Positions 1-64,000 of a stretch of DNA of 64,000 bases are shown piece after piece. The notes under the pieces are model-generated. The model ran no database searches, was not told the origin of the DNA, and saw only the letters and a program-made list of their open reading frames with translations. The stretch lies in the NCBI GenBank assembly GCA_951406725.2, contig OX597825.1, positions 83,390,001 through 83,454,000 of the forward strand, in the 5' to 3' direction. The position numbers and the translations under genes were made by a program. Every line of letters starts with the position of its first letter. Within the stretch, counting starts at the first letter, position 1. This DNA comes from Octopus vulgaris. Lineage: Eukaryota.

Positions 1-479
1 AATACAAGTTGGACATTTCGCTTCTCTTCTTGGTTCATTACTTCCATTATCTCTCCTCATAGTCACATCATTCATTATTGATACTGTATATGACATGGTG
101 CTTTATTCCATACGTTTGGGGAATATCCATTGGATATTTTTACTAGTCTAATGTACATTAACGATATAATTATTTCCTAGTCTATTCTGATGTAATTCCA
201 AAATAAATCGTATACTGACAGTCACTGAATGGGTAACAAACAGCAGCAATTACATTCGCAAATACCCTGGACTCTTCTCAATTACATGCAGTGTCTATAT
301 CATGCTGCAATGGTGCACAGCGACAGACGTATATCTTACCTCTGCTGCTCTCTCGTTAATACAGTAAATTCTGGTATTTTCATTTACAGAACGCTGCATC
401 CTTTTCTCTCTTCTACTTATCTCTCCCTCTCACTTCTCCCTTTGTCCATTCTATTTCTGCTATAATGACTTCTGTGGAA

Positions 480-720
480 TAGTCTCTTACTTCCACCACA
501 GAGGCAACCCTAATCCATCTGTCTCTCCATCACTGAACTCGCTTGGTGCTTCTGACCACACTTTCTTTGCGCAAATCATTATAAAAACTCCTTCTCGCCC
601 AAGCCATCGTACCTCTGGAATCCTCTCACTGCTCTTATCTTTTCTGCAAGAGTGGACTTGAAACGATTTTAATATTAACACCATCAGTTTCCCCGGTCTT
701 GGAAGACAGGCAAATTCATG
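480..720 (+). pseudogene. Possible decayed LINE APE-endonuclease fragment
   Basis: A plus frame reads SVSPSLNSLGASDHTFF, containing the APE LG.SDH motif. Confidence 0.35.
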
Positions 721-1359
721 TATACTGCCCCTTACTGAAGACTAGTGCTTCAAAACCATTTTCTTTTATCTATGATTACCTTTTATTCCTATTTTGCTCG
801 GGTGAACACACAAAGCGATTGATGCTTTAAGAAATCCTATTACATTTTTTCATTAAATTGTGCAAAATAGATGCAAAAATATTTGCTCTAATGTAGAAAT
901 AGAACTAACCTATTTCACATAAATTTTCACAAAACAATATTACAGGGATTCTCATGGTTCATATAGGCCCTGGTTGAAAAACTCTCACGATAGTAAAAAC
1001 AAACAAATCCAAAACATCTGTATACCGCTTCTAAAGAATACTTGACTGGTGTGTTCTTGACCCTCCCGTGTATTATTTGAAGAAAATATTTTATCATTTC
1101 TCATTATGAATGAGCATAATACCTATCAGTTAATATAACCCAAGGTATACTTTGACTAAAAAGAAAAATGTACACCTTTAATTGGTCGAACAACTTTTGT
1201 CATTGTCTAGATGAAACTTGATCAGTTTTCAACAAGGCTTAAATAAGAGCAGCAGCAACATTAAGAGCAGTAACAACAACGACGACAACAGCAACAGCAG
1301 CCGTTCAAGAATTTGGACCTGGAGATCTCCATTTCCAGTGAATGTATATACAATAAAAA

Positions 1360-1595
1360 GGCGGCGAGCTGGCAGAAACGTTAGCTCGCCGGGTGAAATG
1401 CTCAGCAGCATTTCGTCTGTCGCTACGTCCTGAGTTCAAATTCCGCCGAGGTCGACTTTGCCTTTCATCCTTTCGGGGTCGATTAAATAAGTACCAGTTA
1501 CGCACTGGGGTCGATATAATCGACTAAATCTGTTTCTCTGTCCTTGTTCGTCCCCCTTTGTGTTTAGCAGCCCCTTGTGGGTAGCAAAGAAATAG
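1360..1595 (+). mobile_element. tRNA-derived SINE family A (Nin/Deu-like core)
   Basis: A box TGGCAGAAACGTT, B box GAGTTCAAATTCC, core GCCTTTCATCCTTTCGGGGTCGATTAAATAAGTACCAG; TSD-like GAATGTATATAC; many copies in the window. Confidence 0.85.
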
Positions 1596-1739
1596 AATGT
1601 ATATACCTATACATTTATATATATATATATACAACATTGATATATTATAGTCCATATCAGTGAAGAAACTAATTACGTTTGAGTTCACCAGAATTTGAAC
1701 AACCTATTGTTAATACAAACTTTCTCCAATTACATGCAG

Positions 1740-2100
1740 TAGTAACAGAACTGGGGGGAGCAATGTAACAGCGTCTCATTGCGCTCACCATTTTTCTTCG
1801 GTGGTTTCCAACTTCTGGCGAACAACGCCTATGCACTAACCAGGCAACAACCTTCCAAGTCACGGGTCTGTTTGGTTATTCTTGCTGGTCAGTCTTTTAC
1901 GAAGCTACCTCATCCTCATTTCCATTTTAGTACTTTTGACAACACTCAGTCTGTGTTTTAGCATGCCTTCCTCCGCACGGCACTACAGCAACGTGAAAAG
2001 AAGTGTTTTTCTAAATGACACAACACTCCTCCCGATCCGGGAATCGAACCCACAATTTAAGTATCGAGTGTGTAACAACCTATCCATGAGGCCACGCACC
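1740..2100 (-). mobile_element. Family C SINE, diverged
   Basis: Minus strand GGTGCGTGGCCTCATGG...GGGTTCGATTCCCGG...GTGTTGTGTC. Confidence 0.55.
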
Positions 2101-2851
2101 TTCACAATTCCTTGCAACTACCCAGTATTATCATGGTTATCTTTCGTATCTTTGAAAGAAATATCTGTCTGATATCAATACTTTACCTTCTATAAATGCG
2201 TATGAAATGAAAGAAGAATTCAAAAGAAACATCTGTTTGCTTCTCCACGTATTTATATTATGGTGAATATAAAATTCAGACTTTAATTGGTGTATTGTAA
2301 CGGCTGCTATAAAATTACTACAATCGTGACTCATCTTCTTTCGTTTGTCTCTCCATGGTGTCCACATTTCGTGAGGCTTCTATTACATTGTTACAGAATT
2401 AAATACGTAAATAAATATATATTTTTTATTGTCATGTCTTCGATCATTATGTGTCTCTAATGTTAAAGAGTACATTACTGTTTCCGGTTAGCAGCAACAC
2501 GTTGCACTTCGTGTTTTTTTTATTTTGTATTTAAATCACCCGAGGTTAGTCCATCATCGAGTAGAACACTATTATCAATGACAACCTTGCCATGACCATA
2601 CCCTCATTTTAGAAGTATGTAAGACCACATCATTCAATGCGTTTATTATTTCAGGACTGAACTGTGTGTGATTTAAAAGGTATTTGACTTTCATTTTTGC
2701 AGGTTGAATCTTAATCTTGGCACTCAATCGTTGTTTCAAGTGATGGCGATTATGATAAACCAGATCGATGCTCAAAGACATTGAAAGCGACACCAATCGG
2801 TCTTTTTGTATAAAAGTGAGTATATTGTTATATATAGTTAATCCAAACATG

Positions 2852-3050
2852 AACAAGCAAGAAAAACAACAACAAAACAACAACGCAAGGACGTGGAACA
2901 AGTACTGTGTTATTGGAAGCTCAGGAAAAGAAAGAAAAGAAAGAGGATTTCACGTTTCGAGCGGAGCTCTTCGTCAGAAATATAGAAAATGTCCAAAGAA
3001 AGGAAGACGGAGAAAGAAAATCGCCAACGATACACACGCGGTCACATATT
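2852..3050 (-). mobile_element. Short non-coding PLE-type terminal remnant with hammerhead-like core (2947-2981), next to (TA)n
   Basis: Minus strand reads ATTT-CTGACGAA-GAGC-tcc-GCTC-GAAACG-TG-AAAT. Related sequence at 41100-41290 and 22593-22631 (shared AAAATCGCCAACG-like motif). Confidence 0.55.
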
Positions 3051-3071
3051 GAAAAAAATATATATGTATTA

Positions 3072-3128
<57 letters not shown>

Positions 3129-3949
3129 CATACAAACATATATATATATATACATACAAACATATATATACTTCCTAGTATGTAAACAAGTTTAAAATTT
3201 TAAAACATATCTTTATGCATCTCCTTTCCTTGAATTTATACTTCAAAGTTATAATCCCACCAAATATTATGTAGAAATTATTATCTCCCAAAGACCAGTA
3301 TGTTGCATCACATTTCTTTTTACATCTGTTAGGCCGTTATATCGTTGTGTCGTTATATTCAACCTCGATTGCATAAAAGATCCCGAAACGTTTCCTACCA
3401 CTTCATCAACTACAGAGTTTGACAACATCACACTCCACAACCATCATCGAAATAGTATATTTTGATCTTTATATTTATTCATTTTACTATTAAATGTAGT
3501 TTGATTTCTTGCTAAGTTAGTGTAATATTGTTTCGAATGTTTTTGTTGTTATTAACATAGTCTTGCAATATTTGTTTATCTCAGCGAAGATAGAATGGAA
3601 AGTTAGAAAAATTCCTACGAACTATTTTCTAACGGTTTCCGTGTTTGAAAATCGATCCAAAAGAGATATTGACAGATTCTAGTAAACATCGTTATCTATA
3701 TATTAGAGTAATCGTTTTCTCTTTAATTTCTGCCTAATTAAATTGAATTATAGGCTTGTCAAAATTAAGTTTGTTTGGGATACTGAAATGATTTATGGAT
3801 TTGTCAAATAAAATATGAATCCCAAAAGGATATTAGTAAACTTTTGAGACTTGTAAAAGTCGACTGTTGAATGAAATAACTACACAACATAAATAAAATA
3901 AAAATTCAATTATTATGAAAATATCAATAACAACAATGTTAATACTTCT

Positions 3950-3952
3950 CTA

Positions 3953-4010
<58 letters not shown>
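3950..4010. repeat. (ACT)n microsatellite
   Basis: Directly visible. Confidence 0.95.
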
Positions 4011-4060
4011 TCACATCTACTACTGCTGCTGGTGTTGTTGCTGTTGCTGCTAATAATCTT

Positions 4061-4500
4061 TTCTACTAAAGCCACACGACCTGAAATTTTTGGAGATGGT
4101 TACGTTCATTACATCGACCCCAGGACCCAACCGGTACTTATTTTTATTGACTGCGAAATGATGGAAAGCCAAGTCGACCTCAGGGAAATTTGAAGTCAGA
4201 ATTGTAAGCGGGACAAAACTACTGTTAATAATAGTCCTCTCTACTAAAGGCACGAGGCCCGGTGTTTAAGCAGGGGAGGAGACTAGTCCGTTACATCGAT
4301 CCTAGTTAAAGGATGAAAGGCAAAGACGACCACGGTTGAATACTACTGCTAATAATAATGATAATATATAATGACTTTTAGTTTTGGAACAGGGCCAGCA
4401 ATTTTCGAGGGAAGGGGTTAATCAATATCATCGATCTCAGTACGTGACTGATATTTTATTCTGCGGACCAAAGTTGGAAAAAACGCAATGTTAACCTCCG
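4061..4500 (-). mobile_element. Cluster of partial family A SINEs
   Basis: Three truncated copies (ACATCGACCCC, AAAGGATGAAAGGCAAAG motifs). Confidence 0.6.
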
Positions 4501-4642
4501 AATGCAAAGGATCGCAAAAACATCTGAAATCATCTTTTCTGACGCTGTAACAAATGTTGCGGTTCGGCCTCTTAATATAAACAAGAACACTCCGAGAGCT
4601 CAACACTCCGACAAGGCAACATCAACATCCTCTCAAGGTTTA

Positions 4643-4761
4643 ATTATTCTTATTCTTCTTATTCTTCTTATTCTTCTTATTCTTCTTATTCTTCTTCTTC
4701 TTCTTCTTCTTATTATTATTATTATTAATTATTATTTTTATCATTATTATTATAATTATTA

Positions 4762-4828
<67 letters not shown>

Positions 4829-4880
4829 TATTATTATTATTATATTTATTTCTGTTTTACCAATAGATATGAGTAGGAAA

Positions 4881-4921
<41 letters not shown>

Positions 4922-4962
4922 ATGAAGATAATGATGATGTAGATGATGATGATGATGATGAA
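4643..4962. repeat. Compound (TTC)/(ATT)/(ATC)/(GCT)/(GAT) microsatellites
   Basis: Directly visible. Confidence 0.95.
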
Positions 4963-5144
4963 GACAATGTAGACAAAAGAAAGGAATTAAATAGTAAAAA
5001 AAAAACGGAATAAAAACAATAGGAAACGACTATAAATCTTTGAAAAGAAAAACATAAAAATATCAAAAAAAAGAATAACGGAAAGAACGAAGTACATTAT
5101 GCAAATGATGTTATGTTTCATATTCCATTGAAATCATCCGTATA

Positions 5145-5234
5145 TGTTGTTGTTGTTGTTGCTGTTGCTGTTGTTTTTGTTTATTATCATTAACATCATC
5201 ATCATCATCATTATCATCATCGTCATCATCATCA

Positions 5235-5298
<64 letters not shown>

Positions 5299-5320
5299 CA
5301 TTATTATCATTATTATTATT

Positions 5321-5373
<53 letters not shown>

Positions 5374-5529
5374 TATTATCATTAATATTATCATTATCAT
5401 TATTATCATTAGTATTAATATTATATAATATTATTATCATTATATATTATTATTACATATTATTATTAATATTATTATTATTATATATTATTATTAATAT
5501 TATTATCATTATTATTATTGTTGTTGTTA

Positions 5530-5563
<34 letters not shown>

Positions 5564-5564
5564 G

Positions 5565-5600
<36 letters not shown>

Positions 5601-5612
5601 TTTTATTATTAT
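5145..5612. repeat. Compound (GTT)/(ATC)/(ATT)/(AAT) microsatellite
   Basis: Directly visible. Confidence 0.95.
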
Positions 5613-5938
5613 TTGTTCTGAAGCTCATGTGTGAGAATTTAATGACATGGTCTGTCTTGAAAAAAAGGAAAAGAAAAGAAAAGAAAAGAAAAGAAAAGAA
5701 AAAGAAAACGTTCTTAAGAAATGCGTCTCGAAGAAGAATTATCTATAGAACGTCAAGAAATATATTATAAGCTTTTATTACCATTCCATGATTCCGAATT
5801 AATATATCCTCCATTATTGAAAACCATCATCGATAGCATTGTAGAAGCAGTTTAATTTAAACTCTGTACAACGGTTTGAATAAAATTGGGAAGACGTTGA
5901 TGGTCGAAAACTAAAAAGAGTCTCCTCTACGAACCAAT

Positions 5939-6540
5939 GAGAGAACCACTAAATGGTCAATAAACATGCTAGAAACATCAGCCATGCCTCAGTCCAATTA
6001 TACCCTGTAAGCTTAAAAATATAAAGAACACGGATCTTTTCGGTTTGAACGGCAGTTTTTTCTAGCGGTGTCATATGAAATTGTCACCCACAATTATGAC
6101 GCTAGTATCGATCTATTGCATTTCAATCTGTTTTAGGGTTAGGGTTAGGGTTAGAGGTGGGGGAAGGATATCTTTTTTCTTTAGAAATGTAAATAAGCCC
6201 ATCTGTTTCTTAAACGAGGGACATATTCATACGACATAGAATGTTTTCACCTCAATAGACGCCATTGATTGGTTGAAATTGCAGAAATTGAAGAAAAAAA
6301 AACACAACAAATATCTTACAAACTATAGAATTTTCTCAATAAGGCCAAGAGAAAAAGATGTCTTATAAAAATAGTCTACCAGTATACGAAGTTTAAATGT
6401 GTTTAGTTACGTGGAAATTATTTAAAAAAAAACTGCCGTTCAAACCGAAAAGATCCGAGAGAACCACTAAATGGTCACTAGACATGCTAGAAACATCAGC
6501 CATGCATCAGTTCAAATATACTCTGTCAGCTTTAAAATAT
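5939..6540 (+). repeat. ~84-bp direct repeats (5939-6022 and 6457-6540) flanking the TIR element
   Basis: 8 mismatches in 84 bp by eye; the right copy starts immediately after the right TIR. Confidence 0.85.
6032..6456. mobile_element. Non-autonomous TIR element (MITE-like) with internal (TTAGGG)3
   Basis: Perfect 29-bp TIRs GGATCTTTTCGGTTTGAACGGCAGTTTTT / AAAAACTGCCGTTCAAACCGAAAAGATCC; telomeric repeats at ~6133-6154. Confidence 0.85.
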
Positions 6541-6717
6541 TTTTTTAAAAAACCTATTATATAATATGATGCAATAGAAAAGCTAGAAAGTGGTGTGTTA
6601 ATGACAGCTGAAGTTGCAGGTAAACTACATCACGAACGACCTTTGGCATATCACTTTGATACTTTTGGTTTCAAGATGTTTCCATAATTGAATTTATTTT
6701 CAGATTTTATATTAAAA

Positions 6718-6870
6718 CTAGCAGTATAGCCCGGCGTTGCACGGGTTTTTTTCGACACTTTAGAATTGGAATATTTGAAAAGTAAAAATGTTGCATTATG
6801 TAGTTGTTATTCTCATGAAGCGAACATTTTTCTGGTTGAAATACACCGAAAAATGGCGACACAGCAGTCA
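6718..6870 (-). mobile_element. Non-autonomous Helitron 3' end
   Basis: Minus strand ends with the hairpin CCCGTGCAACGCCGGG, a short spacer and then CTAG|T, the canonical Helitron terminus. Confidence 0.6.
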
Positions 6871-7145
6871 TAACCGCATCGTCTTTTTAGTCTCATGCGG
6901 GATTGCTAGGTCAAGTATGCTCTTTATCCTTTTAATGTTTTGATATTTCATGGTTTGAATCGAGATAGATAATTCTAGCTGGTTTTCTGACCAGTAAATT
7001 GTTGAAGATGGATTTCAGTGTGATCGAACCCGGAACCACGAGGTAGCGAATTGATCTCCTTTGTCACCTGGTTATGCCTTCTTCTAGAATAGCCATCTTA
7101 ACTAACAGGCAATAAACCAATACAATCAAGTCCGTTAACAATTGA

Positions 7146-7500
7146 GTGTCTTTCTTAGAAGCGTTAAACCTCCAATTTAACAGACATCACCTGAACATAT
7201 GGCATTGTAACAACATCCTCAGTAAATTACTCCAGAAAAATCAGAATAAAACAAAAGGCAGCTTACTAGAATGTAAAACCATATTAATACCGAGGAAGAA
7301 AAATACCTGGAGACTCAAAAACTGCAGATCGATAACGTATTTTCACTAACAATATATTCTTTCCTGACATTTCCACACACTAACAAGCTGTTCAACTGAA
7401 AGATAATAACATCTCACCATAGACGCTGAACGAGTGTTGAAAGGGAATGTGACTATAATAAGAATATATATTAGTAAATCGATGCCTTGCACGGATTTAT
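7146..7500 (+). pseudogene. Decayed R4/Dong-type non-LTR RT fragment
   Basis: LLECKTILIPRKKNTWRLKNCRSIT resembles W...G.T.LIPK......KNYRPITCL. Confidence 0.55.
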
Positions 7501-7892
7501 TACAGAAACCTTCCTTTGATAAAATACAACGCTTAAAAATGGAGTCATTTATACACATAGAGCATGCCTAAAACTAAAGCAATCTATTGACTACAACATG
7601 TCAAACCATTAAAGATGAATAGATGGAAAAGATAAAACACTTTAACGAATCTTTTTTCTTTTTAATACATTCCTGCTGATCCAATTGGGAATCTCTAATC
7701 ATTGTTGATTTCAACGAAGAATACGTCGCTCTTTTAGACGATGCTTTGCTCATAAAACGTGTGATTCACCGTTTTAGCAGAGTGAGGGCTTCAATATATT
7801 ACGGTGTTTCGCTTTTACAGTCAAGACTGTCCCACGGTTGCACCGATGAAGCTGACAAGAATACGAGCTCTTGTATATAGGGAACAACAAAC

Positions 7893-8096
7893 CTATTTCT
7901 TTACTATCCACAAGGGGCCAAACACAGAGGGGACAAACAAGGACAGACAAACGGATTAAGTCGATTACATCGACCCCAGTGCGTAACTGGTACTTAATTC
8001 ATCGACCCCGAAAGGATGAAAGGTAAAGTCAACCTCGGCGGAATTTGAACTCAGAACGTAACGGCAGACGAAATACGGCTACGCATTTCGCCCGGC
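7893..8096 (-). mobile_element. Family A SINE (5'-truncated)
   Basis: Reverse-complement match to 1360-1595. Confidence 0.85.
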
Positions 8097-9449
8097 AAAC
8101 CAATCACTTGCTGTTCCGTGTTGGTGTTTTCCAAGCAAATAATTATGCATGCAGAATAGCTTGTTAATCTACCAGAATGTTTTAAGAACAAATAAATTGT
8201 CTGGGGTCTTGCTGTTCTGTGAGCACTCTTCAAAAATAATTTTAAATAAACTAACGTGTAATGCATTATAATGAAATGAAATAAAACACCATACAATGAA
8301 ATAAAATAAAGTGAAATAAAATAACTTACTGAACGTATTAGGAATAGATGAGACCAAGAAATAGACATGTTTGTAAAGTGTGAGTTAGACGAACATTGCA
8401 TCTCCAACAAAGTTTACGAATTGTCTTTCTAACAATTCTACGCTTGCCGCAGAAGGTTATTGGCTAGCAGTAATTTGTTTTGAAATCAAATAACGTACAC
8501 TGAGAGTCAAAGATTAAGTCAGGCTTAATCCGTATTATGCATCGGTTTAGTCAAAAATGTCTAAGTTTATTTTCGAGTGATGTAGACTAGTAAAGTTAGT
8601 ATGGATGCACTCAGTGGCAACAAACGCAGTAATGACACAGCTAATGAGATAAAAGATGAAGAAGTGAAATACAAATTTAAAAACAAATACGAGAAACAAA
8701 TCAAAATGATATAAAAACAAAGAAACGATTGAATAATAAGGTTATAGGAAATAGCTACACCAGTCATGAAGTAAAGTTTTAATGCAATGAGGAGAATGGT
8801 GAAATTAGTCATTGTTTCACAGAACCATGGCCTACGACTGATATGACTTAGATATAATATATATGATTTAGATATAACAAGAATATAGGTGCATGCTATT
8901 ATTTGAAAAGAAAATTACAAGAATTGGTGCAGATAATTATGTAGATCTTAACAAAACCAGAAAGATTAGAAAAAGGTAATATTAAAAAAAAATGTTTCCC
9001 TTTGTGTCAGAAGCCAGTAAACTGCGAACTAGAAACCAATTACAATAACAAAAGATATCGATGAGGATTAAGTACAAATAAGGATTAAGAAAAATCAAAG
9101 AAACAAAATCGTAATTCAAAATGACACTTCAATATGTAGTGATGTTAAAACGAAAGAAATCATATATACAGCTGTATTTTATAATTTTTGTTAGAAATTC
9201 CAAAGAAACAGTGCGTTCAGTTGCTATCAGAGAGTAAATAAAAGAGAACTTATCATTTCTAGGATGCACGTTGGAGAAAACAGGAACCACGAGGATTTTT
9301 CATTTGATAGATAAATAACCGTATGAAGGGTTGAGTTCAGAAACCCTTTCGCAGTGACCTCGTAAAAGAAATGTGGAAGCCAGTATCAGAAAAACCTGTC
9401 CGAATTCAATGTGACAGATTGGATTCCACTAAAAGTGCTGAAGTGTTAC

Positions 9450-9682
9450 CTATTTCTTTACTACCCACAAGGGGCTAAACACAGAGAGGATAAACAAAGA
9501 CAGACAAACGGATTAAGTCGATTATATCGACCCCAGTGTGTGACTGGTACTAATTTAATCGACCCCGAAAGGATGAAAGGCAAAGTTGACCTCGGTGGAA
9601 TTTGAATTTAGAACGTAGCGGCAGACGAAATACCGCTAAACATTTCGCTTGGTGCGCTAACGATTCTGCCATCTCGCCGCCT
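9450..9682 (-). mobile_element. Family A SINE
   Basis: Full-length reverse-complement match; TSD-like TGTTACCTA. Confidence 0.85.
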
Positions 9683-10334
9683 TGTTCAAATGTTACCTAC
9701 TGGCAGGAAATAAATCTGTCTATTGTGCAATATCAGTTACTATCCCCATCCATTCTATGGGCCTCAACCTACATTCCGCCTACACAGACTCACTCAGAAA
9801 TCATTGATTGAGGTCAGACTCAGCCAGGAGACAACAATTCGAACAATGATTGGAAATATTTTATCCAAAAATGAAAAAAATGTAACATTTGTTTTAATGT
9901 TTATGATTCCTTAAGCTGTGCAAGAGTAATGTCTAGACACCCCGTTTACCAACATCACATACAATAAGACACAAATTGCACTAAACTGTGAAAGGCCTCC
10001 AGGTGTGTGGACTGCTAAAAATTTCAGATGAGTCTCAGTCAAATCACACTCAGTATGTTCTTAAAACATACAGTAATGGAGAACTCATTGGATAATGTTG
10101 TGCAATAAATCCCTTTATATATTACGAAGTCGGTCTCCAAAGAGATGAAATGCTTCATTTCCAGTTGCACATTTCATGCAAAAATGATAACCGTGGACCA
10201 TAATACACTAAAGTAATGGGAATAAGTTTGGGGCCTGTTGCGTTGTGTGAGAGTGATGCGGTTGCGATAGTCTGCGACATGTATCTCCCGACTAACACGC
10301 GATTTACATTGAATCAACCAGAAATCATAATAAT

Positions 10335-10510
10335 CTTTTTTACTATAGGCACAAGGCCTGAAATTTTGGCGGTTTGGGTAAGTTGATTACATCGACCCCA
10401 GTGCTCAGCTGGTACTTAAGTTATCAATTTGACCACAGAACGTAAAAGCAGACGAAACGCCGCAAAGCATTTTGCCCGGAGCGCTAAGAATTTTGCTAGC
10501 TCATCGCCTT
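10335..10510 (-). mobile_element. Family A SINE, alternative 3' tail, internal deletion
   Basis: GGCACAAGGCCTGAAATTTT tail plus ACATCGACCCCAGTG and the head. Confidence 0.7.
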
Positions 10511-11542
10511 CGTAATAATAAGAAGCCATATGAAAGAATAAGATTTGGCAGGAAACGTTACTCCGTCTGATAAATATTTCGATATTTCTTAAGTGAAATA
10601 TACCTGGGAAGTAATCGATAATGTTTTATTTTTTACGAATACCGATCTACACACTAGTGCAGATAGTATCAACGGCCTCATCAGTGCTATACGTAAATCG
10701 CTGAACAATCTGTTGTTATTGGCGCGGGAATAGGAAACAGTGTATTACATTAATCCCTCTATTCGATTAGAATTACTTTTAATTACCTTTGAAAGGATGA
10801 AATTTAAATCGACTTCATCGTTGGCGATTTGAACTCAAGGCATAATAAAACAAGGTGCATTTTCTGATGTTTTAACGACTGTGCCAAACCACCGGAACTT
10901 CAAACAGAATGAAATATAGTTAAACAAATAACAGAATAAAAACACTACTGTTAATTAATTACTCAACGTTTAAACTGAAAAAAACCCCAGCTTGATGAAA
11001 ATCTATAAATCTACAGTCTCTAAGATGTTTCTCTACAATGCATGACTCGCACTTTTCTGATCTTGCAACAGTAGTATACAGTAGTTATATCACATATCCC
11101 CCACCTCTCTGTTCAATGACTCACGAAGTATCAGTCAGTCTCAACGTTTGTGATAAAGCAAAGAGGGAAAAAATTATTAAATACAAAGATCGGAAAATAT
11201 AAATAACCATATGAAAGAGCGTACATATATAATCAGAATATTTAAATCTACATTGGTAATTCTTCAAAATTATTGAAAATTATACAAAGGCATAAGCACA
11301 TTCCCAGGATTAGTAAACATATTCAACCTGCCAAACAGACAAGTATTAAGAGCTGCACTCATTTTACATCGATTACTTTCAATACGGCTGAAAATATATA
11401 TCGAAAAACATAACACGGGACACTTGCACGCAGACAAAGCTGCACTTGGTTGTACAGTGAAGTCATACAATAAAAATAAGACTTGTTAACAATAATAACA
11501 GCAAGAAACAGATGTATATATATAGCCTAAGTAACTAGCACC

Positions 11543-11545
<3 letters not shown>

Positions 11546-11623
<78 letters not shown>

Positions 11624-11723
11624 AAGAAGAAGGAAGAGGAGGAGAAGGAGGGGGAGGGGAAGAAGAAGAGGGAGCGGAAGTAGAAGAAGAATTTCTTTAT
11701 TTACTGCAGCGACTTGACAGTAG

Positions 11724-11789
<66 letters not shown>

Positions 11790-11790
11790 T
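11546..11790. repeat. (AAT)n(AAG)n followed by (TA)n
   Basis: Directly visible. Confidence 0.95.
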
Positions 11791-11949
11791 CATATTTCGT
11801 CTATGTTCAAGCAACTTATTTACTGCAATATTCTAAGAGAAGTGAAATGTCTGCTATAACCGGAAGTGGAAATTGAATCAGAAATATAACTGTCTATATG
11901 CTACATTACAGCACTCTCTATAAAATGATTGCACTAACAAGAACGACAA

Positions 11950-12339
11950 CAAACACAGAGAGGACAAACAAGGACAGACGAACGGATCTAGTAGATTACA
12001 TCGACCCCAGTGCGTAACTGGTACTAAATTTATCGACCCCAAAAGGATGAAAGGCAAAGTTGACCTCGCCGGAATTTGAACTCAGAACGTAGCGTCAGAC
12101 GAAGTGCCTATTTCTTTACTACCCACGAGGGGCTAAACACAGAGAGGACAAACAAGGACAGACGAACAGATCTAGTAGATTACATCGACCCCAGTGCCTA
12201 ACTAGTACTTAATTTATCGACCCCGAAAGGATGAACGGCAAAGTTGACCTCGGGGGAATTTGAACTCTGAACGTAGCGACGGACGAAATACGGCTACGCA
12301 TTTCGCCTGGCGTGCTAAAGATTCTGCCAGCTCGCCGCC
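11950..12339 (-). mobile_element. Family A SINE tandem dimer
   Basis: Two units joined at GACGAAGTGCC|TATTTCTTT (~12109). Confidence 0.85.
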
Positions 12340-12483
12340 TGAACGATGATAATAATAATAATGATGATGATGATGATGACGATTTCTTTTATTTGCCACC
12401 AGGGTGATCGATTAGGGAGGCAAAATAGAACAGGCATAAAGTGTTGAATGTTGGGCTTTAAATATAATGGAATGATCACACAG

Positions 12484-12566
<83 letters not shown>

Positions 12567-12571
12567 TATAT

Positions 12572-12790
12572 ACTCTTGTACTCTTGTACTCTTGTGCTTG
12601 TTTCAGTCATTTGACTGCGGCCAAGCTGGAGCACCGCCTTTAGTCGAGCAAATCGACCCCGGGATTTATTCTTTGTAAGCCCAGTACTATATTCTATCGG
12701 TCTTTTTTGCCGAACCGCTAAGTGATGGGGACGTAAAGACACCAGCATCGGTTGTCAAGCAATGCTAGGGGGACAAACAGACCCACAAAC

Positions 12791-12827
<37 letters not shown>

Positions 12828-12982
12828 CATATATACGACAGGCTTCTTTCAGTTTCCGTCTACCAAATCCACTCACAGGGCATCGGTCGGCCCGGGGCTA
12901 TAGCAGAAGACACTTTCCCAAGATGCCACGCAGTGGGACTGAACCCGGAACCATGTGGTTGGTTAGCAAGCTACTTACCACA
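12572..12982 (-). mobile_element. tRNA-derived SINE family B (CORE-like, internal microsatellite)
   Basis: B box GGTTCAGTCCC, GCATCTTGGGAAAGTGTCTT core, internal (TA)/(TG) tract, tail GACTGAAACAAG + AGAGT repeats. Confidence 0.85.
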
Positions 12983-13411
12983 AAAGCATCTGGACACAAT
13001 CGTCCGTGGAGATGCTGAGTCGTCCTCGATTCTTTCCATGGCGGCTTCATTTTATCATTCCTCTTCTGTCTCATTACTCTTCCGGATTTGTTTTGTTTTT
13101 TTTTGTTTCATATTGGTGCAATGCATATAATTTCTGTTTACTAAACACATCAATTTATTATTTTCCAATAGTAATTATAGCGTGATTGGTTCCGTTGTAA
13201 TTACTTCCTGGGCAATGCATTACGTACTTCAATTACAAAAATGTATAAAAGACAGTGGAATTCAATCGTGTTTTCATGAGAAGCAAGTCTTTATGTTCAC
13301 ATTGAACGTTCAACGACTGTAAGATTTTAATGTGGGCCCTAATCCCAGGAACGTTGTGTCAAATACCATAATAAGATTTAAGTTGCAAAAAAATAAAAAT
13401 AACCGTGGTTC

Positions 13412-13509
<98 letters not shown>

Positions 13510-13793
13510 AGCAGGAGGGGTGCAGGGTAGGACAGCGAAAACGACAAAGATGATAATGATGAGTAGGAGGGGAGGAGGAGGCGGGAGAGAAGAGTGGGAG
13601 GAGTATGTTGATGGTGATGATGATGAGATATTCGTCATGAGAAGATGAAGAAGTAGATATGGAAAAAGAAGGTGAAGAAGAAGTAGAAGAAGAAGGAGGA
13701 GGAGGAGAAGAAGAAGTAGAAGAAGAAGAAGAAGAAGAAGAAGAAGAAGAAGAAGAAGAAGAAGAAGAAGAAGAAGAAGAAGAAGAAGAAGAA
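13412..13793. repeat. (TAG)n and (GAA)n microsatellites
   Basis: Directly visible. Confidence 0.95.
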
Positions 13794-14255
13794 AATTGAA
13801 ATTCAATAAAAACAAAAAAACTGCATGGAGAATATGAGATACGGAAAGATAATGATAAATATAGACTAAAAATATATCTGTGGTGTATGTTTATATATAT
13901 GTATATATATGTGTGTGTTTATAGGGAGGGAGAGAGAGAGAGAGAGAGGTTGAGAGGGTGTGCGTATAATTGTGATCTTGAGTTTAAAATGCTATTATAC
14001 ATAAAAGAATACAAAAGGCACTGGCGATACTTCGGAACATAGAGAGAAAATTATTGGTATGGCTGTCGCAGAAGGAGAATTAGTGAGAAATATTCTAAGA
14101 TCCTAGTCATTCCATTTAATCTTTGTCGATGAATAACTGCGGAATAAATTGCGTTTTTGGCTTCAATGACGCAAACATTTTAGTCCCGTTTCAATCACAT
14201 GTTGTACTGGTTATGTCTGCAATGCTCAAAATATTAGGAAATGTAATTATTTCGT

Positions 14256-14873
14256 TTGAATTGTTTATTTTAAACCGCTTCTTGTTGCAATTATAGGCTC
14301 ACGAGTGATAAATAATAGGAAAACAATAGGAATTTGAAGTCAGTAAAAACATATAAAAAAAAGCGTGATTTAAGATAAACAAAAATAATTTCTTAAAAGG
14401 GTCGAAAGTTTTCTATGTTCCAAATATTTTGCGGGATTGAATAAGTGTTTATGCAAGGGGAAAACAACCCTATTCATAAAGAAGTCAATAATTTAACAGG
14501 TCATAAAAACATTAATGCTTTATTTCTTCTATAATGACCATATTTTGCCTAAATACGTGGTCGTGCTTGAATTATTTATTTTAAACCGCTTCTTTTTGCA
14601 ATTATAGGCTCACGAGTGGCAAATAATAGGAAAAAATTAGGGATTTGAAATCAGTAAAAAATATAAATAGGTGACTTAAGATAAACAAAAAAACTTTCTT
14701 AAAAGAGTCGAAAGTTTTGTAAGTCCCAAATATTTTGCGGGATTGAATAAGTGTTTATGCAAAGAGGTAAAAACCTATTCATAAATTACACAACAATTTA
14801 ACAGGTCAGAAAGAACATTGATGCATTGTTTCTTCTATAATGACCATATTTTGCCTAAATAGGAGTTCGTGCT
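14256..14873 (+). repeat. Tandem duplication, two ~310-bp units
   Basis: 14256-14566 and 14567-14873 align throughout (e.g. CCAAATATTTTGCGGGATTGAATAAGTGTTTATGCAA occurs twice). Confidence 0.9.
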
Positions 14874-15072
14874 GAAAAGCTCCTGGCTTTGGGTTAAAGA
14901 AAAGACAGAAGAATCAGTTGTGATTTTATTCAACATATTCCCTTCATTCACACACTAATCGTAACGGTCCTTCAGTTTGCCTAAGCTCTGTAAGAGAACT
15001 ACAAAGTTTGGGCCTCCTATTAGGTCTTTCACGACACCCTTAAAACCAGGAATTTTTCAGCACCCCCTTGTA
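14860..15072. mobile_element. Tc1/mariner-type MITE
   Basis: Imperfect TIRs TA..AG...GTGCTGAAAA..TCCTGG.TTT at both ends, with TA termini. Confidence 0.75.
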
Positions 15073-15315
15073 TCTGTCTATCTATTGATCGCTCGATCTC
15101 TGTACATACATATATATGTATGTGTGTATGTATATGTGTACACACACACACTTATATATATATACACGCATATACGTATTTATGCAAGGCTGTCGTAAAA
15201 AACACATCAAGACTACATCATTAGAAGCTACACTTTACTTTATTCCGCTTGAAATTTTGACACCCAGGACGTGAGCCTGCTGCACCAACGGTCATCTAAT
15301 ATTCATTGTCAGTAA

Positions 15316-16066
15316 GGCGGCGAGCTGGCAGAAGCGTTAGCACGCCGGGCGAAATGCTTAGTGGTATTTCGGCTGCCGCTACGTTCTGAGTTCAAATTCC
15401 ACCGAGATCGACTTTCCCTTTCATCCATTCGGGGTCGATTAAATAAGTACCAGTTTCGCACTGGGGTCGATATAACCGACTTAATCCCTTTGTCTGTCTT
15501 TGTTTGTCCCCTCTGTGTGTAGTCCCTTGTGGGTAGTAAAGAAATAGGTATTTCTGAGTTCAAATTACGCCGAGGTCTACTTTGCCTTTCATCCTTTCGC
15601 GGTCAATTAAATAAGTACCATTTACGCACTGGGGTCGATATAATCGACTTAATCCCTTTGTCTGTCCTTGTTTGTCCACTCTGTGTTTAATCCCTTGTGG
15701 GTAGTAAAGAAATAGGTATTTCTGAGTTCAAATTCCGCTGAGGTATACTTTGCCTTTCATCCTTTCGCGGTCAATTAAATAAGTACCAGTTTCGCACTGC
15801 GGTCGATATAATAGAGTTAATCCGTTTGTCTGTTCTTGTTTGTCCTCCCTGTGTTTAGCCCCTTGTAGGTAGTAAAGAAATAGGTATTTCCTCTGCCGTT
15901 ACGTTCTGAGTTCGAATTGCGCCGAGGTTGACTTTGCCTTTCATCCTTTCACGGTCGATTAAATAAGTACCAGTTGCGCACTAGAGTCAATGTAAACGAC
16001 TTAATCTTTTTGTCTGTAAGTGTTTGTCCCTTCTGTGTTTATCCCCCTGTGGGCAATAAAGAAATA
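15316..16066 (+). mobile_element. Family A SINE tandem tetramer within one 17-bp TSD
   Basis: Junctions GAAATA|GGTATTTC at ~15546, ~15714 and ~15882; TSD AATATTCATT(G/T)TCAGTA at 15298-15314 and 16067-16083. Confidence 0.9.
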
Positions 16067-18621
16067 AATATTCATTTTCAGTAGAATAGAATGGGTCAAC
16101 TTGAAAGTAAGCGCTTTACTCAAGGAACTAATACACCTCTGCTTCAAGGATTTGAACCTACGACTTTATGATTGGAGTAATTTGAAACGAATCCCCTTGC
16201 ACAAAGACACTAAGCACTGCCTGGTCCAAGAAGAGTTCACACTCATTTGCGATAATGAACACAACATACCAACGAGCAGGCCACGTGTCTTCTCACTTGT
16301 TACTTAGTGTAGTTTTAATCCGATACCCCATTCACAATTTAACCTCTGCAACGATGGAAAACAAAAGTAAAATCTACACAGAATCTATCAACAGATTCGG
16401 ATCAATGCCGACAAATATTTGATCTCATCTACAGACATTGCCCTAAAAATAGTCTAACTACTAATATGATGGAAATCTTCATGAAAGCTCTGATTTATTT
16501 CAACTTTGTGTCCTTGAAGATAAATCTCACATCGTCAGATGTCAGTTCGATAATATTGTTTGTATAGACGGCAGGTTGGAATGTCATTGATGGAATGGCT
16601 TAAGATACTCGATCAGAGGTAGACTTACGATAGTCACATATACATGCAGATGCATGCATAATTTAACATATAATGAACAACAGTTGAGACACACATATAT
16701 GCATACACCTTATGATTTAACATATAAATATTAAAATATTTTTCGCTAATACCTTGTTTAAATACAATCGTATTATATGCAAAATATGGTTCCGCAGGAA
16801 TTTGCGCATTTTCTTCTTTTGCGCTTCATATGCTTTTACTTCCTTTCTCCCTCTCCCCTCCCTCTTTCTCTCTTTGTGTCTTTCTCTCCTTGTCTCATTG
16901 GATTCTCACCCCTTTCTTCCCTTTTCTGTTCACACAATTTGGTTCATTTTCTTATCTCACGACTCTGATCGTTTTCGGAATAATTGATTATAAATTGATT
17001 TTTAAAACGCAATAAAATGGATTTTTTTTTGTCTTTTACGATTCGGAATAAAACACAATATGGAGATAAATTACTATGACAAGGATTGAAGGTTTTATTC
17101 AAATTCCTGCTGAGACTATTGTTTGGAACTTCATACGATTGATAATTTTTAATGTTCATATTCAAAGCTTAATACAAATTATATTTTCCCAATTTCAATA
17201 ATAATAAAAAAAAAGAGCCAATATCTCATATCAGAAACTAATGCATATTCCTAAGCCTGTTAGATTACTGCTATGTTATGTTTTCAAATACGAAAAAGTG
17301 GCTCCGGAAACATTGCATTATTGGTAACGAAACAACAAAGATTTCCTTTGAGTAAATTACGTGTTTAAATTAGTCTAGCATAAAGAACGATTGTGGCTGC
17401 TTACACACAACAATTATGTAACTATGAAAACTGGTAAGAAAATTAAGAAAAACGTAAACGTTGTATTGGATTTATCAATACAGAGATTGTAAATCGAGAA
17501 CAACAGTATTCCTCAGTGTAAGAAGAATATTAAAGAACATTTATATATGTTATGTTTACTGTGAAGAACTGTAGATTATAAAACAGCAAAATTAGTAGTT
17601 CTTATCAGAAAAAATAAATTTAGCATCCGCGAAAAACCTGAATAGCAACATTATATTTTTATCGAAATAACAATGTGAACGATAAGTGTAAAGCTATATT
17701 GATATATTCTAGGCATGATGGCCATTATATTCTGAGAATGGAGGTGTAGATCTGAAGATTTAATACCTCCCCAAGGAAGCTAATCTCCTGCAAATCTATC
17801 ACAAACAAACCCTTTCCTCGAAACCTCTATTTTGGGTGCCAACAAGTGAGACTCTGTGTAGGAAACAGGTTCCAAGAAATATCAGTTAAATTATCCGCAA
17901 AATTCATTTTACTGTCTCAAAAGTATGGAACGGCGATACAGATTAGAAAAAAATCTCTTTATATATAACATTTAAAATGAAAATATTTCTGACACCAGTA
18001 AGATATAACACAGCATGTATCAATTTTACACGAGTCCTTTCGCCTACCAACTATATGTATCGTCTACCAACTATGGAATTTCACCCAGTGATCTTGCTCT
18101 ATATTTATAGATAGCACTCGTAGTTAAATATGGAATCCATGTCTATTTACGCTCTGATTTTTGTTTGTCTCATATGATGTTAAGCTTTATCATCACTAGT
18201 TCTCACGATGCCGAAGCTATACACCAGAATTGAAAAGGCAAGACACGTTATCCACTATGTTATCTTTTCTGAGGAGCATCCGTGGCTGAGAAATCACAAC
18301 TAATCTTATGCTTATTGCACTTAGATTCAGCCCCAAAATGAGGAAAGTACGGAGTGATAGTACTTCATTGCTGTAGTGGTGGATGAAAGGTTCGCTGTTT
18401 GTGTTTCGATTAGGCTCAAGTTATAAATTGCACTGTAAAGGTAGAAAAAAACTACAGTTTATAAACATTTGCTTAGCTGCCAGACAAAGGATATCAATGT
18501 GAGAATTACAGGCTTAGAACGCAAGATAGGCAAGATTAGAGTCCGAAAAGCTATCTTAATAAGTATAAAGCTTCATTAAACAAGAAACAAGAGCTACATG
18601 TGACGGTCTAGTTACTATATT

Positions 18622-18853
18622 TATTTCTTTACTACCCACAAGAGGCTAAACACAGAGGGGAAAAATAAGGACAGACAAAGGGATTAAGTCGACGACATCG
18701 ACCCCAGAGCGTAACTGGTACTTAATTTATCTACCCCGAAAGAATGAACGGCAAAGTCGACCTCGGCGGAATTTGAACTCGGAACATAACGACAGACGAA
18801 ATACGTCTACGCATTTCGCCCGGCGGGCTAACGTTTCTGCCAGCTCACCGCCT
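18622..18853 (-). mobile_element. Family A SINE
   Basis: Full-length; TSD TCTAGTT(A/T)CTATA. Confidence 0.85.
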
Positions 18854-19614
18854 TATCTAGTTTCTATAGTAACGCCTTGTTTGCGTATGTCACAACCCTC
18901 TCCAAAAATGCATGCAAACGTAGCATTTCTATATTATCTCCTATTTCTGCATGTGACTAGATGAAGGGGTTCTAAACCCGAAACGGCTAAGAGATGCAAC
19001 TTCAAATATTAACTGTTTTCCTTCTGTGTTTCCGCATACGCATTTCAGTTTGCAAATTTGGCGAAATTTAGAAAAAAAGATTTAAGCTACCTCCCCACCA
19101 CACACTCCAACACATACATATTTATCTATTCTGTCTATATATGTGTGTCTGTATTACCTGTGTATATACATACATAAACAAATTATATAGCTAGATACAT
19201 ACATACAAACATACATGCATACATACATACACACATATATATTACATTCTAAATCCTGAAGTTCATATTTGTATTTTGTGGACTTCTAACAATGAAGCCT
19301 TACTTTGCTTATCGTGTTTTTAAATGGCTGAAGGTAACGATATATCGAAATATTTCACTGTCTATGGCAGATTTCTGGAATAACATTCACATTATATAAC
19401 ATTCTGTTTGCGCCATCGGAGACATAATTTTCTCGCAGTTAAAATTTAATTAGCAGTATATCAATATCTCGATACTGTTGACTTAGAGTTGTGATGTAAC
19501 AGACAAATATATTGGATAAATATGGCAACGGTACTTACATAGATTGCTGAAACTAGTGGTGGAGATAATCTTGTTGATTTTCTTTACAAAAGTTTTACAA
19601 GTAGTAAGAGTGTA

Positions 19615-19616
<2 letters not shown>

Positions 19617-19648
<32 letters not shown>

Positions 19649-19651
19649 ATA

Positions 19652-19744
<93 letters not shown>

Positions 19745-19753
19745 CATTATTAT
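19617..19753. repeat. (AC)n(ATT)n microsatellite
   Basis: Directly visible. Confidence 0.95.
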
Positions 19754-19989
19754 TTATAATAGTCTGATTCGGTTCCCTGCGACTAACAGTTTCGAAGGTC
19801 TCTTACAGAAGCTCTTCAGTTTCAGACATTAGATCTGGAAATGTAACGCCTGAAAGAAGTATGTATATAGATATACACCTACCTACACACATACACATTA
19901 TAAATGGGTTGCTGTCGTCAGCTTTGTCGCCATTGCACACGTTTAACTATAACCCGGTCTCACGTTGGGATAAAGCGCGCGATTGCGAC

Positions 19990-20260
19990 ATTGGAAAATC
20001 ACTGCATCCCTAATTCCTTTGCTCACTCTGTTGAGAAGGGTCATCAACATCATCACCGTGCAGGGGGATGATTATTTGCTGTGTTGCTAGGGGGTCCATT
20101 CAGAGAGCTTTGTTTGGGGCGGACTGTTGGAGAGTTTGACTGGGGAGGTACTTGTATGAAACAAGAAGGAAGACGCCCCGAAGTTTTGGTCATCTTCGAC
20201 ATAAGCCTTACTTAATGCAAAATCCCCAACGTCGCTTCGATCTTGATTTACCGTCGAGAC
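19990..20260 (+). pseudogene. Highly diverged 28S (LSU) rRNA-like segment
   Basis: GGAGAGTTTGACTGGGGAGGTAC (21/23 to the conserved LSU GGGGAGTTTGACTGGGGCGGTAC), with TCGCTTCGATCTTGATTT 80 nt downstream, the spacing recalled for eukaryotic 28S. Confidence 0.55.
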
Positions 20261-20343
20261 GGCGGATTTCATAAATATGTCTAGTCAATATATCAGAATA
20301 TCATAAAACTATTAGTTGCTCTTTGTATCTATGTATGTGTGCC

Positions 20344-20411
<68 letters not shown>

Positions 20412-21119
20412 TTTGTATATGTCACATCTGTATTATTTCTCTTGTTTAGTACCTCTTGAATCGTTATTTATATACAATAAAATACCTTTCCTCCACCGCA
20501 CTCTTTCTTTCTTTCTTTCTCTTCTCCCAGTATTTTTTTAAATTTGCTCCGTTAAATTGTTATTAGTTCCCTTCATCAAAATCTTTCTATTTTATTTTAT
20601 TCTCTACTTTAAAATTATTTCCTTTAAGCAATAAATATTTTACGATGCAAACGATATATGTTAATTTTAGATTTTTATTTCGTCACAATTGTTTACAAAT
20701 CATTTGACAGTTGTCTTATAATGTCTTCAAACCAAAGAGATGTAAAGAAAATTAGAGAATTATCACATTTTATTATATTTTGAAATCAATTTTTGTGATA
20801 TATATTTTTTTTCATCTAATGTGTCATTTATGAGGTTTTGTTCGGATTTTATTTCCCTGTGATTACATGTCAAAAGAATTCAAATTATTACATTGTTTTA
20901 TTTTCTATCAAATGCATACAAATGATTTCTTTTTTTAAATACAAAGTGTCCTTAGAAATTAAATACTTCAAATGCATTTAAGAACTATCGATTATGACAC
21001 TCAGAATGAAGAACTTCAATAACGAGTGTTTTCTTTTCTAGAGAATGTAACGGAATAAACACGTGTATTGTAGAAATTTTTTCAGACCTTCCACATCCAC
21101 AAATAATAAAAGAAATTAT

Positions 21120-21285
21120 AACCTTTTCTACTCTAGGTACAAGGCCCGAAGTTTTGGTGGAGGGGTCCAGTCGATTTGATCGATCCCAGTACGCAACTGG
21201 TGCTTAATTTATCGACCCCGAAAGGTTAAAAGGCAAATCGACCACAGCAGAATTTGTACTCAGAACATAGCGGCAGACGAAATAT
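21120..21285 (-). mobile_element. Family A SINE, partial, alternative tail
   Basis: TTTATCGACCCCGAAAGG core. Confidence 0.7.
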
Positions 21286-21774
21286 CGTAATATATATATA
21301 TATATATATATATATTGGAAGGTTTGGAGATGATGTACAGGTATTATATATTAGAAGAAGAAATGAGGTAATCAGAAGATCGGATGGTTTATATTTACAG
21401 ATATTTATTTTATATATATATGTAAAAAATGTAATATATAAATAAATATCTGTAAATATGAACCATCCGATCTTCTGATTACCTCATTTCTTCTAATAAT
21501 ATATATATATATATATAGTTGAGGTGTGTTCTGTTAAGAACGTATAAGATTACAAATAGAGATCGTTCACCCTTAATATATATTATATATATATATATAT
21601 ATGTATGTATGTGTGTACGTGTCTGCGTGTGAGTGTATGTGTGTGTGTGTGTGTGTGTGAATGTATGGGGACATTCAGTGATGTATGGTATATCGGTGTG
21701 TAAGTTACTTTGTAAGTATGAGCTAATAGCTGAATGTATTTTGCGTAATGGTACAGTTTGGCGTGTGCAGAATA

Positions 21775-22174
21775 ACTCTTTTACTCTTTTACATGTTTCA
21801 GTCATTTCACTGACCATGCTGGAGTACCGCCTTTAGTCGAGCAAATCGACCCCAGGACTTATTCTTGGTAAGCCTAGTAGTTATTCTATCGGTTCCTTTT
21901 GCCGAACAGCTCAGTCACGGGAACGTAAACACACCAGCATCTGTTGTGAAGTAATGTTGGGGGACAAGCACAGTCACACACACACACACACATTCATATA
22001 TACATATACATATATACGGCGGGCTTCTTTCAGTTTCCATCTACTAAATCCACTCACAAGGCTTTGGTCGGCCCGAAGCTATAGTAGAAGACACTTGGCG
22101 AAGGTGCCACGCAGTGGGACTGAACCCGGAACTATATGGTTGGTAAGCAAGCTACTTACTACATAGACACTCTT
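21775..22174 (-). mobile_element. Family B SINE
   Basis: Colinear with 12572-12982. Confidence 0.85.
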
Positions 22175-22525
22175 GAAACTGAATAAATAAACAGTCAACG
22201 TGCACATTGCAGCTCATGTCGAATGTGATGACACACTCATACCGAGCGAATTGAAACCGTCAGCGTTTGTTAGTTTCAGAGAAGCCATGGATGCTGTAGC
22301 ATGGAAATCTAGATTTAATTACGGAGACAGCAACTGAGTCTTGCCTGAGAAGATATATATATTGATCTCCTTATACAGGTAAATCGTTACAAATTTTTAA
22401 TTTAAACTTTACTTGAAATCCTGCATATAAGAGGATCTGTATGTTTCGAAATATTTGTAGTAATTAAAAAGCTGCCTAATTGTACTTACTCTTCCGTTGG
22501 ACTCTTTTACTTTTTACGTATTACG

Positions 22526-22588
<63 letters not shown>

Positions 22589-22631
22589 ACATCGTGAGTA
22601 CCGCTGGCGATTTTTTCTCTCTGTCTTTCCC

Positions 22632-22830
22632 GTCCGGCTTACGGATCCGTGGAATAAGCTGCCGGACGAGATAGTGAAGATGCCGACGACCGCTGGGTTA
22701 AAAGTCGCTCTTGACCAGAAATGGCCTGAACTCTTTGCATGAACACCACCCTGTACATAAGTCCATGTCCCCCTACATGGCCTTGCTTTTTGCTTTTTGA
22801 GCCAAATAATTAACTTAACTTTAACTTCTT
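22632..22830 (+). pseudogene. CR1/L2-type LINE extreme 3' end
   Basis: VRLTDPWNKLPDEIVKMPTTAGLKVALDQKW* matches the RV...WN.LP..V....FK..LD motif; short TAACT-type tail repeats. Confidence 0.7.
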
Positions 22831-22850
22831 TTATACACATTGTTTGGATA

Positions 22851-22899
<49 letters not shown>

Positions 22900-23185
22900 A
22901 TGAGAGGTAATGGTGTCAATAAGAGACAAAGGTGTCAGGTAATGCTGAGTAAGTGCTAAGGACAGAATATAGTTAAGCTCCAGGTTCGGTGATTATGGGA
23001 ATAAGGAGTCCAACGTAGGTCATATATCAGCGTGTTCATATATAATTGTTTTTTTCAGAATGAGAAATAAAAACGAAGGCTGTGAAGATTTTAGAACATT
23101 TATAAATAGGTCTTATTTATAAATGTTGTAAAATCTTCACAGCCTTGTTTTTTATCTTTTGAAAACCTCATTCTATATAAAATAT

Positions 23186-23228
<43 letters not shown>

Positions 23229-23233
23229 ATATA

Positions 23234-23279
<46 letters not shown>

Positions 23280-23404
23280 TGTGTGTGTGTGTGTATGTAT
23301 TGATAAAAACGGTAAGATGACAAAAAAATGAAAGGGACTTCGATATTATGTAGATAGAGGAATTTATTTGTAAATGTAATATGTGACAATTATTCGGTAA
23401 CCGA

Positions 23405-23465
23405 GATAAAACTTCGAGTTTCGGATGCCGAGGTGGAAATCCACGCCGCCATCTCTTCAGTTATC
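23405..23465 (-). ncRNA. Type I hammerhead ribozyme (left arm of inverted pair)
   Basis: Minus strand reads GATAA-CTGAAGA-GATG...CATC-C-GAAACT-cga-AGT-T-TTATC; all three stems can form. Confidence 0.7.
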
Positions 23466-23594
23466 CGGCCATCGAAAAACTGTATGAAAAAATCCCCTTG
23501 ATGGTATAGGTAGGTTTTTTCATAGAATAATCGATGTAATAGGCGTCCATATTGAATTCTGAAAAATAATTCATAGCGTTTTTTCCGATGGCCG

Positions 23595-23655
23595 GATAAC
23601 TGAAGAGATGGTGGCATGGATTTCCACCTCGGCATCCGAAACCCGGAGTTTTATC
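23595..23655 (+). ncRNA. Type I hammerhead ribozyme (right arm of inverted pair)
   Basis: GATAA-CTGAAGA-GATG...CATC-C-GAAAC-ccgga-GT-T-TTATC. Confidence 0.65.
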
Positions 23656-23690
23656 TTGGCTACCGAATAATTGTCACATATTATATATAT

Positions 23691-23775
<85 letters not shown>

Positions 23776-23873
23776 TACCACTAACATTATTAATAATCAT
23801 GTTAATAAAAGATTGGTTAGCAAGTTTAGAAATTTATAGATAAAATATAAATAACACACACATATATATATTA

Positions 23874-23908
<35 letters not shown>

Positions 23909-24298
23909 TGTATGTATGTATGCATATACACCTACACTTAAACGCCCGCCTGCATGCGAAGGTAGGCAGAAGCGTGTTGTTCATTTATCGCTTATTATCC
24001 CAAATTGCTGCATAGTTTCCAGATAATTTTTTTTTAAATATTTTCCATTAACTAACAGCACTCGTTTAAACTAGTTTAAAACAATTTCACTGAATCTTTT
24101 GAAAATCAATATATTTATTTGCATTGATTATTGAATTATCGTCGCAAAGTTTTCAACATTTAAGTATAAACATTTGAAGATTTATCTAATAAAATGGAGT
24201 TATTTGAATATATTTTTATATACGTATATATGTGTGTGATTCTGTGTGTTAGTGTGTGCATCGCTCTCTGTTCCTCTGTAAATGTGTGTATATATATA

Positions 24299-24364
<66 letters not shown>

Positions 24365-25640
24365 GGTGTGTTTGTGTGTGCATGTGTGTGTGTGTATGTT
24401 TGTATATATATACACATATATGCATAGAAATATCTATATATGCACATTCACAAACACATACACACATATAAATACATATTTTGTTAAACACATTTTTATT
24501 AGATAAAATATATGTGAATACAATTATTATATATAAATAAGTATATATATATATATATATTTATATACAGGTGAATATATATAATGAAAATTCAACATGT
24601 ATGTATACATAATGAATATACAGGATATGTGCACATAACTGTTTTTATTTGATAAAATAAATGCGCGTGTGTGTGTTTGTGTGTCGTTGTGTGTGGATGC
24701 CCGTGTACATATTTTGAAATCAAATTTGATGACAATAAAATGTTTTAAATAAATGTTATTATATTTCTATCAATTTATCTATAAAGCAAAACGCAAAATG
24801 AAATTTATTCAGCAAAGCTAAATACGCATAAAAATAAAATAAATATTCAATGAAACGCTCGGAAAACTTTACCATTAAAAACAAATACAAAAAGCAGAAT
24901 TCTTCCGTAAGTTCTAATGATATTTGGAATTCATTTCTTAGATTTAAACAAATTGTTGGAAATGATATATAATTCGTACGTGTATTTCTACAAAATTAAA
25001 TTTTATATTATTATTCCGCCCGTGTCTATTAGCCGGCTATTATTTAACTTGGAAAAAAGTTATTTTCATTCCATCTACTTTATAAAAATTAGACACACCA
25101 GGATTTCGGACAGACGGTACCCAAACACATGTATACCCGCTTGCACATAAAGCCACATTTAAGTATATATAATTTCTATTAGTTCAAACATCCAATAAAG
25201 GCACTCTGCACATCTATATAGTTGAAACTGAAGGCACAGCAAAATCGCAATCGATCTATTACTTGGATCGTAAAGAATACGGCATTACTCTAAATTAGTG
25301 TTCTTAGATCTATTCCATCCTTCGGATAAAGCCCACGGTTATATCATTACGTAAAGAATACGAAAGTTATAAATTTCGCTCCCTCTGGACAAATTATTTT
25401 CATATATACACAAGAAAACCTACCGTGTTTATAATGTAACCGGTTGAATGTTCCTGTCTACTTCTATGCAGTAAACCGCTGCCGCCCTATTGCAAAAGTT
25501 ATCCCAAATAAAACCAGATTCACTCAAACCGTTCCATGTACACCCCACAGGAAGGGTGTGAGAATTCAGAAATAAATATATATAATAAAGGAACTAAATT
25601 TGTTTAATTAAAAATTCATTGGAGTATTTTTATTTATGTG

Positions 25641-25717
<77 letters not shown>

Positions 25718-25718
25718 A

Positions 25719-26030
25719 CAATCGAAATTTGATTAAGGCTGTTCCTCATTTTTTCATTGCACGGAACAAAACGTAATTTTCACAGGTCTGTGTGTCTTTC
25801 GTGCAGGTTTACCAATAATTTCTCCTTCACTGGCATCTAATATGGGACGAAGTGTTAATCCCCGTGTTTAGCTCTTTCTTCAAATGATGCAGATGCATCT
25901 GATGAGATACTAATAAGGGTCGAGAACCGATTAAGGCTGTTCATAATATATTTTAATCTACAGGTGTATATGTAAATTTTACATGTCAATATATTAATTA
26001 CGTAGGTTAATACACAAAAAAAAACAAACA
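25719..26030 (+). mobile_element. Decayed hammerhead-bearing insert with an internal 198-bp-period direct repeat, between microsatellites
   Basis: CTGATGA-GATACT-aata-AGGGTC-GAGAA-CCGA-TT at 25899-25932; GATTAAGGCTGTTC occurs at both 25731 and 25929. Confidence 0.45.
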
Positions 26031-26067
26031 CACACTCACACACTCATGTACATGCATATACGTATAC

Positions 26068-26121
<54 letters not shown>

Positions 26122-26217
26122 ACATGTATGTGTGTATATATATAGAGAGAGACATGGTAGGTGTGTGTAGTGTTGTCTGTTTTTAAATGTGTTTGAATGT
26201 ACATTAAATCCATACGC

Positions 26218-26275
<58 letters not shown>

Positions 26276-27025
26276 GTGTGTTTGTGTGTGTGTATACACA
26301 CACATATATGTATACATATATAAATATCTGAGTGTAGTCGCTGTAAATGTATTACCGTCACAATGTCGTAAGCATATTCGGACGGAATGAACCGCAACTC
26401 ACACACGCACACACACACACACAAACTAGCTGCAACCATCGTGTGTCAGTAACGATTTACCTAAAGCGGTGAATATTTCGTGACCAAAGATTCTTCTAAA
26501 TAGAAGAATCTCTTGATGAGATTCTATAACCTTAGAAAGTTAAGTTAATTCCTGGAAGTTTTACTACAACTACTACTACTACCAATACTACTACTACTAC
26601 TACTGCTACTAACAATAATAATAATGGCACAGCTGTTCTTTAGTGAATAACTGAGGCTAAAGATATCAAATTTGAGAAAATAAATGAGAGGTGTTGTTAG
26701 AAAGCGCACCGAATGGCTGATTGAACTAAATGTTCCGTTCCGTTAATGAATGGATCACCGGAAAAAAAAATAATAAATTAAAAAAAAACCTACTGAATGC
26801 CTTTTCATGACATTTATAATTAGAATTAGAATTTAACAACGATTCAAAGTTTAATATATAAGTCACACACATGGAGTGAATGGCACATTGCATTCACTCA
26901 TCACGCGCGTGTAAGTAAAATACGGTTTCATTAACCTGTACTATGGTTTGCTAACTGTTCTAGGCGCCTATGCGCCTATGTTTTTAGTTTTAGCGATATT
27001 TGCACCCTGGTTAAGTGAAAGTGCG

Positions 27026-27320
27026 TGATTTACTTGTCATGATCTTCGTCTCATGGTCGCACGGTCACGAGTTCGATTCCCGGCGACATGTTGTGTCCTT
27101 GAGCAAGACACGGCATGAATGAGTTGTACCTGTAATTCACTGGGGATATATTATATCCTTGTCGCATTATGTCTCTCACCGGATATCCCTGAAAACTACG
27201 TGAAGGGCACGCTTTTCTGTGGAATACTCACCCACTTGCACGTTAATTTCACGAGTATGCTGCTCTGTTGATAGGATCAACTGGAACACACTTCGTCGCA
27301 ACCGACGGAGATCCAGTTTA
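27026..27320 (+). mobile_element. tRNA-derived SINE family C
   Basis: B box GAGTTCGATTCCC followed by GTTGTGTCCTTGAGCAAGACAC; relatives at 1740-2100 and 45850-46071. Confidence 0.65.
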
Positions 27321-28876
27321 GAAGCCCTGGTTAACACTAAGCAAGCAGATACGAAATTCCAGCGCGCCCACCTCGTATTTTATTTAATATTCCTCCATCT
27401 TACACTCACTCTTCTGATGTTGTGCTCTTCTGCTTGTAAACAATAGAAGTGCGATTTGAGGTAGATTTAGCTGGTATTTCTAATAATTCACGTAGTAACT
27501 CTAGAAATTCGTGCAAATACTCGCTCGGTGTCGGAAGCCTTAATGACTCCGTTGGTAAATCCGTGTAACTAGAACATGAAACAAGTTTAAAAAAAACGAA
27601 CTATAGTCTACATATAAAGTATGCATGGAGAAGCATTGACAAGTCAGGAAATAAGTCTTTATGAACGATGAGTCTTGGAACGAGTCTAGTTATAAATACC
27701 AGCGAACAACAACACTTTATCCCTGGACATAATACTGTGGAAATTAATCAACGTGTCCTGAGCCATGCATCTGAAACCCAGATGTATAGGTTCCAGTGTT
27801 AAGTGTTTATTTATCGTCTGTCAGTGTTACAGAAGATGGTTCGACTCTGATTGACAGCTCTGCCTTTTACAGTCTGAAGAATATTCACCTAGACTGTTAT
27901 ATGCTATTTATAGCTGATTTCTCTACGAGACATGTCGTTAGTAAGGAACTAATTAAAAGTTTTAGTGTTTAATTCAGGCAAAAATAACTGGTTATAGTTT
28001 TTAAGAAAAACTGTAAAGGAAGAATAATATCTGAGGATAGAGTTGTTGCTGATGTTGTTGTTCCTTAACTGAAGCCATACCGGAGATGCACATCTACAAT
28101 GAATTGTACTCATCATACTGGTTCAATTTGTCTAAAATGTCCTTCTTTAGATGGTTTCGTAAAGTCAGAAAGGTGAAGTTGTTATATAAGTTATAGATGG
28201 TATACGAGAAAGCAAAATAAAGAGTGAATATAACAATAGTAAGCGGCTAGGAACCAGAGAGGGAAAGAGAAGAGAAAGCATAAACCTCCTCCGGTAATAG
28301 CTTATGGTCCGTCCCAAATCAAATTATCTTAAATATAATTATTTCATTAATATTTGTACACAACATTTAAACATTTTATACAAATATTACTCTACTAGAT
28401 CTCAAACGAATTAAAACAGCGTTGAATACAAATTTCTATGTATACAAAATACGAAGAGATGCGAACAAAAAATACTTAGTTATTATATGCAAATGTGTAT
28501 ATGAAAATGAGTGCAGCGATAAAAATCTATTTTATTAAAAGATAATTTAAATTTAGTAAATGCTAATATTTATCTCCATGGATTTCTTTCTCATTTCTCA
28601 GTAATGACTACAAGAATTACTGGAATTGCATATTAGCTTGTTGTGTCTCACAAAAAAAAAAATTATTGACAAAAGAGAGCGTGCGACATAAGAGCTGCGA
28701 GCATGTTTCTCTTTCTGCAGTTCTTTTTAGGTATTCACGTGTATTTTTTTTTTCATGAAATAATCAATTCTCCCAGTAATTTAGGTATTTAAAAAAAATA
28801 CGCGTTTGTGAAGGTGTGTGGGGGGTTGTGTGTTTATAAATTTAAATTTTTTTATGGATATTTAGAATAATATAAT

Positions 28877-28950
<74 letters not shown>

Positions 28951-29005
28951 ATCATGTTATTCTAAATATCCATATTACCAATATAAATATATATATATAT
29001 ATATA

Positions 29006-29054
29006 GAAAAAGTCAAGATAGAAAATGCTAAAATAATTTCATAAAAACCTTTCA
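29006..29054 (-). mobile_element. Solo 3'-terminal fragment of the PLE family at 61420, embedded in (TA)n
   Basis: AAGTCAA.ATAGAAAATGCTAAAATAATTT.ATA...AAC.TTTCA matches 61428-61474. Confidence 0.7.
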
Positions 29055-29261
29055 TATATATATATATATTCACATATATTAATGAATAGATATTATGTTA
29101 TATTATATTATATTATATTATTCTTAAATGTATTACCAATTTAAATCGACTTATTTTCAAATTAAATTCAAATATATATTGTTTTTTAATGATAATAAAG
29201 TATTGTATACAATTATATATATATATGTTTATATATGTATGTGCATTCATAATCACACAAA

Positions 29262-29325
<64 letters not shown>

Positions 29326-29327
<2 letters not shown>

Positions 29328-29680
29328 CTAACGTTAGGTGCTATAGCTCACTCATCTTTATCTTAGTATGTTACCAACTCGGTAGTTGTCTCATATCAGA
29401 TGCATACGTTGGTTGTTGCTGAAAATGTTTTCTCATTATTTGTCACATTGTTCTGTGACCTGTTCTGTTCGTCATAGTCTTTCGAGCTATTATATCCTAT
29501 CAATTTACTTACTGACTATCCTGGTGCATTGACACTAAACACAGAGGGCGCTGAAGCAAGTGTTAAATGATACTCACTGATGACCTGAAATGGCGTTCAC
29601 TTCCAGTTAACATGTAGTGAAACATTATGTTTAACTGGTTAGCTTACCTGTTGTATATTATCTTATGAGTAGTACCAGCT
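29326..29680 (+). mobile_element. Unknown non-coding insert between (TG)n and (TA)n; its last 150 bp recur inverted at 33506-33655
   Basis: Direct comparison of 29531-29680 with the reverse complement of 33506-33655 shows one mismatch. Confidence 0.6.
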
Positions 29681-29698
29681 ATATATATACATATATAT

Positions 29699-29858
29699 GA
29701 GTGGCTGTGTGGAAAGTAGCTTGCTGACCAACCACATGGATCCAGGTTCATTCTCACTGTGTGGTACCTTGGGCAAGCACCTTCTACTATAGCCTCAGGC
29801 CGACCAAATCCTTGTGAGTGGTTTTGGTAGACGGAAACTGAAAGACGCCCGTCGTATA

Positions 29859-29916
<58 letters not shown>

Positions 29917-30146
29917 GATGTATGTATGTGTGTGTGTATGTTTGTATGTCTCTGTCCACCCAACATCGCTGACAACCGATGGTGGTGTGTTTACGCCTCC
30001 GTAACTCAACGGTTCCGCAAATGAGACAGATAGAATAAGTACTAGGCTTACAAAGACTAAGTCCTGGGGTCGATTTGCTCGACTAAAGGCGGTGCTCCAG
30101 CATGGCCACAGTCAAATGACTGAAACAAGTAATATAGTAAAAGAGT
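29699..30146 (+). mobile_element. Family B SINE
   Basis: GAGTGGCTGTGTGG head, GTACCTTGGGCAAG core, GACTGAAACAAGT tail. Confidence 0.85.
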
Positions 30147-30167
30147 ATATATATATATATATATATA

Positions 30168-30452
30168 CTAGAGTAAGCACATAAATGGGAAACAAGTTGT
30201 GAAGAAGTAGTACTCGAATACCAGAGGTAGAGTAATATGTTTTAATAATGAAGCTGCAAAAACATCACAAAAATATCACAAATACAAACACGCGCCCACA
30301 CGCGCACGCATACATGCACGCACACACACACACACACAAACACGCACCCTCACACACATACATATATACGGACGACGGAATCGTGAAAATCTGAGTAGCA
30401 GATTTTCGGTATATTTTTGTTATGTTTTTGCAGCTTTAATTATAAGGCATAT
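30168..30452. mobile_element. Fold-back PLE-type terminal remnant with a decayed hammerhead-like core
   Basis: Inverted arms ~30235-30278 vs ~30409-30453 (AAGCTGCAAAAACAT.ACAAAAATAT); CGGACGA-CGGAATCGT-GAAA-ATCTGAG-TA at 30369-30397. Confidence 0.45.
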
Positions 30453-32754
30453 ATCAAATATTTAATGTTTTGGGGTCTTCAAGGTTGTGCCCCAGCATGG
30501 CAGCATTCTAATGACTGAAACAAGTAAGAGATAAGAGATAAGAGATGTGTGTGCATGTTGTGGATACACCAGTATAGATACTCGCCACGTACGTTCTATC
30601 ATTGCAGTTAGTTAGAACTCGGCATCGGATCTAATATTTGCGGGGAGGGGGATATTGATAAGATCTTGTCTTAGATGTACGAAATATGGAATAGTCATGG
30701 AAGGAATGCATTTGACCATATTCCTGATACTGGTCTAACAACAGCATCTGTAGGTATATTAATAAGGCCTGTTTGTTTTCGCTTCTATTATAGGAAAATG
30801 ACCACCGTGTAAATGAAAATTGTTGAGTGTATCAGATTTGTTAGCTTTGAGCATGAACATAATTATCTTAATTTGTCCTGAAATATCAGTTGACTAATTA
30901 ATAGGCCATATCTTCCTTCAACAGTTTAGACTTCAATTATAACGATGACATATTTAAAAATCGTGACATCTTTTAACATTTTCACACCTTCTAACAACAT
31001 CCTCGATTTAAATTTTATTTTTATTTATTTATTTATTTCATGTTTTCTGTTTTTCAATTTAATCTTAATTTTTTTTATTCCTAATTACTGATAAACAGCC
31101 TCAAGTGATCCGTACAAAAAACAGGTTTTCATTTTAAAATTTGCATTACAGAGGTAATGCTGAATATGCACAAGGTGACATACACACGAATACGCAAATT
31201 TTAATGAGATTTTAAGTTTCACTTAAAATATATTCTAATGCACACACTATTTTCCAGTAATGCATTCGTTTATTCCCTCACTCTGATAAACGAACAAGTA
31301 GATTAATATGCATGTATAATCGACTGCATTAATATTTTAAAAACGAAAATGAAAATTTCTCATTATATCAAATTGAAATTTTTTCCTGTTGGTGACCACC
31401 AAACAATTTTTCTAATTCTCTCGTTTTCTTTTAATTCCGATTCTACATTTCGATTGGCAATCAGAAATTAATTAGTGTGTTATTTCGCCTTAACGCTAAA
31501 TTCAAGCATTGTCAAAAATAAAGAGACACATCTTATTGAATCGAAATGATCTAATAAATTTTGCTGGTAAAACTAGAAAATTCATATTTTTTACGGAGCC
31601 CAACCCGAACCTGAGCAGTATGGCGTAAAATCAGTAAGAAAGGAGAGCCATCGTGTCATAAATTTACTTGTAAGACTGAATAGGTTCTAATATCACAAAA
31701 TAAAATATGTTGATATAACGAATGCAAGCACAATTTCAAAACACTAGTTACGCTTTGTGCTTCATCTATTATCTGTCACTGGTTTCAGCCAGTGTAATGA
31801 GTAACTAGTTAGGCGCCCAAATGCACTTGGAACATCGAATGACGAGTTCAGAATTAATGCGGTGGTGAGATGTACGACGGAACTAAATATTTATAGACTG
31901 GCATATATATTAATTTTCCACTATACATATACATACGTAAGCACACATGCACACACACACACACACACTTATGTACCACTCTACACACACACACATTAAT
32001 AGCATTTCAGTTTCAATCCCCAAATTTCACCCACAAATCCTTGTTAACAACCACAAGGTACAGCATGGTAACGGAAATAATTTCTCACCTCCATATAAAA
32101 ATCTGTGTCTTTGTATCGTTCTCCTATGTCCGTTCTACCGCCATATTGACCAGGAGTCGTCGCTGCGTTCTATGTATATAAGGCAGACTTGTGATATTCT
32201 GTGTCGATCCACTTTGTTATTACTCTTCACATTAAACAAGTGTCTTTCTACTTATATCATTAATTCATGCACCTGGTTTCTGTTCTCTCATTAAAAACCA
32301 TCACATGTCTTGGAAGCTGCTAATATCTTTAGGAAATCTCAATTCAGTGAGGATTTTGTAACAGCCACGACAGTAAAACCTCCATGTGCTTCATACCAAA
32401 TAAACAAATGGAAAGCGATATTAAGGTATAAATGTGATTTTCTCATGTACAGTTCACCTAAACAAATATATGGAACAGGCAGTTTTCCCTTTGATTTCTG
32501 ACAATACTTGTTAACTATTACCTTAGTTATATGCATATTTCATATCGCAAAATTCTCATTTCCAATTTTTAGGGTGGTTGTCTCTCAGATCTTTACTGAT
32601 CTCCTTTGATCTAAGTATCTCAAACAAATAATATACATATCTACACAGGAGATGCACTTGGAGCTTATATTTGCGAAATTATTACCTGAAAAATTATCAT
32701 AATAACACCACGTCACTTCATAATTCTCACCTTAATATTTCTAGAGAAAAATAA

Positions 32755-32960
32755 GCCGACGAGCTGGCAGAAACCTGAGCGCTCTGAACAAAATGCTTAG
32801 TGGCACTACGTCTGTCTTTAAACTCTGAGTTCTAAATTTCGTTGCGGTCGACTTTGCCTTTATTCTATCGTGTTCGATGAAATACGTCACATACGATCAC
32901 AGGAGTAATCTAACTGACTTACACCCAACAACGAAATTACGTACCTTGTGCCAAAATGGG
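32755..32960 (+). mobile_element. Family A SINE, diverged
   Basis: GAGCTGGCAGAAAC...CTGAGTTCTAAATTTC...GGTCGACTTTGCCTTT. Confidence 0.7.
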
Positions 32961-33446
32961 AAGCAAATATTTCTTGGGAAAATCTCTGAAAATATCTGCC
33001 AATCATCGCCATATATTTTTCTTCTCCAGTGTCACGTTGTTCTTTTATCTCATAGTTTATACAAGAAACCACTTATTTATGTTTATAAATAAGGATTGTG
33101 ATGGCACAATCGTAACTTCGATGGACAAGATAAAAACAAATAGTATTTCCAACGGCTCTTTCCGTACTTGCTTCAAACACTGCCGAAATCATCTTTGCCT
33201 TTCATCCTTTCATAGTTGATTAAATAAAATAATGTAGCAGTCAACTGCTGGTCTTATTGTAATCGATCTGGTTCAACACGCTAAAGTTGCTGGCTTTGAG
33301 TGCAAATTAGTAAACGTTGCTTATGGTACTTATACGTGGCAAGCTGGCAGAAAAGTTAGAGAGAATAATTAAGACACACAAACAAACATATAATTATTTC
33401 TATGTGTATACAGATATACGTGAGTGTGTGTGTGTGTGTGTATGTG

Positions 33447-33505
<59 letters not shown>

Positions 33506-33507
<2 letters not shown>

Positions 33508-33655
33508 CTGGTACTACTCAAAAGATAATATACAACAGGTAAGCTAACCAGTTAAACATAATGTTTCACTACATGTTAACTGGAAGTGAACGCCATTTCA
33601 GGTCATCAGTGAGTATCATTTAACACTTGCTTCAGCGCCCTCTGTGTTTAGTGTC
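33506..33655 (-). mobile_element. 150-bp inverted copy of 29531-29680, within (TA)n
   Basis: Near-perfect reverse complement with TA repeats on both sides. Confidence 0.8.
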
Positions 33656-35039
33656 TATATATATGCGTGAGTGTATGTGTGCATATCTGTGTTTAATATA
33701 CACATAAAATATATTTATATATAATATAGTGTGGAAAACACACGCTCATAATATACACACATGTATACATACGTACATACATACATACATACATACATAC
33801 GTATGTAAATATTTCTTCCTTCTTACCATTAGGCTTTGGTGTTTTTCCTGATTCCGTAGAAGTGCTATGCTCGACACTTAAAACAACTACTCTTATCATT
33901 CTCTGAACGTCTTATTACTGCTTTGATTGTGCTACGCGCTAACGTTCGATTGTTTTTCCCTTTTCCCTGCTTTTGTGCTTTTTTAGAATTTATTGTGTGT
34001 GTATGTGCATGAATACGTATTCGTCTTTATACTTTGTTAGTATATATAAGTCGCGCTACCTTTGCGCTTCCACTATTTAGATAACTTTTCCTCTGGAAAT
34101 TACACACACACACAGACACACACACACATACGCACGCTCGCATGCACACATGTACAGGACGGGTTTCTTTCAGTTTTAATCTACTAATGCTACTCACTCA
34201 GATTTATGGGTCGGCCCTGGTCTAAGGAACTAGGAGACAATGCTCCAAAATGGTAATGAACACATGACATCCTGTTTGACAAGGATGTTTCTTACCTACT
34301 AATTTACGCCTTTGTATAAACATGTGTGTGTGTGTGAGAGAGTGTATGCGTATGTGTGTTATATGTTAAATATATTTCGATCAACACTATTACAATCCGT
34401 TCAGTTAATCGGTGACTTGAAGCTTCTTGAAAGAAACAAAAAAAAATGGATGAACATTTCTTTAATGGATCTCCTGACATTTTACAAAGCAGAAACCAAG
34501 AGGAAATTTCCATTTCTTTGATGATTCCCTCTACACCATTGCTGTTTTAAATACTTTCATATTTCATAGAAATCTGCAACATGGAAACAGCAGTGAGGAA
34601 TAAGGAATGAAATATAGAACAACATGGAAATTCTGACCACAGAGAAAAAACGTAATTAACCAAAGCGATCTCCGTATCAAACTAATCATTGTGGAATCTA
34701 TATATTACGCCGGCGGAACAATTTGAAAGTTCAAGTAATCTTTATACATCAGATCTCGTCAATCTTGCTAGATTTCTCGATGGTTCTAATTAGATATAAC
34801 GTTTCCATGTTATGATTACCTAAGCTGTATCTTCTGGATGGCTGCCAATTACTTTATTCTAATTCCATTCGACAACTTGAAAAATGTATTAGATTTTCAA
34901 CTTTAAATTGACTTTTTGTTGCGATACGTTGTTGGACGAAATCGTATACAAGGGAGGGATAATAATAAGGCTTTTGATTTTTATCACAGGAACTATTCAC
35001 TATCAATTTGTAACTAATTAAAAATATGTACACACACAC

Positions 35040-35087
<48 letters not shown>

Positions 35088-35101
35088 TGTTTATACAGTG
35101 T

Positions 35102-35145
<44 letters not shown>

Positions 35146-35190
35146 TCTATGTATGTATATATATATATATATATATATGTATACTGTATG

Positions 35191-35236
<46 letters not shown>

Positions 35237-35346
35237 TCTGTGTGTGTGTATTATACACACAACACAAACACACATGCACACATACACACACATATGCATA
35301 GACTTTGCTATGCACTTTTATTAGTTCCAGCTCGTTCATGCCATTG

Positions 35347-35412
<66 letters not shown>

Positions 35413-35414
<2 letters not shown>

Positions 35415-35915
35415 TGTAAAATGAACAGCGGACCTTGAAGCAATCCGGCGAAGCTTCACAAAGAACATCTCATTGAAACAGATCAGCTACTGAGAAAGGC
35501 TGTAACAGCTAAAACTCTGCTCACTGCAGCGAAGCGGGTGGAGAGGTATGTAGTAATATACACATGAAGATCCTGGAAAGATTTGCGACACATTTTGGCA
35601 TTGAAAGCTACATAAATGCCAGAACGGTTCGACACAGCACAGTGCTAAAGGTCCCAGGAATCCCATCACATTTCAGAACCAGTTACTGCAACAGCCTGGT
35701 TTTCATGGGATCGCAGCTTTTTAACATTCTCCCAAAGAACCAACGTGACCCACGCAAAGTGGATGTAGGTGTTTTCAAATCAAAACCGGACCTCTCCCGG
35801 CTGAGAGTCCTACATGAACCTACCTCGCGGCAAGAGGGTCAAATGCGCGTAGCGATATCAAACTCACTTATTCACAAAATGCCACGTATTAGGGGAAGCT
35901 CTCAATAATAACAGT
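35413..35915 (+). pseudogene. CR1-clade LINE, 3' fragment of ORF2
   Basis: LEAIRRSFTK...SY*ERL..LKL.SL, then KILE...GSQLFNILPKN.RD...VGVFKSK.D...EPT...SNSL; contains stops and frameshifts. Confidence 0.75.
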
Positions 35916-35924
35916 GTAGCATAT

Positions 35925-36298
35925 TGTTTTATTCTTTTACTTGTTTCAGTCATTTGACTGTTGTCGTGATAGAGCACCATTTTTAGACGAAGAAAATCGA
36001 CCACAGGACTTATTCTTTGTAAGCTTAATAATTCTCCTACCGGTTCCTCTTGCTGAACCGCTAAGTGACGGGGACGTAAACACAGACACAAATAACAAAC
36101 ACACTGATACATATATATACATATATACATATATACATATATACGACAGGCTTCTTTCAGTGCCCGTCTACCAAATATACTCACAAGGCTTCGGTCGGCT
36201 CGAGGCTATATCCGAAGATATTTGCCGAAGGTGTCACACAGTGGGACTGAACCCGGAACCATGTGGTTAGGAAACAAGCTTCTTACCTCACAGCCACT
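35925..36298 (-). mobile_element. Family B SINE
   Basis: Colinear with 12572-12982. Confidence 0.8.
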
Positions 36299-38142
36299 AT
36301 AGACGCAGGAGTATCTTTACAGCCATTTGTATATTATTCCCCAATTCCAATTTAAAATTCGGGCGATTCAAGAATTTTCGATTGGTTTTCTTAACTGAAT
36401 TATTTTTTTGGTAAAATATGCAGGACAATGGCATCGATTATTCGAAATCGATTACAGTGGAAGAACTACTACAAAAATATCAATTATCGGCTTCATTGCG
36501 TCAATGCTTGGCCTAAAACAAATACAGGTCACATCTCTTCTAGTCTCCTCTTTTTCTAGAACGAGGTAGACCCATTGAATAGGGTATTATTAAATCTACC
36601 ACGAATGAAATTTATCCGATATAGTCTTGGCAGCATCACATTACGACATAGGTATAATTCAAAAATTAAACAGATTAGCTTTATTTACATGCATATTGTA
36701 GGACCAACTCCTGTATTTAGTATATTACGGCATACATATCTCTGATGAAAGGCAATGTGGAATTAAACAACAATAATAACCAGAGACTCTTAATGATATC
36801 AAGAGTTTCAGATACGAAACATCATGACAAAATCAGCGCTGGCTATAATTTGTATAGAACATCTGTGATTTGATAGCACTGCTAACAGAGTAGGAGTAAG
36901 TAGACTTATACAGCAGCCTTATATAGCGTTTCCAGGATATTAAGGTGGCATAGCGAAATACGGTGTTCATACAAGTTATTAATATGTACGCAGAGCTGCT
37001 ACGTAAGAATGTGTTTAATATCTAAAATTGGTATATTTACTGTATTTAATGGCTATTTAAGCAATGTGTTCCTGGATAGTTAATGGGTTGGGTGTTGATT
37101 AAAGATCAAAATTTCCTGAAAAGTTTCATTTACGCCCATAAACTATTTTCCATCTTCGTTTTCATTGCTGCTCTTTGCATCAGTTGTCTCGGATACGAAA
37201 CGATCGTAGCAAAATCAGTGCTGGATATAATTTTTACTAAAAAAATCAGTACAGATGAATTCAACAAATAACAACAGCACACAGAAACACGTAATTGTGT
37301 CTGGCAATATAAGAAAAACATATTATTTGTTAAATCATGAGAAAAGAAATTTGTTCTTTGCTGAGATTACTTCATTTATACTACAGAAAATCACATTTTG
37401 CTGGTTTATCTGTTGAAAGGAACGGATAAAGATTTGATATGCCTGTCAGGTAATTTGCATCGCAAGTATCAGACAGTAGAATTGTATGTATTACCTCTTA
37501 TCTCATTATTCTCAACCTAACAATTTAGGATAATCTCTATGCTGTCACTCAAAGAGTTCTAGATATACATGCATGTATTTTATTTTTTGCTGTAGTTTCT
37601 GCTCATAACCGCGGCCATGCTAATGCACCGCCGAATATACATATAAAAATATACATTTATATACACATAAACAGTTACATACATATATACATATATATTT
37701 AAACATACATATACGTGCATATGGGGGTGTGTGTGAGTGTGTGTGTGTGTGTCACTTTTAAATAATCCATGCACATTTTCTTAGTTATCCCTACAGAGCA
37801 AAAAGCCAGCACTGAGATATACGATGTTTTGTATACAAATACACCAACATAGACAATGCGATCGCAAAAAGAAAAGTAGTTAATAGGTGTATATGCTTAT
37901 TTCAGGAATTATTGAACCCTTTTCAGTATTATATCCAATCATTTAGCCATCTGCGAACACATTCATAAACTGTCAATACGTTAGAGAAATTTACTAATTA
38001 AATCCATTCCTGGCAACTGGTGCGTACGTATTACCGTATGTCAACGTGTATAAGGAACCCTTTCTCATTTGTCAAAAATTAGGTTAAAAATATAGGGGTT
38101 TCTTCTATATGGATAGTATTATAATCCCTTACAAAACCTTTT

Positions 38143-38221
38143 TTCCTGGGATCGATTCGCTCGACTAAAGGTGGTGCTCCAACATGGCCACAGTCACATG
38201 ACTGAAACACGTAAGAGAGTA
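38143..38221 (+). mobile_element. Family B SINE 3' fragment
   Basis: GCTCGACTAAAGGTGGTGCTCCAACATGGCCACAGTC. Confidence 0.75.
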
Positions 38222-38390
38222 TAGATAGAAACATACATACATATATATGCATATATACACACAACACATATATATTAACACATATTTATATATAAATATG
38301 TAGATATAGATAGAGAGAGAGGGAGAGAGAGATTATAAAGCATATATATTTATGTATATATATATATGAATTGCACGGGCATATATATAT

Positions 38391-38430
<40 letters not shown>

Positions 38431-39444
38431 CGCGCACTCATAAATATGCATACATATACTTCTACATAGCTACATGCATTCATATATGTTTATAACAGAA
38501 ATTTTGATATAATGAGTTACAATACATTATTGGTAAGCTTAAAGTTCCCGTCTTCTATTACTCGTGGTTGTTTAATGAGACAGTAAACTGTGAAAGCTGT
38601 GCTAAATTGCGAAATTGTTCATTAGCAAGTATGACAGCCATCTTTATATCATCTTATTTTCCAGTGGCTGTCATCTTACTTTATTCCATCGAAAGGTAAC
38701 TCTGACCACATTAAAATTAACCCGCACTTGTAGTATATTTTGCCAATATTACAGTTTAAATCTTAATATCGATCATCTAATTTATCACTTCGTGTAACGT
38801 AGCTTGAAAGAAAGTTGTGTAATGATTCTTGTACACTGCTATCCCCAATTATTGGTTACAAATAACGCCATTAATAATATATGTATATATTGAGAGGTCA
38901 TTTTTGATTGCTGCCATATTTTCAACGGATGTCACCATCCGTACAGATTGATTGCAAAACTCGAAATTATAATGGGAATCTGTTATTATAACACAGCCAT
39001 CAATTCGCTAAAAGTCAAGCAATGTCATGTTTTTAACTTATCTCAACCCATCAAATATATGGATTTAAAATATCACCGATTCTCATTAATCTTCGCGTAT
39101 AAAATTAACGAACTATACTAACATCAACAATCATTTTACATTCATGTATTCTCTGACAAAAATATATATTTTATTCCTCTTATAATAAATTGTGTTTGTT
39201 ATAAATAAATAATAAAATAGATATATCAGTGAGAAAAGGAGGAGGAAGAGTATTAGTTAAAATTAATCACAGCTGATGGTCATGTTCTTGGAATAATTTC
39301 AGTAAGACGAATACAATCAAAGAAATATGGTGCTTCTTTCGATTGTTTTTCATTTGAATGTTTTTCCTAATCTTGCCAACTTCTACACCCTGATTGAAGC
39401 CGCGACGGTCGATAAAGTAAATACAATTACTAAAACAAATGATA

Positions 39445-40100
39445 TCTTTCTGGTTAAGAAACTCACTTGGTAAGCTTTTGCTTTCGGGTTGAGTTCCGCT
39501 TTGTGGTACCTGGGGCAGGTATTTTCTACTATCATCATCAATGTTCGACCGTGGTCGAGACAATGGGATTTGCTATGTTAAGTCAGACTTCACGGTACAT
39601 CGTATTATTACAGAGGTCCTGTTGCTGGATGCCTGTATCCCTGGAGATTACATTAGGGTAGGAGAGTGTGCACCCTCTGGTATCGCGAGCAGATGACTTC
39701 CAGAGGAGAAGAGTAGAAATTACCTCGTTTTTGCTCTACAACAATGTCCAGCAAACTGGACACTTCTACATTTCACAAGAGATGATACAGGTGGTAATTT
39801 TCTATATATTTCTACTATACCTTAGAGAGGATCAATGTCTTGTGAATGAATTTGACAGAGGGAAAATTGTGGAAGCCAGTCGTTCTTATGTGTGTGTTTG
39901 TATGCGTGACGATTCATTTGTATGTGTCACCCAGCCGCATTTGACGACCGGTGTTGGCTTGTTTACGTTCCATTAATTTAACCGTTTGGAAAAGGAAGAT
40001 GAAATATAAAATATTAAAATATAAACTGGAGGCTATTCACTAAATCCTTCAAGGTAGAGCCCCAGCATGGGCACAGCGTAGTAACTGTTGCATGTAAAAG
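39445..40100 (+). mobile_element. Diverged family B SINE with internal insertions
   Basis: GTGGTACCTGGGGCAGGT core, TTGACGACCGGTGTTGG, CCCCAGCATGG tail. Confidence 0.5.
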
Positions 40101-40151
40101 ATTACGCACACACACACACATATCTATCTATCCATATATGTAGAAGTGGAA

Positions 40152-40365
40152 GGCGGCGAGCTAGCAGAGACTTTAGCATGCCGTATTTCGTCTGCCATTA
40201 CGTTCTGAGTTCAAATTCCGCCGAGGTCGACTTTGTCTTTCATCATTTCGGGGTCGATTAAGTAAAGTACCAGTTTCGCACTGGATTCGATGTAATCGAC
40301 TTAATTCCTTTGTCTGTCCTTGTTTGTCCCCTCTATGTTTAGGCCCTAGTGGGTAGTAAAGAAAT
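40152..40365 (+). mobile_element. Family A SINE
   Basis: Matches 1360-1595 with a small deletion. Confidence 0.85.
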
Positions 40366-41638
40366 ATATGTGTATAAGTGGGTGTGCATGCATGTTTATA
40401 AGTATCTTGTATGTATATCTATTCTATTAATTAAATAGCCATTATTGCTACTTTTTGTCTAGCTCCAGGTCACACCTGATTGAGAGGACATACGATAAAC
40501 GCCAACCTAATTTTGACCCTCATGACTTTTCTATAAATTAAATGTATCTTGTGTCATATTGTCTAACGTGACATCGTTTCGAAGCCAGATTGGTGTAATT
40601 GGAGGGCGATTTGACTGCTTTGTTATGGATTTGTTGCATCATTAAATCCTCTGACAAAAAGAAACGCCTTGCTGTATGTATTCTCTTAGAATTTAGACCT
40701 ATCTGAGATTGACTTAGCTTTCGCAAGTCGGAGAACGATTTAATATAGTATCAATGCAAAATAAAATAGAACATGGTTATTAATCGAGGACATGAAAAGA
40801 AAGTTCCACTGAACAAGCGGAGAATTGAGAACTTTGGACAAAACAAGGTTGGAGAAATTCTTCGCGGGGGTTACGTTCAGATCGCACCAGCTACGAAACA
40901 AGTGCCAAGTTCATGGAGGCCAATTCTTCCCCCTTAGACAACATCGATGTTGTGTACTGCTGCTACTTGGGAAACTGACTGATTTTGGTGGGGCATAGAT
41001 AAAAAGACCTTGCTTAGGTGGTGGTCATTTGATACTAGAACTTTCCAGAGACATGTACATTGGACAACTCTTACATGTATGTGTGTGTGTGGTGAATTCA
41101 AGTAAACGAATGAAAAACGAAATAATGACGAAAAATAGCGGAGGTGGGGACGTGCACAGGAAGTGTATTAGCTTGATTCTCTGTAAAAAGTAGAGAGTTT
41201 AACGTTTAAAGTTTCCGTTGCTTCTTGTCGAAAAGGAAAAAGGAAAGAGTTCAAAGCAAATGGAGAAGAAATCGCCAACGGACCACACGCATACATATAT
41301 ATGTATGTGTGTTTGTGTGCGTGAGTGTGTATGTGCATATGTGCGTGTTTGCGAACGCGCATGATATCCCCATGTGACGAATTAACAAATGTGTTTCTGA
41401 GTTTCCTCGATCTGGCGATATTTCATCAGCAAAGCACACTATTTTCCATTCGTAACTAGAAACAAAATAATAATTCACGACACATTCGCCTCCCTTGTCC
41501 AACATCCACCATGTGTTACCTAGTTCTTCTAGTCTTCACTCATAATTTTCCATTGCTTCTTCCTTTGCTCTCAATTATCACGCACTAACACTTCCCTTTC
41601 TCTATCTGTCTCTCTTTCTCTCTCTCTCACTCTCTCTC

Positions 41639-41686
<48 letters not shown>

Positions 41687-43461
41687 CGACACCCCTTACA
41701 ATATAGCTATTCACAAACACCAGAATCCCTAATTTTCTGACCGATTTTACTCCCTGAGTCAGTTATACGTATCCTTTTAGTCACATCAAAAAACAATTTA
41801 TTACATATTTCGTCCGCCTATAGGACCCGGCTTTTCCAATATGATTCAGAGATTTAGTCTACTACGTTATGGTAGTCAAGCATGTACTGGTCAAATCTCT
41901 TCCTGTAATATCCTTTCGTCTTATAAAACGAAACACAAAGTCGAGTTTGAAAATTTACAGATGAAGAGAAAAACGAAAGGAAAATATGATTTTCGCTGTG
42001 ATTGATCAGGTTTGACCTGGGGCTAAACACTAGCACTGACTAAATAAAATAGATTTGTGTCTCCCGAAATTGAATGTGTGCCGGTAATTAGTAACATCAT
42101 ATACAGTGCACAGCAATTTGTTTGAAAATAATGATGGTAATTTGGCAATTAGGAACGAAATAAGCTCCTGCGTGATGGTAATTAATAAGGCCCAAAGACT
42201 AATGGTTTGGTACAGAAGAGAATAGAGGTGGGGTGGTGTAGTGATAGAACGTTGGTCTAATTGTATTTTGTATTCCTCATTTCTCGTCCAATATTCGGTC
42301 TTTCCCAATAAATATCAGTAATATACGGTGCGTGTGACTTGAGAAGATTATAATAATATTTCATAGTAAAGCGACTAATTATTGATTATTGAAATAAATC
42401 AAAGATAATATAAGGTGAAATACTATTATATTTTAGTCGATAACGACAATTCCAAGATTAAGAAATTTAATATATTTGATAGTAGATTCACAGTAGATAG
42501 AGGTGTATGATGTCATATGAATTATGAAGAATACTAATTAAAATTTGTGTTAATATAAGTTAAATGAGTTAACATTAGTAGAATGAAAGATTTTAAAATA
42601 TAGAAAATGTTGTCCCCTACCCTCCCGAATGATGACAAACGTTGCAACTCTCACCACAATGCAAAAACATTCGCTTCCTTCGTCTGTAATATGATTTCAA
42701 AATGGCTGACATGTTCGTTCGTATCATTTAGATTCTGAACATGTATCGAGCGAGATGATTGTGATTATGCTGCTTATACAAGCGGTTATCCTCTGTAATA
42801 TTTAGGATAGAGTTTTGTCAGTTATGTTATCTTATTGGCACATAATAGATTTGAATTGAGATCAGATTCATAATCCAGGAATTACATAATTTAATAAAAC
42901 GAAAATAATGAATAACAACAGTGAATTTAGAATCATTCTATAAGGTGAATGCAACAAATTATTCCAATATTGAAGTGTGCTGTCAGCGACCAGCGACCAG
43001 TGGTTGATACACAGGTTTCATTTCCTGCTGTTGTGCTACACGTGGCATACTCGAAATCCTTTCAAATTTCCGGCAATACTTAATATCCCGATGAGGGATA
43101 GCATTCGCCGGTTTGACGTGACTTTTCTATACACCATATTGCCGAAAATATGGCTATGAAAAGACGCCGAGGTAGGGACATACAAAACAATACAAAGAGT
43201 TCAGATAAACAAACAATAAACACGGTCTGTTTGTAAAGTTGTGTATTTGACAAACAAGTGAGAACTGATCGGGTCTGGTTCGACCCCAGGGTATATTCGA
43301 TAGGTAACATTTACCATACCCTAGCGACAGCAACAAAAGTTTTAAAGATTTATGAGTAAATTTTACATTCCGGAAGTTGGACTGTAAAGAAACGCGTCTT
43401 AAGTTCACATATGTAAACACACACACACACGTACGTACGTACGCATGCGCATACAGATGGG

Positions 43462-43516
<55 letters not shown>

Positions 43517-43722
43517 TTAGATAGATAGATAGATAGATAGGTAGGTGGATACATACAAATATACATACATACATACATACATACATACATACATACATAC
43601 ATACATGCATGCATACATACATACATGCATACATACATACATACATACATACATACATACATACATACATACATACATACATACATACATACATACATAC
43701 ATACATACATACATACATACAT
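43462..43722. repeat. (GATA)n(CATA)n microsatellite
   Basis: Directly visible. Confidence 0.95.
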
Positions 43723-43919
43723 AGGAAGAGTTTACGAGAAAAACAAAAGATGAAGACAGGTGGTGTACAAAACAAACAGATGTATTAGTATAACGCTCAG
43801 GAATAGAAAAAAATCTTTTACGTTTCGAGCCTACGCTCTTCTACAGAAAGGGACACAGAAAAAACAAAGCGAGAAACAAGGAGAGAAAAAATGTGTGTAG
43901 TGGCTAACGATCTATCATG
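43723..43919 (-). mobile_element. Short non-coding PLE-type terminal remnant with hammerhead-like core (43815-43850), inserted in (CATA)n
   Basis: Minus strand reads CTTT-CTGTAGAA-GAGC-gtag-GCTC-GAAACG-TA-AAAG; CATA repeats on both sides; truncated relative at ~60107-60155 (GAAGACAGGTG). Confidence 0.6.
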
Positions 43920-44616
43920 CATACATACATCAGAGGCAGAAAATGGAACTCACTAGATTCTTTACTGAAACCCACTCCAATTGTTCCTGAATTTATATCT
44001 CAAAGACGAGTGGCTGTACAACCAATTCTCTTGGAACACATGGGCAAATTGTGTACCCTCAACTCCGTGTGACTTTCTAGACAAGTACCTCGTTCTTTCT
44101 GTTCTGCATTTTACCCATCTCTATTACGATTTAATTATAGATTGTCCACTACATTCCAGCGGTTCTCGTATAAAATTGAGGGAAGCCAGACACTTCTTCA
44201 AAAATAAACTGGTAAAAACATTGATACACAAAAATACAAAACACGAAACTTACATACAAGTACATCAAAAACCAAATCGGACATAAATAGCTTGTGCAAT
44301 CAGGATAAAAGCCATGGATCAGTTTCTGACATAGTTCCTCTACGGAATGTCGAAAAAGAGGAAGAGAGTCGAGGAGAAACAGGAAGAGGAAGAAAGCACT
44401 AAGAGCGATGAAGAATAAAGCGAGAGAATGCACGTGTAGTTTAATCACTATCATTAGTTGTGTGTATGTGTGTGTATGCATACATACATACGCAAGTATA
44501 TATATACATATACATATGTATATATGAGTATATATATATGTGTATATACATACACACATACATATAAATATCTAAACATATATATATATGCATATATATA
44601 TATATATATATGTATG

Positions 44617-44684
<68 letters not shown>

Positions 44685-44858
44685 TATATAGTTAATTAAG
44701 CATACGGCACAGTCTCCCACCTGCGAAGGATCGATGCTACATGAATCGAAATTGTTCCGCGATCAATAAAGTTTTTCGTATATTCTATCTTACGTCTTTC
44801 TCATTAATTATAAGAACATATATATACATATATATATACATATATATACATATATATG

Positions 44859-44927
<69 letters not shown>

Positions 44928-45001
44928 GTATATATATAAATCTACCTATCTATCTATCCATCTATCTATCTATCTATCTATGTATCTATCTACTCCTCTC
45001 C

Positions 45002-45054
<53 letters not shown>

Positions 45055-45481
45055 AATCAAAATTACTTATATTACTCCCCATTACCTGCGGTAGTTTCCT
45101 TCTATTACTGTCAAACTTTGGAAAATAACGATTGCTTTATCGACCGTACTTGGGGCATCGGATCATAGATATATCCTTTTTCTGCCAACCTCCCAATTCA
45201 AAGGTAGACAGTTTTACCTTTTGCGAGGTTAACTAAGTAACTCCCATGTTCAATAATTGAGAAGGCTATAATTGTCAAACAGAAAGTTTTGATGACGATG
45301 TTCCGGCAAAGATTCCGTCTTACGAGTCTTACGAGTCTTACTTAATATATTGGCTCATCCCATAAACAATAGGGTTTTTGCCATCGCATGAAATATAAGC
45401 CAAAAAGACGACGGGATAAACTACCTGCATCAACTTTCTATAAAAGCTGGTCGTAATTTTACCTAGTCATTATTCTTCATC

Positions 45482-45519
<38 letters not shown>

Positions 45520-45771
45520 TAAAAAATTGTGAAGCATGATTGTCACCACTACTACATGAACACCTAAAGATTGCATAATTTAATGCATGAAAGTACTATT
45601 TCAATCAGAATGAACATTTAACATTCTACTATTTTATTTTATTCTATTATATTATATTATCTTATATTATATCATTATAAGATTGTAAATAAAACGTGAA
45701 AATCAGACAAGGTTGGAATTCCTTTTATTAATATATTCTTCTATACACAATCACACACACCCGTATATATA

Positions 45772-45823
<52 letters not shown>

Positions 45824-45849
45824 TATATATGCTTGGGTAGCACCCATTA

Positions 45850-46071
45850 TGTGACGAGAACAAGTGTTTCAGTTGATCCCATTGTGAAGTGAAATTAACT
45901 TGCAAGTGTCTGACAAAGCGGAATTACAGATACATTTCATTTTTGTCGGCTGCGTAACTCTGGACCAACGTGACATGAAGTGTTTTGAACAGGAACAGAA
46001 GGCGTGGCCAGGAATCAAGCTCACGTCCTTACGATCGTAAACCAAATATCCTAACCACTGAGCTATGCGCC
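45850..46071 (-). mobile_element. Family C SINE, diverged
   Basis: Minus strand GGCGCATAGCTCAGTGGTTAGG head; GATCAACTGAAACAC tail shared with ~27275-27290. Confidence 0.6.
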
Positions 46072-46474
46072 GTCAAAAAAAAAAACACGATATTAGTCAT
46101 AGTAAAATATACTATGTCATCGACCATTTAAATTATATTTTCAGGAATGAATACGGATAATGACAGAAAGTAATACAAGAATAAAGGTATGACACATATC
46201 TATATTTATGAAAAATAAATGGACATTCAGGAATTTTTTTGGAGTAAAATTTCAAGTCCCAAGTGTTGAGAAATACAAACAATAATTGTTGTCTTATAGC
46301 GAGTTCTTGATTGAATACAACATAAAGCATACACTTAAAAACCATAAACGTAGAATCACAGAAACACGCGCGCACACAGACATACGTAACATCATATGAA
46401 TGCAATTCAACACACACGCCCGCACACACAGATACAATGTTCGTAGAACACTCACAATCCAGTGATCACGGTGC

Positions 46475-46564
<90 letters not shown>

Positions 46565-46587
46565 AATTATATACATATATACATATA

Positions 46588-46627
<40 letters not shown>

Positions 46628-46703
46628 TATATATATAGGCATTTATATTGTGTTACAATATAAACGATTTCAAAATATCGCTATTTGGTTTGACTCTATT
46701 ATT

Positions 46704-46760
<57 letters not shown>

Positions 46761-47327
46761 TGCATACATAGACACCCGCGCATACAGTCACATTACATAT
46801 ATCCACATAAATTCAAATAATGCGTGCCTGTCAGTCGTGTTTTTGTAATAAAATATCTTTTTGTCACCATACTAAATGAAAATGAAAAAAAAACAAACAA
46901 AAAGCAAAATAGTGCCTACTCAAACTTCGAGAAATGTTTTTTTTTAAATACTTTTTAAAATAATCCATTCTTGGTCATTCTATTATTTCTTGAAGATATC
47001 AATTGATTCCGGTTTTATCAAGATTGACATTTGTGTAAATTCCCTCGGTAATGTTCCTGGTAGGCTTTTGTTTCAATATGGTTTATTTAGATTTCTATTT
47101 GGCTGGCGAATTAAACTTTTAAAAAGCACTTAAATTTGCATACGTGTGTGGGTGTATGTGTTTGTGTGTGTGTTGTGTGTTTGTCTTTTTGCGTATATGC
47201 TTATGTATACACACATATACACACATAGATAAATACATACATGCATACATACATTTATACATTCATACATACATACATGCATACATATATACATATATAC
47301 ATACATACCGTGTCCTATGTTTAGTTA

Positions 47328-48199
47328 TTGGGTTGTGGGATAAACTCGTTCGTTTCCTTCCAGTGATATTTAAATTAACAGTTCACGCGAAAAATATGTC
47401 GTAGAAATTTCTTGACATTTTTTCCCTGTACAAGTTTTGTTTCTTGCTTTTGAAATATGAATAAATTTACCTTTTTTCATGGACAATGATGGAGTTCTAA
47501 CTTTTCGAAGCCTGCACTTTTCGTTTTCAGTCAAACTACCAAGGCTACCAAATCTGTTTGAGGCATTAATTCTCTCTATGGAGAACTTACTATTTTTGTC
47601 AGAACTGCATAAAAATAATTTTCAAGATTCGACGAACGGAATTCGCCCTTGGCAGATTCTCTGAATTCCGCTCCATATATTCAGATCAACAGAGATCAGT
47701 CGAAGGATGTCATCCATGAGGATCCGTGCCGATCCATTGGGATATTAGACCAGAAGATGGGATAATTTCATGATAATGTCGCTCGTCACCTTTACTCTAT
47801 TAGTAAGATCCAAAATCTCCCTGCATCTGTGCCGCATATTTTTAACGAAGGACACAAATGTTATCCTTTAAAATTATTGACCGTGTACTTAAATCAGAAA
47901 CAATTAAGTTAAAGGTATCGTTTGTGTCATCGATCTCATTTCGTAACACCGTAACCGTCGAACACTTTTCGTAACAAGCAAAATAGCATGAAACACTGGA
48001 AACAGGCAATATTCTGAGCGGGAAATCTAGCGGTTTGATCTTTCAGATTTATAGTTCACTTGATCAATCGCATCTGACGGATAACCTTAAACGTGGTTGA
48101 TCTAGTTCGAAGAAATATCTCTTCAGACCAGAAAAATTTGGTCATTTTACTGCTGCTGTCTATTACAAAAAATTAAACGGTTTATCACAAGATCTCAAC
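47328..48199 (+). mobile_element. Highly decayed, internally deleted mariner element
   Basis: Weak TIRs (TTGGGTTGTGGGATAAAC / GTTTATCACAAGATCTCAA). Traces of a WF.RF..G.F.L.D-like HTH (~47620), FHDN.ARH (~47766) and a YSPDL-like motif (~48050). Confidence 0.4.
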
Positions 48200-48294
48200 T
48201 CCAATGAAGAGTATGACTAAAGAATCCTACCACACACACAGACACAGTCACACGCACATACGGTTCAAAATTACGCTTATACATACAGACACGC

Positions 48295-48639
<345 letters not shown>

Positions 48640-49049
48640 TGCTCCGGAAAACAAAGGACAACAAAACAAAATAAATAATTTCTTTAGCAAATGTTTGATA
48701 TTGATCTTCCGCCGAATGATTCAGAAACCGAAGATTAAAAGAAATATATCGATAGTTCATGAATAGCAAAATAAAATACAAATCTTTCTTAGATAAATTT
48801 ACTGAAAAAATTCTGTCAAAGTAATTTTATTTCGCTGATTTTGATTTCGTCGTAAACAAGTGTTATACTAATACATTATGGACGTCAGACATATTGGGAT
48901 GCGTATCTAAATCTAGTATTTACCACGTCCTAGAAATAGAGGAGGAAATTTACTCTAAACTAAAATCTATTCGCAAAAGTGGAGTGCATTTAACGGTTAT
49001 GGTGGGGTACACTATGACTGGTCTACCTTTAATCTTACAAAGTTTCAAA

Positions 49050-49855
49050 ATTAGTGAATATAAGGTAACGAAAGTTATAACCGTTGTTGAGTGAAAGCAA
49101 TAGCCTAGCAGATGAAAGTATAAATATATATTTCTTTACTACCCACAAGGGGCTAAACATAGAGGGGACAAACAAAGACAGACAAAGGGATTAAGTCGAT
49201 TACATAGACCCCAGTGCGAAACTGGTACTTTATTTATCGACCCAGAAAGGATGAAAGGCAAAGTAGACCTCGGCGGAATTTGAACTCAGAACGTAACGGC
49301 AGACGAAATACGGCTACGCATTTCGCCCGGCGTGCTAACGTTTCTGCCAGCTCGCCGCTGGCGATGAAAGTATAAATATAGTCGTGACTGGGCAAGTAAA
49401 AGAATGCATTGGGATGTTAGCAGAGTGTCAGGTTTTAAAATAGCAGAAAAGTTGTGCAAAGGAATACATAAGCAGACTTACGGGATTTTATGTGTGTTTT
49501 CTATTTTGCCTACCCGTAATATCGAAGAAAGAAGACCTAATACAGTTATACAGAATAAAATAATCAAACAGCGTAAGCTCATCGATTTTGCAGTACAATA
49601 AAGATGGTACCAAAGAAACTGAAAAACAAATGAGAAATATCAGGACTAAAGCAGAAAGTTGAAGAGATTGTGGAAGTCTAAGACGAAAACCATTCTTGTG
49701 GTAATTGGTGCACCTGGAACTACACCAAACATCTAAGAGGCTCAAGGACACTACAGTTAAGATTCTCTTGGTCAATCTGCAGAAAAGAGTAATTTGGTAT
49801 TCTGTAAGCATACAAAAATACAATAAATATCCCTGCAAGAAGTTCTCATGATAAT
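49050..49855 (+). pseudogene. Decayed R4/Dong-type LINE C-terminus (CCHC + restriction-like endonuclease), interrupted by a SINE
   Basis: YK.(R)HD-like, HW, RRPNTVI...LIDFAV, KETEK, LKRLW...ILVVIGAPG correspond to RRPD...IID...KE.EK..KY...LW...VPVVIGALG. Confidence 0.7.
49129..49358 (-). mobile_element. Family A SINE with an 18-bp TSD
   Basis: TSD GATGAAAGTATAAATATA at 49111-49128 and 49363-49380. Confidence 0.9.
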
Positions 49856-52800
49856 AGTTACCGTTTTAGGCCTAATAGCAACGATTGTTCGGGGTGGGAG
49901 AGGATTAGTTGGTACTATAGAATTCAAGGATTCACTGATACTATGTTTTATCAATCCATAGATGAATAAAAGACAAATTTAAGCTCGCTGTGGTTTCAAG
50001 ATTGTGATTTGGAGACGGGTTTTTGTCTGCTCTTAAAGAATTATCCGGAGCAAGTGAAATCCAGATCTGTGAAAAGTGACGATCTTGTATTATAAACAAG
50101 GAGCGGATCTTCGTCTATTAGAGGGAAAGAAAGAAGGGTTAAATCAAAATATACATCACAATGTATTTTTAGAAGTGGAGAAAGAATTGTTGTCGAGTTT
50201 GTGTGTGTGTGTGTGTTAGATAAATAGATAGATAGATGGATAAATATGTCGGTTGGTAGGTAGGTGGTATTGACCACAGAGTAAATTACATATTTTAATT
50301 AAAACGCAGGAATTTAAAGTGCAAGTCTGTCAACAAAATGAAACACAGCTTCAAAAACAAAAAAAAACGTTCATGATATAACAATATACTTAACTAATAT
50401 TCGGTAGTTTGTGTGTGTGTTTCTCGGTGTGTGTGTGTGGGGGGGTGAAATGTAGAAGAGTTAGATTCCTGTCACCATAGTAACTAACGTGACTTTCACT
50501 GTATAACAGACGAGTATTAAAGAGGGCGTGTGCTTGATTTATAAGCATTTGTACCGCCTGCATAGCGACGGTGTAAGGCGTAGTAATAATGATAATCGTA
50601 TTTAAAAGAAAAATGTTATACGCCTCTGACAAAGAAGAAATATCGGTTAATGTTTCTTATGTTACGCAATAGAAAGTTTTCGGTGGAAGACAGCAACGCT
50701 TTAATTTTTGTCAAAGATTTCACTTCAAGTTTCAAAAGATGCTTTTGGGGTGACTGTTTATTTTTAATTTGAAACAATAAATTAAATAAACTACCGATAA
50801 ACACAACACTACAAAAACAAAAGGCAAGGACAATTATATCATAATCAATTCAGACACAGTTCATTTATTCCCAAACCATAATGAATTTAACATAATTTTT
50901 GTTTATGAGAGCCAAAGTAAATATGAGTCAAGAAACAAAAATACGAAACAAGACAACACAAAATCAAAAACAATAACAAGAGAGAACACAACATCCACGA
51001 CGATACAGCGACAAACACGACGTAGATGACTCATGGGAAATATTTTCTCACTAACTGCAGGAATTTTTTATAGTATTTTAGGCTACACATAGTAGGGCCT
51101 CAAATACTTTTGCCTGCTGCATATAATCAAGAGATTAGTGAACTGAATTTGCTTCTTAGATAAGGAATATATCGCATTTCTTCCTCGTTGTTTTTCATTT
51201 AACCCAAAAAATCATACAGCTAGTGCATTTCAGAAAAGTACCATATTTCCTGGAACTGACAGCTTGATTCCATCATATACTTATGTGTGCCACGCACACG
51301 CGAATATCTATACATGTGTGTGTGTTTGTGTGTGTGTGTGTGAGTGTGTCGCTGTATCTCTGCATTTTTACGCATGCAAACCGTATCGGAAGCTCCCCAT
51401 CACATTCATATGCACATACATGCAAGTAATTAGACACGCGTGAGCGCGCGCACATACACACCCATACACACATACATACCACACATGATCACGAAAATAA
51501 CATTGATATGTATAGTTCCTACTAGGAGCTTAGTAGGAACATTAATTTGCAGACATCATTAGTGATAGCGTCTCTGATATAGAACGTCATGAGCATTTGT
51601 CCTTTCGACACACCCTGTTGCTTACAAAACATGTTTTTTCCGAAATTAGCAATACACTATTGAAACACAGGACTTAGTACAGGGAGCCAAAAAATTGGAT
51701 ACTCTGACTGCCGTATGTGACTGAATGTCAGTGAGATCCAATTTTCAGACAAGCAAACGTCCAAAGAATGATACTAAGAAAGCTGCCAAAATGTTATTGA
51801 GCATTGTACAGCGGAATATCAGAAATCTTTTGGAAGGAGCTTCTTGTTTTGATAGCAAGGCTATCAAAACATTTTATAGTGAGACTTTATGCAACACTCA
51901 TTTTTTTCTCCCAGGAGAGATCATCTGGAAAAAATAGAATGTAGTCAGACATATTTTGGAGGATAAACGCGAAAGGAAAAAAATATGTTGGCTTGAAATC
52001 AAATCTACCATTGTTGCAAAAATATCATAATTTCTCTAAAGTAAAGAAGACGCATTATTATATTGAAGATGCATCTAAAGAAGCAGAAATTAATGGATTT
52101 CATATGCTTCCATATTAGACACGCCATGCCTGGAATATAACGCATAGCCTTTGTATGAGATGTTACATTATATCATCTCAAACATTTCTCATATTGAAAT
52201 GGTTCTACTGATTTGAGACATTAATCCCACAGAAGGGGCCGATTCTGATGCTTGTTCTTGTGTGTTTGGTGAGCATGGTGTAGATAATATGAATTTCTCT
52301 GGGCTGAGTCTGATGCTCTTTACGAATGCAGTCGATGATTTTGTGACAAGCACAACGTTCCAACTACGAAATAACCTTCATACAACCGAGGAACAACCTT
52401 GGCCGAATTCGTTATATTTAATTGATTACAAAAGCAACGAAAAACGTGATAAACTATCCTTTTCACTCGCTCATTCCATGTCATATGTTCGCAATCAGAT
52501 CAATTTTTCACGCAGTAAATTACTTTTAATATCTTGGGTAGACACCAACATGAAAATATCAAAGCAATGGCGTGTTTAAATGCCAAGTCACTTAAGAATG
52601 AGGATAAGAAGCATAAGAAATCAATACAATTAGGTGCAGTTTCTTGAAATATAGATATCAGATAAAACGAACTATCTTGAAGAAGATACTTCAAGAAATC
52701 TAAGTCTTCTACTTACTATTCGATAAGTGGATTGCTTCATTGCAAACATTGAGATTGGTTCGACGAGAACATTAAAATAGAGTCAATATCAAATAGATTG

Positions 52801-53429
52801 TACACCTAAAAAAATTGTAGCTGCGGGGGTAAAAATCCCTGCTTAATGTGGAAGACACTTCACCTTCTGCTCAAACAGATTAATAAAAATGGTTTTATGA
52901 CGCATGAAAGAGACATCGAGGGTAGAATACAGCAAGTAGAATTCAGAGGGCAGAAGATAACTAGGATGCTATTAAAGCTTTCAGGGAAGGCATTAAATAG
53001 ATTTATAGATACCAGAATTCTGGTTTATATGTCGTGGTGCAAATGACACGGAATCACTGCTTTAAAAAGTGACATTTGGACATTGTACTATTCTGGATTT
53101 CGGGAAATTTACGATTGAGAACCAAGTAACCAAGTAATTTATTTATACTGCTACTTTAGATATATGAAATAAAACAGAAAACACGCGGATCAGAAAGAAG
53201 CCTTAGTACTTAGGAAAAGTATATAAGATGGAAGAAGATATTGCATTACCCTATATTCGTTATTTAATGTTTCTGTTTAACGCTTCTATTTTATTTCGAG
53301 AAAGAGCCTCCTTATTAAATGCAAAGTAAAAAGCAGAAGAATATTTGAGATGAAAAGTGTTATTATCTGCTGGCCATTCTTGTGTGTTGAGATAAATTCT
53401 AAAAATCAATTTTGTCTCTCTTCATTTCG

Positions 53430-53580
53430 GTGTTGTTGTTTGTTCCTACTCATAAGGGCCAGTTTCCCGGTTTCTTGGCGTATATGTTCCCCACCTGGAC
53501 GGGACGCCGGTCCGTCGTAGAAAGCCTAGCCAGGCTCATGGGCCCAGTTTCTCAGCTGGATGGGACGCCAGTCCATCGTG
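53430..53580 (-). mobile_element. V-SINE-like fragment, duplicated
   Basis: Minus strand CGATGGACTGGCGTCCCATCCAG and CGACGGACCGGCGTCCCGTCCAGG resemble the V-domain core. Confidence 0.5.
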
Positions 53581-53694
53581 CCTCCACTTTCATTTCGGGG
53601 TCAATAAAATAAAGTACTAGTCAACTACTGAAGTAAATTTAAGATAAATGCCCCTCATTTAATTGATGGCCTTCTGCAGACATTAGAAAGCACG

Positions 53695-53784
<90 letters not shown>
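53695..53784. repeat. (ATT)n microsatellite
   Basis: Directly visible. Confidence 0.95.
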
Positions 53785-53787
<3 letters not shown>

Positions 53788-55818
53788 ATCATTGTTGTTA
53801 ACGGTATACATTTTTTTACATTATTCCAAGTCTTCCGGATCACCTTAGCTGAACATATCGTTATTCATTTCCAGTATATTTGTAAATTTCTTCAATGGAT
53901 ATCATTCAACGTAAACCGACGGTCACGTGTGATAATTTACAATACATTTATAGATATTTAGTTTCATTGGTAACTAAGACCAGAGATGGCATTTTGGTGA
54001 TAAAGATATGATGGAACATTGTGAAAATACATCGTAGAATAAATATTAAAAATATTAACAAATCTAATGCAGAATATGACGGAAGAAGTAGAAGCTTTGT
54101 TAAATGGTCATATTTTCATGGTTATTTACTCTCCATCGTTTTAATTCTATCTGAGCTGATTTATTTAACGACGTCGATACGTCTATTAGTGAACAGCAGA
54201 GCTGGCTGGGAATTGCTATCTAGTAAAACAATCTTTTCGTTTCAACTGTCGTTTGTTGTCACTTCACTGGTTGGTAATTGCATTATTCAACATATTTACC
54301 TCTACAGAGTAATAACAAAGCTATAGTTCGTTCAAAGGAAGCGCCAGGGTTACATCCACACCATTATTGCCATTTCATATATGAAGGATTCAAATTTCCG
54401 CCATTGACAATACACTACAAGTACTTCAGCTGAGATGACTTCAAAAGGCTTTGATCTATTCAAATACATTCATAAGAAATACTAATGAGACACAGGTGTG
54501 AAACGTACAAATAATTTCAACATGAGCATGAAGGAGATATGACATGTCAAATATTGTCTACGCCTGTGAAAACATTAATAAAGCAAGCCATTAAGAATCA
54601 TGAATTTCTATGACATTACATAACCATGTTACGAGCGGCAGAGAGTTAATGAACAGCTACAGACTTTTAATGTCAACTGGGAAATGTCTTTAACATTATT
54701 AGCAATAGTAATTTTACCATGTATTCGCATTTATCTATTAGCAGTAGAGCTAGAAATGTTTCCACCTGTAGATTATATGTAACAGAAAAAGCAAACAATA
54801 TATTAGTGTTCTGGTAAAACATTGGAAGAAATGCAACGTTTTTTCTCTCTGTTAAAGCTATAAAAACTTATATAACTCACTTGTCTAAATAACTAGTTTC
54901 TTTTATAAGTTCCGGAATAATATATTGGAATAACATTTGGTAAGAACATTTATTACAAAAAAGCTGTAAAAGAGGCCCTGTGATTATCCGTACACTCCGC
55001 GTTAGCTGTACTAAAACTCAATTATATCGTATGAAACAAAGCGCTTTCTTGAATTTAAACAATATGGGTGTTGTGTTCTTAAATCAAAATCTAAATAAAT
55101 ATGTTGCTTCGATTTAACCCCGGAACAAGTTTAATTGAATTATTTGTTTTAACGCTTACCATCATTATCCACAATGTTTTTTTTTATATATATTTTACTG
55201 TGCTAAGGAAACTTTAACTTCTATTTATAGCAGGTGAAGCCAGCACGGCAAGTTACTGTCATTGGCTCATTTTAATAAATAGCATTTTTTTTATTTTACA
55301 TGACTATCTTTGAACAAGTGATGATGCGGTCGAAGCATAATTATCTGCGTTATTTTGAAGTCACAATTTATATTGATTCTTCTTCTGTTAATGGCTTTAA
55401 TTATTTTCTAAATATTATGCTTTGGAGAAGTGAACTAAAGGATTGAAATATGCTTCCACTTATTAAAACTGATAAGAATAACATGGAATTGAAAATTTCC
55501 TTAGAATGAATTTAACATCTTAACACTTTAATCTTTAATTTGCGAGATGATGGAATTTACATTTTCGGATATAATCTATTAGATGATTCGCATGGATAAT
55601 GAATAAGAAATGAATTGATTGAGGCAAGTTCCATTACAGGAAGCTGATACGGCGGAGATAATATGGTTACTTGAAATATGCAACTTTGCTATCTTTGCAT
55701 ACAAACAGCTGATAGAAACATAATTGAACACACACACATACACACACGCGCAAAAACATATATATACACAAACATAAATAAACACGCACACACACATATA
55801 TATATATACTGAATGTGC

Positions 55819-55855
<37 letters not shown>

Positions 55856-56020
55856 TGTATATATGTGTGTGTGTGTGTATGTAAATATATATACAAAAAG
55901 CTATACTTATACACACATATATATATGCGGTGTACATAATGCACACACAGATATATATATATATACGTATGTATGTATATATATCTTTACACACACACAC
56001 ACACAGACACACACACACAC

Positions 56021-56093
<73 letters not shown>

Positions 56094-56655
56094 AATATAT
56101 ATATATAAATTACGCTTGTGGACATTGAACCTTCACTATATTTCATTAGAGATTATTGGCATTTTTACGACCAATCTTTTTTTTTTTTTTATTGTTAATT
56201 AAAGGATTGAACAGAAATAAGCGTTTATATTTTAATTACTGAGTAGATTCTGTAATTATGCAGCGGTAAATTAACGTATCACATAATGCATCAATTTGTT
56301 TTTATTTGTAGCTATTTTAGATTGTAACGAAAATGCAATATACAATCTTCTGTCACATTTATACTTAAACTTACATTTTATATTTTTTTAAGCATTAAAT
56401 TTCTCAAGCGAAATCTTCCTTATCTTTGATATTCTTTTAAGCTATGCATTATAGCAAATTATTAAATAAAAAGAAAATTATACAATACGATGGTTGTATA
56501 CTGTCAACTCAACGTGACAGTCCCGTAAAGGGAACCACACCACCGCTATTTAGCCCTAGGAAACATAAACGCTTCCTGTTGGCTTTGATACATTTCCTGT
56601 GTCCTTATATTTGCAAAGGGGAGGCAAGCACCCCCACCAGCTAGGATTAGCACCT

Positions 56656-56695
56656 GAAGACATGCATCTTTCTGAGTCTTGCTCGTCATCAGTCC
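56656..56695 (-). ncRNA. Hammerhead-like motif, slightly decayed
   Basis: Minus strand reads GGA-CTGATGA-cGAG-caaga-CTCa-GAAA-gATGCATG-TC-TTC; stem III is one base from the palindrome ACATGCATGT. Confidence 0.55.
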
Positions 56696-56899
56696 AATTT
56701 TGGTGATCAGTGAATAAATTTCACTGAAAATATTATATATTTGCAAGGTGGTTGCAGCCATCTCAGCTAGCAGGACTTACTACCCTGGACTGATATGGGA
56801 GATTTTCTTCAGTTATTTCACCTTCGAGTAAGGTGTATGTCATGTCTTCATTACCTGTTCGTAAGAGTGAAACTACGGCCTCTAATATATGTTGTATAC

Positions 56900-57135
56900 A
56901 TTTTTCTTTACTACCGACAAGCGGCTAAACACAGGGGGGGGGGACACACAAGGACAGGCAAAAGGATTAAGTCGATTACATCGACCTCAGTGCGTAACTG
57001 GTACTTAATTTATCGACCCCAAAAGGATGAAAGGCGAAGTCGACCTCGGCGGAATTTGAACCCAGAACGTAACGGCAGACGAAATACGGCTACGCATTTC
57101 GCCTGGCGTGCTAACGATTCTGCCAGCTTGCCGCC
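56900..57135 (-). mobile_element. Family A SINE with a 20-bp TSD
   Basis: TSD CCTCTAATATAT(G/T)TTGTATA on both sides. Confidence 0.9.
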
Positions 57136-58859
57136 ATCCTCTAATATATTTTGTATAGCGAAGATGCCAAGCATTACGATAAGTGAATCCTCTCTTTGAA
57201 ATTCATGTGCAATCTTAGAACAACTAGTGATGGAGAACGTTGTTTCATTGATTTCATTGCAAATGTCGCTATGCTTTATCTGTTCACGTAAAAGAAGAGA
57301 CGTTAGTTCTAGAGTCATATAATTGAAAATCTGTATTAAACATATAATGGATCAGTATCTGCTAAAAAACATAGGATGCCTGGATAAATATATCTAGTTT
57401 AGGTAAGATTGTGACACATTAACTCCATGCATATTTATTTCGTTTTTCGTTCACGCATTTCTAAAATAAGAAAACCAAATGTCTCAAGATATATGAGATA
57501 TGAAGCTTATTATGACATTTAGTTAACCTTAATTTTCTTGGCTCCTGGTCAAAGGTAGAGAGAAAGAGAGAGAAGAGATAGTGAGGTAGAAAGAGAGAGA
57601 GAGGGAGAGGTCTTGTGATTGGCATTATTATTCATGAGAATGTGATCGAAGTCAACAATGAATTCGTACGACGGAAAGTTCATTGCCAAAACCATCTCCC
57701 ATAACTGGGTAGAGGATGAAGGGAATGGATAATCTCTTAAGTATTTAATAGGATATGAAAAACATCATCCATTTTCTGTTGCTTTCTTTACAACAGATCA
57801 CTATATTTAGCAGCATTTCAAGACGGCCATAACGAGTATCGTTTTCTTCACCTAAAACAATATCCTGACACCAGTCTTATAAGCATCAAAGCAAATATAT
57901 TCATATCACTCCTCCCCCCCAAAGTATCTTCCATATAAAAAAAAATGAAAACCAAAATTTCATTTAATCTCAGGAGTTTGCACTTTATTTTTTTGTTCTT
58001 TTAAATGAGCGAAGGCGGTCAAGTAAATTAAAAATCATTTAAATGAAAACGATTTCTGAAATTAGAAATTTAAATAGTTCATTTCATTCAATATGCTTTA
58101 GTAATCTGCATTGTATTAACAACGAAAGAAAAATAATATTCTTCGATTGATCGTGATTATAGAACGGTAAACAAGCCTGACAGGAATTCGTTATAATGAT
58201 TAAATGAAAGTTGGAATTGTAAATAGCTTGCAGAAAACCGATAATCTCAATTTTTATTAAACTATTTATTTCATTAACCTATTTCCTCTTATATTACTGT
58301 CGTTGGTTTTCTTTTTGCGTTTATCTCATCGTCTGACTTTCTATTTATCTATTTTTCATTCGCTCTTTCATCACACACATGTGAATCAAGGCACACTCGC
58401 ACAAACAGTTATAGCTAGATATAGTTATAAAGTGAAATACATGTATCCACAGATATGTGTGTGTATGGTTGTGTGTGATTAGTAATTAACAGTGTGCTAT
58501 CATGCGTGACACGTTACTAGTGAGTTCGGAGCTTTATAATTGGTTCCACTTTAAATTTCTACCTCTACGCGCTATGATTCTAATCTCCTCACCGGAGGAT
58601 AGGCAGACAGGCTACAATGCAGAGCCCAACCTACATTATATAACAAGAAATGCGGAAAACATTATGATATTTTTATGCTTTAATAAATACCTTTTTCAAT
58701 GAGTCATCGGCTTATCGCTTTGGTATGAAATAGTAATGTAATGTTGAATATTTCGTTTGGTTAACTGCAAAAAAAATACCGGTGAAAACCTGGGCTTCCT
58801 TGCCGTTGAAAACTATGCAGTTCAAGCTGACATGCTAAAATAAAATCAAAATGAAAGTA

Positions 58860-59462
58860 ATATTCTTCTCTACTCTAGGCACAAGGCCCGAAAGTTTGGG
58901 GGAGGGGACTGTTGATAATATCGACTCCAGTACGTAACTGGTACTTAATTGATCGACCACGAAATGATGACATCGACAGAATTTGGATTCAGAACGTAAA
59001 GACATGAAATACTGCTACGCATTTCGCCCGGGTTGCTAACGTTTTTTATTTATTTATTGCCCGTAAGGAGCTAAACATAGAGGAGACAAACAAGGAGGGA
59101 AAAACGGATTAAGTCGATTACATCGACCTCAGTGAGTCACTGATACTTAATTTATCGACTCCGAAAGGATGAAAGGCAAAGTCAACCTCGGCGGTATTTG
59201 ACTTCAGAACGTAGCGGCAGACGAAATACCTATTTCTTTACTACCCACAAGGGGCTAAACACAGAGAGGACAAACAAGGACAGACAAACGGATTAAGTCG
59301 ATTACATCGACCCCAGTGCGTAACTGGTACTTATCTAATCGACCCCGAAAGGATGAAGGGCAAAGTTGACCTCTGGGGAATTTAAACTCAGAACGTAGTA
59401 GCAGACGAAATACCGCTAAGCATTTCGACTGGCGTGCTAACGTTTCTGCCAGTTCACTGCCT
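58860..59462 (-). mobile_element. Family A SINE cluster (one copy plus a tandem dimer)
   Basis: Three cores; dimer junction GACGAAATACC|TATTTCTTT at ~59230. Confidence 0.85.
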
Positions 59463-59613
59463 TATTTTTAATATATACACTCTAGGTCTTGTTTATATCT
59501 TTTTAATACATGGTGAGAAATAGTAAACCTGTTAAGGGTTCACCTCTTTGTGTTTAAATGTACCAGCTTTTTTCAGTTTTCGTCATCCAAATCCATTGGT
59601 TTAACTTTTACTA

Positions 59614-59644
<31 letters not shown>

Positions 59645-59753
59645 GGATCAAAACAGTTTGATTCAAATTTGGTAGTACTCATGTGTTTCAAGCGTGATGT
59701 TAGTCGTCAACCATTTTGAATTTGAATGACATCGTTTGTCCACTCACACGTGT

Positions 59754-59793
<40 letters not shown>

Positions 59794-60028
59794 GGGTATT
59801 GTCCTTGCCTTCAAAACGTGGAGTAGATGAAAAAACGGGGACAACTGATGAAGGGGAATGTTCTTTATGTTGCATCTCTAGTTTCTTTGTTGTTTTTTTT
59901 GGTGTTCGAAAAAAAGTTCGTTTTCTATGTTTTTGTATTTATGTTTTCGTTTCTGATTGTATTCAACATTTTTTTCATATCCTGTACCCATATATGCATG
60001 TATATATTCATATATATGTATGTATATA

Positions 60029-60094
<66 letters not shown>

Positions 60095-60157
60095 TATATA
60101 TACATAGTTAAAATTACAGAAAAATAAAACAACGAAGACAGGTGTATGAACAAGTAT

Positions 60158-60214
<57 letters not shown>

Positions 60215-61134
60215 CATGCACACAGGTGTTTATATAAATGTGTGTATATGCATATACATACATACATATATATGAATGTATATCTATGTACTTACACATA
60301 TAAATGCATACACTCATACACACGTATCTTAAATGTAAAGAAGACGCGTGTGTGTATACGTGTCGGGTCATAATACCTGCCTTCCTACAGCCTTCTGCGA
60401 TAAAGCTTTTAAGTTGATAACAGAAATTCATGATGTAGCTTCATTGAGTATAGACTATTTGGAAAGACATGAGAAGAACTGCATTGTTCAGTGATGGAAA
60501 ATTCCAGAAAACATGCAGTACCGAATAATGGAAAAATCAAAAAGTCTATTACATCGTTGCCATCTGTTGCATGAGATATCTCTGGGAATAAGTACGGAAA
60601 ACTCACGAAGATCAGATGTCGTTTTATTCATAACTAAAGTTATTACATTCGAACGAAAAGTATATCAAATTTATTGTATATAAATTAATAGACTAAACAC
60701 ACACCATTGCCGATTCCAAGATCATGCAGGAAAGTGTCGCAGAATTGATTATATAATCCGAAGCAAGTAATGGGATATGATCTTATTGCAAGATTCACTG
60801 TGATTTTTATACATTTTCTATACTATATTAACCTATTTACTGATTAGTCTTCCTATGAAAAGAGGGGAAAAAAAACCAGGCCACATAATATTTAAACTGT
60901 TGCCTGCAATATAATTTGGATAATTTCTAATATCAGACGGAGTTGAAGATTTACAGAGGAGTAGACTTCATGAATAAATTGATAATTCCTAAGCATGAAA
61001 TTTCTGTCGAGTAATAGTGTGCTTCGCTCAAGGAAATAGATGATCTCATATCTCTACGTCTGTCTATTTATTTCTCATGCTGTCTGTCTATCCACCTACA
61101 TAGCTATCAATCTACCGCCTTACCAACCTCCCTG

Positions 61135-61207
<73 letters not shown>

Positions 61208-61352
61208 GCAGAGAGACAGACAGGCAGACAGAGGAGAGAGAGATTGGTTCATACATAGATAGACGTGCCTCTAGATACATATACGATTGAGTAGACAAAC
61301 AAGAGTAGGGCACACCATCGGGAGTTAGATGTATGGTTTAAAGCAGTATATA

Positions 61353-61423
<71 letters not shown>

Positions 61424-61472
61424 AAACAAGTCAAAAATAGAAAATGCTAAAATAATTTTATAGTGAACATTT

Positions 61473-61510
61473 CAGTACCGGTTTCGATCATTTTGAGACC
61501 TTTTCAACTG
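61473..61510 (-). ncRNA. Minimal type I hammerhead ribozyme (U3-A8 variant) in the PLE 3' UTR
   Basis: Minus strand reads CAG-TTGAAAA-GGTC-tcaaaat-GATC-GAAA-CCGG-TA-CTG: stem I CAG/CTG, stem II GGTC/GATC (one G-U), palindromic stem III ACCGGT, UA cleavage site. Confidence 0.75.
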
Positions 61511-61867
61511 TAACGATTAAATAATTAAATTTAGAAAAATTAGAAGAAAAGTTTTTTTAAAAGAATATTTCTATAGTAGTGTTCAGATTTAAGTGGCATT
61601 CTGCCTTTCTCTGACTCCCTTGTTTGCACTTGTGTGTCGGAGGTCGTTGTGAGTTCTTGGAAGGGTAGTAGAGGAAGAAGGCTGGTGGGGAAAGGGGGAT
61701 GGGAGAATCTGGGAGTGCCCTGATGGTCGTATTTTGAATGGTCAGTGGCGGCTGGCAGTCTCAGTTCAATTCAGGAGAATATTTATATTGACAGGCTTGT
61801 TTATAGAATTAGCGTAGGTGTTATACTAAAAAACATTAGTGACAAAGTTAAGGGGTAGGGGGTGGAG

Positions 61868-62150
61868 AAGTAGAAGAAGAAGAAGAAGAAGAAGAAGAAG
61901 AAGAAGAAGAAGAAGAAGAGAAGGAGAAGATGACGATGATGGTGGTGGTGGTGATGATTATGACGACGATGATGATGATAATGATGATGATGAAGAAGAA
62001 GAAGAAGAAGAAGAAGAAGAAGAAGAAGAAGAAGAAGAAGAAGAGGAGAAGGAGAAGATGGTGGTGATGATGGTGGTGATGATGATGACGACGATGATGA
62101 TGATAATGATGATGATGAAGAAGAAGAGGAAGAAGAAGAAGAAGAAAAAA
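61868..62150. repeat. (GAA)/(GAT)/(GGT) compound repeat inside the PLE 3' UTR
   Basis: Directly visible; lies between the ORF stop and the hammerhead. Confidence 0.9.
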
Positions 62151-62276
62151 ACAGAGAAGGGGGAATATGAATGGGTGTAAGTATAGCTATGAAGGGGCTG
62201 ATTAGTAATGGATTCTATGGAGTGTAATATTTGTGTGTGTATATATATTTTTCTTTTATTCTAAAGTTGAGGTATA

Positions 62277-64000
62277 TTAATTGTTTGTCGTAGACCCGTT
62301 TAGAAGTGGCTTGTATTTTGTAATAAAGAGATTTTCTTTACTTATTCGTTGTCTCGAGGTTGTATCGTCCCTAAATTGGTAGAGGGGGAAAATTCTGAAG
62401 TTTGGTGTTTTTTTGTTGGCGCAAGTATCTATGTGTTGGCTAAAAGCTATTTTTCTGTTTTGGGGAATTTTTATCTGGGATCTGTGCAGGGCCATTCGTT
62501 TACGCAAACCATTTTTTGTTTGGCCTATGTACTGCTCTTGACACCCGGAGCAGGTTAGTGAGTATATTAGGTTCTCCGAAGCACATGTGAAGTTGCTTTT
62601 CACTGTAAACCGTTGTCCCTGCTTGAAGGAGAACTCTGATCCCTCAATTAGATAGTCGCATATCCCGCAATTGGGTCTTCCACATTTTTTTACTGTCGGC
62701 TTCTGTGTTGAGGAGTGAATTCGGGCTTGTGTAAGGAGACTTTTCATGGATCTAGGCTGCCTTTTGCTTTTTATGATCGTGTGTGTTTGGAGGATTGTGT
62801 TCATTCTGTGGTCTTTTTTTAGGAGGGGTATGTTGTGGAGGATGGTGTCGAAGGCTTCGTTATTGAGAGGGTTGTGTGTGGAGATGTATGGTAAGGCTTT
62901 TGGTTGTAAGTTTTTCTTTGATTTGGGATGTCTCAGTTCCTTGATGTTAAGTTGAAGGGCACGTTGAATGCACTTGTCAATAAGTGAAGGTGGATAGTTC
63001 CTGGTGATTAGGGTATCTTTTAGTTCTTGTAGTCGTGTGTCTCTGGTGTTTGCGTTAGAGACTATAGTGCATATCCTTTTTGCTAGATTGAAGGGGATAT
63101 TCATCCTGGTGTGTCTGGGGTGGCATGAATTGAATGGAAGATATTGCTTAGAGTCTGTAGGCTTATAGTATATGTCTGTTTCTATTATATTATTAGCTTT
63201 CTTAATGAGGATATCGAGGAAGGGGAGTTGTTGTTGGCTATATTCCATCGTGAATTGGATGTTTACGTCCAGTCCGTTTAAAATTTTCTGGAATTCTATG
63301 AGTTTTTCTATATTTTTATGCCAAAGGATGAAACAGTCATCTAGATATCTCTTCCAGTTGTTTTCTATGTAGATGGAGAAAGGGCTGCCATATCTTTCTA
63401 GAACCTTACGATACAGACTGATCTCTAGGTATCCTATGACTAGGTTGGCAAAGGAGGGGGCAATTCGTGTACCCATCGCAGTCCCCGATTTTTGTCGATA
63501 GAAGTTGTCATTGAAGGCGAAGAAGTTATTTTCCAGGATGAATTTGACCCCTTCTATCACAAATTCTTTTTTGATGCGGTGTGGTAGTTCGTTGGCGTGA
63601 TTCTCTAGCCAGAATTGGATTGCCTCTAGTCCTAGGTTGTGGGGGATATTGGAGTAGAGGTTGACTACATCGAAGGATACCAGTATGGTGTTTTTGTTTA
63701 TAGTATTCGGTAGGTGATTGAGCATATCTAAGTCGTCCCTTATATAGCTTTTGACATGTTTGAGGAGTGGTTTTAACAGGGTGTCTAAAAAGTTACTGAG
63801 GCGGTGGGTTTCGCATGCGGGACCTGCTATTATGGGTCTCAATTTGAGGTCATTAGGATTAGGGACTTTAATTATTTTGTCTGTAGCTATCTTGCATGCG
63901 TTGCTTATTTTTTCACTTTTGTGGATCTTAGGTATACCGTAGAATTGGCTAGTTTTACTTGTGAAATTGGTCATATAATCATATTCGTTGTCGGTGAGCC
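62277..64000 (-). CDS. Penelope-like element polyprotein: reverse transcriptase + Cys-rich linker + GIY-YIG endonuclease (5' part lies beyond the window)
   Basis: 565-aa ORF whose frame stays open to the window edge (LTDNEYDY precedes the annotated Met). PLE RT motifs: FYGIPKIHK, LRPII, SFDVVNLYSNIP, GTAMGTRIAPSFANL, WKRYLDDCF, LPFLDILI, YLPFNSCHP. Linker CGRPNCGIC. GIY-YIG: NLIYSLTCSGCQEQYIGQT...RMALH...E...LN. Confidence 0.96.
   Translation of the reverse strand, partial: LTDNEYDYMTNFTSKTSQFYGIPKIHKSEKISNACKIATDKIIKVPNPNDLKLRPIIAGPACETHRLSNFLDTLLKPLLKHVKSYIRDDLDMLNHLPNTINKNTILVSFDVVNLYSNIPHNLGLEAIQFWLENHANELPHRIKKEFVIEGVKFILENNFFAFNDNFYRQKSGTAMGTRIAPSFANLVIGYLEISLYRKVLERYGSPFSIYIENNWKRYLDDCFILWHKNIEKLIEFQKILNGLDVNIQFTMEYSQQQLPFLDILIKKANNIIETDIYYKPTDSKQYLPFNSCHPRHTRMNIPFNLAKRICTIVSNANTRDTRLQELKDTLITRNYPPSLIDKCIQRALQLNIKELRHPKSKKNLQPKALPYISTHNPLNNEAFDTILHNIPLLKKDHRMNTILQTHTIIKSKRQPRSMKSLLTQARIHSSTQKPTVKKCGRPNCGICDYLIEGSEFSFKQGQRFTVKSNFTCASENLIYSLTCSGCQEQYIGQTKNGLRKRMALHRSQIKIPQNRKIAFSQHIDTCANKKTPNFRIFPLYQFRDDTTSRQRISKENLFITKYKPLLNGSTTNN

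What the first reader, a model, noticed from the sequence alone, without database searches (positions are those of the whole stretch)
29006..29054. Solo PLE fragment whose boundary coincides with the predicted ribozyme cleavage site
Seen: this 49-bp insert in (TA)n matches the terminal part of the intact PLE (61420-61474) and stops at ...TTTCA. In the intact element, predicted cleavage (minus strand CCGG-UA^CUGAAAUG) leaves a 3' product corresponding to plus-strand ...CATTTCAG, within 1 nt of that boundary. Inference: the insert may be the reverse-transcribed 3' cleavage product, a genomic fossil showing the variant hammerhead was active in vivo. One copy alone could be a chance truncation.
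Basis: partly seen in the sequence, partly recalled or inferred. Interest (0 to 1): 0.75.

Follow-up and report, generated by a model that had tools for sequence, protein, structure and literature searches.

The report
Penelope fragment ending near ribozyme cut
This 49-base scrap of a very common jumping gene stops one base short of where the element's built-in RNA scissors are predicted to cut; about 2 in 100 sampled sister copies stop there, roughly three times the background, which likely records occasional cutting in living cells, but this single scrap is more likely an ordinary cut-short copy.

Summary
Observation confirmed. 29006-29054 is the 3' end of a Neptune-like Penelope element (PLE; 4,263 exact matches to a 21-mer), lying in (TA)n. 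It stops 1 nt short of the predicted cut (61475|61476) of a minimal U3-A8 hammerhead. It belongs to a sister subfamily, and the 'intact' element is 5'-truncated with a private stop.

There is no dominant peak at the cut: 7 of 329 events stop at 0..+2 (2.1%), against 72 of 329 at about +175 nt, a likely transcription start. The cut-site class still exceeds background (P=0.003 local, 0.02 wide). It includes copies that switch at the cut into antisense 18S rRNA, into the element's ORF1, or into fold-backs, as expected if reverse transcriptase ran off a cleaved RNA. Among (TA)n-joined ends like this one the excess is not significant (6 of 35, P=0.17).

Verdict: an ordinary truncated retrocopy with about 35% odds of being a cleavage product. 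Family-wide, a small ribozyme-defined class is about 60% likely. Cleavage itself was not tested.

The parts
29006..29054 (-). Solo 49-bp copy of the PLE 3' terminus (sister subfamily B); its 5' edge is at -1/-2 from the predicted hammerhead cut
28988..29005 (.). (TA)n target tract at the insert's 3'-end junction
29055..29069 (.). (TA)n tract at the insert's 5' junction; 1-nt microhomology (A) with the insert; no target-site duplication can be called
61347..61419 (.). (TA)n target tract at the 3' end of the long PLE copy
61420..61475 (-). PLE segment from the predicted cut to the main 3' end (56 nt), the homolog of the insert
61465..61515 (-). Predicted minimal type I hammerhead: U3-A8 core, 4-bp helix II, palindromic helix III (CCGG), helix I of 3+4 bp; predicted cut between 61476 and 61475
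   Evidence: 84% of cells paired in 14 copies; activity untested
61644..61656 (-). Main cluster of 5' ends in the family (about 230 nt from the 3' end); likely capped transcription start of the pLTR
   Evidence: searches (44 termini; 72 of 329 events at +168..+190), extra C in 6 of 25 vs 2 of 40 junctions
61866..62146 (.). GAA/GAT microsatellite block inside the element's 3' UTR
62277..64000 (-). RT + linker CX4CX2C + C-terminal GIY-YIG frame (573 aa inside the window; the element continues to about window-equivalent 65,400, 5'-truncated, with a private stop outside the window)

Best explanation
The insert is the last 49 bases of a very abundant Penelope-like retrotransposon lying in a (TA)n tract, most likely an ordinary short copy whose reverse transcription stopped early and was joined to the tract through a one-base overlap. 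Shown: identity to the element end, the flanks, the position 1 nt from the predicted cut, and the family's spread of ends. Inferred mechanism: the element's GIY-YIG endonuclease nicks (TA)n; RT starts internally at the TA tract just before the tail, as shown in vitro for the anole PLE (PMC11167929); it copies towards the RNA's 5' end. Many copies stop near +175 nt (likely the capped start) or run further, and the rest stop at scattered, microhomology-favoured sites. A small class (about 2% of termini, about 3 times background) stops at the predicted hammerhead cut, likely because RT ran off an RNA already cleaved there and then jumped to another RNA, folded back, or was joined to the target. 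My odds for this copy: ordinary early stop about 50%, run-off from cleaved RNA with loss of the terminal G about 35%, later deletion about 15%. Odds that the cut-site class is real and due to cleavage: about 60%.
For: 4,263 exact terminus copies. Ends in the unbiased pool are spread from -14 to beyond +200. (TA)n-joined ends on C1-C11: 6 of 35 in -1..+2 (3.8 expected, P=0.17), while the window -8..-5 holds 9 and +18/+19 holds 4. Main cluster: 72 of 329 events; 44 termini at 61644-61656; extra C at 6 of 25 vs 2 of 40 junctions, P=0.047. For the minor class: 7 of 329 events at 0..+2; P=0.0026 against +3..+47 (24 events), P=0.019 against +3..+164 (140 events); the last two searches alone gave 2 of 69, same direction, P=0.085-0.14. 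L389 switches at the cut (-1/0) into about 73 nt of antisense 18S rRNA and then folds back. L104 and L269 are inverted pairs with both arms ending at +1 and 0 around 25-26-nt foreign linkers; L135 and L272 switch into ORF1. The same -1|(TA)n junction recurs at L087 and L173.
Against: Against 'ordinary' for this copy: a random end among -16..+164 would fall in -1..+2 only about 2% of the time, and two more copies share the identical junction, one of them ORF-linked (L173). Against the minor class: the numbers are small; the sample was enlarged in steps after the first look; the 0..+2 window was fixed after seeing the first set; one replication event (L078) was already known; four of the searches used queries ending at the cut and cannot see ends to its left; other 3-nt windows (+146, +154, +158..160) hold as many or more ends, partly artefacts of reference choice. 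0 of 29 other ORF-linked pLTRs start at the cut. The anole study found no RNA reads ending at the cut and no need for cleavage in vitro.
Confidence: 0.6

Rival explanations
1. One reading: this insert is cDNA of a hammerhead-cleaved RNA. RT ran from its internal start to the 5'-OH end, and the last G, which cannot pair with (TA)n, was lost at joining.
For: The end is at -1. The same junction occurs at L087 and L173, and exact 0 junctions at L078 and L158. There is a family-level excess at 0..+2 with RNA-level template switches there. Variable junctions by chance microhomology are what R2 shows when its ribozyme cuts at the element's 5' end (PMC3774820, abstract).
Against: The excess is at 0/+1, not demonstrably at -1. 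(TA)n-joined ends show no significant excess (6 of 35). Cleavage is untested, and such minimal ribozymes cleave poorly and only as dimers in vitro.
Confidence: 0.35
2. No cleavage is involved anywhere: the small excess at 0..+1 is sampling noise, or RT pausing on uncleaved RNA at the base of the palindromic helix III that two ribozymes form together.
For: Only 7 events. P=0.03-0.08 against the wide baseline in sub-analyses. The palindromic helix begins at +2, so a pause would also end near +1 (structure; inference). Comparable local clusters exist elsewhere (-8, -5, +19, +48..50).
Against: 5 of the 7 events end exactly at 0, the highest single-base count between -17 and +50. Jumps to foreign RNA and symmetric fold-backs are typical of template ends (established for non-LTR RTs, recalled) and also occur at the main +175 cluster.
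Confidence: 0.35
3. The insert is the remnant of a longer or inverted-pair insertion that later collapsed by deletion between the internal TTTCA and a downstream (TA)n tract or an inverted 3' terminus, which also reads TTTC followed by (AT)n.
For: TTTCA serves as microhomology in other copies: L074 joins into the inverted tail there, and L034 and L307 join inverted partners there. Inverted pairs are common in the family. The insert has lost or changed 3-4 bases relative to its closest relatives, so it is not very recent.
Against: No other element sequence remains within 61 kb of window. Short (TA)n-joined ends occur at many positions without any sign of a partner.
Confidence: 0.15

Closest known systems
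Neptune-clade Penelope-like elements (C-terminal GIY-YIG, linker Zn-finger; PMC8557442, passages and Introduction read)
   Same: RT then CX4CX2C linker then GIY-YIG with internal CxxC; frequent 5' truncation, partial tandems (pLTR), inverted 5' copies, optional ~30-nt tail (28 of 99 termini), (TA)n targets, hammerhead near the 3' end.
   Different: A ~411-aa ORF1 overlaps the RT-EN frame in the -1 frame (32 of 33 copies). The paper's Fig. 1 legend says ORF1 can be separated by a frameshift in some PLE types, but I could not see which. Clade not tested by phylogeny.
Minimal type I hammerheads of metazoan PLEs, including the U3-A8 variant of Schistosoma Cercyon (PMC4209133, parts 1-2 of 4 read)
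   Same: Located in the pLTR; U3-A8 core covariation; short palindromic helix III implying dimer cleavage.
   Different: No bulged base between positions 9 and 10.1; the 10.1-11.1 pair is G-C in one subfamily and A-U in another. Activity untested here.
Anolis Poseidon PAc (PMC11167929, main text read, supplements not seen)
   Same: Two adjacent 3' ends flanking a tail, consistent with internal RT initiation; most insertions come from RNA not cut at the ribozyme.
   Different: Here both 3' ends fall in internal TA-rich tracts resembling the target, the ORF starts downstream of the ribozyme, and a small class of genomic ends maps to the cut. That paper found no RNA reads ending at the cut.
R2 retrotransposon HDV-like ribozyme (PMC3774820, abstract read)
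   Same: Genomic 5' junctions used as a record of where the element's ribozyme cuts its RNA; junctions vary by chance microhomology.
   Different: In R2 the ribozyme defines the 5' end of full-length copies; here at most about 2% of termini end at the cut and the dominant 5' end lies 175 nt upstream.

Membership tests
EN+ Penelope-like element | RT and C-terminal GIY-YIG endonuclease in one frame | tested here: met
   573-aa frame: RVT_1 34.9 bits (cut-off 29.6); GIY-YIG 21.4 bits, E=3e-4, just under its cut-off of 22.6
EN+ Penelope-like element | pLTRs from partial tandems; inverted 5'-truncated copies | tested here: met
   ORF-linked upstream copies of the terminus; inverted pairs
EN+ Penelope-like element | Optional 30-40-nt 3' tail | tested here: met
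   28 of 99 termini carry it
Neptune clade | CX2-5CxxC linker upstream of GIY-YIG and CxxC between GIY and YIG | tested here: met
   Read from the translation, against the description; the two His of the CCHH motif were not checked by alignment
Neptune clade | RT phylogeny with Neptune references | not tested
   No reference set was fetched; 'Neptune-like' rests on domain layout and (TA)n targeting
Minimal type I hammerhead ribozyme | Conserved core (here U3-A8 variant, GAAA, UH) and helices I-III | tested here: met
   14 copies: 84% of cells paired, 3 pairs with two-sided change; covariation not above shuffles (52 of 500); slid controls 17-38%
Minimal type I hammerhead ribozyme | Match to an Rfam hammerhead model or a stable monomer fold | tested here: inconclusive
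   No hammerhead among the 150 listed of 195 Rfam matches at E<=1; the monomer does not fold as a hammerhead, z about 0 to 0.8, as expected for dimer-type motifs
Minimal type I hammerhead ribozyme | Self-cleavage | not testable with these tools
   Only contigs were available for the runs found
R2-type ribozyme-defined 5' end | Full-length copies begin at the ribozyme cut | tested here: not met
   0 of 29 other ORF-linked upstream pLTRs start at the cut; 7 of 329 events overall
Non-LTR retrozyme | Tandem units each carrying a complete type I hammerhead | tested here: not met
   The insert is single and holds only the 3' strand of helix I (definition)

The most novel reading that the evidence does not exclude
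The minimal U3-A8 hammerhead of this PLE family does cut its own RNA in the germ line. About 2% of the family's termini (some tens of copies by extrapolation), possibly including this insert, are cDNAs of the cleaved RNA, and RT reaching the cut end jumps onto other RNAs such as 18S rRNA. PLE 5' junctions would then be a genome-wide, sequence-only assay of in vivo activity for minimal hammerheads.
Probability: 0.55. Interest if true: 0.65.

Novelty: new member of a known kind. Interest (0 to 1): 0.42.

Why it matters
Whether PLE hammerheads cut in vivo, and why they are kept, is open. The papers read say their function is unclear, and the one in vitro system found cleavage dispensable and no RNA ends at the cut. 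A reproducible excess of genomic 5' ends at the cut would be in vivo evidence of cleavage, while also showing that cleaved RNA is a minor template, not the normal transposition intermediate. My six completed literature searches listed no paper reporting PLE genomic ends at the hammerhead cut; subscription papers, Lunse et al. (not held) and the supplements of PMC11167929 (its Fig. S2 maps genomic ends) were not seen and may bear on this. The single insert is ordinary on its own.

Tried and rejected
A census of all 4,263 termini was not obtained; the result rests on 347 sampled termini plus 35 (TA)n-joined events from the first 100 of 178 rows.

Dropped before the pooled count: copies chosen for a (TA)n junction (one search set, and the junction-favoured hits), the primary hits (query extends past the cut), and the query copy L173/L202. 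Five diverged subfamily-C ends were corrected by eye. Two arms of one locus ending within 3 nt were counted once. Four near-identical C11 copies were counted once in the (TA)n set.

Searches and checks that gave nothing usable: the Rfam scan found no hammerhead; single-strand folding was uninformative; the 60-nt window query returned nothing because its words are too common. No RNA holder was listed. Laying four runs gave contigs only; depth is confounded by subfamily divergence and no loose end at the cut appears among the rows shown (221 not shown), so no verdict. An RNA hairpin as cause of the +175 cluster is not supported (z=-0.9). No stable stem was found behind the slippery heptamer (z=0.2-0.6). 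The sources of the L104 and L269 linkers were not found in fetched loci or in Rfam. Earlier scan notes: none.

My own errors: one search used an anchor shifted by one base (offsets +1, superseded); one search used a mis-indexed structure; the landmark mapping failed (superseded by 78; only its count of 40 other junctions is used); merged some identical long copies. L403 and L404 were fetched but not analysed.

Full report
Setting. The window is G000:C12:83390001-83454000 of a 2.8-Gb animal genome. Positions below are given relative to the predicted ribozyme cut: 0 is the last base of the predicted 3' product (window 61475), negative values stop short of it, and positive values run past it into the element.

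The observation. The 49 bp at 29006-29054 lie between (TA)n tracts and match the end of the element at 61420-61474. A 21-mer shared by both occurs 4,263 times in the genome, the reversed control 0 times. The insert's closest relatives are in a sister subfamily (94-96%). It ends at -1, or -2 if the last A is from the tract.

The element. [quoted passage not shown] The window copy is not intact: it lacks the 5' pLTR and about 470 nt and has a private stop. Tandem copies show the order: 3' UTR, hammerhead, 56 nt, a short internal TA tract (main 3' end), a ~30-nt tail (second 3' end, in 28 of 99 termini), then ORF1. So the RNA does not end where the insert ends. That edge is likely the internal start of reverse transcription, as shown for the anole PLE (PMC11167929, main text).

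The ribozyme. 61465-61515 fits a minimal type I hammerhead with the U3-A8 core variant and a palindromic helix III. In 14 copies 84% of cells pair and 3 pairs change on both sides, though covariation is not above shuffles. The variant and its weak, dimer-dependent cleavage are known (PMC4209133, parts 1-2 of 4; review PMC6765202, passages). Rfam gave no hit among the rows listed and the monomer does not fold this way. Activity is untested.

One search found 33 forward matches among 2,131 forward termini, so this class is about 1.5% of copies. The 35 independent events listed for C1 to part of C11 spread from -17 to +19: 6 lie in -1..+2 (3.8 expected, P=0.17), 9 in -8..-5 and 4 at +18/+19. There is no unique peak at the cut. 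The same -1 junction as the insert's occurs at L087 and L173.

The test on copies not chosen for their ends. The pool holds 347 termini from the first 100 exact matches on C1, from searches whose query ended at or before the cut, and from second copies in fetched loci. Of 329 events that reach the cut, 7 stop at 0..+2 (2.1%, 95% interval 0.9-4.3%), 24 at +3..+47 (P=0.0026) and 140 at +3..+164 (2.6 expected, P=0.019); 5 stop exactly at 0. Without the diverged subfamily the count is 6 of 305 (P=0.005 and 0.03). The last two searches, run with the test written down beforehand, gave 2 of 69 (P=0.085 and 0.14), one of them already known. Caveats: small numbers, stepwise sampling, censoring left of the cut in four searches, and other 3-nt windows (+146, +154, +158..160) with as many ends, partly from reference mismatch. 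None of 29 other ORF-linked upstream pLTRs begins at the cut; only the query L173 does, at -1.

What lies at the cut-site junctions. L389 passes from the terminus at -1/0 into about 73 nt of antisense 18S rRNA, folds back and copies itself (Rfam SSU_rRNA_eukarya E=1e-10, 47.3 bits against a gathering score of 50). L104 and L269 are inverted pairs whose two arms both end at +1 and 0 around 26- and 25-nt foreign linkers. L093 ends at 0 before a short linker and a fold-back. L135 and L272 switch into ORF1 in the same direction. The rRNA case indicates that the junction formed during reverse transcription. That RTs jump when they reach a template's end is recalled knowledge of non-LTR elements, not tested here.

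The main 5' end is elsewhere. 72 of 329 events stop at +168..+190. Mapped on a landmark, 46 termini end at 61644-61656, 2 of which resume after small deletions, and 64 continue (all sets, subfamily C left out). An extra C, as expected from copying a cap, follows 6 of 25 (TA)n-joined ends there against 2 of 40 elsewhere (P=0.047, post hoc). This is likely the pLTR's transcription start (inference; PLE starts lie in the upstream pLTR). These ~230-bp copies contain the whole hammerhead, so uncleaved RNA is the usual template, in line.

Conclusion. The insert is a very short retrocopy of an abundant PLE. For this copy I put ordinary early stop at about 50%, run-off from cleaved RNA at about 35% and later deletion at about 15%. 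Family-wide, a small class of ends at the cut is probably real (about 60% that it reflects cleavage; the rivals are chance and pausing at helix III). It works like the R2 case, where junctions record the ribozyme cut (PMC3774820, abstract), but fails the R2 criterion because only about 2% of copies start there. It is not a retrozyme (bioRxiv 10.64898/2026.07.22.740005, part 1 of 5). Solo pLTRs and microhomology 5' junctions are already described for PLEs (PMC3846280, passages). No report of PLE genomic ends at the hammerhead cut was listed in my searches; unseen supplements and subscription papers may hold one.

Noticed in passing
L154:1568-1631 (about 600 nt beyond the window end, same element); also L213, L222, L230: The family has two ORFs: a ~411-aa ORF1 overlaps the RT-EN frame in the -1 frame, with a U UUU UUA heptamer in the right phase, kept in 32 of 33 copies aligned. 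Candidate programmed -1 frameshift; no stable stem found behind it. Craig et al. Fig. 1 legend mentions ORF1 frameshifts in some PLE types.
   Followed up: partly
window 61644-61656 and homologous sites: Dominant 5' end cluster of the family, with extra C at some junctions; likely capped transcription start giving ~230-bp solo pLTRs.
   Followed up: partly
L213:1657-1700 and L173:1470-1500: Both 3' ends of the family (main end and tail end) fall in internal TA-rich tracts that resemble the (TA)n target, so internal RT priming may use pairing with the nicked target, unlike the non-homologous start reported for the anole element.
   Followed up: no
L389:260-500 (G000:C2:146123959-146124199): Palindromic PLE/18S rRNA chimera: a PLE-made retrocopy of about 73 nt of 18S rRNA.
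   Followed up: yes
window 28853-28974: Host fold-back: 61-nt arms, 97% complementary, centred on a (TA)n tract, ending 31 bp from the insert; about 27 nt of non-repeat sequence is mirrored, and similar sequence recurs at about 29095-29145. May be a target rearrangement.
   Followed up: no
window 11951-12287, 15384-16066, 59047-59414: Tandem 168-184-bp copies of another dispersed repeat; resembles a SINE/RTE-type end of octopus genomes (recalled, not tested).
   Followed up: no
G000:C11:24999247, 25043497, 25064589, 25074382: Four near-identical copies of one truncated terminus within 75 kb, a local segmental duplication.
   Followed up: no
L077, L159, L163 (ends at -8): Several short copies end in a snap-back at the self-complementary A/T-rich stretch just before helix I, a separate truncation hot spot.
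   Followed up: partly
window 14256-14873: Two tandem 306-bp units, 87% alike.
   Followed up: no
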